From contig CAWAGQ010000007.1 of NCBI GenBank assembly GCA_963781585.1, positions 160,001 to 224,000 on the forward strand: a DNA stretch of 64,000 bases. Reading direction: 5' to 3'. Every line of letters begins with the position of its first letter. Positions within the stretch are counted from its first letter, which is position 1. Shown in pieces: positions 1 to 64,000 of the stretch. The notes beneath the pieces were generated by a model. The model was given only the letters and a program-made list of their open reading frames with translations. It ran no database searches and was not told where the DNA came from. A program made the translations under genes and the position numbers. Origin of the DNA: an uncultured Gemmatimonadaceae bacterium (GTDB lineage Bacteria > Gemmatimonadota > Gemmatimonadetes > Gemmatimonadales > Gemmatimonadaceae).

Positions 1-5
1 GTCGT

Positions 6-548
6 TTATCCAACGGTCAGTGGCGTCACATCGCGCCCGCAGTGTTTGCATACGCGGGCCCGTGCGAGAATGCGCTCCGCACACCACGGACATTCGCGCC
101 CCGCATCGCTCGTACTAGAAAGCGCAGCTCCGGGCGATGCTCCTGGATTCTGGAAGGCAAAGGCGAGCAGCCGGAAGCTCAAGACATACACTCCCCCACG
201 CAGGAACGACATGAGAGCCATCAACCCGAGAGCGTCACCAGCGAGATGGTCCCTGAAGCGCATCACGCCGACTATTGCCAAGGAGGAAGTCAACCAGGCA
301 CCAAGGAAGACGGGTCGCCATCCCTTCATTCCGCGAGCGAGTCGCCATCCCCATGTTACGGCGACTGCTGCAATCGTCAGATCGAGACCTAGTGACGCGT
401 AGCGGCCAGAAGCATTTGACAGACTTCTGGCCACGTCGTAGCCGACCACGCTTTTCGTGTTCCAATCCGCAAAGACGGCGCCTAGTACGAGTGTCACTGG
501 TGCGAACGTACCGAACGCAAACGCGCCGACGCGCTTAAAAACGTCCAT
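6..548 (-). CDS. Cassette membrane protein with C-terminal zinc ribbon
   Basis: Hydrophobic segments, then CPWC...CKHC. Lies downstream of the attC at 735-848. Confidence 0.7.
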   Translation of the reverse strand: MDVFKRVGAFAFGTFAPVTLVLGAVFADWNTKSVVGYDVARSLSNASGRYASLGLDLTIAAVAVTWGWRLARGMKGWRPVFLGAWLTSSLAIVGVMRFRDHLAGDALGLMALMSFLRGGVYVLSFRLLAFAFQNPGASPGAALSSTSDAGRECPWCAERILARARVCKHCGRDVTPLTVG

Positions 549-734
549 CGTTGCTAGCCCACAGCGCTGTATGGATCATTGTCGGCAGAAAAACAAGCGG
601 TGTTGTAATCAAGGCACGACTCCTTGCGCAGGATTCAAAAGGAACGCAGCGCCGGGCTAAGAGCGTGGCATGTCTGAATGGTAAGCTCTACAAACACCAG
701 GTTGGGGGATACAGGTGGGCCTTGAGATGCATAC

Positions 735-848
735 GCCTAACGTATGTCCTTCACGGCGAGGCAGGCGACAAGAACGCGGTGCGCCAGCACCGCTCCGAAT
801 GTGCCATTAACAGCTTCGCCGTCAGGTGCAGTGCCCCCCCCGTTAGGC
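735..848 (-). other. attC site (partly degenerate)
   Basis: GCCTAAC at 735 and GTTAGGC at 842 with an internal ACGGCGA/TCGCCGT stem. Adjacent to the stop of ORF 852. Confidence 0.65.
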
Positions 849-851
849 GTT

Positions 852-1775
852 TCAGGTATCGGGAACAGGCTTGATCGTCTGCCGCCGCTTGTAGTCGGCA
901 AAGAAGTCAACTTGATCCTCGTATGAGATCGATTCAACCCAACGCTCAACTGCCGACCACTGGATCGAGGCAGAATCGATTTGGGTCCAAGGTTCGTTCC
1001 TAGTGTCTTCAATAGTGGAGAATCTGCCAAGGAATCCTGATTCCAGCTGTCGCTGAATATCCTCAGACACGGCCTGACGTAAAAAGCGCACAAGGTCGTC
1101 GTGAGCGCGGACGGCGCGGAGAGTATGCTGGAGATTCAAGGGGAGTATCGTCGCAACAAGGTCGGGAAATACTTCCGACTCTGAAAACATGCCGATCTTA
1201 AGCTTGGCACGTTTGAGCTGGAATGGCCAACCATCTGGACCAGCCCAAGTTGGCGCCGGATGCACTACTCCGTTGCGGTAATCAACAACATCTTGGAGCT
1301 GTTTCCGCAGTTCGGCGGGCGGAGAACCGGCCTCAAGAAGTTCCAGTGTCACGCCAAGCCGTTCCGAGAACGGCAAGACGTCGAAGCCATTTACTGCAAA
1401 TTTCAGCGCATTTACCACCGTGACCTGTTCACGAAGCCTCAATTCCGACGTCAAGCGCAGAAGTGCTTCGATGGCGAAGGCAGGGAACAGGACGCTTGAA
1501 AGCAAGGGCCCGGATGCCGTAACGGAGTACATTCCCGCCACGAAAACAGCGGTCTCCATGGGTGGCCGACCGGTATCGAGGAGTGCTTGCCACCCTGCGT
1601 GCAGCTTCCTGAGGGCCAGCACGGAAGCCTCAACACATGACTCCGTCGCGTCACGAAGGAACTGCCAAGACGACGAAGCCTTGAGATAGATATGCTCTTC
1701 GTAGTACGTGCGACGCTCCTCCGGGTCCATGGAGAGAGCACGCAGGTCTATGCGAGAAGAGTCGTCGCTGTTCAC
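852..1775 (-). CDS. Cassette hypothetical protein with possible HEPN-like RxxxxH motif
   Basis: Long ORF between attC sites containing YRNGVVH. Start uncertain (GTG 1775 or ATG 1730). Confidence 0.6.
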   Translation of the reverse strand: MNSDDSSRIDLRALSMDPEERRTYYEEHIYLKASSSWQFLRDATESCVEASVLALRKLHAGWQALLDTGRPPMETAVFVAGMYSVTASGPLLSSVLFPAFAIEALLRLTSELRLREQVTVVNALKFAVNGFDVLPFSERLGVTLELLEAGSPPAELRKQLQDVVDYRNGVVHPAPTWAGPDGWPFQLKRAKLKIGMFSESEVFPDLVATILPLNLQHTLRAVRAHDDLVRFLRQAVSEDIQRQLESGFLGRFSTIEDTRNEPWTQIDSASIQWSAVERWVESISYEDQVDFFADYKRRQTIKPVPDT

Positions 1776-1846
1776 GATCTCGCCTGGCTCACTTAGTCGC
1801 TTGCGGATCGCGAGAATTGGTCTTCGAACAGTGTCAGGCCTCCCAC

Positions 1847-1957
1847 AGCTAACGCCCCGAATCCTGATGCAGCGGCGTCCTGTCAAGGAGACGCGGCGAC
1901 CGCGTAGCGGGCCTCCGCGCACACCGTCGCGCCGCTGCCAGCAGCAATTCCTTAGCC
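1847..1957 (-). other. Degenerate attC
   Basis: AGCTAAC...GCAGCGGCG/CGCCGCTGC...CAGCAGCAATTC resembles the attC at 15436. R'' is mutated to CTTAGCC. Confidence 0.55.
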
Positions 1958-1958
1958 G

Positions 1959-2486
1959 TCACCCACGTCGACGCCAGTGGCGAGGATGGCGGCGACGGTG
2001 TATGCAGGCAATCCTGTAGGTGGTATCGCCGCGCACGGTGAAGTAGAAGGCAAAATGGGAAGCGGCGCAAGAGGGCTCGTCGTACAGTGCGCGCAGCCCA
2101 AGGCTGCGCTCCGGGAGCCCGCCGGATCTCCGCCAGCCCGACATCCACGGGTGTGGACGAACTCCCCTGCTGCGGAGTTGGAGCGCACGGCGTACCATTT
2201 CGGCGCGTCTGCAATATTCTCGGCTGCTGCGTGCCGAAGAACGAAGCGCGGCGTCCACCGGCGCGCTGAAGGGCGCCGAGGAGTTGTGCCCGCCGCGCTT
2301 CCCACAGAACCGAATCGTCTGGATGGGCGTCCAGGTCGGCGACACGCCGGTCGAGCTCCGCCTGCTGACCCGGCGTGAGCGTGAGAGCATCGGCGTCGGG
2401 CTCGATGCTGTCCCAGAGATCCTCGGCCAAGTGAATACGCTCGGTGGCCGTGAGGTGGCTGAAACGAAGGAAGACTTACGACTCAT
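1959..2486 (-). pseudogene. Frameshifted addiction-module antitoxin plus RelE/ParE toxin
   Basis: Antitoxin MSRKSSF/FSHLTATERIHLAEDLWDSI is split by a frameshift. Toxin pieces (ADAPKWY; RRALLRRFPF; IACIHRRRHPRHWRRR) fall in three different frames. Confidence 0.75.
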
Positions 2487-2712
2487 TTGGAAATCTGCGG
2501 GAATCATACTGTAACGGGCTATGGAGCAGTGGTGTGCGGCTACCAGTATTGGCCCCGACAGCTCGCGCGGCCGCGGCGCGACGGCGATGTAGGTCTTGTA
2601 CGTCGGCGTATCCTTCATCACGTCGCGCGTGACGGTACCTTTCGACGCATGATCGTTCGTCCCCTGATCGCTGATCGGCGGCTGACAGAATTCAGCTTCA
2701 AGCCACGCCTAA

Positions 2713-3026
2713 ATGATTGAGGATCGCACCGCAGCCTACAGGGAGACGGTGCCTCTCGGAAGGCCTGTCGACCCTGTGAAGACCTCGTCAACCCGGCCGC
2801 TGTTGCGAATGGAACGTTCGACACCAACGCCTTGGGACTGTGGTCTGCCTGTCAACGGGCCCTCGACGCGCAGGTGATGGTCGTAGGGCAGGACTGGGGT
2901 GATCGCGACTACTTCGTCGCGAATCGGGGACAGGACGATCATCGTAATCCCACGAACTGGCGAGTGGTGGAGCTGATGGCCGAAGCTGGATTTCAGGTAT
3001 CAGACCCGGGCCAGGCAGCCGCCTGA
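2713..3026 (+). pseudogene. Truncated, frameshifted uracil-DNA glycosylase-like gene
   Basis: MIEDRTAAYRETV, then a frameshift to RKACRPCEDLVNP...VMVVGQDWGD, then an early stop. Confidence 0.55.
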
Positions 3027-3045
3027 GCCTCGCGCAACTGGGGAG

Positions 3046-3885
3046 CTACTTCTTCTTTCGTTGCATCTGCCTCAGCTCCCGTTGCGCTTCACTCATGGAC
3101 CACAGCACCACCAGCGTGCACGGCATCACGAGCTTCTCCTTCTTGTTTTCGCCCCAGTACCAGTGTCCATATTCCGGCGGGATGTCGGGCGGCTGGTAGA
3201 CTTCGACCGCATAGAGTTCGGCCACCTTGTGTATCGGGTTATACGAGTACGGAAAGCCGCCGTCGTAGATGACCTTGACGCAGCGCCACCCAACGATGGC
3301 CTCGACCGTATTTGGGTTGCCATGCAGGTTCCGGCGAAAGCCGGGCACGTCCCGCAGGACGAGGAGCGGAAAGTCCGGGTGATCCGCACCTCTGGCCAGG
3401 ATCTCCTGTCGGTCCATGAGGAATCCTCGGCCGGTCTCTCGCCGGCAGAGAACGCCCTCCAGCGTATAGCGCGCGCACTGGCGATTGGCCGTGATCTCCA
3501 CGCCAGCGAGCACCTGCGGCAGCCGCCGCATAACGATTGCCAGGGACTGCGTTTCACCAATCTTCAGGGTGAGCGGAAGCCGCGCCGGCGCGAACCCGAG
3601 CCGACGTACATCGATCGTCACGGCTCCCGGCTGAAGACGGCGCGCGTTGAATCGCCCGGCGGAGTCAGTGACCAGAATCGAACCACTTGGCGAGATGAGG
3701 ACACTCGCGCCGGCGACCGGCAGGCCGAGGGAGTCCCGCACGGCGCCGGCAATGGACGAGAGGAGTGAATCCGGCGTGGTCATCGCCGGCGTCTGAGCGA
3801 TGGCGGCCACCGGGTGCGTGGCCGCGAGGATCAGCAGGAGCCAGCCCCAGCCGCGCAGTGGACGAGACGGGCGCTGGTGTTTCAT
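3046..3885 (-). CDS. Secreted carboxypeptidase-regulatory-like domain protein
   Basis: Signal peptide and the pattern GAVRDSLGLPVAGASV...TDSAGRF...RRLGF. Confidence 0.75.
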   Translation of the reverse strand: MKHQRPSRPLRGWGWLLLILAATHPVAAIAQTPAMTTPDSLLSSIAGAVRDSLGLPVAGASVLISPSGSILVTDSAGRFNARRLQPGAVTIDVRRLGFAPARLPLTLKIGETQSLAIVMRRLPQVLAGVEITANRQCARYTLEGVLCRRETGRGFLMDRQEILARGADHPDFPLLVLRDVPGFRRNLHGNPNTVEAIVGWRCVKVIYDGGFPYSYNPIHKVAELYAVEVYQPPDIPPEYGHWYWGENKKEKLVMPCTLVVLWSMSEAQRELRQMQRKKK

Positions 3886-3942
3886 TGACGGTAACCTGGC
3901 ACGGTCGAGTCTCGTCCTCATCGCGTACTGACCTTGGTGGCC

Positions 3943-4188
3943 GCCGAACGAATGGGGTTGAGCTGCGAACGCTCAGTGTGAATGCGCCCGCGGAACGGGC
4001 GTTACCGACAGGTGCGGGTTCGTCTGCTCCAACCCGCCTCTGAGAGCCTAACGGTCAAGGGGCAATGGCTTCCCGCCGACTGATTGCTCAGTCGGTGGTG
4101 AATGTGGAACGACCGTGGCGCGCGCTGGCGCAGCCACAGCGCGCGCTTCCGAAAGCGTCTGCGCGGTCAGCTTCATGCTCCGTTAGAC
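3943..4188 (-). other. Two damaged attC remnants
   Basis: GCCGAAC-GGGTTGAGC...GCTCCAACCC lacks an R'' GTT. 4119-4188 resembles the right half of the attC at 22755 and ends in GTTAGAC. Confidence 0.5.
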
Positions 4189-4499
4189 CTCACCGAGCTA
4201 CCAAGCTGCGCTTCCTTTGTCAAACGTGATCGTTACAAGTGGCCCCGGTGTCTCGATGAAATTGTTCATGGCGATGAGTCCTGTAAACTGCCGCCAGTTC
4301 GGACCAACCATGAACGACATGCTTTGGTTCACGTAGTCGAGCGCTGCCTGTCGCAGTGCCGGGCCGTGCGCGAGGCTCTCGTTCGAGACCGCCCGTAGAA
4401 CGCCGGCGCTGCAATCCGACGCGCCTCACAAGGCCACGGGGCGCAAGGGTGCGGGCACGGCGTCCGACGAGTGAATCATATGGTGCGGCATGCCGGGTC

Positions 4500-4940
4500 T
4501 CAAAGCACATAGCCGGCGATCCACTCGTCAACTTCGGCGAGGCTCCGAGGCATCCACTGGTCATCGGGGTTGACGACGTAATCAGCGCCGACGTAGCTGT
4601 ACAAGCCACGCCAACTCAGAAGGCTCCATCCTTCAAGACTTGTGTCAGCTCGGAGGGCTGGTGTTGACACGTCATCCTGGAATACCAACGTCCGGCGGAA
4701 GGGTGGGGGAGTGGGCTCGGGGAAAGTGTCTGTTCCGGTCCGTCCCATGCCGACCAACGTGATCGTGCCATCGCTCTCCGTCCAGGTGCCTGCCGCGGCG
4801 CTCCGCTCGTATCCGCGCCAGTATCCAGCGAAAAGAAACGATCCCCGAGGCCGCAAGTAGAGAACGATGTAGGCGTCACCATCCTCCGGGTGGAACCGGA
4901 TGACCTTCAAATAGGTGGCAGCCAAGGAAGCTGGCTTCAT
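4500..4940 (-). CDS. Cassette hypothetical protein
   Basis: ORF starts about 20 bp after the attC core at 4963-4969. Confidence 0.65.
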   Translation of the reverse strand: MKPASLAATYLKVIRFHPEDGDAYIVLYLRPRGSFLFAGYWRGYERSAAAGTWTESDGTITLVGMGRTGTDTFPEPTPPPFRRTLVFQDDVSTPALRADTSLEGWSLLSWRGLYSYVGADYVVNPDDQWMPRSLAEVDEWIAGYVL

Positions 4941-4962
4941 GCACACGACGGTTCATTGGTCC

Positions 4963-5055
4963 GCATAACGCCTGCGCTCACTTGCAAGGGCATCCCATCG
5001 TGCGCGCGAAGCGCGCCCACCGATGACCCTTGCCAAGTGCAGCGCTCTGTTATGC
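4963..5055 (-). other. attC site
   Basis: GCATAAC-GCGCT CACTTG CAAGGG...CCCTTG C CAAGTG C AGCGC-GTTATGC. Near-perfect stem with extrahelical bases. Confidence 0.92.
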
Positions 5056-5361
5056 CGCACCGCGCCGCGTTCCTCGATGCAGTGCTTCGGCGACTGCGCG
5101 AGGATTTCGCGCGGTGACGCGCAGCAGGGCGAGTGCGGGGCCGTCGGGAGTGCGCCGCCCTTGCTCCCAGTTTCGGAGCGTGGCGACGCTTACGCCAATC
5201 ATTAAGGCGAACTCCTCCTGCGACTGGGCGAGGCGGGCCCGAATGTCCTTCACGTCCGTGGGCTTGAAGGTTGTGACTCGACGGGCCCGTCGCTCCCCTC
5301 GACGGATCTGCCCCGCCTGGCGCACTCCCTTCAACAGCTCTCGAAATGCCGCGTCCTTCAT
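5050..5361 (-). CDS. HigA-like XRE HTH antitoxin
   Basis: SQEEFALMIGVSVATLRNWEQGRRTP. ATGA overlap with the toxin. Stop lies inside R''. Confidence 0.9.
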   Translation of the reverse strand: MKDAAFRELLKGVRQAGQIRRGERRARRVTTFKPTDVKDIRARLAQSQEEFALMIGVSVATLRNWEQGRRTPDGPALALLRVTARNPRAVAEALHRGTRRGAA

Positions 5362-5675
5362 CCGAATTCCTCCCGTGCCACTCGAGCCAGTTCGCGGAGC
5401 TGCGTGCGCGTGAGGTCCCCCTGTTCGTTCTTCGCGAAGAGGTAGGCCATCAGACACACGTCGTCGGCGACCGCCCAATAGTAGATGATGCGCAGTCCGC
5501 CGCGCTTGCCCCGACCCTCGGCTTGCCACCGGAGCTTCCGGAGGCCGGCTCCGCCCGGGATCAAGAGTCCCTGCGCGGGCCGGAGGACGAGCGACAGCTG
5601 GAGGGCGCGGTACTGCTCGTCATCGAGATGTCGGCGCAACGCTGCGGTGAACGCCGGCGTCTCGATGAAGCGCAT
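5358..5675 (-). CDS. RelE/HigB-family toxin
   Basis: FIETPAF...GLRKLRW...GKRGGLRIIYY...FAKNEQGDLT. Confidence 0.9.
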   Translation of the reverse strand: MRFIETPAFTAALRRHLDDEQYRALQLSLVLRPAQGLLIPGGAGLRKLRWQAEGRGKRGGLRIIYYWAVADDVCLMAYLFAKNEQGDLTRTQLRELARVAREEFG

Positions 5676-5736
5676 GCCCGAAGACTACGTCATTGGCGCA
5701 GCCCACGCAATAGCCTCCACAGAGTGTCGGAGTGCG

Positions 5737-5854
5737 GGATAACGGATTGCGCTTCTGCCGCGAGGCCAGGTGAGGCCGCCGCAGTCCTTAGATAAAGAAT
5801 ACTCCGCGGCGGCCGAACCGTTCTGGCCTCGTCGGCAGCAAGCGCGGGTTATGC
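5737..5854 (-). other. attC site
   Basis: GGATAAC-GCGCTT CTGCCG CGAGGCCAG...CTGGCCTCG T CGGCAG C AAGCGC-GTTATGC. Confidence 0.88.
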
Positions 5855-7362
5855 GGCGCCCGCCTCCGACCCGCACTCCTGCGGACATCATGTTCGTGTA
5901 CCACTGTTTCCTCGTGACGTCGGGACAGACAACGCGCCTCCTACCTGATTCGTGTCTCCCTCGGAGCGACCCCACAGTTCGGCCAGGCGCCCTCGCTCCT
6001 TACGCGAGAAATCAACGTTGTGTCCTCGCTCGCCTGGTAGGCGAGCATGGCAACGAGCGTGGCATTGTACTTCAAATCGTCGAACACCACCTTGTCATAG
6101 CTGTCGCGGTTCGTGTGGGAGGCGTCACCGTAGCTCCAACTGACCTCGGCGCTCCACAGTCCGAAGGAAGGTGCCCCCTTGCATGCGAACACAGCGCCGT
6201 CCATGCTCGGCCCCCGCGGCGGCTTGGAATCAGCCTCGAAACGAATACTGTCAGTGAAGTCACGAGGTAGCTGGCTACGCCACGCCTGCAAGTGGTCGTT
6301 GATGCCGACCAGCCCACCACTGATGGCGCCGCCTCCCGACCCTCCGCCGTTTACCCAGCGGACACGTCCAGTACCATCATCCTGATTGAACATGGCCTGC
6401 ATACCAGCAATCACGTCGGGGTGATCCTCGGACCAAGCACGAGACCCAACCATGTGCTGCTCCTCGCCACTCCAGTGCCCCACAAGAATCGTCCGTTTGG
6501 GGTGTGGGTACACGAGGCTCAGAATGCGCATTGCCTCCATCATCATCAGTGTACCGGTGCCGTTGTCGATGGCGCCAGACGCGCCATCGAAGGAGTCGAA
6601 ATGGGCCGAGAGCATCACATATTCGTTCGGCTTTTCCCGTCCAGGAATGCGGGCGATCGTGTTGAACACCGGCACTTCACCGAGCAGTTCCGCATCCGCG
6701 TTGACACGGAGCCGCGGATGCTGGTTGTATTCGGTCAGGCGGTAAACGAGCCCATAGTCCTCGCAACCAAGTGAGATGGCAGGAGCCGTCTCGTTGTCGG
6801 TCATGGCATCGATCCGTGTTGCACCGGCGTTGCCCTTCGGCTGGGACGACACAACGCCTGACACGTGGGCGGCATCGAGCCGCCTACCGAGTCTCGTAAA
6901 GCCCAGGGTACTCAGTGAGAAACCCGCGCCGAGGATGCGTGTGTCCCAGTCGCGCCGGTTCGCCTCAAGCAAACTATCCATTGACCGCTTTGACGCTGGC
7001 GTCGCAAACTTGTCCCAATCGGAGCTAGGTCGACAGGTGGGCTGCGGAGCCGAGATCAGCACATATTTACCCGCCGCCTGCGGCAGCCATGCATCAAACT
7101 CGGTGCTGTCGCGGAATCGGGGCAGGATGATCGTACCCGCCGTGACGTCTTTGCCGCCCGTGCCCGGGCTCCAGCCGAGGAGGGTGGCATCGAGGACGCG
7201 AACGCGTGGACTGACCAAGGCGGTCGTGGCGATGCCCCGTCCCCCGGTGGCCACCCAAAATCCCCCACCCGTGGCCACCCCAAACTCCTCCACCTCGCGT
7301 GATCGTCTGAGCGCCTAATCTCGGGGCGCCGCACGGCGGGACGTTACGCTTGCCTCCTCACC

Positions 7363-8952
7363 ATGAGGAGGGGAGGAGTGAACGTCTTGAAGCCGTTTCT
7401 GCGCATCACCATCGCCACGCTGCTGGGCAGCGCGACGCCGCACCGCGAGATCGAGCGGCGGACCGGCGTCGATCGGAAAACCATCCGGCGCTACGCCCTG
7501 AAGGCAAATGCCCCCGGGGTGGCCACCGGCTCCGTTGCCGTCAACGACCAAACTCCCCCACCCCGGCCACCGGCTTTGGACGGGACTGCGGCCCCGGTGC
7601 GACCGGCCCTGACCGTCTCGGCGTGCGCGGCACACCGCCCGTGGATCGAGGCGCAGGTCGCGCTCGGGCGGAACGCCATGAGCATTTTCCAAGACCTGGT
7701 CGAAGCCCATGGCTTTGCCCATCGGTACAACTCCGTGAAGCGCTTTGTGGCGACGCTGAAGGCGCGCGCGCCCGAGCGCTACGACGTGTTGGAGTTCTTG
7801 CCGGGCGAAGAAGCGCAGGTCGACTACGGCCGCGGTGCGCCAACGAACCGGCCGTCGGGCACGGCCCAGAAGCGCCAGCGGCCGTACCTGTTCGTGATGA
7901 CGCTCAAGTATTCGGGGAAGAGTTTCCGGAAAGTGGTGTGGAAGACCAGCCAAGTGATCTGGGCCGAGCTGCATGAGGAAGCGTTTCGGGCGCTGGGCGG
8001 GTGTCCCCAATACATCGTGTTAGACAACTTGAAAGAAGGCGTGCTCCGCCCCGACTTGTACGAGCCGGAGCTCAACCCGGTGTACGCCGCGTTGCTGGCG
8101 CACTATGGCGTCGTGGCCGATCCGTGCCGAGTCCGTGATCCGAATCGCAAAGGGACCGTCGAGAGCGCGATTCAGCACACGCAGGGCACGGGGCTCAAGG
8201 GCCGCACCTTCGACTCGATCGAGGCGCAGAACACGTGGCTCGTGCATTGGGAGGAGCGGTGGGCCGCGCTCCGCATTCACGGGCGGAAGAAGCGGCAGGT
8301 GCTCGAGCTCTATCGGGAAGAGCAGCCGCACCTCCGCCCGCTGCCGCTCGAGGGATTTCGCTTCTTCACTCAGGGCGTGCGCACGGTCGACGACGCGGGG
8401 CTCGTGCAGATCGAAGGCTCGTATTACGCCGCGTTGCCCGCGGCGCTGCACAGCGTGGTCACCGTCCGGATCTACCCGCGCGCAATCGAGATCCTCGACC
8501 GTGAGAACCGCGTCGTGCGCCGGCATGAGAAAGCCCTGCGGAAGGGCGCCTTCGTGATGGCGGGCTCGGATCGGCTCTTCAACCCGTCCCGCGAAACCAC
8601 GCGCGTGCTGGCGCGCGTCGAGTTGATCGGCCCGCACACGGCGGCGCTCGGGCGCGCCCTCTTCGCCCAGCTCGGCCGGCCCGGCAACCGGGCCCTCTAC
8701 GGCCTGGCGAGCCTGACGCGCACCTATCCACGCGCGGACATCGAAGCGGTGTGTGAGCGGATGCTCGCGGCGCAATGTGTGTCCTACGCGGCCGTCAAAG
8801 GCGCGCTCGCCCGACGCGCGGACGCTCCGCCCGCTGACCCACCGCTCACGCAATCCGGTCCGGGCATCCGGGCCATCACCGAATATCAGGCCTTCTGGGA
8901 AATGCACTCAGAGGCGCCCGCCCCGATGCTCTCACCGGAGAACACTCCATGA
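7363..8952 (+). CDS. istA: IS21 transposase
   Basis: HTH, then EAQVDYG, VLDNLKEGV and KGTVES DDE motifs. Confidence 0.95.
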   Translation: MRRGGVNVLKPFLRITIATLLGSATPHREIERRTGVDRKTIRRYALKANAPGVATGSVAVNDQTPPPRPPALDGTAAPVRPALTVSACAAHRPWIEAQVALGRNAMSIFQDLVEAHGFAHRYNSVKRFVATLKARAPERYDVLEFLPGEEAQVDYGRGAPTNRPSGTAQKRQRPYLFVMTLKYSGKSFRKVVWKTSQVIWAELHEEAFRALGGCPQYIVLDNLKEGVLRPDLYEPELNPVYAALLAHYGVVADPCRVRDPNRKGTVESAIQHTQGTGLKGRTFDSIEAQNTWLVHWEERWAALRIHGRKKRQVLELYREEQPHLRPLPLEGFRFFTQGVRTVDDAGLVQIEGSYYAALPAALHSVVTVRIYPRAIEILDRENRVVRRHEKALRKGAFVMAGSDRLFNPSRETTRVLARVELIGPHTAALGRALFAQLGRPGNRALYGLASLTRTYPRADIEAVCERMLAAQCVSYAAVKGALARRADAPPADPPLTQSGPGIRAITEYQAFWEMHSEAPAPMLSPENTP

Positions 8953-9716
8953 CGATGTCGATCACCGAACTCGAACAGGCGTTACGCGGCCTGCGGCTGT
9001 CGGGCATGAGCGCGACGCTCCAAGCCCGCGCCCTCCAAGTCACGACGCACGAGATGGAGTTTCTCGAGGCGGTCTCGTGGCTGGTCCAAGACGAACTCGA
9101 TCGCCGCCACTCCCGGCTCCTAGAGCGGCGCTTTGCGCTCTCCGGTCTGCCCGACCGCAAAGACTTGAAGACGATCGACTGGAGCTACAACGCGCGCTTG
9201 CCCAAGCGCGACGTGCTCGAACTGGGCACGCTCCAATTCATCGACGCCAAGGAAGACGTGCTCGTCCTCGGTCCGCCCGGAACGGGAAAGAGTCATTGTG
9301 CCAAAGCGCTGGCGCTGCTCGCCGTCCAGCGTGGCTACAAGGTCTTCTACCGCGAGGCGCATCAGCTCGTCGAGGACATCGCCGAAGCGCGCGAGCTCGC
9401 GCAGCTCCGCCAGTATCGCCGCCAACTGAAGACCGCCGACCTCCTCCTGATCGATGACCTCTTCTTGCGCAAACTCCCGCCGCAGGCCGGCGATGAACTC
9501 GCGGAAGTCCTGATGAGCCGCTACGAGAAGGCCTCGACGATCGTCACCTCCAACCGGCCCCTCGAGGATTGGGCCCGTCTGCTCGGCGATGCGGTGGTCG
9601 TTACTCCACTCCTCGACCGCCTCATGCACCACGGCCATTTACTAAAGTTTGAAGGCAAGAGCTGGCGCCTGAAGGAAGCCGCCGCCCGAGTTGCGAAACG
9701 CACCTCGGCCGCCTAA
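8949..9716 (+). CDS. istB: IS21 helper ATPase
   Basis: GPPGTGKS Walker A, LLLIDD, TSNRP, LDRLMHH. Confidence 0.95.
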   Translation: MTMSITELEQALRGLRLSGMSATLQARALQVTTHEMEFLEAVSWLVQDELDRRHSRLLERRFALSGLPDRKDLKTIDWSYNARLPKRDVLELGTLQFIDAKEDVLVLGPPGTGKSHCAKALALLAVQRGYKVFYREAHQLVEDIAEARELAQLRQYRRQLKTADLLLIDDLFLRKLPPQAGDELAEVLMSRYEKASTIVTSNRPLEDWARLLGDAVVVTPLLDRLMHHGHLLKFEGKSWRLKEAAARVAKRTSAA

Positions 9717-10122
9717 TGTCCCGCCGTCCCGCCGCGCGAGGGTGGGGGAGTTTGACCCGGCCACGGGTGGAGGAGTTTGAGGTGGCCACCGGGGCCCCGT
9801 CTCCAGCCACGCCACGTTCCATACGGCTCATTTGTCGCCTCAATACCCCACGACTTGTAGGTCTGAACCAGCCAGTTGTTTCCGTTCTTCTGACCGGGTG
9901 AGCCTGTGAGCCTGGGTCCGATCGAATCGAGCAACTGGTTCGCGAGGACCGGGAGCCTCGAACTGTCCATCCCAATGGACCAGATCCGTTTCATCACAGC
10001 ATCGCCCATGGGAACCGTCTGGGCGTTCAGTGATTGGACCCCGAACAGAAGCGTGCCAGCGGCAAATACGGAGCAGATGCGGAACACGTTCTCTCCTGGT
10101 CGAGGTCATCCGGACCGATGCC

Positions 10123-10232
10123 GCCTAACGTCGCAATTCAGCTGCGGCGCATCACATAGAATGCGGCTGGCGGGCGCAGACCGCCAGACGCTACCGACCG
10201 AAAACGCCGACAGCTGCAATTGCTGGTTATAC
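10123..10232 (-). other. attC site
   Basis: GCCTAAC-GCAATT CAGCTG CGGCG...CGCCG A CAGCTG C AATTGC-GTTATAC. Confidence 0.92.
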
Positions 10233-10517
10233 AGCCCGTTCACGAGAACGTCGGCGTGAACCCGCGCTGCCCCGCGTCAACTCTTCTCGCACCACGCGCC
10301 GAAGCACTCTTTCCAGTGGCTCGCGCGCCTGCTCCATCACCGTGCGCAGCGTTTGATTGATGAGCGTTTGGTAATTGCCGCCCCCCGCATCGTTGACCTG
10401 CTCACGAAACCACTCGAGAATGTCGTCGTCTAGCCGGATCGTGATTCTCGTTTTTCCCGGAGCGATCGGTAGCACTGCCCCGCGGCGCGCCTTGCTGAAG
10501 TCATATTCCTTACGCAT
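10227..10517 (-). CDS. brnA: BrnA antitoxin
   Basis: MRKEYDFSKARRG...ITIRLDDDILEWFR...YQTLINQTLR. Confidence 0.9.
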   Translation of the reverse strand: MRKEYDFSKARRGAVLPIAPGKTRITIRLDDDILEWFREQVNDAGGGNYQTLINQTLRTVMEQAREPLERVLRRVVREELTRGSAGSRRRSRERAV

Positions 10518-10785
10518 CGGCTCCCTCCATGTATTGGCGCCGCTCCCGAGGGGTCGCGCGACGCGCCGTGATGAGGCGAATTGCTTCATTCGTTGGCGTC
10601 CAAGCCACCACGACGATCTGATCGACTAGGTCGCGGCCTATGGTTACGTAGCGAACTTCGGATGGATGGGGATCAGTGCGCGTGAGGGCAGAGGAGTCAT
10701 CGAACACACCGACCGCATCCGCAAACTCCACGCCGTGCTTACGACGGTTGGCGACGGCCTTTGCAGGGTCCCATTCGAAGCCCAT
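10510..10785 (-). CDS. brnT: BrnT toxin
   Basis: FEWDPAKAVANRRKHGVEF...IRLITARRAT. Confidence 0.92.
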   Translation of the reverse strand: MGFEWDPAKAVANRRKHGVEFADAVGVFDDSSALTRTDPHPSEVRYVTIGRDLVDQIVVVAWTPTNEAIRLITARRATPRERRQYMEGADA

Positions 10786-10861
10786 TGACGAGTGTATGCA
10801 CAAATGTGCACCATGTCAAGGCCATCGCGGTATCCGTTGCGCAACTGCGGGCGGCTGGGCT

Positions 10862-10979
10862 GTATAACGTGCCGCTTCAGCCGCGGCGAATCGATAGAAG
10901 ACCGCGCGCTGGACGTGAGCGAAAGCGAACGCCTGCGCGCACACCATAGCTTCGCCGTCTGCTGCAACGTCTGTTAGGC
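10862..10979 (-). other. attC site
   Basis: GTATAAC...CGGCGAA...TTCGCCG T CTGCTG C AACG-GTTAGGC. Confidence 0.88.
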
Positions 10980-12158
10980 AGAAGCCAACTCACGTGGCCA
11001 GTCCGGAGGAAGTCGCATCACTTCTCGAAGTTGCGGACCCGGCTCGAGCACCATGTGGCCGCCCGCAGGTCGTTGATTATCGAGAAACGACAAACCATGC
11101 TCCAGGGGGTATCGTGCCCAAGGATTATGATAGAGGACCGGTCGATGGACGGCCACAGTCCAAGGGAGAAGTGAGCCCACGGTGAGGACTCCGGAGACCC
11201 TCCGATTGACTGGCCCCTTCGGTCCTGCCCAAGCACCGTTCGGGGTTCGGCTTAACCGCGGCTTGCCTTGCATGCGGCCGTCTACGGTGTCGAAGACAAC
11301 GGTTTCTTGGCCGAAGATTGCCTGTATGACGTCGATATGCTGCGCCGACTGATCTGCGGCGTTTACGGCAACGAGATAAGGCTGTCTGAGACGACCATAC
11401 CGTGATGCTTTGGCTTTAATGCCATCGCGAATTGACGTCCAGTTTGCGACCATTCTGGCGACTCCCGATCCGAGCACGCCAATGGGTCGATGATCGGAGG
11501 CGCCCCTGCGTCCCTCGCTCACGGGAAACAAGGAGATCTGCAGGCGACAACCGTCGTGCTCAAACTCTAGGCTTGGCGTCTTGAAATCGCCGCCCTGTAC
11601 AGAAGCGCGCACCGCTTCGTAATCGATGCCTTGGAGCCAGTTCTCAACCGCCTTTCGGATTCGGGCTCCCTGAATTGGAGTTCGCGGAAGCCCGAAGTGG
11701 CGCAAGTGAAAGAAGAAGTCTGGCGATTTCGCCCGGTTAAGCGCGTCGTAGACAACGTTGAGTCGTTTGCTGGCGATCCGGTCAGCGGCGGCTTCCTCCG
11801 TGACGGTGACCGCTTCCACGAGGAATGGCCGAGCACTCGGAAACGTTACTCGGAAGTCCGGCCGCCTCCTGCCTCTACCTCGGTATGGATGCACCGTAAT
11901 GCGGGCGCCCGCGAAGCGAAAGAGGTGGTGAAGGTATAGCTCAAAGAACGCCGCTTGGAACTGAAGATTATCGGCCGCTCTTAGCCTGGCGACTAGCTCA
12001 TGTTGGTGCGGCTTCGGATACTCCGCGAGCCAGTCTTCGGTCAGGCGACGAATGGAACCAAATGCGGGATGCGCCGACCGATTGAGAAACGTGAAGTGGG
12101 GCTCGGTGTAGTCGGCGTAGGCAGTGTCGGTACGCTCAATGTCATCGAAGAGGATCAT
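10974..12158 (-). CDS. Cassette protein with PD-(D/E)xK-like nuclease motif
   Basis: AFFELY...RPDF...LVEAVT. The ORF fills a cassette bounded by 13-bp complementary ends. Confidence 0.7.
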   Translation of the reverse strand: MILFDDIERTDTAYADYTEPHFTFLNRSAHPAFGSIRRLTEDWLAEYPKPHQHELVARLRAADNLQFQAAFFELYLHHLFRFAGARITVHPYRGRGRRRPDFRVTFPSARPFLVEAVTVTEEAAADRIASKRLNVVYDALNRAKSPDFFFHLRHFGLPRTPIQGARIRKAVENWLQGIDYEAVRASVQGGDFKTPSLEFEHDGCRLQISLFPVSEGRRGASDHRPIGVLGSGVARMVANWTSIRDGIKAKASRYGRLRQPYLVAVNAADQSAQHIDVIQAIFGQETVVFDTVDGRMQGKPRLSRTPNGAWAGPKGPVNRRVSGVLTVGSLLPWTVAVHRPVLYHNPWARYPLEHGLSFLDNQRPAGGHMVLEPGPQLREVMRLPPDWPRELASA

Positions 12159-12172
12159 GATCTGTTGCTTCT

Positions 12173-12262
12173 GCCTAACGCCTAGCGTTCAGCTGCGCGG
12201 GCAGTCCAATCAAAGCGGCGAAGCCGCCACCATGGCGCCCGCGTCGGCTGCAACGCGTGGTT
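12173..12262 (-). other. attC of the PIN-TA cassette, split at R'' by an element insertion
   Basis: GCCTAAC-CGTT CAGCTG CGCGGGC...GCCCGCG T CGGCTG C AACG-GTT. The remainder TTAGGCAGCG is displaced to 14741. Confidence 0.88.
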
Positions 12263-12385
12263 GAACTCAATCCGCCTTCGGCGTCTAGCACTGCGATTTC
12301 GGTGCGTGCCCTTACTCCACCGTGGCTGATGAAGTTGGCGGAGTGATGTCCAATGTTCACGCTGAACCCCTTCAGCGAGGACACC

Positions 12386-13258
12386 ATGACACCGCTCCGC
12401 CAACGCATGATCCAGGATCTCCAGCTCCGCGGCTACTCCGATCGCACCGTCGAAGCCTACGTCCGCTCCGTCGCTCAGCTGGCCCGCTTCTATCATGCCT
12501 CACCCGACACCCTCACGGAAGAGCAGCTCCGCGACTACCTCCTTCACCTCACCACCGTTCAGAAGGTCGCCCGGGGCACCCACACCATCGCCCTCTGCGG
12601 CCTCAAGTTCTTCTACCAGCACACGCTTGGGCGCGAGTGGATGGTCCTCAAGGTGGCCCGGCCCAAGGGGGAGAAGAAGCTCCCGGTCGTCCTGAGCCGC
12701 GGCGAGGTCTGGCAAATCCTGGATCATCTTCGACTTCCCGTCTACCGCGTCTGCCTGACGACCATCTACGCCTGCGGCCTCCGCCTCTTGGAGGGCGCCC
12801 GCCTCCAGGTCCCCGATGTCGATGGTGCCCGGAAGCTGCTCCACATTCACGGCAAGCGCCGCAAGGATCGCTACGTCCCGCTCCCGGACGCCACCCTCGC
12901 GCTGTTGCGAGAGCACTGGCGGACGCACCGTAATCCCCTCTGGCTCTTCCCCACGATCACCCGATCCCATGCCGGCGTCCTGAGCGACCCGGCCGTGGGC
13001 CCCATCTCCCGCGCCAGCCTTCAGAGCGCCTTCGTCCGTGCTGTCAGGGCCAGCGGTATCCACAAGCGCGCGCACGTCCACACGCTCCGGCACAGCTACG
13101 CCACGCACCTGCTGGAGGCCGGTGTCAATCTGCGATTGATCCAGGAGTATCTGGGCCACACCAGTCCCAGAACAACCGCCATCTACACCCACCTCACCCG
13201 GGAGCTCCACGACGCCGCGCTGAGTCCGATCAACGATCTCATGGCGCGTCGCTCTTGA
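12386..13258 (+). CDS. Tyrosine recombinase (IntI/Xer-like, no integron insertion domain)
   Basis: YACGLR, GKRRKDR, HTLRHSYATHLLE, LGH...TAIY. GAGGA ribosome-binding site upstream. Confidence 0.95.
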   Translation: MTPLRQRMIQDLQLRGYSDRTVEAYVRSVAQLARFYHASPDTLTEEQLRDYLLHLTTVQKVARGTHTIALCGLKFFYQHTLGREWMVLKVARPKGEKKLPVVLSRGEVWQILDHLRLPVYRVCLTTIYACGLRLLEGARLQVPDVDGARKLLHIHGKRRKDRYVPLPDATLALLREHWRTHRNPLWLFPTITRSHAGVLSDPAVGPISRASLQSAFVRAVRASGIHKRAHVHTLRHSYATHLLEAGVNLRLIQEYLGHTSPRTTAIYTHLTRELHDAALSPINDLMARRS

Positions 13259-13305
13259 GTCGTTAGGCCCGTCGGTTCAGACAGCCACTGCCCCCGAGAC
13301 GGGCC

Positions 13306-14475
13306 GTGGTGGAGCTCGCGGACATCCTCCGCAGGGCGGGGCCCGAGTATCTGCGGACCCACGCCGGACCGCTCCTGCCCTCCCACCGGAGGGCCATGAA
13401 CGACATCGTCCAGTGTCGCACACCGGCCCTCGGTGGCTCGCTCTACCGCTGCGACGAGTGCGCTGCCCTCGCGTACCGCTACCACTCCTGCCGCAACCGC
13501 CACTGTCCCACGTGCCAGGACGATCGGGCCCAGAGATGGTTGGAGCGAGTCCGGCAGCGGCTTCTCCACACCGGCCACTACCTCCTCACGTTCACCCTCC
13601 CACAGGGGCTGCGGTCCGTCGCCCGATCGCACCAGCGCCTGGTATACGCCGCCCTTCTACGCGAAGCAGCTGCCACTGTCCTCACGCTCTGTAAGGACCC
13701 GAACTGGGTGGGCGGCACTCCCGCCATCCTCGCCGTACTCCACACCTGGTCGCGCACCCTGGAGCACCATCCCCACGTCCACCTCCTCGTCAGCGCCGGC
13801 GGCCTCGGCGCGGACGGCACGGCCTGGATCAAGCCCGCTCATTCTCGTTTCCTCGTCCCGGGCTACATGCTCTCCCCGATCTTCCGGGCGAAGATGCGCG
13901 ACGCGTTCGCACGAGCCGGCCTCGCCGGCGAGGTCGATCCCGGCGTGTGGACCCACCGCTGGACGGTCCACGTCAAGGCCATCGGCACCGGGCAGCACGC
14001 CGCACTCTATCTCTCCCGCTACATCTACCGCGTCGCCCTCACCAACCACCGCATCGAACGCTTCAGCAATGATCGCGTCACCTTCCGCTATACCCACGCA
14101 CGCACCGGGGAGACCCGGCGCCTGACGCTGCCGGTGAACACCTTCATCGGCCGTTTCCTCCAGCACGTCCTCCCCCGAGGCTTCACCAAGGTCCGCTCCT
14201 ATGGTCTCCTGAGCCCCGGCCGCCGCACGCAGCTGGAACGGGCCCGCGATCTCCTCGAGCTTCACGCTCGCGACGGCGTCCCGAAGTCCGCGAGCAACAT
14301 CCCGGCGCAGACTCCGGTCGCGCACGACCAGCCACCAACCGCGCCGGACCCCTGCTGCCCGGTCTGTCGGCGCGGTCGCCTCGTGGTCATCGACCACTTC
14401 ACCCGATCGCGCGCGCCGCCGGACTCGTGGTCCTCGCCGTGCTCCACCCCACCGACTGCCACAGTCGCCGCATGA
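13306..14475 (+). CDS. IS91-family HUH (Y2) transposase
   Basis: SCRNRHCPTCQ zinc domain, HPHVH HUH motif, YLSRY. Confidence 0.93.
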   Translation: MVELADILRRAGPEYLRTHAGPLLPSHRRAMNDIVQCRTPALGGSLYRCDECAALAYRYHSCRNRHCPTCQDDRAQRWLERVRQRLLHTGHYLLTFTLPQGLRSVARSHQRLVYAALLREAAATVLTLCKDPNWVGGTPAILAVLHTWSRTLEHHPHVHLLVSAGGLGADGTAWIKPAHSRFLVPGYMLSPIFRAKMRDAFARAGLAGEVDPGVWTHRWTVHVKAIGTGQHAALYLSRYIYRVALTNHRIERFSNDRVTFRYTHARTGETRRLTLPVNTFIGRFLQHVLPRGFTKVRSYGLLSPGRRTQLERARDLLELHARDGVPKSASNIPAQTPVAHDQPPTAPDPCCPVCRRGRLVVIDHFTRSRAPPDSWSSPCSTPPTATVAA

Positions 14476-14750
14476 TCCGCGCGCGTGGTCCGGCGAAGCC
14501 GCGCCCCATGATCGCCGGAGCGCACGGCCAACGCTGCGCCGGCCTCAATCGCGCGCGGCTGGTCCGGTGCGCGGCCCCCGGTCTGGGCTCGGCAGGCCGC
14601 CTGACGCTCGCTTCGCTGGGCGTCCTGGACGTCGCCTCGGGTCACGCACCCGCCTGAAACTCCAAGGCCCTGCCGCGGGGCGGACTGAGTTCAACCCCAG
14701 ATTGTGCCGCGGCTATCGCGCGGCACGAATCTTTACTTCGTTAGGCAGCG

Positions 14751-14972
14751 TCACGCCGGACGTCGCGCGTCGCGAACCAGCGCGACGATCTCGTCCCGAG
14801 ACCACTTGAGGTTCAATCCCTTGACGTCCAGTGGCGAGCCGGTGCGCGCTTCCGGCTGCAACACAAACACCTGGCCGTCGCGCCGGCGAATCCGGACCGC
14901 GCCGTCGCGCCGCGCTCGCTCTAAGAGCGCGGCGAGCCGTTGGCGCGCCTCCGAGTACGTGTACTCCTTCAT
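14751..14972 (-). CDS. Phd/YefM-like antitoxin
   Basis: MKEYTYSEARQRLAALLERA...VRIRRRDG. ATGA-coupled to the PIN toxin. Confidence 0.85.
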   Translation of the reverse strand: MKEYTYSEARQRLAALLERARRDGAVRIRRRDGQVFVLQPEARTGSPLDVKGLNLKWSRDEIVALVRDARRPA

Positions 14973-15367
14973 GTGGGTAGCTCCAGATGTTGGACCCCCG
15001 CCGCGTCTGCTGCGCGACCGAGCGCTTGATCCAGCGTGAGCAACGGCGCGCGCTGAGTGAGGGCGCACGTCACGAGGTAGGCGTCGTAGGCGTAGAGGCC
15101 ATGCTCAGCCGCGATCTCGAGCGCGAGCGCCAGGTCAACCTCCAAGAAGCGGATAGGAATACGTTCATAGGCCTCGAGCACCTGTTGCACCTCGCCCCGC
15201 GCGATCCGACGCCGTTTCAGCAAGGCCGATAGCGCATTGCCGACTTCCCAGTGGACGGAGGCTGGTGCCACCAGGTCGGCGCGCTGGGTTGCGCGGACGA
15301 GGCGGGGGCGTTCCGGTTCGCTCGTGAGGACGGCGATGAGCGCCGAGGTGTCGATGACAATGAGCAC
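14969..15367 (-). CDS. VapC-like PIN toxin
   Basis: VIDTSAL...WEVGNAL...YAYDAY...LLTLD. Confidence 0.9.
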   Translation of the reverse strand: MLIVIDTSALIAVLTSEPERPRLVRATQRADLVAPASVHWEVGNALSALLKRRRIARGEVQQVLEAYERIPIRFLEVDLALALEIAAEHGLYAYDAYLVTCALTQRAPLLTLDQALGRAADAAGVQHLELPT

Positions 15368-15435
15368 TACATAACGTACAATTGTACAAGCGCCTGCGCA
15401 ACCCCGACGGCATGCACGCCACTCGCCTCATCGCT

Positions 15436-15546
15436 GCCTAACGCCCGCAATTCTGCTGCGGCGCGATCACAACAATGCGGCTGGCGAATGGAATGAGCCA
15501 GCCGCGCACCGCATTATGCGCCGACAGCAGCAATTGCTCGTTGTGC
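15436..15546 (-). other. attC site
   Basis: GCCTAAC-GCAATT CTGCTG CGGCGC...GCGCCG A CAGCAG C AATTGC-GTTGTGC. Confidence 0.92.
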
Positions 15547-15819
15547 CGCGCGGCGTAGAAGAAGCGGAACCACCAGGGCGTCGCGCTCGCGGCGCCGGCA
15601 TGGACACCGGTCTGTCCACCCTCCGCAAAGTGCACATCGGAGAGCGCGTCAGCGAACGCTTTCGCGGACTCGAAGCGATCGGCGGGGAGTTCTCAAGTGG
15701 CGGTCGTGCTTGAGGTCCTGGGCGAGGTAGACGGTGGTCATGCCGCCCTGACCGAGTTATTCCTCGATCCTGCAGCGGCCGGCAAGAGCGGCGTTGAGCC
15801 GTTCGGTATTGTTTCTCAT
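15547..15819 (-). pseudogene. Internally deleted third Ser/Thr kinase
   Basis: MRNNTERLNAALAGRCRIEE*LGQGGMTTVYLAQDLKHDR is joined to PADRFESAKAFADAL. Confidence 0.85.
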
Positions 15820-18463
15820 TTTGCTGCTCCGGTCACGTTCTCGAACACCACAACGCGATCTGGCAACACCCGGCCCAGCTCTCGATGAAACACGAAACGT
15901 TGGTCGTCAGCTGCAAGGCTGTATTCGACCACAAGGGATAGCGAGCGAAACCGCTCCGCTGAAAACAGGACGTGTGGTCTATCGAACACGAATGTCGGCC
16001 CGGGCGTCAGCGGCACGCTCACCATGTTGGCGTTGCCGTCGCGGAAGAACAGCTCGCGGCCACTGTGACTCCACACTGGGTCCGACCCGCCGTCCGGCGA
16101 CACCAGCCAATTGCCGTCGCTCGTGTTCGGGAAGGGCCGCACCCGGACCTGCGCCCGGCCGGTTTCGAGCGTGGTGTACGCCAACCAGCGCCCGTCCGGC
16201 GAGACCGCCGGTTGCGATTCCTGGTACGGCGTGACCACCAGCGGGACTCGCGTGGTGTCACCGGTGCGGCGCACGCCGATCAGGTCGGAGGAGCCGCCAC
16301 CACCGTTGCGATACACGATCCAGCGATTGTCCGCGGTGAAAAAGACTTCGTGCACCTGCTCCGGATCGTAGAGCAGGGGTCGCTCGGGCTCCGACGCATC
16401 GGCGCGACGGATGTACGCCTCGCGCTTGCCGGCGCGATCCGCCATGTAGGCGACGGAGGTTCCGTCAGGTGTCCATTGCGGCCGGATGCCGCCATTGAAG
16501 CTCAACTGCGTCATCCGCCCGTTGTCCAGTTGCCGCACCCACACCTGCCCGCCGCGTGTTACCGCGAGCCGGCGACCATCGGGTGAGAGCTTGAAGGCGC
16601 CGTTCGGTGTCAGCTGGTCGTTCCAGCCGGGGTCCACCGGGCGGACCACGCCTTGTCGCGTGACCCAGACGACGTCAGTGGTGTCGTGAGCGTCGCTTTC
16701 CGCCATGTAGATCAGCGTGCCTTGCGACGACGTGGTGAAGTCGGGAACGAAGTCAGGCGCGCCCACTGACCCGAATACGACGCGCTCGACAAGCATCCGT
16801 GGCTCACCGGACAAACGCAGGTTGCGGGCGTCAAACGACTGGATCATCAGCGCACCGTTGCGCTCGGGCGCAAACACCAGGTATCCCGGCACATACTCGG
16901 CGTACGATCCGCGGGTCAGCACACGGTACTTGCCGGTGGCCTGGTCGGCGATGGCGATCTCAGAGCGCGCCGCATTCGCCCGATACTTGATGACGAAGAG
17001 GATGCCACGCCCGTCGGGCAGCGCGCACGGAAAGACGTGGTCGTCCTCGCCCGCCGCCGAGTCCACCGTGGTGAAGCGAACCGGCGTGCCGCCCTGCGCG
17101 GACACCTTCACGATGCCGGTGCGGCCGGAACCGTGAGCGTAGATGAACCCATCGGACGACCACGTCGCGCCGGCGTAGCCAATCCCGGTCGTGGCCACCG
17201 GAACCACAGGTCCGCCGTCCAATGGCACGACCTTGATGGTGCCGCGCGGACTCACGAAGCCGATCTTCGCGTTGTCGGGCGAGAAAAACGGAACTTCGGC
17301 ACCCTCCGTACCGGCGATCTCGACCGGCGACAACTGGTCGCGTGGCAGGACGAACAGCCGCCGCTCACCGCCCGCACCCTCGTGCAGGTACGCCAGGCGT
17401 GAGCCGTCCGGCGACAGTGCGATGCGGCGGAACCAGGCGCTCACCTCCCGCCCCTCAGGAAGTTGGAGCATGTACCGTCGCACGGGCGACTCCGGCGACG
17501 CACGTGTCCCACGCCAGCCCCACGCCGCCAGCGCTAGCGCGACGACGCCAACGGCGGCCACGGCAACGAACACGGGGTCGCGGAACCTGCCCAGGGCGGA
17601 TGCGGGCTGCACGCGCGTGGTTCCCGCTGCGGTGAATGCCGGGTTGACCAGGGCATCGGCAAACGCCTTGGCGGAGTCGAAGCGATCGGCCGGCACCTTC
17701 TCGAGCGCCTTGCGCAGTGCGTCGGCGACGTTGGGTGGCACCGACTTGCGGTGCTGCGTCACATCGCCGGCCGGCTCGGCGATGATCTTCATGATGATCT
17801 GCTGCGCGCTGCCACCCAGGTGCGGCGGCTGGCCAGCGAGCATCTCGTAGAGCACCGATGCCAGCGAGTAAATGTCGCTGCGACCGGTGATCTCCTTCTC
17901 CGCAGTGGCTTGCTCGGGCGACATGTAGTGCGGCGTGCCGAGCGAGAGGCCGGTCTCGGTCATGCGTCCGCCGGCGGCGGCAGAGACAGCGAGCGCAATG
18001 CCGAAGTCGGCCACCATGGGGCGACCGTCGTGGAGCAGGATGTTCTCGGGCTTGATGTCGCGGTGGATGACGCCGTGGCGGTGGGCGTAGTCCAGCGCGT
18101 CAGCGACCTGCGTGGTGATGCGAACGGCTTCGTCGACGCCGAGTTGTGTTTCGCGATCGAGTTTCCCGCGCAGGGTCTCCCCTTCTATATATGGCATCAC
18201 GTAGTACAGGAATCCGTCCGCGGTGCCGGAGTCGAAGAGCGGCAGGATGTGCGGGTGCTGGAGCGCGGCGGTGGTCTTGATCTCCACGACGAACCGTTCC
18301 GCGCCGAGCACGGCGGCGAGCTCGGGCTTCAGGACTTTGACGGCGACCTTGCGGTCGTGCTTGAGGTCGGCGGCGAGGTAGACGGTGGCCATGCCGCCCT
18401 GACCGAGCTGCTTCTCGATCTTGTAGCGACCCGCGAGTGCCGCGTTGAGGCGCTCGGTGCCGC

Positions 18464-18467
<4 letters not shown>
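15816..18467 (-). CDS. Ser/Thr protein kinase with TM helix and TolB-like propeller
   Basis: LGQGGMATV, HRDIKPEN, DFG, SPE, then SPDG repeats. Confidence 0.95.
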
Positions 18468-21094
<2,627 letters not shown>

Positions 21095-21278
21095 TGGGCG
21101 CTAGTGCAGCCGGCGGTCGGGCTCGGCACGATTGCAATATGGCGCTGGGCGGCCCGCCCAGCGAGCGATCCTGAATTCGACGAAGGGCGCGAAGGATAGT
21201 GGCGCCATCCTTGCTCTTGCCCGTTCAGCTGCGGCTATTCACCAAACGCAGCGAGAGGCTCGATGCCGGATGACGTCG

Positions 21279-21386
21279 GCACAACGGACTGGCAATAAGC
21301 TGCGGTGCAGTTCAACCGTTGGTCGCCGTGTCGCAACACGGCGGCCTTCCAGAGCCTGCGCCGGCTGCTTCATTGCCTTGTTAGGC
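21279..21386 (-). other. attC site
   Basis: GCACAAC-GGCAAT AAGCTG...CTGCTT C ATTGCC-GTTAGGC. Confidence 0.88.
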
Positions 21387-21596
21387 AGCCACCACCACAT
21401 AGGTGGCAATCGTCTGCCCCGCCGGAACCGGCGCCCCATCCTCGCGGAGGCCGTCAAGATGGAGCAGAATCGCTTCGCGCATGTTCGCCTCCACGTCGGT
21501 TCGCGAAGCGCCCGTCGCCACACAGCCGGGAAGGTCGGGCGAATAGGCGGAAAACCCCGTGCTCGTTGGCTCGAGTACGATCAGGTAACGATGCAT
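21381..21596 (-). CDS. hicB: HicB antitoxin
   Basis: FSAYSPDLPGCVATG...MREAILLHLDGL. Confidence 0.9.
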   Translation of the reverse strand: MHRYLIVLEPTSTGFSAYSPDLPGCVATGASRTDVEANMREAILLHLDGLREDGAPVPAGQTIATYVVVAA

Positions 21597-21600
21597 GGTC

Positions 21601-21801
21601 CTATGCTCCTGGCGGCGGCTTGAGCCCGGCCTGTTTCAGAATGCTGCCCAGCGTGCCCGGAGCCAGGTCGTCGTTGGACGATCCGGCCACCGTCACGCGG
21701 CCCGGCTTCGTGGGATGCTTGAATTGTTGATGACTCCCCTTCGTGCGGGCAAGGTACCAGCCGTCTTCCAGCAGGAGTCGGAGCACGTCACGAACTTTCA
21801 T
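21601..21801 (-). CDS. hicA: HicA toxin
   Basis: DGWYLARTKGSHQQFKHPTKPGRVTV...GTLGSILKQAGL. Confidence 0.93.
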   Translation of the reverse strand: MKVRDVLRLLLEDGWYLARTKGSHQQFKHPTKPGRVTVAGSSNDDLAPGTLGSILKQAGLKPPPGA

Positions 21802-21918
21802 CAGGGCAACAACTTACGCGTCACCCATCCCGGTGGCCAGTCTTCCGTCGAAGCATACTCGCGGGGCCCGACCGGGTCCCGAGCACAGCCACAAGATGGC
21901 CCGATATTGGGCGGGTCT

Positions 21919-21950
21919 GTCTAAGGCCCAGCGTTCAAGGCGAGTTAGGC
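21919..21950 (-). other. Collapsed attC (internal deletion)
   Basis: GTCTAAG...GTTAGGC spans only 32 bp. GTTAGGCGGCGAC complements the cassette start at 22749-22761. Confidence 0.7.
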
Positions 21951-21991
21951 GGCGACGATTCCGGTGCCTCGCGGACGCCCCGCCAATGGCA

Positions 21992-22597
21992 TCAGTCGAA
22001 GCGAACCGCTTGGAGCTTGTAGGTGTGCCCGGACGCCAGGATGACAATCGTATCCGCGGCCATTGTTGCGGGCACGGCATGGCCCGACGCGTCCATCAGG
22101 AGGAGCGCGTCGCGCGTCCAGGAGTACGTTCCCGATGACACCGTGACGTCCAGCGTCCGCGCTGAGTCACCTGGGAAGTCGACGCGCTGGGTAAGCACCA
22201 GAGTATACCCTCCCACACGGCAGGGAATCATCAGGTACGCGACTGTGTCCCCCACAGTCACCAACCCGTTCAAATGCAGAACCGCTCCGTTGGGAATCTC
22301 GGTCACACAGGCTCCGGACATGGGCCCCGCGGGCGTGAAGACGGTATCCGAATAGTGCGCGTAGCGCTGGAACGTCAGCGTGCCGGAGAGGATGCTAACC
22401 CGGGCACCTGCCGAGTCGACGGTGCAGCAGGGAACCGTCGCCGCATCGACCGTTCGGAGCGAATCGAGGGCCACGACGGAACCGAGGTCCACGGTAACGG
22501 ACGCGAGGTCCGAGGCGACGGAGGTGGGCGATTCGCACGCGCCCGCCAGCAGAGCGGCAGCGGATAGAGCAACCAGGATAGAAAGTGGTCGGCGCAT
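21992..22597 (-). CDS. Cassette lipoprotein
   Basis: MRRPLSILVALSAAALLAGAC lipobox. Confidence 0.75.
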   Translation of the reverse strand: MRRPLSILVALSAAALLAGACESPTSVASDLASVTVDLGSVVALDSLRTVDAATVPCCTVDSAGARVSILSGTLTFQRYAHYSDTVFTPAGPMSGACVTEIPNGAVLHLNGLVTVGDTVAYLMIPCRVGGYTLVLTQRVDFPGDSARTLDVTVSSGTYSWTRDALLLMDASGHAVPATMAADTIVILASGHTYKLQAVRFD

Positions 22598-22754
22598 GGC
22601 TCGGGCTCCATCGAGACTGTTCTGTAGTATCGACCCCAAGCCAGCGGCTCGGTATCCGCTTATCCCCGACGGGGGGTCGAGCCTTGACCGACCGAGGGCT
22701 GTGGTGACGAAGTGACAACATCACCAGCGTCCGCACGCGCCAGCGGAAGTCGCC

Positions 22755-22861
22755 GCCTAACGCTCCAGCATAAGCTGCCCCGCATCCAACAATCGCGCGC
22801 GCTGGCGCAGCACAGCGCGCGCTTCCTTCAGAGTATGCGGGGTCAGCTTCATGCTGTTGTT
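22755..22861 (-). other. attC of the first cassette, split at R'' by an element insertion
   Basis: GCCTAAC-CAGCAT AAGCTG CCCCGCAT...ATGCGGGG T CAGCTT C ATGCTG-GTT. The remainder TTAGACAC is at 25340. Confidence 0.9.
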
Positions 22862-22984
22862 GAACTCAATCCGCCTTCGGCGTCTAGCACTGCGATTTCG
22901 GTGCGTGCCCTTACTCCACCGTGGCTGATGAAGTTGGCGGAGTGATGTCCAATGTTCACGCTGAACCCCTTCAGCGAGGACACC

Positions 22985-23857
22985 ATGACACCGCTCCGCC
23001 AACGCATGATCCAGGATCTCCAGCTCCGCGGCTACTCCGATCGCACCGTCGAAGCCTACGTCCGCTCCGTCGCTCAGCTGGCCCGCTTCTATCATGCCTC
23101 ACCCGACACCCTCACGGAAGAGCAGCTCCGCGACTACCTCCTTCACCTCACCACCGTTCAGAAGGTCGCCCGGGGCACCCACACCATCGCCCTCTGCGGC
23201 CTCAAGTTCTTCTACCAGCACACGCTTGGGCGCGAGTGGATGGTCCTCAAGGTGGCCCGGCCCAAGGGGGAGAAGAAGCTCCCGGTCGTCCTGAGCCGCG
23301 GCGAGGTCTGGCAAATCCTGGATCATCTTCGACTTCCCGTCTACCGCGTCTGCCTGACGACCATCTACGCCTGCGGCCTCCGCCTCTTGGAGGGCGCCCG
23401 CCTCCAGGTCCCCGATGTCGATGGTGCCCGGAAGCTGCTCCACATTCACGGCAAGCGCCGCAAGGATCGCTACGTCCCGCTCCCGGACGCCACCCTCGCG
23501 CTGTTGCGAGAGCACTGGCGGACGCACCGTAATCCCCTCTGGCTCTTCCCCACGATCACCCGATCCCATGCCGGCGTCCTGAGCGACCCGGCCGTGGGCC
23601 CCATCTCCCGCGCCAGCCTTCAGAGCGCCTTCGTCCGTGCTGTCAGGGCCAGCGGTATCCACAAGCGCGCGCACGTCCACACGCTCCGGCACAGCTACGC
23701 CACGCACCTGCTGGAGGCCGGTGTCAATCTGCGATTGATCCAGGAGTATCTGGGCCACACCAGTCCCAGAACAACCGCCATCTACACCCACCTCACCCGG
23801 GAGCTCCACGACGCCGCGCTGAGTCCGATCAACGATCTCATGGCGCGTCGCTCTTGA
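22985..23857 (+). CDS. Tyrosine recombinase (copy 2)
   Basis: Identical translation to 12386-13258. Confidence 0.95.
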   Translation: MTPLRQRMIQDLQLRGYSDRTVEAYVRSVAQLARFYHASPDTLTEEQLRDYLLHLTTVQKVARGTHTIALCGLKFFYQHTLGREWMVLKVARPKGEKKLPVVLSRGEVWQILDHLRLPVYRVCLTTIYACGLRLLEGARLQVPDVDGARKLLHIHGKRRKDRYVPLPDATLALLREHWRTHRNPLWLFPTITRSHAGVLSDPAVGPISRASLQSAFVRAVRASGIHKRAHVHTLRHSYATHLLEAGVNLRLIQEYLGHTSPRTTAIYTHLTRELHDAALSPINDLMARRS

Positions 23858-23904
23858 GTCGTTAGGCCCGTCGGTTCAGACAGCCACTGCCCCCGAGACG
23901 GGCC

Positions 23905-25074
23905 GTGGTGGAGCTCGCGGACATCCTCCGCAGGGCGGGGCCCGAGTATCTGCGGACCCACGCCGGACCGCTCCTGCCCTCCCACCGGAGGGCCATGAAC
24001 GACATCGTCCAGTGTCGCACACCGGCCCTCGGTGGCTCGCTCTACCGCTGCGACGAGTGCGCTGCCCTCGCGTACCGCTACCACTCCTGCCGCAACCGCC
24101 ACTGTCCCACGTGCCAGGACGATCGGGCCCAGAGATGGTTGGAGCGAGTCCGGCAGCGGCTTCTCCACACCGGCCACTACCTCCTCACGTTCACCCTCCC
24201 ACAGGGGCTGCGGTCCGTCGCCCGATCGCACCAGCGCCTGGTATACGCCGCCCTTCTACGCGAAGCAGCTGCCACTGTCCTCACGCTCTGTAAGGACCCG
24301 AACTGGGTGGGCGGCACTCCCGCCATCCTCGCCGTACTCCACACCTGGTCGCGCACCCTGGAGCACCATCCCCACGTCCACCTCCTCGTCAGCGCCGGCG
24401 GCCTCGGCGCGGACGGCACGGCCTGGATCAAGCCCGCTCATTCTCGTTTCCTCGTCCCGGGCTACATGCTCTCCCCGATCTTCCGGGCGAAGATGCGCGA
24501 CGCGTTCGCACGAGCCGGCCTCGCCGGCGAGGTCGATCCCGGCGTGTGGACCCACCGCTGGACGGTCCACGTCAAGGCCATCGGCACCGGGCAGCACGCC
24601 GCACTCTATCTCTCCCGCTACATCTACCGCGTCGCCCTCACCAACCACCGCATCGAACGCTTCAGCAATGATCGCGTCACCTTCCGCTATACCCACGCAC
24701 GCACCGGGGAGACCCGGCGCCTGACGCTGCCGGTGAACACCTTCATCGGCCGTTTCCTCCAGCACGTCCTCCCCCGAGGCTTCACCAAGGTCCGCTCCTA
24801 TGGTCTCCTGAGCCCCGGCCGCCGCACGCAGCTGGAACGGGCCCGCGATCTCCTCGAGCTTCACGCTCGCGACGGCGTCCCGAAGTCCGCGAGCAACATC
24901 CCGGCGCAGACTCCGGTCGCGCACGACCAGCCACCAACCGCGCCGGACCCCTGCTGCCCGGTCTGTCGGCGCGGTCGCCTCGTGGTCATCGACCACTTCA
25001 CCCGATCGCGCGCGCCGCCGGACTCGTGGTCCTCGCCGTGCTCCACCCCACCGACTGCCACAGTCGCCGCATGA
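23905..25074 (+). CDS. IS91-family HUH transposase (copy 2)
   Basis: Identical translation to 13306-14475. Confidence 0.93.
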   Translation: MVELADILRRAGPEYLRTHAGPLLPSHRRAMNDIVQCRTPALGGSLYRCDECAALAYRYHSCRNRHCPTCQDDRAQRWLERVRQRLLHTGHYLLTFTLPQGLRSVARSHQRLVYAALLREAAATVLTLCKDPNWVGGTPAILAVLHTWSRTLEHHPHVHLLVSAGGLGADGTAWIKPAHSRFLVPGYMLSPIFRAKMRDAFARAGLAGEVDPGVWTHRWTVHVKAIGTGQHAALYLSRYIYRVALTNHRIERFSNDRVTFRYTHARTGETRRLTLPVNTFIGRFLQHVLPRGFTKVRSYGLLSPGRRTQLERARDLLELHARDGVPKSASNIPAQTPVAHDQPPTAPDPCCPVCRRGRLVVIDHFTRSRAPPDSWSSPCSTPPTATVAA

Positions 25075-25339
25075 TCCGCGCGCGTGGTCCGGCGAAGCCG
25101 CGCCCCATGATCGCCGGAGCGCACGGCCAACGCTGCGCCGGCCTCAATCGCGCGCGGCTGGTCCGGTGCGCGGCCCCCGGTCTGGGCTCGGCAGGCCGCC
25201 TGACGCTCGCTTCGCTGGGCGTCCTGGACGTCGCCTCGGGTCACGCACCCGCCTGAAACTCCAAGGCCCTGCCGCGGGGCGGACTGAGTTCAACCCCAGA
25301 TTGTGCCGCGGCTATCGCGCGGCACGAATCTTTACTTCG

Positions 25340-25753
25340 TTAGACACCGTGCGCCGCGCGTCCGCGCATGCGCCACGCCGTCGCGGCCAGCCGTCGAATG
25401 AGATCCACTGCAATCCCGAACGCCACGAGCGCGGCTACCATGAGTGGCCAGCCGCTCACCTGCCGGGTGCCAAGGAGCAGCGCAGTGACGCCCAGCCAGA
25501 GCAGCGCGGCTCGCCAGAGTGCGCGCCGATCGCGTGGAAGCGCCAGCCAGGTCGCACCCAGCAGCAGCACGGCGGTGCCGACGCTGTAGCCGGCAGTGAC
25601 GGCGGCGGCGTGAGGGTCGGCGATCGGTGCCACTGGACCCGGTGCGCGCGCGACGCTCACCCCGACGATCGCCACGAACGCAGCGGTAACGAGCCACACC
25701 GCGGTGAGGACGCTGAGCGTCACGATGCGAAGCCATGGAGGAACCACACTCAT
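25340..25753 (-). CDS. First cassette gene, small membrane protein
   Basis: About four hydrophobic segments. Stop TAA lies within R'' (GTCTAAC). Confidence 0.75.
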   Translation of the reverse strand: MSVVPPWLRIVTLSVLTAVWLVTAAFVAIVGVSVARAPGPVAPIADPHAAAVTAGYSVGTAVLLLGATWLALPRDRRALWRAALLWLGVTALLLGTRQVSGWPLMVAALVAFGIAVDLIRRLAATAWRMRGRAAHGV

Positions 25754-25782
25754 CGCGCAATGCGTTTCGGTGTTCCGCGTGT

Positions 25783-25802
25783 GTCTAACAAATATTGGAC
25801 CC
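25783..25802 (-). other. Putative attI core
   Basis: Minus strand GGGTCCAATATTT-GTTAGAC with no attC stem upstream. GTTAGACAC matches the R'' of the first cassette. Confidence 0.7.
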
Positions 25803-25857
25803 TCATCCCCATCCCCGTCACCCGTTCCCATACGACCCATACGTTACCCCAAGCCGC

Positions 25858-26859
25858 CTAATCCGACAATCCTGGTCCACTCAGTAACCGATCCACCGGG
25901 CTCTGAACGCCAAGCCTGCCGCGATTCAGAACGTGCGTGTAGATCATCGTCGTCGACACATCACGATGTCCCAGCAATTCCTGCACAGTGCGAATGTCGT
26001 AACCGGCTTCGAGCAGGTGCGTCGCAAATGAGTGCCGCAAGGTGTGACAGCTCGCCCGTTTCCCGATCCCACTGGCGCGCACTGCCCTCGCCATTGCACG
26101 CTGAATTGCGGTCTCATGATAATGATGCCGGCGGGTCGTGCCGGTCTCGCGCTGCTGATAGCGGCGCCGCGCGGGAAAGACCCATTGCCACGCCCATTCC
26201 GTCGCGGCGTTCGGGTACTTCCGGACCAAGGCGTCCGGAAGGTCCACCGCACCGCCGCCCACTGCCAGATCGCTGGCGTGCAGTGCCCGCACGCGCTCAA
26301 GGTGCTCGCGCAATAATGGTACCGCGTGAGTGGGCAGCATCGTGACGCGGTCACGCGCCCCCTTTCCGCGACGCACCCGGATTTCTCCGCGGTCGAGGTC
26401 CAGGTCTTTCACCCGCAGCGTCAGGCACTCCATCAGCCGCAGCCCGCTTCCATAGAGAAGCATTCCTACCAGGCGCGGCACGCCATCGAGCATGCGCAGC
26501 ACGCATCGTACCTCTCTTTCGCTGAGAACCACGGGTAACCGGTGCGGGGCCCGAGCCTTCGGCACATCGCCGAGGCCGTCGAGTGGCCGATCGAGCACGT
26601 GCTTGTAGAGGAACTGCAACGCGGCGAGTGCCTGTGCCTGCGTGGCCGCGGACAGCTTGCGCTCGACCGCCAGCGCGGTGAGGAACTGCACGACCTCACG
26701 TTCGCCCAAATCCTTCGGATGACGGAGGCCGTGGAACTTGACGAAGCGCCGCGCCCAACCGACATACGCCTGTTCCGTTCGCGGGCTGAAATGGCCGAGC
26801 CGCAGATTCGCGCGCAAGGAATGCAGTAGTTTCGATTTGGGCTGCACGAGGTCCCCCAC
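25858..26859 (-). CDS. intI: Integron integrase
   Basis: Tyrosine-recombinase motifs plus the integron-specific insertion ([33 protein letters not shown]). Confidence 0.97.
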
Positions 26860-27022
26860 GGCAATTCGGTGCGCCGAAATGCATACCGTCGGGAACCTCC
26901 TGAGCCATCACCATTCAATTGCACACCGAAGCGTTATTGCCCGGCACACTCCTCGCCATGGAGGCGGCGTCCCGCTCCTCCGGCAACAGCCACGGCCTAC
27001 TCCAGCCGGATTCCGCGACCGA

Positions 27023-30000
27023 TCACTCCGGCGGCGCCACCGCCGGTTGCCCCGCCGCACGCCGCTTCGCATTCAACGCCGCGAGTCCCGTCGTACTCAG
27101 CGCCGTCCACTCGCGCATCACGCTCGCCGCCTCGGCCTGCGCGGAGCTGGCCGCAGAGAGACGCGTGGCGGTCGGCGCGACATCCGCGGTCGACAGCGCG
27201 GCGGCCGCTGATACGAGCGCATTGCTCGCGCCATTCAGCGTCGGCGGCGCGTTACCACCACCTCCACGCCCCCGCCCACCACCGAATCCGCCGCGCCCCC
27301 CACGACCTCCGCGGCCACCGCCCGCCGCTTCGGCCGGCGCCAGGGAATCCACTCGCACCTTGAATGCCTGGACGTCCGCACCGGACATCGCACCGAGCTT
27401 CTCCGACCACGCGCGCGCCTTCTCGTACGCGTTATGCGCCGCCACGGCGCTCGTGTACATCGACCGCGTCATCGTCGCCACCTGCGCCGCGGTCACCGTC
27501 GACATCTTCACACGCGGATCGAGTCTGAGCAGCAGCGGCTGGGTGTACGCCGTGCCGTCGACAATCAGTCGCACGGTGTAGCGCCCGGGCGGCGCCCACG
27601 GTGTGTTGATGTTGGGATACGTGGCGTGCGGCACGGCCCCGCCCCCGATGCTGAACGGCGCGTCCTCGCCGATCACGTCGTACCGCAGATCCCAGCTGAA
27701 GCGGTGCGCGCCGGCCTTCGCCGACAACGTCAGCGGCGGCGCCGGCCAGTAGAGCGGCAGGTTGCAGTCCTGCGCCCCGGGGTCCTTCTTGCAGATCTCG
27801 TTGTACGCCGCCGGATCGGTAGCCGGATGGGGATCGCGCGCGGTGTCGGCGCTCGAGTAGTGCCTGACGAGATTGCCCGCCGCATCCACGATCTCCAGCC
27901 GCACGGCCGACGTCGCGTCCGCGCCCAGGTAGTAATCGAGCAGCGCGCCCGGCATCGGATTCTGGCCGGCGGCCACCTCGGGCGGCCACGGCGTGGGATC
28001 GTTCGTGCTGTGCCGCACCCGCACCGCCGTCACGGGCCGCACGAGATACGCCTTCTTCGCCGCGGCCGCCGAGCGGATCGCCGCCGCCTGACGAAGGGGC
28101 GTCAGGTCGTCGAGAATCCAGAACCCGCGGCCATGCGTGCCGGCAACCAGATCGGCGCACAGGCACGTGCTGTCGTCCTTGACCGCGATGTCGCGCACCG
28201 ACACCGCGGGCATGTTGAACCGGATCGACTCCCAGTGACCGCCGTCATCGAACGACACCCACACCTGCGTCTCCGTCGCCGCGTACAGGAGCCCGCGCAC
28301 CCGCGGGTCCTCGCGAATGGAATTCGACACCGCCCCCGCCGCGATGCCCGTGTTGATCTCGGTCCACGTCTTGCCACCGTCGTGGGTCCGGAAGAAGTGC
28401 GGATTCATGTCGTCGACACGCATCGTATTCACGGCGGCGTAGGCCGTCTGCGTGTCGAAGTGTCCCGCGTCCATGTTGAACACGCGCGCCCACGGCTTCA
28501 CCGACGGCGGCGTCACGTTCCGCCACGTCGTGCCGCCGTTCGTCGTCACCTGGATGACCCCGTCGTCCGTTCCCGCCCACAGCACCATCAGACTTCGCGG
28601 CGACGGGGCCAGCGCGGTGATGCTCCCCGCCGGGCCCGGCGTCACGTCGCTCGCGTACTTGCCCACACTCGGCGGCACCGCCCACGTCTGGCGCGTGAGG
28701 TCGCCGCTGATGCGCGTCCAGCTGCTCCCATGATTGATGGTCTTGTAGACCGCGTTCTGCGCATAGAACAATGTGGTGTTGTCCACCGGCGAGAAGACCA
28801 GCGGCATCGTGCGCACGTTGCGGCTGAATCCGGTCGTCACCGGCCCCACGCTCGTCGACTGCCGCAGGCTGCGATCGTACATCGACACTGTGTTGCGCGA
28901 GGCGCCGTAGACGACATCGGGATTCTTCGGATCGGGCGCGGCCATCCCGTACTCCTGGATGTTCACGGGATGCCAATCGTGAAACGTGATCTCGCCGTCC
29001 GACCCTCGGCTCTCCACGCACGCGGAGCCCGAGTCCTGCTGTCCGCCGCACAGCTGGTAGGGGAACGCGTTGTCGGCGGTGACGTGATACATCGCCGCGG
29101 TGGGCTGGGTGTACCACGTGCTCCAGCTCGCGCCGCGATTGGCCGAGACCACCGCACCCTGGTCGGCGACGGCGAGAATGATGTCGGGATCGTCAGGGTT
29201 GATCCAGACCTTCTGATAGTCGTCGCCCCCGGGCGCGCCCCGCACGGCGGACCACGTCACGCCGCCGTCCTCGGTGCGCCACATCACCGTCGATGCGCTG
29301 TACACCACGTTCTCGTTCTTCGGATCGACGGCCAGGGTGGGGAGATCGCCGCCGCCGATGCGGCCCAGTGGTCGCGTGTCCTGCCCGGTCGCGGCGCCGC
29401 GGCCGCCACCCGTGAAAAACGGGTTGCCGGTCGGCGCACCACGACCGCCGCCGCTCGCAATCGCCGGATTGCGGACGAGGGTCCAGTGTTCCCCCGCGTC
29501 CGACGACTTGTAGAAGCCGACCTGGCCTGTGGTCTGATTGTTCGCGGTGGCGCCTGCAACCGTCGCGTAGAGGACCCGCGGATTGCTCTGCGAGAGAGCC
29601 AGATTCGCCTGGATGACCGGCGGGAGGCCCTCGGTGAGCGGCTTCCACGTGGTACCGCCGTCGGTGGACTTGAAGATCCCATTGCCGGCGCCGCCGAAGC
29701 CGCCGCCTTCCACATAGGATTGCTGCTGCTGCCAGAGGGTGGCGTAGACGGTGTTCGGGTTGGACGGGTCGATGCGGACGTCGTTGCCGCTGGTGTACTC
29801 GTCGCGGTACAACACCTTCTCGAACGTCCGGCCGCCGTCTGTGGATCGGAAGATTCCCCGTTCCTCGTTCGGCCCGTACGGGTGGCCGAGCGCGGCCACG
29901 AAAAGCCGGTTGGGATTGCGCGGGTCGACGTCGATCATTGCGATCATCTGCGAGTCGCGGAGCCCCAGGTGGGTCCAGGTGGCCCCGCCGTCGGTGGACT

Positions 30001-30367
30001 TGTAGACGCCGTCGCCGGTGGAGAGGTCGGGCCGGATGATGCCGGCGCCGCTCCCGACATAGATGATGTTGGGATCGGATGGCGCCACAGCAATCGCCCC
30101 GATCGAACCGATCGGCTGGCTGTCGAACAGCGGCACCCAGTTCGCGCCGTAGTCGGTGGAGCGCCACACGCCGCCATTGTCGTAGCCGACATAGAAGACG
30201 TTAGGCTGGCTCGGGACCCCCGACAACGCGCGGGCGCGGCCGGCCCGCGGGGGGCCGATCGACCGCCAGTGCAGGTCGGCGACGTCGGTGGACTGGGCGC
30301 CCGCCGTCAGGGTGACGGCGGCGGCGAGGGCGGTGGCGAGAAGCACACGGCGCGGCGAAAGACGCAC
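27023..30367 (-). CDS. Secreted BNR/Asp-box repeat (VPS10/sialidase-like) protein
   Basis: Signal peptide, WRSIGP, many STDGGxTW repeats. Confidence 0.9.
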   Translation of the reverse strand: MRLSPRRVLLATALAAAVTLTAGAQSTDVADLHWRSIGPPRAGRARALSGVPSQPNVFYVGYDNGGVWRSTDYGANWVPLFDSQPIGSIGAIAVAPSDPNIIYVGSGAGIIRPDLSTGDGVYKSTDGGATWTHLGLRDSQMIAMIDVDPRNPNRLFVAALGHPYGPNEERGIFRSTDGGRTFEKVLYRDEYTSGNDVRIDPSNPNTVYATLWQQQQSYVEGGGFGGAGNGIFKSTDGGTTWKPLTEGLPPVIQANLALSQSNPRVLYATVAGATANNQTTGQVGFYKSSDAGEHWTLVRNPAIASGGGRGAPTGNPFFTGGGRGAATGQDTRPLGRIGGGDLPTLAVDPKNENVVYSASTVMWRTEDGGVTWSAVRGAPGGDDYQKVWINPDDPDIILAVADQGAVVSANRGASWSTWYTQPTAAMYHVTADNAFPYQLCGGQQDSGSACVESRGSDGEITFHDWHPVNIQEYGMAAPDPKNPDVVYGASRNTVSMYDRSLRQSTSVGPVTTGFSRNVRTMPLVFSPVDNTTLFYAQNAVYKTINHGSSWTRISGDLTRQTWAVPPSVGKYASDVTPGPAGSITALAPSPRSLMVLWAGTDDGVIQVTTNGGTTWRNVTPPSVKPWARVFNMDAGHFDTQTAYAAVNTMRVDDMNPHFFRTHDGGKTWTEINTGIAAGAVSNSIREDPRVRGLLYAATETQVWVSFDDGGHWESIRFNMPAVSVRDIAVKDDSTCLCADLVAGTHGRGFWILDDLTPLRQAAAIRSAAAAKKAYLVRPVTAVRVRHSTNDPTPWPPEVAAGQNPMPGALLDYYLGADATSAVRLEIVDAAGNLVRHYSSADTARDPHPATDPAAYNEICKKDPGAQDCNLPLYWPAPPLTLSAKAGAHRFSWDLRYDVIGEDAPFSIGGGAVPHATYPNINTPWAPPGRYTVRLIVDGTAYTQPLLLRLDPRVKMSTVTAAQVATMTRSMYTSAVAAHNAYEKARAWSEKLGAMSGADVQAFKVRVDSLAPAEAAGGGRGGRGGRGGFGGGRGRGGGGNAPPTLNGASNALVSAAAALSTADVAPTATRLSAASSAQAEAASVMREWTALSTTGLAALNAKRRAAGQPAVAPPE

Positions 30368-30581
30368 GGATCGGCTCGTGATGAGGTGGGAAAAGTGACG
30401 TTATGGGCCGCCCCGGGAGGCGTCAAGGAAAGGGGCCGCCGGCAGGACGGTCCTCGTTCCGAGGAACGCCGTTCTCTTCCTCGGTCGGCCTCGGCCGGGG
30501 GAGAATGCTGTTGCTTTCCGTCCGGCGATTACGCGCCCTGCCTGACGAGCGGTTGCTTCTTCGCTGAACGGACGGGGCGGA

Positions 30582-30827
30582 CTATGCTCCGTCGAGCCGC
30601 GCCCGAACCGCGTCGAGGATCCGCTGTGCCGAGGGAAGCACTCCCAGGGCAGCCAGGGCGCCGCCCTCGAGTACCGTGGCGCCGTCCACCTCCACCTGGA
30701 AGTGCCCGTAGGGGCCGCCGACCAGATCGACGTCCGCCTGCAGTTCGCGCCGCAGCCGCGCCGCCACCCGGACGGCGTGAAGTCGCGTCACTCAGTATGC
30801 GCAGGAGCGAATCAGTATGCGAGCCAT
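30582..30827 (-). CDS. Rdx (SelW/SelT-like) selenoprotein with CxxU motif
   Basis: AGAGGA RBS. MARILIRSCAY-UGA-VTRLHAVRVAARL...GHFQVEVDG reads in one frame. Hairpin follows the UGA. Confidence 0.75.
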
Positions 30828-30999
30828 GAATCCTCTTCGGGAAGGACACAACTCCGTGCGGGAAAACATAACGCCAGCCGCAAGCGGTCGCTGGCGCAGA
30901 TTCTCCTGGACCTCGAGATCGCGGTCTTCGGCGCCCGTGGACGTCTCGATGAAGTTCGGTGCGGCTCGCCCGGGCACTGCGAGCGCAGCGGTCGTCGCC

Positions 31000-33444
31000 C
31001 TATTGGGACCTGAGCGCTTCCGACGGCGCAATCCGCGCCGCTCGAGCCGCCGGAATCCAGCAGGCCGCCACGCCGATCGCCGCCATCACCAGGGTCACCC
31101 CGCCTAACGTCGTTGGATCGTACGGCCCCACCTCGAACAGCAACGCCCGGATGTAGCGGGCCAGCGCCAGCGATCCGATGACGCCGATCGCGAGCCCGAA
31201 CACCACCAGCACGCCGCCCTCGCGCAGAACCATCGCCAGCACCTGGCCCGGCCGCGCACCCAGGCTCATGCGCACGCCGATCTCGCTGGTGCGCGCGCTC
31301 ACGGAGAAGGCCAGCACCGCCGCGATGCCGATGGCGGCGATCACCAGCGCCAGCAGGCCGAACGAACCCACCAGCAGCGCGTTCACCCGGCGCGGCCCCA
31401 CACTCTCGTCCCGGATGGCGTCGAGCGGCAGCACGTTCTTCACCGGCTGCTCGGGGGCGATGGAGTGCACCACTTCGCGCGCGGCGACCGCGAGTCCCAT
31501 CGGATTCACCTCGGTGCGGATCACGAGGCCGCCGGTCGGGAACTCCCCCTGGGCGAACGGCATGAACACCGCGCGCACCGGCTTGGCATCGAGTCCGCCG
31601 TCCTTCGTGTCGCGCGACACGCCGACGATGGTCCGCCACTCCTCCTTCATCCCGATGAATTTCAGCACATCGCCGGTCCAGGTGATGCGCCGCCCGATCG
31701 GATCCTCGCCCGGATACAGCAGTCTGGCCAATGTCTGATTGATGATCACCACCCTGGGCGCCCTGGCATCGTCGATGACGCCGAACTCCCGGCCGGCCAC
31801 GAGCGGTATCCCGGACGCCTTGAAGTAGCCGGGATCGGCGGTGCGATACTCGGCCTGCGGCACGGGCTCACCCACCGCCAGCGTGCGGCCCTCGGCCTTC
31901 ACGTCGAGGTTGAAGGCCGTCGTGCGCAGCGGGACATTCGACCCCAATCCGACCACGTCGACACCCGGAATGGTCTTGAGCTCCGAAGCCATGCGCTGGT
32001 ACTGCGACACGGCCAGGTCGCGATTCTTGATAGCGGCAAAATCGGCCGGCACTTCCATGGTGAGCACGTTCTTCGTGTCCAGGCCGGGGTCGACCGCGGC
32101 CAGGCGCTTCATCGAGCGCACCAGAAGGCCCGCGCCCGTCAGCAACATCACGGACACGGCCACCTGGGTGACGACCAGCCCCTGCTGCAATCCGCGGCGG
32201 CGCCGGGTGCCGGTAGACCGCGCCCCCGCCGAGCTCAGGCCCGCGCCGAGCTGATGATCGCGGCCGATGCGGGGCGCGAACGAGAGCAGCACGGCCACCA
32301 GCAGCGCCACCAGCATGGTAAACGCGAGCACCACCAGGTCCAGGCGAATTTCACCGGCGCGGTTGCTCAGGCGGGCGGTGAACGCGGCGAGCATCCCGAC
32401 GCCGCTGAACGCGATCACGAGTCCGAGCACCGCGCCCGCCAGGGCCAGCGTGAGGTGTTCGGCCAGGAGCAGGCGCCGCAGGCGCGCGGTCCCGGCGCCT
32501 AACGCGGCGCGCACCAGCATCTCGTGCTCGCGGCGCACGCCGCGCATGAGGGTGAGGTTGGCCACGTTCGCGCAGGCGATCACGAGCACGAACGCCGCCA
32601 CGCCCATGAGCAGCCAGAGGGTGAGCCTGGCATCCTTGCCGAGGATTTCCTTGAACGGCGTGAGCGTCACCGCGTAGCCCGAGCCGGCGTCGTAGACATC
32701 GGGATACTGGGCGTGGACGCGCGCAGTGATCGCGGCGACATCGGCGCGCGCCTGTTGCACCGTCACGCCCGGCGCCAGCCGCGCGATCATTTCCGTCATG
32801 CGGTGGGTGCGGCCCTGGATCATCAGCGCGCTCACGTGGTGCTCGCTGATGGCCATGTTCATGATGGCGTCGACCTTCTGCGGAAAGAATGGCGCCGGCT
32901 GGAGCACGCCCACCACCGTGGCGTTCTTGCCGCCAACCCGAAGGCTGCGGCCCACGACGGAGGAGTCGCCGCCGAAATGACTCTCCCAGTAGTCGTGCGC
33001 CAGCATCATGACCGGCGCCGCGCCCGCTCCGTCGTCGTTCGCGCTGAAGCCGTGTCCGATGACCGGGCCCAGTCCCATCACGTTGAAGTAGTTGGCGGTC
33101 ACGAGGCCGACGCTGACCTGCGATGCGCCCTGATCCTCCACCAGGTTCAGCGTGAACGGCGAGTACTCGGCGATGTCGGCGAGGGTGCGGGACTGCTGGC
33201 GGAAGTCGTTGATCTCGGGGACCGAGAACGCGATGTTGTCGCTGCCTTTGGCCAGCGCCGAATGGCGGAGGTACATGAGCCGGTCGCCGTCGCGATGGGG
33301 CAGGGGCCGCAGAAGCGCGCCCCGGACCGCGCTGAAGATCGCGGTATTCGCGCCGATGCCGAGGCCCAGGGTGAGGACCACGGCGATGGTGAAGCCGGGG
33401 GACCGGAGGAGGCTGCGGAAGGCGTAGCGGAAGTCAAGCGGCAT
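31000..33444 (-). CDS. ABC transporter permease (duplicated MacB/FtsX type)
   Basis: DFRYAFRSLLRSPGF...LGIGANTAIFS, IACANVANL, EIGVRMSLGA. Confidence 0.93.
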   Translation of the reverse strand: MPLDFRYAFRSLLRSPGFTIAVVLTLGLGIGANTAIFSAVRGALLRPLPHRDGDRLMYLRHSALAKGSDNIAFSVPEINDFRQQSRTLADIAEYSPFTLNLVEDQGASQVSVGLVTANYFNVMGLGPVIGHGFSANDDGAGAAPVMMLAHDYWESHFGGDSSVVGRSLRVGGKNATVVGVLQPAPFFPQKVDAIMNMAISEHHVSALMIQGRTHRMTEMIARLAPGVTVQQARADVAAITARVHAQYPDVYDAGSGYAVTLTPFKEILGKDARLTLWLLMGVAAFVLVIACANVANLTLMRGVRREHEMLVRAALGAGTARLRRLLLAEHLTLALAGAVLGLVIAFSGVGMLAAFTARLSNRAGEIRLDLVVLAFTMLVALLVAVLLSFAPRIGRDHQLGAGLSSAGARSTGTRRRRGLQQGLVVTQVAVSVMLLTGAGLLVRSMKRLAAVDPGLDTKNVLTMEVPADFAAIKNRDLAVSQYQRMASELKTIPGVDVVGLGSNVPLRTTAFNLDVKAEGRTLAVGEPVPQAEYRTADPGYFKASGIPLVAGREFGVIDDARAPRVVIINQTLARLLYPGEDPIGRRITWTGDVLKFIGMKEEWRTIVGVSRDTKDGGLDAKPVRAVFMPFAQGEFPTGGLVIRTEVNPMGLAVAAREVVHSIAPEQPVKNVLPLDAIRDESVGPRRVNALLVGSFGLLALVIAAIGIAAVLAFSVSARTSEIGVRMSLGARPGQVLAMVLREGGVLVVFGLAIGVIGSLALARYIRALLFEVGPYDPTTLGGVTLVMAAIGVAACWIPAARAARIAPSEALRSQ

Positions 33445-33610
33445 GGGAGCGGGTGGTGGAAGGCTTCATTCTAACCATTCGGGGTGGGTTGGCCACTCCC
33501 TCGAGCAGGCTGTTCCCCGGATGCGCGCGAACCGCCTCGAGCGCTTTCTGCGCGGGCGGCAGCACCTCAGCGCCCGTAGCGCCAGCGCCAGTTTCGCAGC
33601 CCGGCCCCAT

Positions 33611-33961
33611 TCAGGCCGTCCACCAGAGATACCCGGCCACAAACACCAGAAACACCGCGAATGCGCGCTGCAGGTCGCGCGGCGGCATCCGCAGCGCCGC
33701 GTGGGCCCCGACGAACGCGCCGACCAGCAATCCCAGCGCGACGATCGTCGCCACCCGGATGTCCACCAGCCCGTTCCGATAGTACTGCCAGGCGCCTAAC
33801 GCGCCAACCGGGAGCAGCAGCGAGGCGAGCGACGTACCGGTCGCCTTCTCGGGCGCGAACCGCGCCACCACCACCAGCGCCGGAACGATCACGACGCCCC
33901 CACCGATGCCAAACAGGCCGGACAGCACGCCGGCAACGAGACCGATGAACAGGAATTCCAC
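33611..33961 (-). CDS. TauE/SafE-family small membrane protein
   Basis: AGVLSGLFGIGGGVVIVPAL...ATGTSL. Confidence 0.85.
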   Translation of the reverse strand: MEFLFIGLVAGVLSGLFGIGGGVVIVPALVVVARFAPEKATGTSLASLLLPVGALGAWQYYRNGLVDIRVATIVALGLLVGAFVGAHAALRMPPRDLQRAFAVFLVFVAGYLWWTA

Positions 33962-34061
33962 GAAAAGATCTCCGATACAAGGTTGCTCGCGGCGCCCGCC
34001 CGAATATTGCCTCTGTGCCACCCCGCGCTGCCCGCGTCCCGGCATCCGGGACCGGCAGATC

Positions 34062-35459
34062 CTAGATCATGGCCCTCCGCGGCTGCTGCCAGCCGCCCCG
34101 AGTGAAATCGGGGAAGGCCACCGGACGGCTCCCGCCGGCCACCGACTGCTCCGACAGGGGACCGGGGACGCTCCACGACGCGGCGTCGTACACGTCGATA
34201 TCGGGCACCAACCCCTCGCGCAGGCACTGCACCAGCCGCCAGGCCTCGATGTAATCCATCCCACCGTGCCCGCCGCTCCGCGCCCGCTCGCCCAGCGTCC
34301 GCCAGAGCTGGTGCTCGTGCTCGGCCTTGTACGGATCGATCGGCTTCCACGATTCCGACACGTTGGGCCCTTCTATATAGATGCGCGGCGGATAGTCCTC
34401 GAAGATCCCCTTCGTCCCCTGCACGCTGTTGATCCGGCTGTACACCCGCGGGCTGGTGACGTCGTGCTCGAGCAGAATCACCCGCCCCTTCGACGTCCGG
34501 ATCAGCGACCGGTTCAGGTCGCCCTCGATGTACTTCTCCTGCCACTTGGGGCTGTCCTTCGGCTCGTGCTCCGCGCGCCAGGCGGTGAGGCCGAACTCCG
34601 GCGTGCTCATCGACACCATGTGGTCGAAGCGGTCTCCCCGGTTCACATCCATATACATGGAGACCGGGCCCAGGCCGTGGGTGGGGTAGAAGTTCCCGTT
34701 GCGCTTCGTGTGGGGCAGGCGCCGCCACAACCCTTCGTCGCGGTTCTCGAACAGGATCTCGCGCAGGTCGTGGTTGTACGCCGCGCCGCCGGCGAATACT
34801 TCGCCGAACACCCCGGCCCGGACCATGTTCAGCACCAGCATCTCGGTGTAGCCGTAGCAGCAGTTCTCCATGATGAGGCAGTGCCGCCGCGTGCGCTCCG
34901 AGGTGTCGACGAGCTTCCAGCAGTCCTCCAGCGTGTACGCCGCCGGTACCTCGGTGCCCGCGTGCTTGCCATTCTCCATCGCCGCCACCACCACCGGCAC
35001 GTGCCAATGCCACGGAGTGGCGGTGTAGACGAAGTCGATGTCGTCGCGCGCGCAGAGATGCTCGAAATCGTGCTCGCCGCTGGTGTAGACCGCCGGCTCG
35101 TAATCGTGACCCGCTTTCTTCATCATCTGCTTCGCCATCTCCACCTTCTCGGGGACGATGTCGCAAAGCGCGGTGATCTTCACGTTCTCCACCCCGAGCC
35201 ACTCGCCGAGCATGCTCTTGCCGCGCAGGCCGGTGCCGACGATGGCGATGCGGACGGTGTCGTGACGCTCGAACGGCACTCCGATCATCGAGGCGGCCGC
35301 GCTGGGGGGCGCCGCGTCGCCCGGACTCGGGGGCGGGGCCGTCGATTCGGCGGCCCGCGATTCGCTTGGCAGAAGTGAATTGAGCGCCAGCCCGGCGCCG
35401 GTCACAGCCGCCGACTTCAGGAGGTCGCGGCGCGAAAACGGGGAGGATTCGTCAGGCAT
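34062..35459 (-). CDS. Tat-exported Gfo/Idh/MocA protein, GH109 alpha-N-acetylgalactosaminidase-like
   Basis: SRRDLLK, IVGTGLRG, ATPWHWH, MENCCY, YPTHGLGP, GGHGGMD. Confidence 0.88.
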   Translation of the reverse strand: MPDESSPFSRRDLLKSAAVTGAGLALNSLLPSESRAAESTAPPPSPGDAAPPSAAASMIGVPFERHDTVRIAIVGTGLRGKSMLGEWLGVENVKITALCDIVPEKVEMAKQMMKKAGHDYEPAVYTSGEHDFEHLCARDDIDFVYTATPWHWHVPVVVAAMENGKHAGTEVPAAYTLEDCWKLVDTSERTRRHCLIMENCCYGYTEMLVLNMVRAGVFGEVFAGGAAYNHDLREILFENRDEGLWRRLPHTKRNGNFYPTHGLGPVSMYMDVNRGDRFDHMVSMSTPEFGLTAWRAEHEPKDSPKWQEKYIEGDLNRSLIRTSKGRVILLEHDVTSPRVYSRINSVQGTKGIFEDYPPRIYIEGPNVSESWKPIDPYKAEHEHQLWRTLGERARSGGHGGMDYIEAWRLVQCLREGLVPDIDVYDAASWSVPGPLSEQSVAGGSRPVAFPDFTRGGWQQPRRAMI

Positions 35460-35649
35460 CAGGACTCCAGTCGGGAGAGCATGCCAGCCGACCGGGCTCA
35501 AACCCCGCGGCGCGGCCGACACGGCAACTGGAGTGCAAACTGCTCCGCGTCCATCACAGAATCCAGACCGGCGCCGCCACAACGCGCGCTCACATGACGG
35601 GCGACGGCTGGCTCCGCCCGATGTCGACAGGGCAGCGCGCTCGCCGAGG

Positions 35650-38115
35650 CTACACCGCTCGCAGCACGTCCACCGGGTTCGCGCGGGTGGCCCGCCATGC
35701 CGGTGCCGCGCTCGCCATCAGCGCGACGGCGACCAGCGCCGCTTCCGACACGATCAGGGCTACCGGATCGATATGGTAGAGATCGTAGGTGAAGTGATCC
35801 ACCAGCTTGTTCGTCCACAACGTGGTGAACCCGCCGACGGCGGTCCCCGCGAGGACCAGCACGGCCCCGTCACGCAGCACCGTACGGAACACATCGGCCC
35901 GGCGCGCTCCAATGGCCATGCGGATGCCGTACTCGCGGCTGCGCTGGTTCACCGCGTACGAGAGTACGCTGTACAGGCCAAGCGCGCACAGGAGGAGCGC
36001 GGCCGCGCCGAAACCGCTGAACAGCCGGGACAGAAACTGCTGGCTCTCGACCATCTGCGCGTACCGCTCCGTCCAGTGCCCGACCGCTCCTGTCCGGCGA
36101 GGTGGCAGCACGTCCCGCAGCATCCGCTCGATCTCCAGCGCCAGAATGGTCTGCCGCACCGGATTGGCCCGGACGACGAACGCGCGATAGCGCGGAACGT
36201 CCTTCGAGACCACGAACAGCGACCCCTGGTCATCTTCCTGCGGAGACTCCGGGAAGTTGAACCGGACGGTCTTCACCACGCCGATCACGCGGAGCCACGG
36301 GCGCGTGGACTCGCGATCGCCGGTCTTGATCATCCGGCCGATGGGGTCGTCCTGCTGCCAGAGGTGACGGGCGAGCGCTTCATCGATGATGGCGACCCCG
36401 TCGCCTGACGCGTCACCGGGCTCGAAGTCGCGGCCGGACACCATCGGAATGCGCATCGCCTGGAACAGGTCGGGACTGGCCACGATGTACCACTGCGCGA
36501 ACTGCTCGCGCGTGCGCCCGGAGACCAGCTCGGCGGTGAGATTGTTGCCGTCGGTGGCGTTGCCCGAATACCACGACGTCGCGTCCACGCCCGGCATCGC
36601 GCGCAGCCGGGCTTCCACCGCGTCGTGCATCGCGCGCAGCGCAGACCCGCCGGCCGATCGAACGGCGGCGGACGTCGGGGAGATCCGCGACGCGCGTTCC
36701 GTGCCGTGCGACGCGCGCTCCAGCGAATCAGCCGCCCGATCTGCGCGATTGTCGCTCACGACGCCGACGGTGAGGAGCTGGCTGGGATCGAAGCCGAAGT
36801 TGAAATGCCCCACCCGCTCGGCCGCGCGCACCATCAGGCCGGCGCCGGTGAGGAGCGACAGCGCAAGCGCCACCTGCGCCACCACCAGCGCCGAGTAGCG
36901 GCCATGGGCGCGCCCGGTCGTCGTCCCGGCGTTGTCCTGCAGCCGATGCGAGATCCGGATGTCGGAGAGCCGGAATGCGGGGAACACGCCGAACACCGCG
37001 GCCGCCGCCAGCGCGGTGAGCGTGGTGAGCGCGATGACCCGCCAGCTCACCTGCGGAACGAGCGACCCGAGGAAGGGCACGCTGTCGGGCATGCGTGAGG
37101 CAACGACCTCCACGCTCCAGATCCCGACCACCAGCCCGACCGCCGCGCCCGCCAGCGCCACCACCACGCACTCGGCGAGGATCTCCCGGATCACGTCGCG
37201 ACGGCGGGCGCCGAGCGACAGGCGCACCGCCATGTCGCGCTGCCTGACGAGGCCGCGGGCGAGCACCAGGTTGGCCAGGTTGGTGCAGGCGATCAGCAGA
37301 ACGGCGAACGCCGCCGCCAGGAGGACCCAGTGGATCTCGCGCAGCTGGAGCGGATCGCCCTTGAGCGGGATCTCCTTGTACACGAACTCCCGCCGACCCA
37401 CGCCGTGAACCGTGGTGAGATACTTCGCCGTCGCGGCCAGCTCCCGGTCCAGTTCTTCCGGTGTGGCGCCCTCGCGAAGCCGGATCGTGGCCGTGATGTA
37501 CCGTGAGACCACTGGCGACTCCATGGCGTTACGGCCAAGCGGCACCCACACGTCGGAGGCGGCCTCGTTGCCGAGGACCGGAGGGGCGACGCCCACCACC
37601 TGATACGTGCGTCCATCGAAGGTCAGCGTGAGGCGATCGAGGCGCTCGTCGCTGTCGTACATGGCGCGCCAGAGGCGGTGACTGATGATCACCGCGTGGT
37701 CCACGTCGCCGTCGAGCGTGGATTCGGTGAACACGCGGCCAAGCGCCGGGCGCACGCCTGTGACCGCGAAGTAGTTCGCGCTCACGGCGGTGGCGAAGAC
37801 CCTGCGCGATCGGGTACCGCTCTGCGCACCGCCGAAGTACGCGAACGCCGAGAACGCCGTCTCGCCGGCCGCTGGAATGCGGCCCGTAAGGGCGTTGATC
37901 CGGTCGGCATTGGTCACGTCGCCGGCAGCGCCGTCGCCCGAACCCCAGACATGATACAGGCGATCGGCGTCCCTGAAGATGCTCCGCGGATGCCGGAACG
38001 CATCCACCACCGAGAAGACCGACGTCGCGAGGCCGAGCGCGAGGCCCAGCGACGCGATCGCCACGGCCGAAAAGCCCGGACTGCGGCGGAGAGAACGGAT
38101 GGACGCGATCAGCAC
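35650..38115 (-). CDS. ABC transporter permease (duplicated MacB/FtsX type)
   Basis: RSLRRSPGF, IACTNLANL, EYGIRMAIGA. Confidence 0.9.
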   Translation of the reverse strand: MLIASIRSLRRSPGFSAVAIASLGLALGLATSVFSVVDAFRHPRSIFRDADRLYHVWGSGDGAAGDVTNADRINALTGRIPAAGETAFSAFAYFGGAQSGTRSRRVFATAVSANYFAVTGVRPALGRVFTESTLDGDVDHAVIISHRLWRAMYDSDERLDRLTLTFDGRTYQVVGVAPPVLGNEAASDVWVPLGRNAMESPVVSRYITATIRLREGATPEELDRELAATAKYLTTVHGVGRREFVYKEIPLKGDPLQLREIHWVLLAAAFAVLLIACTNLANLVLARGLVRQRDMAVRLSLGARRRDVIREILAECVVVALAGAAVGLVVGIWSVEVVASRMPDSVPFLGSLVPQVSWRVIALTTLTALAAAAVFGVFPAFRLSDIRISHRLQDNAGTTTGRAHGRYSALVVAQVALALSLLTGAGLMVRAAERVGHFNFGFDPSQLLTVGVVSDNRADRAADSLERASHGTERASRISPTSAAVRSAGGSALRAMHDAVEARLRAMPGVDATSWYSGNATDGNNLTAELVSGRTREQFAQWYIVASPDLFQAMRIPMVSGRDFEPGDASGDGVAIIDEALARHLWQQDDPIGRMIKTGDRESTRPWLRVIGVVKTVRFNFPESPQEDDQGSLFVVSKDVPRYRAFVVRANPVRQTILALEIERMLRDVLPPRRTGAVGHWTERYAQMVESQQFLSRLFSGFGAAALLLCALGLYSVLSYAVNQRSREYGIRMAIGARRADVFRTVLRDGAVLVLAGTAVGGFTTLWTNKLVDHFTYDLYHIDPVALIVSEAALVAVALMASAAPAWRATRANPVDVLRAV

Positions 38116-38211
38116 GACGAGCCGGACGGAGGGAAGAGCCGAAGTGTATCGGTTTCTCGATACAGTACGAGCCGCCGGTGAAATCGTAACGCGGATCCCG
38201 CGCGGACTACC

Positions 38212-39552
38212 CTACCATTGATAGGCGTGCGGCCCGGGCGGCGAGAGAAAGAACGTCGACGTCGCCGCGTACGCCGGGAATGCCTCGCGGTACCGGGATT
38301 CCCAGTTGGTCACGAACTCGCGCGACCCGGCCACGGGAATCAGCGCCCACACGCTCCCACCGAATCCGCCGCCGAACGCCGATGCCGCCACGGCGCCGCA
38401 CTCCCGCGCCAGCCGCTGCAGCGTGATGGTCTGGGGGACCTGATTCCTCAACAGCCGCTCTGCGACCTCCTGGGAGCGATCGACCACCAGCCCGAACTCG
38501 CTGGTGGCGCCGCGGTTCAACGCCTCGGTGGCGGCAGGAATGATCTCGTAGGTCTCGACGAGGAAGTGATCGAGCCGGTCGCGCAGGTCCTGCGCGGTGA
38601 ACTGGCCGTCCCCGCTCTGCTCGGCGAGAGCCCGCAGGCGACCGGGGGCGTCGTGCGAGCTGTTGATCGCTTCGGCGAGCGTGACATCCCACCGCTTGGT
38701 GGCGCGATTCCAGATCTGCACCAGCCGTTCCACCGCCCGCGACGCGCGGTTGTACGCCTCGAGCACCGAGCCGGTCTTGTCCGAGGGCACGCCGCTCACG
38801 CCTAACGCGAAGATGAACTGCGGCATCAGGCGGATGGCCGCTTCGCGGCGCACGGGCGTGAAGGCGAACCGGCTGATCTTCCCCGCTTCGCAGCACAGGA
38901 TCGCCGTATGATCCTCGCTCCCCCCGAGCGTTCCGACGCCCGCATCGGCCGCGAACTGGCGGAACATGTCCCCGCTTTCCACCGCGCCAAGGTACGCGGC
39001 CAGCTCCTCACGGGACGATACGGCCTTCCGGAACTCGGCTTTGCTGCGCAGGTCGTTGGCCCGCGAGAGGGCGATGAAGGTGCCGATGACGAGCGCGCTC
39101 GAGCTGCTCAAACCGGCGGCCGCGGGCAGGTCGCTGGCCAGGACGATGTCCACGCCGCGTTTGACGCCGGGGAAGTCGCGCACCAGCCGGCGCACCACGG
39201 TGGTGACGTAGGACTCCCACGAGCCCGGATCGGGCGTGCCGTTGGCGCCGAGCGACGTCTCGTAGCGGTCGCCAAGTCCCACATCCACCACCCGGACCAG
39301 GGCGTCCTTCCGAGGCGCGGCGCGGATGCAGAAGCCGCGCTCCACCGCGCAAAGCAGACTCCGGCCCCCGCCGTAGTCGGTATGCTTGCCCAGCACTTCG
39401 ATGCGGCCTGGTACCCAGATGGACCAGCGCCGGGTGGCGTTCGCGTCCATGGCGTCGAGGGCCTTGTCGCAGCGCGTGTACAGCGGACTCTTGGCGGCGG
39501 CGTTGCGCGGCGACATGCCGAGGGCACGGAGTTGATCAGTGGCGAGGGTCAT
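38212..39552 (-). CDS. Galactokinase-like GHMP kinase
   Basis: PGRIEVLGKHTDY, PAAAGLSSSSAL, GGGFGG. Confidence 0.9.
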   Translation of the reverse strand: MTLATDQLRALGMSPRNAAAKSPLYTRCDKALDAMDANATRRWSIWVPGRIEVLGKHTDYGGGRSLLCAVERGFCIRAAPRKDALVRVVDVGLGDRYETSLGANGTPDPGSWESYVTTVVRRLVRDFPGVKRGVDIVLASDLPAAAGLSSSSALVIGTFIALSRANDLRSKAEFRKAVSSREELAAYLGAVESGDMFRQFAADAGVGTLGGSEDHTAILCCEAGKISRFAFTPVRREAAIRLMPQFIFALGVSGVPSDKTGSVLEAYNRASRAVERLVQIWNRATKRWDVTLAEAINSSHDAPGRLRALAEQSGDGQFTAQDLRDRLDHFLVETYEIIPAATEALNRGATSEFGLVVDRSQEVAERLLRNQVPQTITLQRLARECGAVAASAFGGGFGGSVWALIPVAGSREFVTNWESRYREAFPAYAATSTFFLSPPGPHAYQW

Positions 39553-39645
39553 CGGGGGGGAGGCCCTAGGCCAGAGGTCACAGGCCGGAGGTCATAGGCC
39601 GCCACGCCGCTCCCCGCGACAGCGCGACGATGACCCCACTCGCCG

Positions 39646-40467
39646 CTACAGCGTGACATTCACGCCGCGCAAACGGTCCGCGACCGCGGCCACGTCGCCT
39701 CGCCGCGACAAGTCCAGCACGCCGAGCGCCATCGGGAGCACCGTGAAACGCTGTCCCAACGTCCTGACGGCATGCCGCACGGCGTTGGGCAGCTCCAGTT
39801 CCCCGCGCGGAGAGGGAGCAATTGCCTCGCACGCCTCGAAGATCGATGGAGCGAAGTACCAGAGGTTCATGCTCACCAGGGCGTGTTCGCCCATTCTCGC
39901 GAAGTCGTGCTCGTCAGGCTTCTCGACGATATCCACGAGGCGTCCGTCACAATCCGTTTGCAGGAGCGCGTACTGTCGGATCCTGTCACGGTCGATGTTG
40001 CTCAACCGCAGCAGTGCCTCGCGGTCGAATCCCGGCAGTCCCGGCACGCCGAGCCCGAGGAGCGCGCGATACGACTCCACGGGATAGTAGTTGTCGGCGT
40101 TGAGGACCAGGCAATGATCGGCCGCCGCGAACTCGCGCGCCGCGAGCAGGGCATCGGCCGTTCCCTTCGCGTCGCGCTGCACGGCGAACGAGAGCCGCAG
40201 TCGCGACACGCGCACGTCGCGCGAATAGTAGTCGCGGATGCGATCGTGCTCCGGTCCGATCACCAGACAGACATCGTGCACCCCGGCGTCCGCCAGACCA
40301 CTCAGCAGGTAGTCGAGGAACGGACGACCGACCGGAATCATCGCCTTCATCCCGGCGTCGGCGAGCGATGCCTGCTCGGCACTCAACTCGGCGCCGGCGT
40401 CGTCGCGTCGCATGCGGGAGCCGAGGCCGCGGGCGAGGATGACGGCCTTGCGCGAGCGACCGGTCAT
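39646..40467 (-). CDS. Sugar-phosphate nucleotidyltransferase
   Basis: ILARGLGSRM, GTADAL, VEKP, SPRGELEL. Confidence 0.9.
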   Translation of the reverse strand: MTGRSRKAVILARGLGSRMRRDDAGAELSAEQASLADAGMKAMIPVGRPFLDYLLSGLADAGVHDVCLVIGPEHDRIRDYYSRDVRVSRLRLSFAVQRDAKGTADALLAAREFAAADHCLVLNADNYYPVESYRALLGLGVPGLPGFDREALLRLSNIDRDRIRQYALLQTDCDGRLVDIVEKPDEHDFARMGEHALVSMNLWYFAPSIFEACEAIAPSPRGELELPNAVRHAVRTLGQRFTVLPMALGVLDLSRRGDVAAVADRLRGVNVTL

Positions 40468-40473
40468 CTGATG

Positions 40474-42261
40474 TCAGCCGACCGCTGAACTGCTGCTCGC
40501 TGCCGTTCCCCACATCCTCGGCAGCAACCGGATCAGGACCCCCGCGCTGATCACGAACGCCACCGTCCAGACGATCCCCTGGGCACGCCTTCCATAGATG
40601 AAGCTTCCGGTGCCGAACAGCGCCGAGTAGACGAAGAGACAGCCGAACACCCAGCCCAGCAGCGCCTGGGGCAGGGAATCCCGCGACGGCGGGAGTCCCG
40701 ACTCGGCGCGGATGTCGCGCCATCCGGGGCCGGCCGGTCGTACCAGACGGTAGAACGAAACGAGCTTCTCGCGCTCGGCGGGCGCGGCAATCAGCGTGGC
40801 CGCGATCCACACCACCGTCGTGACGGCCACGGTGATCATCAGCGAGATGTGCGACGGTATGTTCGCTCCCGCCTTCTTGGCGATGAAGAAGCCTATCGCA
40901 ACGACGAACGAGCTGGCCATCGCCGCAATCTCGCTCCACGCGTTCACCCGCCACCAGAACCAGCGAAGCAGATACAGGAGGCCCGTACCGGCTCCGATCG
41001 AGAGCAGCAGCTCGAAGCTCTCCCGCGCCGAATCGAGCACGAAGGTGAGAAACGCTGCCACCACCATCAGCCCCGCGGTCACCAGCCGGCTCACCATCAC
41101 GTAGTGCCGCTCCTCCGCGCCGGGCTTCACGAACCGCCGGTACATGTCGTGAACGAGGTACGACGTCCCCCAGTTGAGGTGCGTGGAGAGCGTCGACACG
41201 TAGGCCGCCAGCATTCCCGCGACCATGAGGCCGAGGAACCCGGCGGGGAGGAATCGCAGCATCGCCGGGTACGCCATGTCGTGGCCGATCAGCTTCGGGT
41301 CCACGTAGGGAAACGTCCGCGCGATGTCGGAGAGCTGCGGATACACCAGGAGCGAGGCGAGCGCCACGATGATCCAGGGCCACGGCCGCAGGGCGTAGTG
41401 CGCGAAATTGAAGAACAGCGTGCCCTTGAGTGCGTCGTTCTCGCTGCGCGACGCCAGCATGCGTTGCGCGATGTAGCTCCCGCCCCCCGGCTCGGCGCCG
41501 GGATACCACACCGACCACCACTGGATCGTCACCGGGATGATCAGCACCGTGAGCGTAAGCCCCCAGTCGCTGAAATCGGGGAGCAGGGCGAGCGTGGTGG
41601 GGCTGGTCCGGTGGATGAGCTGGGCGAGCCCGCCCACCTCGGGCTGCTTGAGCGCGAAGTACGCCGCGCTCAACGCGCCGGTCATCGCGATCCCGAACTG
41701 GATGAAGTCGGTCACCATGACGCCCCACAGCCCCGACGTTGCCGCGAAGGCGATGTTGAGCACCGCGCAGACGATCAGCGTCTGCGACATCGGCCACCCC
41801 AGCACCACGTTGGCAATCTTCACCGCGGCGAGGTTGACCGACGCCATGATGAAGCAATTGAAGATCAGGCCCAGGTAGACGGCGCGGAATCCGCGCACGA
41901 AGGTGGCGGCCCTGCCCGAGTACCGGATCTCGTAGAACTCGAGATCGGTGAGCACCCCTGACCGCCGCCAGAGCCGGGCGTAGAAGAAAACCGTCATCAT
42001 GCCGGTGAGCAGGAACGCCCACCACGCCCAGTTGTTGGCCACGCCGTGCTCGCGAACCAGGTTGGTCACGAGGTTGGGCGTGTCGGTGGAGAACGTCGTC
42101 GCCACCATCGACACGCCCACCAGCCACCAGGGGGCCGCGCGTCCCGAGGTAAAGAACTCGGTGGTGCTCGATCCGGCGCGCCGCGCCAGGATGACGGCCG
42201 GCGTAAACGACACCGCGATCGAGAGCGTGACGATGAACCAGTCGAGCGGGACGAGGTGCAT
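40474..42261 (-). CDS. Sodium:solute symporter
   Basis: SMVATTFSTDTP, AQRMLAS, many TM helices. Confidence 0.92.
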   Translation of the reverse strand: MHLVPLDWFIVTLSIAVSFTPAVILARRAGSSTTEFFTSGRAAPWWLVGVSMVATTFSTDTPNLVTNLVREHGVANNWAWWAFLLTGMMTVFFYARLWRRSGVLTDLEFYEIRYSGRAATFVRGFRAVYLGLIFNCFIMASVNLAAVKIANVVLGWPMSQTLIVCAVLNIAFAATSGLWGVMVTDFIQFGIAMTGALSAAYFALKQPEVGGLAQLIHRTSPTTLALLPDFSDWGLTLTVLIIPVTIQWWSVWYPGAEPGGGSYIAQRMLASRSENDALKGTLFFNFAHYALRPWPWIIVALASLLVYPQLSDIARTFPYVDPKLIGHDMAYPAMLRFLPAGFLGLMVAGMLAAYVSTLSTHLNWGTSYLVHDMYRRFVKPGAEERHYVMVSRLVTAGLMVVAAFLTFVLDSARESFELLLSIGAGTGLLYLLRWFWWRVNAWSEIAAMASSFVVAIGFFIAKKAGANIPSHISLMITVAVTTVVWIAATLIAAPAEREKLVSFYRLVRPAGPGWRDIRAESGLPPSRDSLPQALLGWVFGCLFVYSALFGTGSFIYGRRAQGIVWTVAFVISAGVLIRLLPRMWGTAASSSSAVG

Positions 42262-42367
42262 GGGGGCCAAAGATAGAAGCCGACGTCGATATCCGGAACG
42301 AAGACTTCCATGCGGCCGTCACCGGCCCAGATTCCGGTGTGTCCGTCCGCCCGCATTCCTGACTCTC

Positions 42368-44563
42368 ATGCCCGCGCCGGAAATGCCTCTGCGCTCCCTC
42401 GTTCGACTCGGCTCCTCTCTGACAGCGGTGCCGTTCGGTCTGCTCATCGCCGCCCGGGCGCCGTCGGTGGATCGATCGCCGGCCGGCCACCGTCCGGCGG
42501 CGTCGCAGGGACCCGTATCGCGCCATACCCTGATGCCGGTCCCAGCGTCGGTGACCTGGGGCGAGGGGGAATACCGGCTGGACAGCAGCACCACCATAGG
42601 CCTAACGAAGTTCATCGACACCCGCCTGCGAAGCGCGGTGGAGCGCAGCGCGGCGCGCCTCGAAGCCCTCAGCGGCCTGGTCTTCGTGCCGCCGGCCGAT
42701 CATCCCCCGTTCACGCCGCGCATCGCCATCACCGTGGATGCCGCCGGACAGCGCGTGCAGACGGTGAGCGAGGACGAGTCGTACTCGCTCGCGGTCAACT
42801 TCACGGGAGCAACGCTGTACGCCCACACCGTGGTCGGCGCCCTCCGTGGACTGGAGACGCTGCTCCAGCTGGTCGAGTCCGACCGCGACGGCTTCTATCT
42901 GCCGGCGGTGCGCATCGAGGACATGCCGCGATTCCGCTGGCGCGGCCTGCTGATGGACGTCAGCCGCCACTTCATGCCGGTCGACGAGGTGAAGCACACG
43001 CTCGACGGCATGGCGGCCGTCAAGCTCAATGTCTTCCACTGGCACCTGACCGACGATCAGGGCTTCCGGGTCGAGAGCAAGCGCTACCCGCGCTTGCAAG
43101 GTTCGGGTTCGGACGGCCTCTACTACACTCAGGCCGAGATCAGGGAGATCGTCGCCTACGCCCGGGACCGCGGCATCCGCGTCATCCCTGAATTCGACAT
43201 GCCCGGCCATACCACGTCGTGGCTGGTCGGCTACCCGCAGTACGCCAGCGTCCCCGGGAAGTACGAGATCGAGCGCCACTTCGGCGCCAGCGACGCCATC
43301 TTCGACCCCAGCCGCGAACCGCTCTACACGTTCATCGACCGGTTCATCGGCGAGATCGCGCCGCTCTTTCCCGATCACTACTGGCACGTGGGCGGCGACG
43401 AGGTGGATCCGAAGCAGTGGAACACGCCGCGCATCCGCGCCTTCCGCAAGGCGCACAAGCTCAAGAATGCCGCCGAACTGCAGGTGTACTTCAACCGCCG
43501 CCTGACGCGGATCCTCGCCAGGTACGGCAAGCGGCTGGTCGGATGGGACGAGGTCCTCCAGCCGAACCTGCCGAAGACGAGCGTGGTGCAGTCGTGGCGG
43601 GGCGTGGACTATCTCGCGAAGTCGACCGCTGACGGGTACGCCAGCATTCTCTCGGCTCCGTGGTATCTCGACCACATCGACCCCGCCGAGCAGCTCTACA
43701 TCGCCGACCCGATCCCACCCACCACCGAGCTCACGCCCGAGCAACAGGCGCTGATCCTTGGCGGCGAGGCCTGCATGTGGGCCGAGCACGTGGCTTCGGA
43801 AACGGTGGACTCGCGCATCTGGCCGCGCCTGGCGGCCATCGCCGAGCGCCTCTGGTCGCCGCGGGACGTGATCCAGGTGAACGACATGTACCGGCGTCTC
43901 TGGGTGATGAGCGATCGGCTGGAACGCCTCGGCCTGATGCACGAGTCGCACACCAATCGCATGCTGCGGCGGATCACCGAGGACGACAGCACGCGTGAGG
44001 CGCTGGCGACAATGCTCGAGGCGGTGGGGCCGCCAAGCTTCGGCCAGCGGGTACGCGGGCAGCGCACCGATCAGCTCACGCCCCTGGTTCGCGTTCTCGA
44101 CGCCGCGGTGCCCGATCCCTGGGGACGATGGGAGACGTCGATGCTGGTGGATCGGTTGCTGAGCGACACGCTGACGCCGCCCGCGCGCATCGATACGACC
44201 ATCACCCTCGATGCCGCGCGTGCACGGCTGACGGAGCTGTTCACCCGGTGGCGTGACGCGGCCAATCCGGTACGGATCGGCGCGGACTCCACACCGCTGG
44301 TGGCCGAGGCAGTACCGGCGGCGGCCGCGCTGTCGCGGACCGCACAGGCGGGCCTGGAGGCGTTAGGCTATCTGGGCGGCAACGAGCGGCCGGCTCCGGG
44401 CTGGTCGGATGCGCTGCTGGCCGAGCTCAAGGGATACGAGCAGCCGCAGAACCTGCTGCGGGTGATGATCGTGCAGCCGGTGGAGCGGTTGGTCGCGGCG
44501 GCGGAAGGTGTTCACGGGTCGCAGGCCACAGGCATGGGCCAAAGGCCACAGGTTGGTCGATAG
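42368..44563 (+). CDS. GH20 beta-N-acetylhexosaminidase
   Basis: PRFRWRGLLMDVSRHF, HWHLTDDQG, HVGGDE, GGEACMWAE. Start uncertain. Confidence 0.93.
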   Translation: MPAPEMPLRSLVRLGSSLTAVPFGLLIAARAPSVDRSPAGHRPAASQGPVSRHTLMPVPASVTWGEGEYRLDSSTTIGLTKFIDTRLRSAVERSAARLEALSGLVFVPPADHPPFTPRIAITVDAAGQRVQTVSEDESYSLAVNFTGATLYAHTVVGALRGLETLLQLVESDRDGFYLPAVRIEDMPRFRWRGLLMDVSRHFMPVDEVKHTLDGMAAVKLNVFHWHLTDDQGFRVESKRYPRLQGSGSDGLYYTQAEIREIVAYARDRGIRVIPEFDMPGHTTSWLVGYPQYASVPGKYEIERHFGASDAIFDPSREPLYTFIDRFIGEIAPLFPDHYWHVGGDEVDPKQWNTPRIRAFRKAHKLKNAAELQVYFNRRLTRILARYGKRLVGWDEVLQPNLPKTSVVQSWRGVDYLAKSTADGYASILSAPWYLDHIDPAEQLYIADPIPPTTELTPEQQALILGGEACMWAEHVASETVDSRIWPRLAAIAERLWSPRDVIQVNDMYRRLWVMSDRLERLGLMHESHTNRMLRRITEDDSTREALATMLEAVGPPSFGQRVRGQRTDQLTPLVRVLDAAVPDPWGRWETSMLVDRLLSDTLTPPARIDTTITLDAARARLTELFTRWRDAANPVRIGADSTPLVAEAVPAAAALSRTAQAGLEALGYLGGNERPAPGWSDALLAELKGYEQPQNLLRVMIVQPVERLVAAAEGVHGSQATGMGQRPQVGR

Positions 44564-44712
44564 TTGATCGGTGGTTCGTAACCCCAATCGGCGCCGAGAG
44601 TTGGCCTGCGTCTGCGGCCGTAGTATGGGGGCGTCGCCGATGCAACGTGATGGGGTCGCCTCCCGACGCGGGTCGCTTAACGAAGCCGCGGTGTTCCGCG
44701 TAATCCAGTGGT

Positions 44713-46122
44713 ATGCTGAATCGATCTATCCGCTTGGCAGCTATGGCGCTTGTGGGCCTCTCGTCGGCGGCGCCCTGCCAGCGCCCCGACACCGTCCGCC
44801 TCTCCGTCGAAGACGCCGTCCGGCGCGTCCTCACGCAGAGCGACGAAATCCGTGTCGCCCGCGCCCAGGTCGACATCGCGGACGCGCAGGTGACCACCGC
44901 CCGCGCCGCTTCGCTCCCCGTTGCGCGGGTAAGCGGTAACTACTCGCAGACCGTGCTGAATGCACGGGCGGCGATCGTGAGCAGTCTGTTTGGACAGAGC
45001 TACAACTACACGTCGAACGTCAACATCTCGCAGCCGATCTTCCAGGGGGGACGCATCTGGGCGGGGATGCGGGCGGCCGGCGACACGCGCGGCGCCTCGC
45101 AGCTCACCCTGGCCGAGACGAAAGCCCGGCTGTCGGTGGACGCCCAGCGGGACTATCTGGGCGCGCTGCTGGCCCGCGAGCTGGTGGACATTCAGGAGCG
45201 GAACGCCGCGCTGGCCGATGATCGACTCACCCAGGTGGAGCAGCTGGAGAAGGCCGGGCGCGCTTCGCGCTACGACGTGCTCAAGGCCCGGGTGGACCGG
45301 TCGAATCTGGAACCGGGGCTGCAGCAGGCGCGGAGCGACCGCGAGCTGGCCGACATCACGCTGCGCCAGCTGCTCAATCTGCCTAACGACGCTCCGATCG
45401 TCCTCGCCGTGGAGCTCGACACCGCCGCGCTGCGTTCGACGGTGCAGGCGGTGGCCGCCGACAGCGACCGGACCGTGGTGCGGCCGGCGGTGCGCGCCGC
45501 GACGTTGTCGCTCGATGCCCGACGCGAGGCGGTCCGTGTGGCCCGCGCCGACTTCCTTCCCACCGTCAGCGTCTTTTTCCAGACCGGATACACGGCGCTG
45601 CCGGCGTCGCCCGGCTTCCCCACTGTCTGGGGGCACACATCGGAGGCGGCCTGCCCGCCCGGATCGACCGCCGGCAAGGTCTGCCAGAACAACGGCTGGT
45701 ATCCGGACCGGTCGTTCGGCGTGCAGGTGCAGTGGTTCGTGTTCGACGGACTGAAGACCAAGGGGAACCTGGATCTGGCGTCGTCGAACGAACGATTGGC
45801 GCGGACGCAGCTGGACCTGCAGAAGGAGACGGTGGCGGTCGAGCTCGCCCGGGCCGAAGCGGAATTCACGCGGGCCGAGACGACGTTCGATGCGCAACAC
45901 CAGAACGCGAACGAAGCCGAAGAAGCATATCGTATCGCGGCGCTTCGCTTCGAGCGCGGGCTGGGGACGCAGCTGGAGGTGAACGACGCGCAGGCGTCGT
46001 TGTTTACCGCGCGGGTGAATGCCGCCCGCGCTTCCATCGACTACTATCTTGCGGCTGCGGAGCTGGCGCGCGCGCGTGGGCACGACATCCCACTCCCGCC
46101 CACGCGACCCGCCTCACGCTGA
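44713..46122 (+). CDS. TolC-family outer membrane protein
   Basis: Signal peptide and outer-membrane efflux repeats. First gene of the RND operon. Confidence 0.9.
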   Translation: MLNRSIRLAAMALVGLSSAAPCQRPDTVRLSVEDAVRRVLTQSDEIRVARAQVDIADAQVTTARAASLPVARVSGNYSQTVLNARAAIVSSLFGQSYNYTSNVNISQPIFQGGRIWAGMRAAGDTRGASQLTLAETKARLSVDAQRDYLGALLARELVDIQERNAALADDRLTQVEQLEKAGRASRYDVLKARVDRSNLEPGLQQARSDRELADITLRQLLNLPNDAPIVLAVELDTAALRSTVQAVAADSDRTVVRPAVRAATLSLDARREAVRVARADFLPTVSVFFQTGYTALPASPGFPTVWGHTSEAACPPGSTAGKVCQNNGWYPDRSFGVQVQWFVFDGLKTKGNLDLASSNERLARTQLDLQKETVAVELARAEAEFTRAETTFDAQHQNANEAEEAYRIAALRFERGLGTQLEVNDAQASLFTARVNAARASIDYYLAAAELARARGHDIPLPPTRPASR

Positions 46123-46132
46123 GAGACACTCC

Positions 46133-47443
46133 GTGGCTCGACCGTTCATGAAGGGGCTCGCCCTCGCCGCGACCCTGTCGGCGATGATCGCCTGCGGCCA
46201 GTCGGGCGCCGCCGCCTCGGCCAGCAATCCGCCGGCCGCCGATCCGCCGGGCGATTCGGTCGGCACGCCGGCCGGCTCGCGCCCCGGCGGGGCCGGACGC
46301 GCGGGAGGACGCGGCGCCACGTCGGTGGTCCTCGGACCTAACGACGTGGCCGACGTGACCCGCGGGCCGATCGAGGACGCGATCGCGATCCAGGGCGACC
46401 TCAAGCCGATCGAGGAGATCGCCGTGCGCGCCCGGATCGAGGGGAACGTCGAGGCCGTCACCGTGCGCGCGGGCGACCGCGTGACGAAGGGGCAGGTGCT
46501 GGCGCGGTTCGAGAACAGCAATCAGGAGAGCGCGCGGAAGTCGGCCGAAGCCGATCTGGAGTCGGCCAAGGCCGACGTCGCCAACAGCCAGTGGAACGCC
46601 GACCAGTCGGCGGAGCTGTTCAAGGCCGGCGCGATCCCCGAGCGCGACCTGCGCACCGCCCAGCAGACGCTGGTGGCCGCCCAGGCGCGTCAGGCAGCGG
46701 CGGAAGCGCATTTGCGCGCCACTACCCAGGACTTCGATGATACCCGGGTGTTGTCGCCGACCACGGGCTCGGTGAGCGTGCGTAGCGTGGAGACCGGCGA
46801 GCATGTGGCGCGCGGCGCCACCGTGTTTACCATCGTGCGCAACGACGTGCTCGAGCTCGAGGCGGCGCTGCCGGCGCGGTTCGCGGGCGATGTGCGACCG
46901 TCGCAGCCCGTGCGGTTCAGCGCCGCCGGCCGCGACCTCGACGGCAAGGTGGCGCGGGTCAGTCCGACCATCAACCCGGCCAACCGGTCGGTTTCGGTCT
47001 ATCTCCAGCTGCCCAATGCCGACGGGAGCCTCAAGGGGAACACGTTCGCTACCGGCCGGATCATCACCCGGCTGGTGCCTGACGCGATGATCATTCCCAC
47101 GGCCGCGGTCCGCTACGTGCAGGCGCAGTCGCAGCCGTTCGTCTACCGCATCTTGAACGACGTGGTGGACTTCGCCCCGGTGCAGCTCGGCATCATCAAC
47201 GAAGTCGCCGGACTGGCCCAGGTGATCGATGGGTTGAACGAGGGCGATGAAATTGTGGTCGGGAACATCGGCGCGCTGGGGCGGGGTGTGAAGGTGACGA
47301 TCGCGCGCGCACCGGAGCCGGGGCGGAGCCGCCCGATGCGGAACGGTGGTTCCGGCCGCCGTGGGGGTGGGAACGGCAAGGGTCGAGGCGAGCCCCGCGC
47401 GCCGCGCGGCGGCGACAATCCGGTGCCGAAGCCGCCAGGCTAA
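46133..47443 (+). CDS. RND membrane fusion protein
   Basis: VRAGDRVTKGQVLA lipoyl-like half, coiled coil, GLNEGDEIV. Confidence 0.9.
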   Translation: MARPFMKGLALAATLSAMIACGQSGAAASASNPPAADPPGDSVGTPAGSRPGGAGRAGGRGATSVVLGPNDVADVTRGPIEDAIAIQGDLKPIEEIAVRARIEGNVEAVTVRAGDRVTKGQVLARFENSNQESARKSAEADLESAKADVANSQWNADQSAELFKAGAIPERDLRTAQQTLVAAQARQAAAEAHLRATTQDFDDTRVLSPTTGSVSVRSVETGEHVARGATVFTIVRNDVLELEAALPARFAGDVRPSQPVRFSAAGRDLDGKVARVSPTINPANRSVSVYLQLPNADGSLKGNTFATGRIITRLVPDAMIIPTAAVRYVQAQSQPFVYRILNDVVDFAPVQLGIINEVAGLAQVIDGLNEGDEIVVGNIGALGRGVKVTIARAPEPGRSRPMRNGGSGRRGGGNGKGRGEPRAPRGGDNPVPKPPG

Positions 47444-47445
47444 CA

Positions 47446-50400
47446 ATGTTCCTCTCTGACGTCTCCATCAAACGGCCGGTCTTCGCTACCATGATGATGG
47501 TGGCGCTGCTGGTGCTCGGCTTGGTGTCGTACCGACGCCTTGCGATCGACGAGTATCCGGACGTCACCTATCCCGTCGTCAGCGTCAGCACCACCTATCC
47601 TGGTGCCTCGCCCGAGGTCATGGAACGCGACGTCTCGCGCCCGATCGAGGAAGCCCTCAACACGGTGCAGGGCATCCGCGAGATCAACTCGTCGTCGCAG
47701 GAAGGCAGCTCGAATGTTCGCGTGAACCTCGAGCTCGGCGTCAACGTGCTGGAGGGGCAGCAGGAAGTGGTGGCCAAGGTCGCCAGGATCCGGCGCCAGC
47801 TGCCGCCCGACGCCAATGACCCGGTGGTGATGCGGTTCGACCCTAACGACCGCCCGATCATGTCGATCTCGGTGCAGTCCTCGGAGCGGTCGATTCGCGA
47901 TCTCACCGACCTGGCCGAGCAGGTGATCGCGATCGGCATCGAGTCGATTCCGGGCGTGGGGGGCGTGAACGTCGTCGGAGGCACGTCGCGCCAGATCCGG
48001 GTGGAGCTCAACCCCGACGCCCTGCGCGCGTACGAGATCAGTCCCACCCAGGTAACGCAAGCCCTGTCCCGCGAGAACCAGGAAGTGCCTGCGGGCCGCG
48101 TCTACCGCGGCGATGTGGAGAAGCTCGTGCGGATCACCGGACGCATCGTGAGCCCGCGGGCGTTCAACGATATCGTCGTCGCCACGCGGGCGAACGTGCC
48201 GGTGCGGGTGCGCGATCTGGGCACGGTGATCGACGGGAACGCCGAGGCGCGGTCGGCGGCGTTCATGGATACCACGCGCGCCGTGTCGGTGGAGGTGCTG
48301 AAGGTGTCGGGCACCAACACCGTGGAGGTCGCCGACGCGGTGCGCGCCAAGGTGGCGGAGATGGAGCACTCCATGCCGCCCGATATCAAGTTCATCCTGG
48401 TTCGCGATGACTCGGAGAAGATCCGGAGCTCGCTGTCGGACGTGCAGAAGACGATCATGCTGGGCGCCGTCCTCACGATCCTGATCATCTATCTGTTCCT
48501 GAACAGCTGGCGCTCGACGGTCATCACCGGGCTCACGCTTCCGGTGTCGGTCATCTCGGCGTTCTTCGCGATGTGGTTGTTCAATTTCACGATCAACACG
48601 ATGACGCTGCTGGCGTTGTCGCTGGCGATCGGGCTGCTGATCGACGATGCGATCGTGGTCCGCGAGAACATCGTGCGTCATATCGAGATGGGGAAGGATC
48701 ACTACAAGGCGTCGATGGAAGCCACCAGCGAGATCGGACTGGCGGTGCTGTCGACGACGCTGGCGGTGGTGGCGGTGTTCGTCCCGGTGGCGTTCATGGG
48801 CGGACAGATCGGGAAGATCTTCTACCAGTTCGGCGTCACCGTGGCATTTGCGGTGCTGGTCTCGCTGTTCGTCTCGTTCACGCTCGATCCGATGTTGTCG
48901 AGTGTCTGGGCCGACCCCGAGCTGGAACACGGTGGGCACGCCGAGACGCGCAAGCGGACCAGGAATCCCATTCGGCGGTTCGCGTTCGCGTTCGACGACG
49001 GGTTCGAGCGCGTCGCCGACCGCTACCGCAACTGGCTGGCGTGGTCGCTTCGCCATCGCGCGATCGTGGTCACTGTGGCGCTGGTGGCGATCGGGGCTGC
49101 GTTCGCGATCTATCCGCTGCTCGGCTTCACCTGGATTCCGCCGTACGACGCCGGTGAATTCAACGTCAGCGTGCGTACGCCGCCGGGCTCGCGGCTGGAG
49201 TACACGATCGCGCGGACGCAGGAGGTGGCGGTGTTCCTCCGGCGCGACCCGGACGTCCAGTTCACGTACATCTCGATCGGTGGCGGCGGTCGCGGGGGCC
49301 CGAACAACGGCCAGATCTACGTCCGGCTGTGCGAGATGGTGGGGGCGATCGTCGCGCCGTGCCGCGCACACCGCACGCGGTCGGAAGCCGACATCGAGAC
49401 CGATCTGCGCAAGCAGCTGGCCGCGATGCCATCGGTGCGCGCGTCGATCCAGCCGCAGCGGAGCATCTTCGGTGGCGGCGGCCACACGCCGATCCAGATC
49501 TACGTGCAGGGACCGGAGGAGACGCGGCTCAAGATCGCGGCCGATCAGGTGCTCCAGGCGATGCGAACGGTCCCCGGGATGGCGGAGCCCACGTCGAGCG
49601 ACGAGGGACAGATCCCGCAGCTCAACGTGCAGGTCGACCGGCAGCAGGCCTGGGCCGCGGGGCTCGGCATCGCCAGCATTTCGTCCACACTCCAACCGCT
49701 GTTTCAGGGACAGCGGGCCACGCGGTGGCAGGATGCGAACGGCTACGAGCACGACGTGATGGTGGTGTATCCCGATTCGATGCGGGTGTCGCCCGAGGAC
49801 GTGGCGCGCATCCCGGTCCTGAGCGCGAACATCGATCTGCGCACGGGGCAGGCGATCACGGTGCCACTGGCGCAGGTGGCGGACATCCGGGCGGGTGTGG
49901 GTCCGCAGCAGATCGACCGGCGGAGCCTCGAGCGGCAGATCTCGGTGTCGGCCGGTGTGCTCCCCGACTACAACATGGGCGATGTCGCCAACGCGGCGAC
50001 CAAGGTCATCAATGCGATCGGTCTGCCGCCCGGCTATCACACCGTGTTCGGCGGCGACGTGCAGAATCTCGAGGAGACGAAGGGCTACGTGATGGAGGCG
50101 ATCATTCTCGCGGTGGTCTTCATCTATCTCATTCTGGCGTCGCTGTTCGGGTCGTTCATTCAGCCGCTGGCGATCATGCTGGCGTTGCCGTTGTCGTTCG
50201 TGGGGGTGGCGCTGGCGCTGCTGATCACGAAGGGGTCGCTCAACATCATGTCGATGATCGGGATCATCATGCTGATGGGACTGGTGACCAAGAACGGCAT
50301 TCTGATGATCGACTTCATGAATCATGAGCGCGACCGCGGAGTGGAGCGGACCAAGGCGATCCTGAGCGCGGCGCGGATCCGGTTGCGACCGATCATCATG

Positions 50401-50664
50401 ACGACCTGCGCGATGATCTTCGGCATGCTGCCGCTGGCGCTCGCGTTAGGCGAGGGGGCGGAGCAGCGGTCGCCGATGGCGCACGCGGTGATCGGCGGGC
50501 TGGTGACGTCGACGCTGCTGACGCTGTTCATCGTCCCGGTGGTGTACACGCTGCTCGACGATCTGGCGGCGCGGGTGCTGGGGCGCAAGCCGGTGCCGCT
50601 GGCGGTAGTGCTTCCACCGCAGAGTCCCGAGGACAGCGAGCCGAGGCCGGCGTTCGGGGACTGA
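47446..50664 (+). CDS. AcrB-family RND permease
   Basis: IKRPVFA, GLLIDDAIVVREN, RLRPIIMT. Confidence 0.96.
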   Translation: MFLSDVSIKRPVFATMMMVALLVLGLVSYRRLAIDEYPDVTYPVVSVSTTYPGASPEVMERDVSRPIEEALNTVQGIREINSSSQEGSSNVRVNLELGVNVLEGQQEVVAKVARIRRQLPPDANDPVVMRFDPNDRPIMSISVQSSERSIRDLTDLAEQVIAIGIESIPGVGGVNVVGGTSRQIRVELNPDALRAYEISPTQVTQALSRENQEVPAGRVYRGDVEKLVRITGRIVSPRAFNDIVVATRANVPVRVRDLGTVIDGNAEARSAAFMDTTRAVSVEVLKVSGTNTVEVADAVRAKVAEMEHSMPPDIKFILVRDDSEKIRSSLSDVQKTIMLGAVLTILIIYLFLNSWRSTVITGLTLPVSVISAFFAMWLFNFTINTMTLLALSLAIGLLIDDAIVVRENIVRHIEMGKDHYKASMEATSEIGLAVLSTTLAVVAVFVPVAFMGGQIGKIFYQFGVTVAFAVLVSLFVSFTLDPMLSSVWADPELEHGGHAETRKRTRNPIRRFAFAFDDGFERVADRYRNWLAWSLRHRAIVVTVALVAIGAAFAIYPLLGFTWIPPYDAGEFNVSVRTPPGSRLEYTIARTQEVAVFLRRDPDVQFTYISIGGGGRGGPNNGQIYVRLCEMVGAIVAPCRAHRTRSEADIETDLRKQLAAMPSVRASIQPQRSIFGGGGHTPIQIYVQGPEETRLKIAADQVLQAMRTVPGMAEPTSSDEGQIPQLNVQVDRQQAWAAGLGIASISSTLQPLFQGQRATRWQDANGYEHDVMVVYPDSMRVSPEDVARIPVLSANIDLRTGQAITVPLAQVADIRAGVGPQQIDRRSLERQISVSAGVLPDYNMGDVANAATKVINAIGLPPGYHTVFGGDVQNLEETKGYVMEAIILAVVFIYLILASLFGSFIQPLAIMLALPLSFVGVALALLITKGSLNIMSMIGIIMLMGLVTKNGILMIDFMNHERDRGVERTKAILSAARIRLRPIIMTTCAMIFGMLPLALALGEGAEQRSPMAHAVIGGLVTSTLLTLFIVPVVYTLLDDLAARVLGRKPVPLAVVLPPQSPEDSEPRPAFGD

Positions 50665-50756
50665 GCCCGGCGACGCGGGTGACGCGCGTGTGACGGCCGT
50701 ACCGCAGCTTTCTGGAAGTGCCGAAGGTCTGACTTCCAGTACCGCGGAGTGCCCAC

Positions 50757-51143
50757 GTGGACGAGGACGCGGTGAACCGGGTGAGCGGGGAAGTGGTCGA
50801 TGCGGCGATCCAAGTGCACTCGGCGCTCGGTCCGGGGCTGCTGGAAGGTGCTTACAAGGCCTGTGTGCGCTACGAGCTGATCAAGCGTGGCGTGCCGCTC
50901 CAAGCCGAGCTGGCGCTGCCGGTGGTGTACGACGGGATGCGGATCGATCTCGGCTACCGACTCGACCTTGTGGTTTCGGACTGCGTGATCGTGGAGCTGA
51001 AGGCGATCGCGAAGCTCCTCCCGATTCATGAAGCGCAGCTCCTCTCCTATCTCAAGCTGAGCGGCCATCGCATGGGGCTCCTGATCAACTTCCACGTCCC
51101 GCGTCTCAAGGACGGCATCAAGCGCATGGTCAATTCCGGCTGA
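50757..51143 (+). CDS. GxxExxY protein
   Basis: VHSALGPGLLEGAY, RLDLVV, VELKA, QLLSYLK...GLLINF. Confidence 0.92.
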   Translation: MDEDAVNRVSGEVVDAAIQVHSALGPGLLEGAYKACVRYELIKRGVPLQAELALPVVYDGMRIDLGYRLDLVVSDCVIVELKAIAKLLPIHEAQLLSYLKLSGHRMGLLINFHVPRLKDGIKRMVNSG

Positions 51144-51313
51144 CCCTGCGGGTCGACCGCGGAGAACACAGCGACCGCAGAGGGACCTATTCGCGCGCCA
51201 GCGCGCGGCGAGCAGTGTCAGGGCCGGCGCGTCCGAGCCAAGGAGCGGTGAGACTCTGCGTCCTCCGCGTTCTCTGCGGTGAACTGTTTACCGCAGAGTA
51301 GCTGTGTTAAAAG

Positions 51314-52627
<1,314 letters not shown>

Positions 52628-52649
52628 TCACCATGTATATCGACTGAGC

Positions 52650-53900
52650 ATGGCGACCCGGGGAGTGCAGATGCAACTGCCATATGACGCCAAACGGCGC
52701 AGCGTCACGATGGTGATCGCAGGGGTAGCGCTCGTCGCGGGCGCCTGCCGCGCCGGCTCGACCTCGGACCTCGGCACCTGGGTCGCCGAACGCGACACCG
52801 TCGGCGACACGGTCACCGTGCGGACCGTCTCCGGCAGCGTCTGGGGGAAGCCGGCCACGATGGTCGAAGAGCTCGCCATCGGCGAGCTGGACGGCCGCGA
52901 CGAGTACATGCTGGGACAGATCCAGGACATGGCGGTCGATGCCCAAGGCGGTATCTACGTCTTCGACGGCCAGGTGCCGGCGCTGCGGTACTACCACGCC
53001 GACGGCAAGTATGTCAGGACGTTAGGCGGCGCCGGATCCGGACCCGGCGAATACCGGGATGCCTCGCTCGGGCTGGCGGTGCGCCGCGATGGCCGGATCG
53101 TCATGCGCGATCCGCGCAACTCGCGGCTCAACGTCTACAACGCGGATGGAACGCCGGCGGATCAGTGGTCGGTGTCGAGCGGACTGTTCACCGCGCAGGC
53201 GATGGTGCTCGACACCGCCGATCAGGCATACCTCAAGATCCTCCAGGAGCCGCCGCAGGCGAACAAGGCGTGGCGCATCGGACTGCTCCACCTGGATGAC
53301 AAGGGCCATATCGTCGACACGATTCCCGATCCGGTCATCGCCGGCGAGTCGGAAAGTGGTGGCGGCCGGTTCCTGCCCAGCAAGGTCTGGGCGTGGAGCC
53401 CGTTAGGCTACCTGGTGGTCGGGGTGACCGACGCCTACCACTTCGAGGTGCGGGGCCCGGGAAAGCGCGTCACCCGCATCGAACGCACCGTCCCCGCCGT
53501 GCAGGTATTGCCGGAGGAGCGCGCGGAGTACGAAGCGGTCAACGACTGGATGCGCAAGAACCAGGGCCGGTTCATGACGTCGGAGATTCCGCCGATCCCG
53601 GCTACCAAGGCGCCCTATCGCGGCTTCCTCATCGGCGAGCGCGGCCGCATCTGGGTGCGCCGCTCGGTGACGGCGGAACACATGGACTCCGGACAGCCCA
53701 CGAAACCGGACCGGCCGCCACCCATCAATTGGGTCGAACCGGCGGTCTACGATGTGTTCGAGCCCGATGGAACGTACCTCGGCGAGGTGCACGTCCCGCG
53801 GCACACGGGACTCGACGTAATCCGCGGCGACACGGCGTGGGGAACGCGGACCGGAGAGCAAGGCGAGCTGTATATCGTGCGTCTGCGCGTGACGAGGTAA
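52650..53900 (+). CDS. 6-bladed beta-propeller lipoprotein
   Basis: LVAGAC lipobox, YVRTLGGAGSGPGEY, YDVFEPDGTYLG. Start uncertain. Confidence 0.8.
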   Translation: MATRGVQMQLPYDAKRRSVTMVIAGVALVAGACRAGSTSDLGTWVAERDTVGDTVTVRTVSGSVWGKPATMVEELAIGELDGRDEYMLGQIQDMAVDAQGGIYVFDGQVPALRYYHADGKYVRTLGGAGSGPGEYRDASLGLAVRRDGRIVMRDPRNSRLNVYNADGTPADQWSVSSGLFTAQAMVLDTADQAYLKILQEPPQANKAWRIGLLHLDDKGHIVDTIPDPVIAGESESGGGRFLPSKVWAWSPLGYLVVGVTDAYHFEVRGPGKRVTRIERTVPAVQVLPEERAEYEAVNDWMRKNQGRFMTSEIPPIPATKAPYRGFLIGERGRIWVRRSVTAEHMDSGQPTKPDRPPPINWVEPAVYDVFEPDGTYLGEVHVPRHTGLDVIRGDTAWGTRTGEQGELYIVRLRVTR

Positions 53901-53903
53901 TCG

Positions 53904-54971
53904 ATGCGGCGCTCCGCTGGAACCGGTCGCCTAATGATGGCGATTCTGTGCCTCCTCGGGGTTCTCATGAGCCATCGGGTTCAGGCACAAGGCACCGCAC
54001 TGCGCGGCCGAGTGGTCGACGATGTCGGCGCGCCGGTGGGCGGCGCACAGGTCGAGCTCCAGCCCGTGGGGCGCGCCGTGGTGACGGGCGACGATGGCAG
54101 GTTTGCGCTTCTCGGGCTCAGAGCCGGCGGGTACGATCTGTACGTCAGGCGCCTCGGCTACCGACCCGCCGTGATCCCGCTGACCATCGGCGCCTCCGAC
54201 ACCGCAGTGGTGATCACCCTGACGCCGATCCCTGCGGTCCTCGAGGCCGTTCGCATTCGCGAGAAGCGATCGGAGCTGCGCTTCTCGGCGGTGGTCCTCG
54301 ACGATCACGACCAGCCCGTGACGGACGCCGACGTCGTGGCGGAGGGCATCGACAATCATCTGCGGACCGATTCCAGCGGCCACGTGATCGTGCCGAAGGT
54401 CAAGCGCGGCACGTTGCTGGTGCGCATCAGGAAGGTGGGCTACGCGGCGTACTTCGGGTCGTTCACCATTTCCGGCGAGCGCGAGGACACACTGCGCATG
54501 CCCCGGCTCGCGACCGAACTGTCGCCGGTCGAGGTGATGGCGTTCAGCGGGTTCGGCCGGGACACGTTTGCATTCAACGATCTGCACGACCGCATGGCCT
54601 GGAAGTCGACGAAGGCCGGGGTGATATCGCGGGAGGAACTGGCTGGATTCGGAGCGGCAAACCTCTGCGATGTGCTGCCGCTCACGCTGACTGCCGCGAG
54701 GCTCCGGATGAACGGCAGCCAGAGCAGACAGGAGTGCGAGAATCCCGTCTGTCTCCTGCTCGACGGGGATCGCCCGGTGGTGCGGCCGCTCGCCGCCTAT
54801 CTGGCGTCGGAGGTCGAAGCGCTGGAGTACTTCCCCGAGAACAGCGACTGGTCGGGGACGATTCTGGCCCGCGCGGCTCACGTCTGCAATCCGCGCTATC
54901 GCGGGTCACGTGGGCCGGGGCATAGTCCCGCCGCCTGGGTCATCTGGCTCAGGAAGGGCGCGACGCCGTAG
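53904..54971 (+). CDS. Secreted protein with two carboxypeptidase-regulatory-like domains
   Basis: LRGRVVDDVGAPVGGAQV...RRLGY and a second repeat RKVGY. Confidence 0.8.
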   Translation: MRRSAGTGRLMMAILCLLGVLMSHRVQAQGTALRGRVVDDVGAPVGGAQVELQPVGRAVVTGDDGRFALLGLRAGGYDLYVRRLGYRPAVIPLTIGASDTAVVITLTPIPAVLEAVRIREKRSELRFSAVVLDDHDQPVTDADVVAEGIDNHLRTDSSGHVIVPKVKRGTLLVRIRKVGYAAYFGSFTISGEREDTLRMPRLATELSPVEVMAFSGFGRDTFAFNDLHDRMAWKSTKAGVISREELAGFGAANLCDVLPLTLTAARLRMNGSQSRQECENPVCLLLDGDRPVVRPLAAYLASEVEALEYFPENSDWSGTILARAAHVCNPRYRGSRGPGHSPAAWVIWLRKGATP

Positions 54972-55199
54972 AGGACGCGACTGCCGGGCCACCTAACGCT
55001 TCGGCGATTATGCCAGTGTGCGCGAGCAGTGCCACGACCTGTCCCGTGCCGTGCAGGGGAGGGGGGCCGATGCCCTGTGGTTCAAGGGGATTGGACCCGT
55101 TCCCTGCCACGTGGGTGCCTTCCGGGACATCGACCGCCGCACACGAGCGAGAACGCATCGATTCGAGGAGGTTCTGATCAGGCGAAATGCACGCGGCAC

Positions 55200-55286
55200 G
55201 GGCGACGATTCTGATGGAAGAGCAGTCGCCCATCCAGTGGCCGCGCGCCGGCGATCCGATTAGAGTCAACGCATGTCCTCGCCTCC
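55200..55286 (+). repeat. Direct repeat, copy 1
   Basis: 44-bp exact core 55232-55275 equals 62631-62674, with similar flanks. Confidence 0.85.
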
Positions 55287-55418
55287 CCTTTCCCCCATGT
55301 GACAGCGGAAGGGGCGAGGGAGGCGAGCGGTAGATGTGCAAACGGACGGCGCGTGACGGCGCCGTGTCAGCTGAACGGCAGCCACCTATACTGTTGTACA
55401 GGATCCCGCTTTCCGCAG

Positions 55419-56624
55419 ATGACGCTGCCTGTGACTCCCCTTCTCCGGTTCTCGCTGGCTGCCTGGGCGGGTGTCGGCGATGTCCTCGTGCCCGCCGCTG
55501 GCGACCTCGTCGCTCAGCACCCGACCATCCGGGACAGTGCAGACGTTCGGATCGTGGCGAACGCCGCCCGTGTCAGCGCGCCCGTGGCGTACAGACTCGG
55601 TCCACCCCTGCTCGACGTCGGCGGGTTGGAGTCGGATCCGGATGTCGAATTTCATCACGACCAGGGATATCTCCGCGGCGTCCGCCTCAGCGATGGCGGC
55701 CTCGCGGTCATTGATGTCGCACGCGTGCACTACTTCGACGCAAAGGGGAAGCGACTGAGGATCGTCGGTCGGGCCGGTCAGGGGGCGAAGGAGTTTCTCT
55801 ACCTCACGGCGATCTGCCGCACGCACGGCGACACCATCGTCGTCAACGATGAGTATAACCGGCGCCTCGCGGTACTCGACAGAGCGGGCACGATCGTACG
55901 CACGATCGCTCGGCGCGATCTGGGAAGCCCGAGCGACGATTTCTGCTTCGACGATGGAAGTTTCGTCCTTCAGCGCTCGGCCGTTGCTCCGACCGCCGTC
56001 GCCGGTCCAAAGCGCCTGACGCGCCTGCGGACTGACGGGTCGGTCGTGGATGTATTGGGTGAGTTTCCAAGCCAGGGATTCGACCTCGTCAGCCAGTTCG
56101 ACGCCGCGATCGTCGCGGCTGGTGAGCGGCTCTATTACGGCGACGGCTGGCCCAGCGAACTCAAGATCTACAGTTCCGCGGGCAGGCTTCTCAGCATCGT
56201 GCGCAGTGCCGACCCCGAACGCCGCATCACGGAGGCGGATGTCGACCGTCGCTTGGGCAGCATGGTGTTCCCCGGCATGACACCCTCGCAACGAGCCGCA
56301 CAAATCTCGCGCATTCGCGCGCGGCGGCGGACCTCTCCGGTTCGAACAACCTGGCCCGCGTACGCCGGCGTTCACGTTGACGCTGCCGGCGGCCTATGGA
56401 TCCAGGACTATCGCCTCTCTTATCCTGCGCCAGACGTCTGGACGGCCTTTGACCGGACGGGTCGTCTTGTCGGCCGTCTGGTCTTGCCGATTCCCGAGAA
56501 GGACGGCCTTCCTCTCGAGGTCATCGGTTTCGGCGCCGGAGACGTTCTGGTGCGACGGCGGGACGCCGATGGCGCCAGTCATTTGACGGTCTACCGTATC
56601 GTGCGGACCGAGAGAGCTCGATGA
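55419..56624 (+). CDS. 6-bladed beta-propeller protein
   Basis: IRDSADVRIV, IVGRAGQGAKEF, WTAFDRTGRLVG. Confidence 0.75.
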   Translation: MTLPVTPLLRFSLAAWAGVGDVLVPAAGDLVAQHPTIRDSADVRIVANAARVSAPVAYRLGPPLLDVGGLESDPDVEFHHDQGYLRGVRLSDGGLAVIDVARVHYFDAKGKRLRIVGRAGQGAKEFLYLTAICRTHGDTIVVNDEYNRRLAVLDRAGTIVRTIARRDLGSPSDDFCFDDGSFVLQRSAVAPTAVAGPKRLTRLRTDGSVVDVLGEFPSQGFDLVSQFDAAIVAAGERLYYGDGWPSELKIYSSAGRLLSIVRSADPERRITEADVDRRLGSMVFPGMTPSQRAAQISRIRARRRTSPVRTTWPAYAGVHVDAAGGLWIQDYRLSYPAPDVWTAFDRTGRLVGRLVLPIPEKDGLPLEVIGFGAGDVLVRRRDADGASHLTVYRIVRTERAR

Positions 56625-56721
56625 GCGAAAGCACCCTGCCAAGCCTGTCGTTGTTTCGACTCTGCCTGCCACCGTACCTGTTCGTGACACCGTGGATTCA
56701 GAGCGCGGAGATCAGCTCGCG

Positions 56722-57006
56722 TTAGGGAAAGGCAAGCCGGCACTGTGCTGCCGCATAGTCGCAATTGCTCACGCAGATGGAGCCGCAGAACACGAGATTC
56801 CCCAGTTCGTCGAAACCAGAACACGTGAGCTCGTAGGGAGTCGGCGGGCTGTAGTTGTAACAAAAGAGACGCCACTGGCAGGCTGGTAGTTGCCCGCAGT
56901 CAACGTATAGGGCAGGTGCCGCCGAGACGCGCATCGTAGAGAGTCCCACGGTTGCCGCGAGCACGAGAGTCGATCGGGCTAAGAGATTGGGGCGCCACAT
57001 GGTCAC
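56722..57006 (-). CDS. Small secreted Cys-rich protein
   Basis: Signal peptide, 8 Cys in the mature part, GTGA overlap with the DsbA-like gene. Confidence 0.6.
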   Translation of the reverse strand: MTMWRPNLLARSTLVLAATVGLSTMRVSAAPALYVDCGQLPACQWRLFCYNYSPPTPYELTCSGFDELGNLVFCGSICVSNCDYAAAQCRLAFP

Positions 57007-57713
57007 GTTCCTCCTTTGGGCCGCTGGTACTTGCGTCCATTTACGGTCGGCGCAGCGCCGACGAGTAGACGCTCTATCGCCTCGACTAGGAGCGAATCAT
57101 TCGGGGGCGCGGTATACCGCCATCCGTTCACGATCACAGTTGGCGTGGCTGTTACCTGGAACGCGGCTCTCGCCGCAAGCGAACGCTCAACGGCAAGCAC
57201 CTTGGTTGAGCTGCGCGCGCAGCGGTCAAACGAGTGGAGATCGGCTATACCCGCTTCTGCAGCGAAGGATTGCCACGATTTCAACCCGAATGAGTCTTGC
57301 TTGGCGAAGAGCACGTCGTGCATAGTCCAGAACCGACCCTGTTCCCCAGCGCATTCGGCTGCGCGGGCCGCAGAATACGCGAAGCGGTGAGTCGGGCTCG
57401 GAGTGTGGATGAAGACTTGTCTAATCTTGGTGCCGTACTTTTCTTCGACTATCTGCAGTGCTCCGGCGAACTCCCTACAGAAGGGGCACTCGAAGTCTGC
57501 AAACTCCACAATCTGAATCGGCGCGGCCGAGTCGCCCCGGTCCCTGCCGACCTGCAGTAGTTCTCGCCACCGGGGTTCAAAAACGAGGGCAGTCACTTCC
57601 CTTTCTGTCGCACTGCGGTCCCCTGCGAACTCGCGGTGCGCGAATGATGCCGCCACCACAAGCGCTGCGACGGCCAAGATTGCCGAAACGGTCGCTTCAA
57701 GACGAGACGTCAC
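57003..57713 (-). CDS. DsbA-family thioredoxin
   Basis: IVEFADFECPFC, AARAAECA, ATPTVIVNG. Confidence 0.9.
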   Translation of the reverse strand: MTSRLEATVSAILAVAALVVAASFAHREFAGDRSATEREVTALVFEPRWRELLQVGRDRGDSAAPIQIVEFADFECPFCREFAGALQIVEEKYGTKIRQVFIHTPSPTHRFAYSAARAAECAGEQGRFWTMHDVLFAKQDSFGLKSWQSFAAEAGIADLHSFDRCARSSTKVLAVERSLAARAAFQVTATPTVIVNGWRYTAPPNDSLLVEAIERLLVGAAPTVNGRKYQRPKGGT

Positions 57714-58479
57714 GGGGAATTTCGGGTCCGACGACGTGCCCGTTCAGACAAGGGATTCAACAGAAATGCCGTTGCCCACTGCTCGGCGGTGGGTACCGAA
57801 GCCGGCAGCCGTCGGGCGATGGGAAGCAGCCTTGAGTGTTAAGTTCTCCACGCGACCAGCTCCACGGTGGCCCTATTGCCTGTATGATGATAAGGAGTCC
57901 ACGCAACACCGAACCGGTACGTGCTCACCAAGGGCGTGAGTCACGCCGCAGACAACGTCTGCTAACCAGCACCGGCGAAGGCTACGTCACGTTCTAGTCA
58001 GACTCACGCTCTTGGCAACTGGCTTCACGCGTCACGATTCACTCCGGGTCGAAGGTGCTGCTTACTGAGAATGCAGTCAACAGAAATTCGTCCCACTTTC
58101 CCGCGATTCGTCTCACGGCGCCTCAATTCCCGCGGCCTCAACGAGATCCTGGAGCTGGTCGCGGTTGGAAGACGCAGCGTCCAAGGCGTGGTAGTTGAGC
58201 CGATGATCACCACGCGCGCGGAAGCGAATCGATCGCTAGCCGGCGCGCTCGTCGTCGTCACGACGCGTTCCCAGAGTGCACACTGAGCGGCGGACTGTGC
58301 ACCAGAGAGGAGGAGGCTGCAGTCCATCGCAGTTCTTCCTGTACTGTTCTGGTGAGGCGCAGTGATTCTTGCCCCGTTGGGCGAGTGATGACGCCTCCGG
58401 TTCAGCAGCCTTTCTATGACGGAGGACGCAGGCTTCGGCGCGTGAGTGCTGACCGTCCGCGTGAGGGACGACGCTACCA

Positions 58480-58817
58480 ATGCAGATCCATTTCAAGGAT
58501 GTGGTATCGGGCTCCCTCGTAGTGTCCGCGCTCGTCGTCGCGGTCTCGTTCGTCCGGAATACCTGGTTCCCACGCGCGGACACGCAGCGCTCGAGTGCGG
58601 TAGAGGACACGGTTCGTACATTGATGTTTGGCGGGAGCACGTCGCTCCGGGGGGCGTTGGGGCTCGGCGTCCGCGCCGGTCACGATCGTCGAGTTCGGTG
58701 ACTTCGAGTGCCCGTTACGTCGTAGCCTGCAGCCAGTCTTGCGCCAGCTGCAGCAGCTCTCGTCGAGCCATGCAGCTGACGGCGCTCCAGGCGAGTCCGC
58801 GCAGCGACGCGATCTGA
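58480..58817 (+). pseudogene. Degraded DsbA-family gene
   Basis: TM N-terminus, then a frameshift to GSASAPVTIVEFGDFECP, then truncation. Confidence 0.65.
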
Positions 58818-59185
58818 CACATCATCATCCTTCACATCGTGGACGTCTCAACGCAACCGCTGCAGCTTGCGACGTGCACTGGCGCGGAGACGACGTTAGT
58901 GGCGGCGACGCGGTGCGCCGCCGCCGCGCGGCACGCGCGACCGTCCACGGCAAGTGCTCGACTCACCCGCGCGCCTTGCCAGCGTTCGAGCACGGCTTGT
59001 GGAACTCGGAGGCGTCGCACTGAAGAGCACAGCAATGGGGGGAGTAGGCGCTTCATGCGCGTCGCCCCGCCCCAGGCAATCCGCGCGGGGGTTACACGGT
59101 GTAACGCCATTTCCCATGGCGTGTCGGTGGGCGACGACAGCGCGTGAAATAGTAGAAAAGGGCGTGAGACTGCCTGAGTTCGGCA

Positions 59186-60058
59186 ATGGGCGTGTTGATC
59201 GCGGTCGTCTGCTCCGGTGCGGTGGGTCCGTGGCGGGTCACGGAAGCAAGGAGAAGCTGGATGTCGTCGGTCAGTCCTCCGTTGCGCGCGGTTGTCGCCC
59301 TGAAGGTGCGGGATGATATTGACCGCCTCGTTCGAGAAGCACTGCGCTCCGAAGCGGCGGTCAGCTCGTACGGGATATGGGACGAGTTCCAGCGGGCAGC
59401 AGCGCGAGCGGACTGCGCGATCATGCCGATACTGCAGTTCGAGCCCGAGTTGACTTATCACATGCGAGAGCTCGAGCAGGCGGCTCCTGACATCCCGCTG
59501 GTATTCATAATCCGTGAGGGCCTGGAAAGCCTGACTCCAGCTGTGGGTCTCGAATCGGGTGCCGCAGAACTCCTGTCGCTGAATGCCGTTGCGACTGGGC
59601 TTCCTGCGGCGATGGCGCGAGCGTTGGAGCGAACTTGGTTACGACGGGTGGCGCGGAATGCCGAGCGCACAAACAAGGTATCGCCGATTCTCGCCAACGC
59701 GATTGCCGCTGCCTGTCGAAGTCGAAGACCGGTCCGAACGCTCGATGATCTCGCGGCCCTTGTCGGGCGAAGTCGGAGCGACCTCGCGCGCCGGTGGCAC
59801 GCGACCATTCCCAAAGGCGTGACGCCGAAGGTCTTTCTCGACTGGGTTATCCTGCTGCGCGCCGTCGGACAGAAGACTCGCTGGCGCAGCTGGGAGGCTG
59901 CTGCTGACGAGCTCGGCGTGAATGAGGCGAGGCTCCGGAGCGCAGCCACGCGACTGATGCGGAGACGGCTGACCGAGTTGGACGCGGCGTCGCTTGCTGT
60001 TGTTCGAGCGGAATTCGATCGCGTCGTGCTCATTCCGCTGGGCATCGACGCGCCCTGA
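59186..60058 (+). CDS. Putative AraC-like HTH regulator
   Basis: TLDDLAALVGRSRSDLARRW...TPKVFLDW...WEAAADELGV. Confidence 0.55.
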   Translation: MGVLIAVVCSGAVGPWRVTEARRSWMSSVSPPLRAVVALKVRDDIDRLVREALRSEAAVSSYGIWDEFQRAAARADCAIMPILQFEPELTYHMRELEQAAPDIPLVFIIREGLESLTPAVGLESGAAELLSLNAVATGLPAAMARALERTWLRRVARNAERTNKVSPILANAIAAACRSRRPVRTLDDLAALVGRSRSDLARRWHATIPKGVTPKVFLDWVILLRAVGQKTRWRSWEAAADELGVNEARLRSAATRLMRRRLTELDAASLAVVRAEFDRVVLIPLGIDAP

Positions 60059-60332
60059 GACGAATCGTCGAAATGTGTGACGATTCTGAGTTGACGTGCG
60101 TGCTCGCCAAGCAGCCGTTTAACCGTCATCTGCATAGCGATGAATGAGACGCCGTGCCCATGACGAGGATCGTCCTATGCGCTCACAGAGCCGTACACCA
60201 CCCCGTGGCGCCGGTTGCCACATTCCTCTGGAACTTATTCTCCTGACAGCTTGCGTCACCGAAGCAACTCAGTCGCCGCCGCGCACTCCCCTCTGTGCCA
60301 AGTTTAGGTGAGACGGTCCCCTTCATAAGAAT

Positions 60333-60730
60333 GGGTCTTCTCCCGATCGAGTGGGTGAAATTGAGCGGAAACAGGGGTTGGGGGGAGAGAGCAGGCGGAG
60401 GCTTGCGACTGTGGGGCGATGGTGCATGATGAGCGGATGCCAAGACATCGTCGCAAACGCCGGCTCTGGGATGTGTACCGCTTCCCGGGGTTCTGGTCCA
60501 GTCCCACCGTCGTGGGGATCTTCGGGGATCCGCACGCGCGGGTCATTGCCCTCACGCGGCGCTCAAAAAAACGCGCTGCGGGACGTGTGGTCTGCTGTAT
60601 CACACCTGGTACGATCGGCAAACGCGCCGCGTCCGGGATCTCTCGTGTGGCGATCGCCGGATCTATCCCGATCTCGATCTCCGGCGCGTGGCGTGTCGGC
60701 GCTGTGGCACGGTGAAGCAGGAGCGGCTGC
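60333..60730 (+). pseudogene. ISL3-family left end and transposase N-terminal fragment
   Basis: GGGTCTT end. YRFPGF...GIFGDP...RRSKK, an A7 run at 60565, then CGTC...YDRQTRRVRDL...CRRCG in another frame. Confidence 0.65.
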
Positions 60731-61381
60731 GTCTGTGCGGCCCTCCTCCGCGAGCTCACGGAGCGCGGGGTGGCCCCGACGGGACGGCTCCTGGTCGTGG
60801 TCGATGGGGGCAAGGGTCTCCGTGCCGGCGTGGCGGACGTGTATGGGGATCGCGCCGAGGTGCAGCGCTGTCAGTGGCACAAACGCGAGAACGTCGTGAG
60901 CGATCTCGCCAAGGGCGACGAGGCGAAGTGGCGCGGCAAACTGCGGGCGCCCTACGCGCACCCGCACTACGGCGATGCCAAGCGCGCGCTGCTCCCGCTC
61001 CACCACGAGCTGCGGGTCCTGAACGAATCGGCGGCACCGAGGTTGCTGGAGGGTCTGGAGGAAACGCTGACGCTCCACCGGCTCGATGTGTTCCCCGAGT
61101 TGGGGCAGAGTTTCAAGACGACGAATGTGATCGAGAGCGTCATGGTGCGCGTGGAGGACCGGACGGCGCGCATCGATCATTGGCGAACCAGCGATCCGAA
61201 GTTGCGCTGGTGTGCTGCGGCCCTCCTCGCCGCCGAAGCGAAGTTCCGTCGCGTGAAGGGCTACGAGCAGCTGCCCTTGTTGCAGCAGGCGTTAGCGAAG
61301 CGGAGTTCATCGATCCGGGAGGATGCTGCGTAATACTTGTTAGGCACCCACTCGATTATCAACTCAGAAAGGGACACACCC
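60731..61381 (+). pseudogene. IS256-family transposase C-terminal fragment and right end
   Basis: VVDGGKGLR, VQRCQWHKRENV, TTNVIES, FRRVKGY. Confidence 0.8.
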
Positions 61382-61762
61382 GGTAATGGCAGCCATGGCA
61401 CAGGGGCGCATGCCGTCATCCCCGTGCGCGTTGGGGGCGACCTCACGTTTCGCGCCATTTCCGTTGACGGGGTGTACGCGTGCGGGATTACGACCGCCGG
61501 AATTACCATGTGTTGGGGAGATAACTATGGTGGACAACTGGGGAATGGCCACGACCACGATACGACACCGATCTTCCCCGTGCCGATTGCGGTCGCAGGA
61601 GGGCATCGCTTCACAGAGATCGCCGCGTACGCGAACCACACCTGTGGGCTCACTGAGGAGAAGGAGATCTGGTGCTGGGGTGCGAACGACAGTGGGGAAT
61701 CGGGGCAGGACCCGAGCGCGGCGTCGTTGCTCAATATCCCAGTACGCGTCATCCTTCCGTAG
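61382..61762 (+). pseudogene. RCC1-repeat protein C-terminal fragment
   Basis: CWGDNYGGQLG, HTCGLT, CWGANDSGE. The 5' end is replaced by IS256. Confidence 0.7.
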
Positions 61763-61983
61763 CGGAGCGCCAACGACCCCAATGCCCGGCGCGTGAGCGT
61801 CCCGTGGGACTGGCCGCGACGGGGGGGGCGGGGCGTGGATGTGCTGTGAAGGGGTGGAACGAAGACATGAAGTCGAGTGCCAAAACCATCCGCCTCGATC
61901 CCCGCCCGCCACGTCGGTGCCTTCCGGGACGTTCGCGTCGCGGTGATGTGCTCTCGCGCAAGAGGGCGATTGAGCAGGACGGC

Positions 61984-62397
61984 TTACTCGGCGCGGAACG
62001 GGTTTACCACCTGAACGAGGCCATAGAACCGCCTGTCCTCGAAGTCCTCGGAGTAGAGCGTTCCCAGTCCATTCACCTCGGCATAGGCCCACATGTGGGC
62101 GTCGAACCAGGAGAGCTGGTACGCCGCTGCGCCGCGGAGCGCGGTCCGCACCACGGCCTCGTCGGGGTAGAGCACCGGAATCTGTCGCAGCAGGTCTTCC
62201 GCCTCACGCCATGCGTCGTGCGGCGACAGCAGCGGTGTCGCGCCTTTCAGAGGCCGGGTGGTCGCGGCAACGAACTCCACCAGGCCCTGGTGCGCGAGGA
62301 AGAGTGATTCCTCCTCAATCCCGCGCCGCAGGAGCGCCGTGGCCGCTCGCTGCTTCCCGGGAAACCGGGTGTCGTTCGTGTCAACGAGCGCGGCCAC
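61984..62397 (-). CDS. PIN-domain toxin
   Basis: ALVDTN, WFDAHMWAYA, LYSEDF. The N-terminus may be slightly deleted. Confidence 0.8.
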   Translation of the reverse strand: MAALVDTNDTRFPGKQRAATALLRRGIEEESLFLAHQGLVEFVAATTRPLKGATPLLSPHDAWREAEDLLRQIPVLYPDEAVVRTALRGAAAYQLSWFDAHMWAYAEVNGLGTLYSEDFEDRRFYGLVQVVNPFRAE

Positions 62398-62600
62398 GGT
62401 CGTAGAGCGCGTCGCGCGTCCAACCGCGACCGGCGGTTGGGGTCTTTCGCACCGTCCCGCGCTGCCGGGCGTGCTGGCGTGCGGTGGCCCGGTCGAAGTG
62501 GGCGAGCCGTTCGGTCGTGGTGGGCGCCGCGCGCTGCCCGCTCGACTTCAGGACGCGTGTGCCACCTGGTCCAACGATGAACTCGATCTCGTCGCCGGGC
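62381..62600 (-). pseudogene. AbrB/MazE-like antitoxin lacking its N-terminus
   Basis: PGDEIEF...RGWTRDALYDRG. The 5' part is replaced by the direct repeat. Confidence 0.6.
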
Positions 62601-62685
62601 GACGATGCTGATGGAGCGGGGTGGTCGCCAATCCAGTGGCCGCGCGCCGGCGATCCGATTAGAGTCAACGCATGCCCTCGCCTCC
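62597..62685 (+). repeat. Direct repeat, copy 2
   Basis: Matches 55200-55286. Confidence 0.85.
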
Positions 62686-62932
62686 GCGACCCTCGGCGCT
62701 CGCTCACTGGACACCGGAACAGATCGCCGCGGGAAAGCGTTGGGTCGAGACCTGGCGGCGGGCCGGGGAGGCACTGGAGCGCATCTGGCGCAAGGAGCTC
62801 CGGGAACTGGACGGCTACCGCGCCATCGCGATGCTCTCCGGCGGTCTGTTGGAGGCGCCCCCATCACGTCGTGAGAGCTCCGGGCTCGTGGAGCAGCAGC
62901 GCTGGTTCGTGAGGGCACGGCGCCATTACTGA
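62672..62932 (+). CDS. Small hypothetical protein, partner of the downstream nucleotidyltransferase
   Basis: WVETWRRAGEALERI...SGLVEQQRWF. Overlaps the next gene. Confidence 0.6.
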   Translation: MPSPPRPSALAHWTPEQIAAGKRWVETWRRAGEALERIWRKELRELDGYRAIAMLSGGLLEAPPSRRESSGLVEQQRWFVRARRHY

Positions 62933-63252
62933 GCTCTTCCAGGCCGCGGCCGCCCTGCAACAGGTGTGTGAGTCGCAGGGGTGGCGTTTCTGTTTCATCG
63001 GTGGCCTTGCCGTGCAGCGCTGGGGAGAGCCCCGTGTCACCGTGGACGTCCATCTGACCCTGCTCACCGGGTTCGGCAACGAAGCGCACTTCATCGACAT
63101 CCTGTTGCAGCACTTCGAGGGCAGGATTCCGGATGCCGGGCAAGCTGGACTGGGACTATGTTCGTGAACAGCTCGCCCCGCTGGCCGAGCTGAAAGGAGA
63201 GCCGGAGATTCTCGACCAACTGGCTCGGCGGCGCGCGGAATGCGAGCAGTGA
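62925..63252 (+). pseudogene. Nucleotidyltransferase-like gene with internal deletion
   Basis: FCFIGGLAVQRWGEPRVTVDV is joined out of frame to LDWDYVREQLAPLAELK. Confidence 0.6.
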
Positions 63253-63334
63253 GTCGCGGTCACATTGCTCAATCGCCTTCGGCGAGTCTACCGGTGGCGA
63301 GGCGACGTGGGGAATGCAGCCGATGGGAAACGTC

Positions 63335-64000
63335 ATGACCACCGACTCCCTTCACATCGATCGCGACAGCGTCCTGGACCTGGAGATTGTCGTCCCCAGC
63401 GGGCAGGTCCGGGACCTTCTCTCCTTCATCGATCGTACCAGACTGCCTGAAAGCCGCCTGTTGCTCGAACGGCTGCTGCTCGCACCGCTGACGTCGGCCC
63501 AGGCGATCCTGTCGCGGCAGCGAGACCTTCAGGTCATCGCGGGGATGCTCCCGAGATTGTCCCTCGACGCGGTGAAGCGTGGCCTCAACGGGACGGAGCT
63601 ATACCTGGCCCGCAGGCCAGCGACGTTAGGAAGAAGTCTCGTCACGGGTCTGCTCATGCGCGCCTTCAACCCGAAAACGTACCACGAGACCCTGACTGGC
63701 TTGCTCCGTGTCCGCGATCTGCTGGATTTCGTCCAGGGCACGCTGGATATCCTCGACCAGATGTTCCTTGAGGAGGAGGGAGATCTGCACGAGATACACC
63801 AGTGCTTTCGCGCCGCGATGGATGACACGCTTCTGAGCACGATCAGGCGGGTCCGACCGGGTGTGGGGCTGGTGCGCCTGGACCATGCTGTACGATCAAC
63901 GAAACGCGAAATGCTCAACGCCGTTTTGTCCGCCCTGCGCCGACTCGACGCGCTGCAAGCCCTCGCCACGCTCCAGAACGAACCGGGGTTCAGCTACCCC
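63335..64000 (+). CDS. MutS-related protein (partial, runs off the window)
   Basis: Open frame to the edge: DLEI...IDRT...PLTSAQAILSRQ...LDALQALA...GFSYP. The ATPase domain is not visible. Confidence 0.55.
   Translation, partial: MTTDSLHIDRDSVLDLEIVVPSGQVRDLLSFIDRTRLPESRLLLERLLLAPLTSAQAILSRQRDLQVIAGMLPRLSLDAVKRGLNGTELYLARRPATLGRSLVTGLLMRAFNPKTYHETLTGLLRVRDLLDFVQGTLDILDQMFLEEEGDLHEIHQCFRAAMDDTLLSTIRRVRPGVGLVRLDHAVRSTKREMLNAVLSALRRLDALQALATLQNEPGFSYP

Follow-up and report, generated by a model that had tools for sequence, protein, structure and literature searches.

To our knowledge, two kinds of mobile element are known to invade the attC sites of integrons, the IS1111-attC insertion sequences and the group IIC-attC introns. 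IS1111-attC elements carry a DEDD-type transposase, with neither an HUH transposase nor a tyrosine recombinase. The IS91 family of HUH elements includes ISfinder entries, such as ISShvi3, ISWz1, and others, with a "phage integrase" open reading frame that lies upstream of the transposase gene. IS1111-attC elements belong to the IS110 family and are insertion sequences specialized on attC (PMC9229058). Group IIC-attC introns, as described in the available text of PMC7923331, have R'' on the bottom strand of attC as their insertion site (consensus TTGT/T), lie opposite to cassette transcription, and occur also in arrays that lack an integrase. For IS91, the available portion of PMC13181058 describes insertion with no target duplication, an oriIS that adjoins the target tetranucleotide, and a single-stranded circle that inserts only as the bottom strand; for IS801 and IS1294, the tetranucleotide at which terIS is cleaved is also the target. 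Copies of ISWz1 flank resistance genes and form circles (PMC11322121). In the portions available of the accounts of integrase-bearing IS91 elements, no attC target, R'' position, orientation rule, or attC-mimicking ends are described. Targeting of attC by this element type therefore appears undescribed in the literature searched, which contains passing remarks only, as a sequence-only reading of the present locus had supposed; ISfinder or TnPedia may state otherwise.

We analyzed a 64,000-nucleotide stretch of DNA (the window) from an uncultured Gemmatimonadaceae bacterium. It contains two copies of an element that is very probably an attC-targeting IS91-integrase element. See Table 1 for the coordinates of the copies, their genes, and the surrounding integron. 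A run of 2485 bp is exactly identical between the two loci (12260-14744 and 22859-25343, with 0 mismatches). In both, the run starts with GTTGAAC and finishes with ...CTTC GTTAG, and the flanks are otherwise unrelated. The final GTTAG is the start of the target's core box, which reads GTTAGGC at one site and GTTAGAC at the other, so the element itself is 2480 bp plus 3 nt, a GTT that may belong to either junction. The sequence-only reading had placed two 2480-bp copies at 12261-14740 and 22860-25339, which is one of the equivalent placements. The boundaries of the exact run also bear out its claim that the copies occupy the same position in two unrelated attC sites, the GTT of R'', with only GTT common to the junctions.

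Table 1. Features of the element copies and the host integron in the window
Feature	Position	Strand	Basis
Element copy 1, 2480 bp, bounds movable by up to 3 nt (GTT at both junctions)	12260..14739	+	Identity with copy 2 and the C13 copy
Element copy 2, within the attC of the first cassette past attI	22859..25338	+	Exact identity with copy 1
Left end, terIS-like: GTTGAAC, then a small subterminal palindrome	12260..12290	+	Fits core box GTTRRRY
Right end, oriIS-like	14679..14739	+	Inverted left-end copy 14679-14695, 5-nt spacer, hairpin 14701-14730, 9-nt box CTTTACTTC
IntI-like tyrosine recombinase, 301 aa	12353..13258 (copy 1); 22952-23857 (copy 2)	+	Pfam PF00589 and PF13495
IS91-family Y2 HUH transposase, 389 aa	13306..14475 (copy 1); 23905-25074 (copy 2)	+	NF033538
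Host attC A remainder (spacer, L'', loop, L', R' GTTAGGC)	12173..12259	-	R1 49.8 bits, E 4.6e-9
R'' core of attC A, GCCTAAC on the - strand	14740..14746	-	Junction sequence
Host attC B remainder; chimeric site 22755-22865	22755..22858	-	R1 46.6 bits, E 2.5e-8
R'' core of attC B, GTCTAAC on the - strand	25339..25345	-	Junction sequence
attI core GTTAGAC	25789-25783	-	Sequence
Host integron integrase intI, 333 aa, same sense as the cassettes	25858..26859	-	TIGR02249 434.7 bits vs cut-off 265, full length

A third, identical copy lies on a second contig (C13:307514-309998), in a second integron whose integrase is degraded to intI fragments. Together, the three copies have three different flank pairs on two long contigs, and all occupy the same nucleotide of their respective attC contexts. 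The attC remainders of copies 1 and 2 differ from each other; copy 3 has the same 87-nt attC remainder as copy 1, and its R'' and the cassettes on both sides are different. An empty site is present among the contigs of public run X1, a single soil run in which a small share of words matched and of which the contigs were examined; they show this empty site and no circle. A 162-nt contig of this run joins 12259 to 14740, with exactly 2480 bp absent, three ambiguous letters, and no mismatch, and there is no target duplication beyond the 3-nt ambiguity. Because of the third copy and this empty site, copy 2 is no assembly artefact and the insertion is polymorphic, which answers the concern the sequence-only reading had raised about its own second copy. 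The host genome assembly consists of 17 contigs with an estimated contamination of 7%, and one might suspect an assembly artefact or a segmental duplication with no mobile element behind it. Set against three copies with three flank pairs on two long contigs, an exact empty-site contig, and relatives with the same ends, such an explanation is exceedingly improbable.

Both insertion targets are attC sites on the - strand. We detected attC sites with a relaxed scan and a covariance model; strict regular expressions overlooked most genuine sites. The covariance model, R1, was trained on nine uninterrupted attCs of this genome only (19 pairs, 10 of them with compensatory changes). It is therefore insensitive where an attC is short or AT-rich, and a missing match is no counter-evidence. 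At both targets, we found RYYYAAC...GTTRRRY, an imperfect palindrome, extra bases on the R''-L'' arm, and upstream cassette ORFs. The strands of the genes and attC sites confirm that the element's genes run antiparallel to the cassette array. Each R'' is complementary to the start of its own cassette, at 15432-15442 for A and 25781-25789 for B, and the emptied sites, joined in silico, fold attC-like at -32.3 and -39.8 kcal/mol. On both counts the sequence-only reading, according to which removal of a copy restores an attC, was right. In the occupied state, the remainder of attC A and the element's GTTCAAC make up a complete chimeric attC (12173-12266), and the R'' of A, the element hairpin, and an internal GTTGAAC make up a second, attC-like chimeric site. 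The intact host intI lies about 500 bp from copy 2. GC skew, as a guide to how the attC strands lie with respect to replication, was weak and of opposite direction in the two arrays.

The element has two unlike ends, as judged from sequence features, with an oriIS-like end 3' of tnpA and a terIS-like end 5' of it, each with a subterminal palindrome, as is typical of IS91. The architecture of the right end is identical in 35 relatives, and its terminal box is similar to the right end of IS91 on plasmids. About 45 nt inside the right end lies an inverted copy of the left end. When the two ends are joined, they give a fold of -24.0 kcal/mol with an R stem of 14 bp, an asymmetric loop, and a bulge in the L stem. 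Together, the GTTGAAC of the left end, the inverted copy inside the element, and the hairpin of the right end are an attC mimic once the ends are joined, which is new here. Therefore, one attC becomes two complete-looking attCs upon insertion. On the strand complementary to the element's genes, the ter end reads ...CAAC and the target ...YAAC. The flank at the right junction is fixed as GTT, or ATT in 2 of the 35 relatives, and is not CTTG/GTTC. On the gene strand, the next tetranucleotide is GTTR here, as compared with GAAC or CAAG for IS91 copies on plasmids. A search of this genome for solo copies of the hairpins at the element's ends found none, and an Rfam search of the window matched no group II intron and no other family.

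The only Pfam domains on the element are those of the integrase and of IS91. The transposase matches NF033538 at 353 bits (cut-off 125) as well as Pfam families PF04986 and PF14319. Residues H155-P-H157, Y235, and Y239 and an N-terminal Cys cluster align with IS91 TnpA and are invariant across our alignments, so by sequence motifs this is a Y2 HUH transposase of the IS91 family, with the HUH motif, two tyrosines, and an N-terminal zinc-binding domain.

The recombinase is closest to the integron integrases. Its best NCBIfam family is TIGR02249, although the score of 201.5 bits is below the cut-off of 265 and is split over two stretches. It is 35% identical to the host IntI, with a 31-aa gap opposite the IntI insertion (the additional domain), and the best solved relative is IntI4 (2a3v), with a match divided into residues 22-184 and 219-294. 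The catalytic residues R144, K168, R246, H269, and Y278 are conserved in the alignment. A small tree places the recombinase clade as the sister group of the IntI clade and separately from the two host Xer proteins (100/99). With a score below the cut-off and the IntI-specific domain absent, the protein falls outside the integron integrases proper. One close relative, L004, has His at the position of the catalytic Tyr, yet its ends are intact in an attC; this is a single sequence and possibly an error.

We collected relatives from genomes and metagenomes, with 97 recombinase hits among the matches listed (at least 601 stretches) and 63 scorable junctions. Among these matches, a transposase lies within 400 nt downstream at 84 of the 97 recombinase hits, and a GTTGAAC-type left end, [GA]TT[GT]AAC, is found at 76. 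Relatives of 2325-2621 bp have the same end structure, the ends are conserved across phyla, and in many relatives the upstream gene adjoins or overlaps tnpA. They occur in Gemmatimonadota, Acidobacteriota, Chloroflexota, and Rokubacteria-like and deltaproteobacterial MAGs, and on at least 79 metagenome contigs. A Smithellaceae chromosome carries at least four copies (L015, L016, and L018), and a copy on a Herpetosiphon plasmid has a truncated integrase.

The insertion position at R'' recurs in relatives of several phyla. R1 matches stop exactly on the first 7 nt of the element at 19 of the 63 scorable junctions among the matches listed; 17 are opposite to the element (R'') and two have the same sense. 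In L056 and L115, the junction is at R' and shares the sense of the array. An anchored rule requiring a stem plus GTT is passed by 21 of 63 junctions, compared with 2.5% of 1500 control anchors. By R1 or this rule, a recognizable attC adjoins 27 of the 63 junctions among the matches listed. Right flanks match GTTRRRY in 17 of 35 cases, against 353 of 5220 GTT sites (6.8%) in the same loci. A palindrome-versus-shuffle test, which misses short attCs and hence gives a lower bound, singled out 16 of 63 junctions at p<=0.01 and 25 at p<=0.05. Constrained-fold z-scores against shuffles, which have little power in GC-rich DNA and scored known attCs poorly, fell below -2 at 12 of 63 and were disregarded. 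At least 30 of the 63 junctions are in no attC recognized by our tests, and these are mostly from a large metagenomic clade with the end GTTGAACTAAGCGC. Many distant relatives lie outside any recognizable attC. The specificity of this clade may be broader (e.g., a hairpin foot plus GTT), or our detectors may be too narrow. Thus, scoring of the flanks with an attC covariance model, as the sequence-only reading had proposed, shows that attC targeting recurs (19/63 by R1, 27/63 by R1 or the anchored rule), but not that it is family-wide (at least 30/63 outside recognized attCs).

On balance, we think it probable that the element is active and belongs to a widespread subgroup of the IS91 family with an IntI-like recombinase gene upstream, and that the clade in the window homes to R'' of attC by the mechanism set out next. 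For the mechanism itself, we favor IS91-type single-strand insertion with guidance by the recombinase, and we give it close to an even chance. The HUH transposase would nick the right (oriIS) end and release, as a single-stranded circle, the strand that is complementary to the genes, as in IS91. The circle would then be re-inserted directly 3' of (Y)AAC. On the top strand of the attC, this is the final base of R'', at the border between the paired R stem and the unpaired spacer. On this strand, the ori end, the ter end, and the target would all present the same fold, consisting of R stem, AAC, cut, unpaired spacer, and L hairpin. The recombinase seems to have kept the DNA-binding core of IntI and lost the domain that reads extrahelical bases of the bottom strand; it may serve to recognize this fold or, alternatively, carry out strand exchange.

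The junctions are compatible with IS91-type insertion in that the cut follows (Y)AAC, there is no duplication, and the terminal tetranucleotide resembles that of the target. Against this mechanism, the flanking tetranucleotide GTTR is unlike the GAAC/CAAG of IS91, and exchange by a tyrosine recombinase at AA|C predicts identical junctions. The junctions outside recognized attCs (at least 30 of 63) and the two at R' (L056, L115) also weigh against the overall reading. The sequence-only reading had proposed recognition of attC structure and integration by site-specific recombination. The targets are true attCs, and the point of insertion is the GTT/AAC of R'', but the junctions fit HUH insertion equally well.

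A recombinase-driven route would start from a double-stranded circle, whose attC-like junction would be joined to R'' by the element's own IntI-like recombinase, with the HUH transposase confined to replication or copy-out. Here the recombinase would act as a mirror image of IntI, on a top-strand fold, cutting RYYYAA|C at R''. We consider this route possible but rather unlikely. The protein is closest to IntI and keeps its catalytic residues, the crossover is within the same triplet as the IntI cut, and both partners have a core box (GTTRRRY/RYYYAAC). In addition, R'', used in 17 of the 19 R1-scored junctions, is the top-strand counterpart of IntI's cleavage arm. Left ends with ATT are paired with ATT at the right junction (L005, L100, and L011), but this match is predicted equally by the IS91 rule that ter equals target, as stated in the available text of PMC13181058. 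Furthermore, the ends are of the IS91 ori/ter type and not two equivalent recombinase sites, L004 has intact ends in an attC with His for the catalytic Tyr (one sequence, maybe an error), and IS91 inserts without a recombinase (PMC13181058).

We also asked whether the element could itself be a gene cassette, or have been captured as one, and inserted by the host IntI in the "wrong" orientation through rare top-strand recombination. A segment that runs from the internal GTTGAAC to R' of the host site does have all the sequence features of a cassette, the intact host IntI gene is close to copy 2, and copy 3, sharing the remainder of copy 1, fits movement of this segment. However, the unit constant among the copies is a 2480-bp insertion sequence bounded at R'', and copies 1 and 2 have different attC remainders. 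The same R'' position is found across relatives of several phyla, the C13 integron holds intI fragments only, and the crossover of IntI is at R', not R'' (PMC7923331). A cassette origin for the element is therefore very unlikely.

A separate matter is whether, once inserted, the element body and the attC remainder can together be handled by the host IntI like any ordinary cassette, to which we give somewhat less than an even chance. Such a movement by the host IntI would explain why copy 3 carries the attC remainder of copy 1. It would need a prior element-derived hairpin site at that location, and the absence of solo hairpins from this genome argues against it. We rejected one-ended transposition for copy 3, as the shared stretch ends at the R' box and not at the next AAC-plus-hairpin site.

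Taken further, the elements could be mirror-image integron parasites that also make attC sites. The junction of a single-stranded DNA circle made by the HUH transposase would be the attC mimic, and an IntI-derived recombinase, without the domain for extrahelical bases of the bottom strand, would direct or catalyze its joining at the top-strand R''. Every insertion would make two working attCs from one. The host IntI would shuffle the element body as a cassette, and the element hairpin would stay behind as the new attC of the neighboring gene. If read-through of the IS91 type beyond the left end is added, ordinary genes could gain an attC, which would amount to cassette genesis. We regard this full scenario as improbable.

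The element looks like an undescribed way of parasitizing integrons. If our reading is true, the IS91-integrase element is a third kind of attC invader and the first whose genes include a close relative of the integron integrase, and attC targeting may be what the additional recombinase of some IS91-family members is for. Ends that imitate attC and leave two attC-like sites offer a testable route for array reshaping and possibly for new cassettes, a long-standing question. Relatives of the ISWz1 type flank tet(X) and other resistance genes in Weeksellaceae, according to the available text of PMC11322121, and the biology of the element may bear on the assembly of resistance genes.

Compared with known systems, the element is most similar to IS91, IS801, IS1294, and their ISCR relatives, with which it shares a Y2 HUH transposase with an N-terminal zinc domain, unlike ends with subterminal palindromes, and a similar right-end box. 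In a manner reminiscent of IS91, no target duplication is seen beyond the 3-nt ambiguity, and the target by the right end, short and fixed though of another sequence than CTTG/GTTC, resembles the terminus of the left end; an upstream gene that adjoins or overlaps tnpA in many relatives is reminiscent of orf121 (PMC13181058). The two-gene architecture is that of the integrase-bearing entries ISShvi3 and ISWz1. Unlike in IS91, the upstream gene encodes a 300-aa tyrosine recombinase, the target is the GTT of an attC core box and not CTTG/GTTC, and the inverted left-end copy about 45 nt within the right end makes the joined ends fold attC-like. Group IIC-attC introns, in the account available, insert into the box used here, to within 1-2 nt, and in the same orientation, but they are retroelements with a ribozyme and a reverse transcriptase, whereas this element has an HUH transposase and a tyrosine recombinase. 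The element also differs from IS1111-attC, as its Pfam results contain neither of that group's domains. Finally, the nearest family and solved structure of the recombinase are those of IntI, and the element ends resemble those of integron cassettes in their GTTRRRY/RYYYAAC boxes, unpaired spacer, and bulged hairpin. Unlike IntI, the recombinase scores below the family cut-off and lacks the IntI-specific insertion, and the exchange point is R'' x R'' in place of R' x R' or attI x R'.

In-register comparison of the two stretches showed that positions 12260–14744 and 22859–25343 are identical without a break over 2485 bp, starting with GTTGAAC and ending in ...CTTTACTTC GTTAG, and are flanked by unrelated sequence. 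The targets have a conserved core box (GTTAGGC and GTTAGAC), to which the final five letters of this run belong. Therefore, the mobile unit is 2480 bp, with GTT at both junctions, and the coordinates proposed in the sequence-only reading agree with ours within the 3-nt GTT ambiguity. Searching all 17 contigs of the assembly (5.7 Mb) revealed a third, 100% identical copy at C13:307514–309998. Only one public run has words in common with this stretch; there, position 12259 is joined straight to 14740 on a 162-nt contig, which skips exactly 2480 bp with 0 mismatches and 3 ambiguous letters, and a second contig of the run exactly matches the element interior. Given the third copy and the empty site, the insertion is real, precise, and polymorphic, and the copies hold up against the earlier concern of an assembly artefact. 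The run may derive from the sample of origin of the genome and thus gives no independent evidence of habitat.

Copies 1 and 2 lie in a cassette array on the minus strand, which begins downstream of intI and an attI-like core and reaches the window start. The consensus fold of nine uninterrupted attCs from the source genome has 19 pairs, 10 with compensatory changes, and two unpaired positions in the R''–L'' arm. A covariance model built from the alignment of these nine attCs, from the source genome only (R1), scores 91.9 bits on the minus strand versus 34.6 bits on the plus strand of the same sites, a difference large enough that R1 reads attC polarity. R1 matched at full length at copies 1 and 2, in line with the initial claim that both had attC as their target, and also at copy 3. 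The R'' box in all three matches is supplied by the element's terminal GTTCAAC. The attC hit by copy 1 belongs to a PIN-toxin cassette and that hit by copy 2 to the first cassette; copy 3 lies in the first attC past a second attI-like site, where intI is in fragments. See the table for coordinates. The array also contains an unusually large cassette of ~5.8 kb, whose R'' (GCACAAC) is complementary to its own cassette start and which encodes two paralogous Ser/Thr kinases (876 and 883 aa) bearing PD40 beta-propeller repeats.

Features of the element copies and integrons (window coordinates unless C13, another contig of the assembly, is named)
Feature	Position	Strand	Details
attC R'' boxes	25345, 21386, 15546, 14746, 10979, 10232, 5854, 5055, 848	-	all positions approximate
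IS21-type pair within the array	7363–9716	+	istA-like, rve domain, 529 aa; IstB ATPase, 255 aa
Chimeric attC at copy 1	12173–12266	-	R1 full-length match, 49.8 bits
Right end of the element	14679–14695		inverted left-end copy; then 5-nt spacer, 30-nt hairpin, 9-nt box
PIN-domain toxin gene	14969–15367	-	with small upstream ORF; its cassette's attC holds copy 1
Large kinase cassette	15442–21287	-	between R' GTTGTGC (~21288) and attC 15436–15546
Chimeric attC at copy 2	22755–22865	-	R1 full-length match, 46.6 bits
attI-like core GTTAGAC	25789	-	downstream of intI
Full-length integron integrase intI	25858–26859	-	TIGR02249, 434.7 bits (cut-off 265)
Second integron (locus L033)	C13:298994–310085		intI remnants, residues 2–67 and 283–333
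attI-like core of L033	C13:299504		~8 kb to the first attC, which holds copy 3

The element opens at its left end with GTTGAAC and then a small palindrome. When the ends are joined in silico, the strand complementary to the genes is predicted to fold at -24.0 kcal/mol into a 14-bp stem formed by the two inverted copies, plus an asymmetric internal loop and a hairpin that has one base bulged out. This predicted fold has the layout of an attC, so an inserted copy has a complete-looking site on each side. One is host R'' plus element hairpin plus element GTTGAAC, and the other is element GTTCAAC plus host L''-L'-R'. A relaxed attC scan picks up both and R1 only the latter. At two loci with relatives, L067 (~2424) and L082 (~3143), one element's right end runs straight into GTTGAAC, which could reflect a tandem copy, insertion into the end site of another copy, or the assembled junction of a circle.

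The left flank of copy 3 equals that of copy 1 across the full 87-nt attC remainder, R' included, while its R'' is different, as are the cassettes to either side. This remainder was not found elsewhere in the source genome. The simplest account would be that IntI moved a cassette made up of the element body and the remainder, a segment that has cassette sequence features. The recipient locus would need a prior element-derived hairpin site, and as no solo hairpin of this kind survives in the source genome, the move is one that we infer.

ORF1 (301 aa) is a tyrosine recombinase. Its top NCBIfam family is integron integrase, with a score under the cut-off and in two separate stretches, and among solved structures its best relative is Vibrio IntI4 (2a3v). 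It shares 35% identity with the host IntI and lacks a 31-residue IntI insertion. R144, K168, R246, H269, and Y278 are kept across an alignment of 48 family members, with one deviation: the recombinase of L004 (4501–5382), the closest genomic relative at 84% identity, has His at the catalytic Tyr278, which is Tyr in the other 47. In a small tree, only indicative because it has just two outgroup rows, the element recombinases are sister to IntI sequences, and the two host Xer proteins fall separately. ORF2 (389 aa) is an IS91-family transposase (NF033538, 353 bits), whose HUH motif, both tyrosines, and cysteine cluster line up with IS91 TnpA.

Scanning one genome per species gave 20 loci with recombinases 46–88% identical, 19 of which were taken into further analysis, in Gemmatimonadota, Acidobacteriota, Chloroflexota, Rokubacteria-like, and deltaproteobacterial MAGs. 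A metagenome scan gave at least 79 loci (47–87% identity among the matches listed). Among the 97 recombinase matches listed, a transposase lies within 400 nt downstream in 84, and a [GA]TT[GT]AAC end 40–220 nt upstream in 76; those without this end mostly have no upstream sequence. The same right-end architecture was seen in 35 loci among the matches listed (element length 2325–2621 bp). Decayed relatives also occur. One in the source assembly (C11:125375–125920) has a recombinase N-terminal fragment (61% over 36 aa), an internal deletion, and GTTAGGC directly after a right-end-like hairpin. In another (L022, 4330–4400), the left end adjoins a hairpin module of the element type whose order is flipped, with the 9-nt spacer leading, and nearby attCs are on the strand of the element itself. 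Two identical 1459-bp units (L034; C13:329544–331002 and 333460–334918) encode an IS91/ISCR-like transposase other than that of the element (28% identity) but no recombinase, end in ...TTGAATTTCCTATCCCC, and have flanks not starting with GTT.

We scored the 63 junctions with at least ~55 nt of flank among the matches listed, three of them from the source genome. The R1 match ends exactly on the element's first 7 nt at 19, on the strand opposite the element in 17 and on the same strand in two (L056 and L115); at L056, the element's strand coincides with the array top strand, which places the insertion at R'. An anchored stem-plus-GTT rule was passed by 21/63 junctions versus 2.5% of 1500 control anchors. 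Thus, the earlier proposal that this element type recognises attC fits the homologue flanks in part: one test or the other is passed at 27 of the 63, while at least 30 have no attC recognisable by the tests applied here, which counts against a general claim. The latter are mostly from a metagenomic clade with the end GTTGAACTAAGCGC, and five (L043, L049, L063, L093, and L113) have a canonical core box in the right flank. Among the listed matches, the right flank fits GTTRRRY in 17/35, against a background of 6.8% across every GTT site of those loci. For the clade to which the window's element belongs (end GTTGAACTNAATCCGC), a test is passed at 12 of the 18 scorable junctions; of the other six, three are attC-like by eye and three are not. 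Smithellaceae-type elements (L014–L021) appear by eye to lie in short attC-like sites of 55–67 nt. The left flanks of L006 and L055, on unrelated contigs, share the same 12 nt beside the left end (TATTAATTATAC, read outward), then a perfect hairpin, and may represent a different, AT-rich target-site class.

How is the element inserted? The host IntI is unlikely to have captured it unaided, as R'' bounds the constant unit and the attC remainders differ between copies 1 and 2. A 2026 study (PMC13181058) describes the IS91 family as one in which target duplication is absent, oriIS adjoins the target tetranucleotide, the terIS cleavage tetranucleotide of IS801 and IS1294 equals the target, and TnpA inserts only a bottom-strand single-stranded circle. 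IS91 copies on three plasmids end in ...TTCCTATCGAT, then CAAG or GAAC. On the strand complementary to our element's genes (in host-attC terms, the top strand), the ori junction reads ...YAAC/element and the ter junction ...CAAC/flank, and the cut falls at the border of the paired R stem and the unpaired spacer. The ori end, ter end, and target would all offer one identical fold on this strand, on which the HUH transposase would catalyze single-strand insertion with the IntI-like protein as its fold-recognising partner. Because the IS91 rules map onto the element, with one fold at ends and target, we favor this mechanism. The recombinase-catalyzed exchange first proposed, i.e., IntI chemistry on the opposite strand, predicts the same junctions and is possible.

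In full-text literature searches, we found no description of attC targeting by IS91-type elements; the available parts of PMC8876359 and PMC11023631 held nothing relevant. Other papers mention attC sites at the ISCR28 end (data not shown; PMC12772301), ISWz1 around tet(X) (PMC11322121), and R'' of the bottom strand as the insertion site of group IIC-attC introns, at TTGT/T and opposite to cassettes (PMC7923331). In IS91, according to PMC13181058, orf121 overlaps tnpA and sharpens terIS precision. The IntI-like gene of our element occupies the place of orf121, and in many relatives the recombinase stop adjoins or overlaps the tnpA start, as orf121 overlaps tnpA in IS91.

Follow-up and report, generated by a model that had tools for sequence, protein, structure and literature searches.

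An IS91-family element of the ISAzo26 type whose right end lies inside integron attC sites, antisense to the cassettes

What is the 64-base feature at positions 14679-14742, where an inverted-repeat arm is followed by a bulged hairpin resembling part of a folded integron attC site? It lies in the window, i.e. the whole stretch of 64,000 nucleotides that was analysed. A preliminary description took it for one end of a mobile element that had hijacked an attC site. According to our analysis, the feature is the right end of an attC-homing element of the IS91 family, inserted inside the R'' box and antisense to the cassettes.

The letters quoted earlier are exact, both for the right end at 14679-14742 and for the left end at 12261-12276. 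The right end reads as an arm, CCC, a bulged hairpin, a T-rich spacer and G|TT, and its arm agrees with the left one in 16 of 17 letters when the boundary G is counted. The features of the element are as follows.

12260..12262, plus strand: left boundary triplet G|TT, with the crossover somewhere within GTT; GTT is also present at 14740-14742
12261..12276, plus strand: left terminal inverted-repeat arm, which starts with TTGAAC and, together with the preceding G, is GTTRRRY-like
12261..14740, plus strand: element copy 1, an IS91-family element of the ISAzo26 type, 2480 bp, 100% identical to copy 2 and to the copy on contig C13
14679..14695, plus strand: right terminal inverted-repeat arm, which ends with GTTCAAC and is RYYYAAC-like
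14696-14698, plus strand: CCC spacer between the right arm and hairpin R
14699..14732, plus strand: hairpin R, subterminal, 13 bp with a 7-nt loop, identified by folding and covariation
14733..14740, plus strand: 7-nt T-rich spacer TTACTTC (14733-14739) and the terminal G of the element (G14740)
22860..25339, plus strand: element copy 2, with the right-end feature recurring at 25278-25341

In hairpin R, positions 14699-14711 pair with 14719-14732, the loop is formed by 14712-14718, and G14727 is bulged 5 bp above the base. The genome holds three copies of the element, 100% identical, two in the window and the third on contig C13. Within the window the identical stretches are 12260-14744 and 22859-25343. 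The 16-mer of the arm (allowing two mismatches) is found four times in the 64-kb window versus 0.02 times in shuffles, because the whole element is present twice, with two ends in each copy. That these ends are the ends of an element is borne out by the three identical copies and by an exact empty site, see below, and the 64-base feature is confirmed as the right terminus of a 2480-bp IS91-family element of the ISAzo26 type.

The element was earlier said to encode an HUH enzyme and a recombinase, and matches to Pfam and NCBIfam agree with this:

12353..13258, plus strand: tyrosine recombinase, 301 aa, IntI-like (Pfam Phage_integrase and Phage_int_SAM_4)
13306..14475, plus strand: Y2-HUH transposase of the IS91 family, 389 aa (Pfam Y2_Tnp and Zn_Tnp_IS91)

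The transposase matches PF04986 at 6.9e-45 and PF14319 at 2.6e-27, i.e. it has the Y2_Tnp type and the zinc-binding N-terminus that characterise the IS91 family, and it obtains 353.1 bits against NF033538 (cut-off 125). Its translation holds the candidate motifs HVH and YLSRYIY (YxxxY), which were assigned by eye. For the recombinase, the best NCBIfam match is the integron integrase model TIGR02249, with 201.5 bits in two stretches, under the cut-off of 265. Model positions 182-215 are left unmatched, so the protein is without the IntI-specific insert, and by score and insert alike it falls outside IntI proper. With the IntI of the host array it shares 35% identity. The best solved relative is VchIntIA (2a3v), whose residues ~177-242 are unmatched; the alpha-I2 and beta-4,5 contacts of VchIntIA with extrahelical bases fall within these residues, according to excerpts of PMC3053210.

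The same gene pair, in the same order, is found in ISAzo26 of Aromatoleum aromaticum EbN1, where a RefSeq "IS91-like element ISAzo26 family transposase" (NF033538) lies beside a tyrosine recombinase. The ends are alike as well: on the left, G|TTGGAC directly follows a hairpin, and on the right the arm GTCCAAC is followed by a long hairpin. Our element shows what characterises the ISAzo26 type, a recombinase upstream of the transposase on the same strand and ends of the form G|TTGRAC...GTYCAAC with a hairpin. However, ISAzo26 is located on a plasmid, after a perfect plain palindrome, and not in an integron. A full-text literature search found no paper on the ends or targets of ISAzo26, the matches naming only ISWz1.

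Classical IS91, IS1294 and ISCR elements share with our element a Y2 or Y1 HUH transposase and possibly the absence of an obvious target duplication. They would also share the single-stranded circle model and the mobilisation of DNA beside the termination end, as given for them in excerpts of PMC5714925, PMC7923331 and PMC10288648. The right end of classical E. coli IS91 (two copies aligned) consists of a small hairpin and 7 nt, as in our element, but a 121-aa ORF takes the place of the recombinase, and the transposases are only 26-29% identical. IS91 is described in excerpts of PMC10288648 and PMC5714925 as inserting 5' to GTTC/CTTG and as having no terminal inverted repeats, whereas our element has G|TT as target and arms that match at 16/17 positions. 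In the two aligned E. coli copies GTTC/CTTG is on neither flank, and their sequences do not anchor the ori/ter polarity.

Both copies in the window are located in the cassette array of an integron:

25885..26829, minus strand: host integron integrase intI (TIGR02249, 434.5 bits, over the cut-off)
12173..12260, plus strand: target attC of a Phd/PIN toxin-antitoxin cassette (copy 1), read on the bottom strand and comprising the R' box and the body as far as the boundary G
14741..14746, plus strand: second part of the split R'' box, TTAGGC; next to it is the stop codon of the minus-strand Phd antitoxin gene
22755..22859, plus strand: target attC body of the first cassette (copy 2), with the R'' remainder TTAGAC at 25340-25345

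An attI-like GTTAGAC lies on the minus strand ~95 nt downstream of intI, and the cassettes extend leftward along this strand. In the first cassette the R'' box, GTCTAAC, is complementary to the cassette's own first bases. The array contains at least eight attC sites in one orientation and reaches down to 4963. On the plus strand the 3' arm of the host attC sites carries two extra bases at a distance of 6 nt. Because the cassette genes are on the minus strand and the extra bases on the plus-strand 3' arm, the plus strand of the window is the attC bottom strand. Both copies split their attC between the G and the TT of the R'' box and are antisense to the cassettes, with the coding strand of the element continuous with the attC bottom strand. 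The earlier claim that the hijacked sites are integron attC sites thus holds for both copies in the window, and the flanks of relatives, discussed below, agree with it.

The empty site of copy 1 is preserved on a 162-nt contig from a soil metagenome (run X1), which joins 12259 to 14740 with zero differing letters. In this contig the attC is intact, 12173..12260 being contiguous with 14741 onward. The run may be the source sample of the genome, in which case the empty site would represent a presence/absence polymorphism or an excision and not an independent lineage. The element has GTT at both boundaries and the empty site has it once, as would result either from a crossover inside a shared GTT or from a duplication of 3 bp. 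In two relatives (L116 and L094) the right flank begins with AT and not TT; this favours the absence of a duplication, but concerns only 2 of 69 right ends.

To see what is conserved at the ends, we turn to the relatives of the element. The recombinase has abundant relatives (7999 of 8000 scored candidates at E <= 1e-20), many of them 80-94% identical and found on metagenome contigs of roughly 2.5 kb. We examined 29 genome loci and 80 metagenome loci. A Smithellaceae chromosome carries three copies (L021, L022 and L024). Eighteen of the 29 genome loci are 46-88% identical to the query recombinase; fifteen of these have a transposase ORF downstream, and the contigs of the remaining three are too short. 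Herpetosiphon, Hydrogenophaga and Agathobacter plasmids have the pair of recombinase and transposase as well (30-43% transposase identity). In Firmicutes, Betaproteobacteria and Chloroflexota the two genes remain linked even where the transposases are only 30% identical.

At the left ends of the relatives, TTGAAC is followed by a small hairpin whose letters vary by subfamily, and TTGAAC is preceded by G in 69 of 71 cases. A small local hairpin overlaps the left arm; it is kept in relatives and weakened in the copies of this genome. For the right end a covariance model was built from 34 ends, which gave 69 matches at E <= 0.001 in 100 loci. Among these matches the terminal base is G in 66, the first base after it T in 66, the second T in all 69, and the next A in 52.

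The inner hairpin is well conserved. In the 34 sequences 86.6% is paired, compared with 68.4% when shuffled (a level reached in 0 of 500 shuffles), the score for covariation is 0.461 versus 0.141, and nine of the 13 pairs are changed on both sides. Controls in which the hairpin was slid along these sequences are 40-58% paired. In an alignment of 68 distinct sequences, which was fitted to the covariance model and therefore leans towards the structure, 87.7% is paired versus 68.8% when shuffled, and 11 of 13 pairs are changed on both sides. The preliminary description had named covariation across homologues as a check on the hairpin, and the hairpin passes it. All 34 right ends have the loop letters GCT..CGC, a bulge or mismatch in the stem is recurrent, and conservation extends to the lower stem, the distance of 6-8 nt to the terminal G, and an RYYYAAC box 2-5 nt upstream of the hairpin.

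This conservation argues against the hairpin being a mere terminator of the recombinase-transposase operon, placed beside ordinary IS inverted repeats and like attC by coincidence. A simple scan does list 14702-14728 and its T-rich tail as terminator-like. However, a terminator accounts neither for the conserved lower stem, bulge position, GCT..CGC letters, distance to the G and RYYYAAC box, nor for targets that are attC sites cut at the matching GTT, and we consider this explanation extremely improbable.

Across 37 distinct end pairs, the terminal arms agree on average at 12.3 of their 16 positions. At the ten variable arm positions, an arm agrees with its own partner at 6.4 and with partners from other elements at 4.6. 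Covariation of this kind would also be produced by a protein that binds both ends as duplexes, and is no proof of pairing between the arms.

Conservation is stronger evidence than folding energy that the feature is not due to chance. The right end alone folds into a hairpin weakly above chance, with a z-score of -1.9 on the plus and -2.3 on the minus strand. When 14740 is joined to 12261 in the computer, the junction folds into an outer stem of 16 bp, an internal loop of 3 + 7 nt, 5 bp, a bulge, 8 bp and a 7-nt loop, with an energy of -27.4 kcal/mol on the plus and -29.1 kcal/mol on the minus strand. The z-score is about -8 against mononucleotide shuffles, largely because of the inverted repeat. 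The fold is as the preliminary description had it, i.e. joined ends would form a forked hairpin with RYYYAAC/GTTRRRY and one extrahelical base. A natural head-to-tail junction of two different elements (locus L069) also folds into a forked hairpin. The junction of 14740 with 12261 was absent among the listed contig pieces (Logan contigs from four runs, 5-7% of sampled words), which carries no weight either way.

How similar is this junction to an attC? Both have pairing boxes of the form RYYYAAC/GTTRRRY (in the element, GTTCAAC with G + TTGAAC), and on the bottom strand of the host attC, as on the plus strand of the junction, the order is R box, internal loop, 5 bp and a bulge on the 3' arm. 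In contrast, the junction has one bulge where the host attC has two, 6 nt apart. Its internal loop has sides of 3 + 7 nt and not ~5 + 3, i.e. the asymmetry is reversed, and its outer stem has 16-17 bp instead of 7. A canonical attC, as defined in excerpts of PMC3053210, has two extrahelical bases on one arm, ~6 nt apart, and canonical R/L spacers, and the junction has neither. The resemblance is real yet non-canonical, and the junction is a look-alike of attC, not a member of the attC family. The non-canonical spacing had been pointed out before, and the loop sides of 3 + 7 against 5 + 3 nt agree with it.

The target sites of the relatives were compared with random anchors, using left flanks of at least 75 nt and a crude arm-alignment score. 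An attC-like hairpin is anchored at the insertion point in 28 of 65 left flanks (the tandem locus L069 among them) and in 21 of 1420 random anchors. With a stricter score the numbers are 18 of 65 and 2 of 1420. In the last ten positions of the flank, CAA is found at -10 to -8 and TT at -3 and -2, which fits the 3' end of an attC bottom strand. According to excerpts of PMC3053210, extrahelical bases of attC follow the rule T-N6-G/C. For 22 of the 27 recognised attC targets the extra bases (T-N6-C) are on the 3' arm of the element plus strand, i.e. the bottom strand; for three (L025, L099 and L118) they are on the 5' arm, and two are equal. The placement is strongly, though not absolutely, orientation-specific.

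A measure of the target as a single long hairpin from ViennaRNA was discarded due to poor separation (23 of 67 versus 32 of 313 at 0.6, and 13 versus 4 at 0.7). For locus L047 we considered the left flank as the 5' part of a tRNA; ARAGORN found no gene and Rfam no match. Genomes that bear the element are not enriched in intI: it is present in four of nine, one of these under the cut-off, versus 126 of 300 genomes of the phylum. Here an element-bearing genome is one with a relative of the transposase at E <= 1e-60, which identified nine among 300 other genomes of the phylum. These are related MAGs, in which repeats are often unassembled, and the unpublished G057, G097 and G182 are included.

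The layout of the element invites the view that it is a plain integron cassette, moved by the host IntI, with the arms and hairpin as its attC and the two genes as cargo. On the plus strand the order is TTGAAC, genes, GTTCAAC, hairpin and G, the first six bases are complementary to the element's own RYYYAAC box, the site passes a crude attC scan at threshold, and two of the three copies are in the array next to intI. However, it is inverted relative to every other cassette, a placement common to 22 of 27 relatives, and it is inserted at R'' and not at R', where the IntI crossover takes place on the attC bottom strand at AA|C. Furthermore, spacing and bulges are non-canonical, recombination genes of their own are carried throughout the family, and the third copy, ISAzo26 and many relatives are outside integrons. 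A plain cassette is therefore very improbable. It had been noted earlier that, once inserted, the element reads as a cassette on the minus strand. This stands insofar as both hybrid sites flanking the inserted element pass the crude attC scan, albeit only at threshold. Such a cassette would extend from about 14693 down to 12179.

Among the 65 left flanks, 37 are not recognised as attC by the crude score, and several of these have a smaller hairpin just before G|TT. Together with the plain palindrome that precedes ISAzo26, this may point to a hairpin followed by G|TT as the target, and not to attC itself. In general, insertion might require "hairpin, short spacer, G|TT", attC being the chief class of such sites.

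Such a rule could be read by the Y2 transposase alone. It would recognise a bulged hairpin, a short spacer and G|TT on a single strand at both ends and at the target, cut after the attC hairpin on the left and after hairpin R on the right, form a single-stranded circle, and reverse the reaction at a new hairpin with G|TT. Hairpin R would then mimic attC because the same protein reads donor end and target, and the recombinase would be an accessory for multimer or cointegrate resolution or for copy-number control. This has the merit that a single rule covers both boundaries, the apparent lack of a target duplication, the orientation bias and the hairpin targets that are not attC. Read on the plus strand, the hairpin of the element and the target each have a bulge on the 3' arm, 5 bp up from the base, and this bulge lies upstream of G|TT. 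A small hairpin and 7 nt are also found at the end of classical IS91, which is reported, in excerpts of PMC10288648 and PMC5714925, to insert 5' to a tetranucleotide and to form single-stranded circles without a recombinase. However, an HUH enzyme acting alone leaves no role for a recombinase gene that is linked to the transposase across phyla. Nor does it leave a role for arms of 12-17 bp, which would bury the cleavage site in a duplex, and HUH enzymes cut single-stranded DNA. We regard this explanation as rather unlikely.

In the reading with two enzymes, which has the best support and to which we give an even chance, the HUH enzyme would make a single-stranded circle and the IntI-like recombinase would exchange one strand of it with the attC top strand, as the mirror image of cassette integration. 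The Y2-HUH transposase would peel off or replicate one strand of the element as a single-stranded circle, in the rolling-circle manner of IS91. In this circle the terminal arms would pair into a long duplex resembling an R box (GTTCAAC with GTTGAAC), and the duplex, the bulged hairpin R and the unpaired spacers would form a forked hairpin resembling a folded attC. The recombinase would bind this fold as well as a folded attC and swap a single strand between them at AA|C, which corresponds to G|TT on the opposite strand. The junction would then be resolved by replication, as it is for integron cassettes. Being the mirror image of the IntI reaction, the exchange would place the element at R'' in inverse orientation.

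The reactive strands in this reading would be the minus strand of the element and the attC top strand, as required by the polarity of cleavage. The crossover G|TT is on the 3' arm of the plus-strand fold, while the minus strand reads AA|C on the 5' arm, both in the junction and in the attC top strand. Tyrosine recombinases such as Cre, Xer and IntI cut with the binding arm 5' of the cut. G|TT on the 3' arm of the plus strand therefore has the wrong polarity, and a tyrosine recombinase fits only the minus strand. The boundaries, target position, orientation and conservation are observed, and which enzyme cuts where is inferred.

Against the involvement of two enzymes speaks that the recombinase would have to use the top strand of attC, where the bulges fall on the arm that is cleaved, and we know of no IntI that prefers such a substrate. 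In favour of it are the linkage across phyla, the long arms found only in this subgroup, and the kinship of the recombinase to IntI. The long arms go with the recombinase, since classical IS91, which is without the recombinase gene, is described in excerpts of PMC5714925 without inverted repeats. On the other hand, classical IS91 has a hairpin and 7 nt without a recombinase, so that the HUH enzyme alone could explain the hairpin and G|TT. It is a tentative and rather doubtful extension that the element is a two-enzyme "mirror-image integron", in which the HUH enzyme makes the circles and the recombinase is derived from IntI, has lost the insert that reads extrahelical bases, and has specialised on the top-strand fold of attC. 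If this is true, the element invades integrons at R'', in inverse orientation, by means of an attC look-alike that it makes itself.

The combination of enzymes has parallels. In the integration of CTX-phi-type phages via XerCD, and in IS200/IS605 with its HUH enzyme, a hairpin makes the site of recombination or cleavage, one strand is exchanged and replication completes the reaction. In both systems a rolling-circle HUH protein yields single-stranded circles. They differ in using the host Xer at dif or HUH alone, whereas here both enzymes are encoded by the element and the target is attC. With integron cassettes the element shares its crossover at G|TT and its cassette-like layout and, in the two-enzyme reading, the use of a folded single strand with an extrahelical base as substrate. 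IntI is both the nearest family and the nearest solved structure of the recombinase, but unlike IntI cassettes the element inserts at R'' in inverse orientation.

Only two kinds of attC-homing elements are reported, the IS1111-attC elements and the group IIC-attC introns. Both are found near the 5' end of attC and antisense to the cassettes, according to excerpts of PMC3001079, and our element has the same placement. Neither the DEDD transposase and guide RNA of IS1111-attC nor the ribozyme and reverse transcriptase of group IIC-attC introns are among its two ORFs. In a full-text literature search, which reached neither ISfinder and TnPedia nor the primary papers on IS91, we found no description of attC targeting or attC-like ends in the IS91 family. 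Integrons are the main gene-capture platforms of bacteria. If the reading holds, an abundant lineage of the IS91 family would be a third kind of attC-homing element, and the unexplained recombinase gene of this IS91 subgroup would obtain a function. It would also be a tractable case of a rolling-circle enzyme that feeds a folded single-strand substrate to a site-specific recombinase. The insertions interrupt attC and put antisense DNA between cassettes, which should alter cassette excision and expression, including those of the first cassette next to attI in this window.

Once the element is inserted, the hybrid sites would still be attC-like, so that the host IntI, or read-through at the left end, could move it together with the neighbouring attC body. 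This bears on the third copy. Copies 1 and 3 share 88 nt of attC body on the left side of the element with 100% identity, and this body is found nowhere else in the genome. According to the empty-site contig it is native to the Phd/PIN cassette, and no other attC-like site is present within 20 kb of copy 3. As the shared body is native to the array and copy 3 is outside it, the element has carried the attC body out. The transported piece stops where IntI makes its crossover, at the outer edge of the R' box, and hairpin R has travelled too. For the minus-strand cassette proposed earlier, which IntI might excise, the carried attC body is a point in favour. The travelling of hairpin R is a point against, as simple excision by IntI would leave the hairpin behind.

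Movement of DNA from the left flank is also a known consequence of failed termination in IS91/ISCR (excerpts of PMC7923331 and PMC5714925), which is in line with an HUH enzyme acting alone. The carried segment, however, ends at the outer edge of the R' box and not at a G|TT on the same strand. Neither simple read-through of the IS91 type nor a single excision by IntI explains both ends of copy 3. A path in two steps would do so, in which either a larger circle is integrated or IntI replaces a cassette beside a resident hairpin R. We also looked for a pseudo-attC at the site of copy 3, but the fold of its hypothetical empty site showed no clear one, and only GTCTAAC followed by a weak palindrome is visible.

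If the two-enzyme reading holds, it provides a route by which attC sites leave arrays, and elements carrying attC bodies could plant attC beside new genes and so seed new cassettes. Copy 3 follows GTCTAAC and lies directly upstream of a gene start.

At the element locus L069 (positions 1577-1700), two different elements stand head to tail, the second beginning with its left end where the first finishes with its right end. Their junction is a natural example of joined element ends, and the head-to-tail pair suggests that an occupied site remains a target for further insertion. Extra right-end hairpins, which may be solo ends or parts of further copies, were found at other loci that already hold one element:

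L010:2685-2753, extra right-end hairpin
L027:57-130, extra right-end hairpin
L013:550-617, extra right-end hairpin
L065:75-142, minus strand, extra right-end hairpin
L107:5459-5527 and 6205-6273(-), extra right-end hairpins

A further locus (L018:2440-2520) has a direct duplication at its boundary, of a 21-nt right-end stretch that covers the 3' stem, the spacer and GTT. The left end of the relatives contains a hairpin of 6-7 bp that overlaps the repeat arm. In the three copies of the Gemmatimonadaceae genome, two letters differ here (window 12261-12300 in copy 1) and the hairpin is weakened, with a z of -1.2. Despite this, the copies are presumably recent, since all three are identical. The third copy and a decayed relative lie on other contigs of the same genome:

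C13:307518-310085 (locus L001), element copy 3, identical to the other two
C11:125405-125919 (locus L128), decayed relative

Beside copy 3, the 88-nt attC body from the site of copy 1 is present at a new place. The outer limit of the attC R' box is precisely where the piece carried with the element stops, immediately before a gene start. Apart from the carried one, no attC-like site was found within 20 kb of copy 3. The decayed relative retains the recombinase N-terminus in fragments (residues 2-83, 43-61% identity), and after these a diverged right end that scores 41 bits with the covariance model, adjoined by GTTAGGC; its left end is not recognisable. The attC scan also found attC-like sites on C11.

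The integron of the window and its array contain the following features:

25784-26829, intI, with a GTTAGAC resembling attI downstream of its stop codon
7241-9794, IS21-type element, a 529-aa IstA with an rve domain and a 255-aa IstB
15546-21279, inter-attC interval of 5.7 kb, two tandem paralogous genes on the minus strand

Cassettes and intI share one orientation, and the layout is of the 'inverted-integrase' type. The IS21-type element is bordered by a 54-nt imperfect inverted repeat and flanked by attC sites at 5737-5854 and 10123-10232. The 5.7-kb interval is unusually large for a cassette; its genes each encode a Ser/Thr kinase plus PD40-repeat protein (883 and 876 aa), and a 119-nt repeat occurs three times in it with 2.6-kb spacing. 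Elsewhere in the window, a 62-nt direct repeat (55225-55286 and 62624-62685) has 97% identity between its two copies, 7.4 kb apart.
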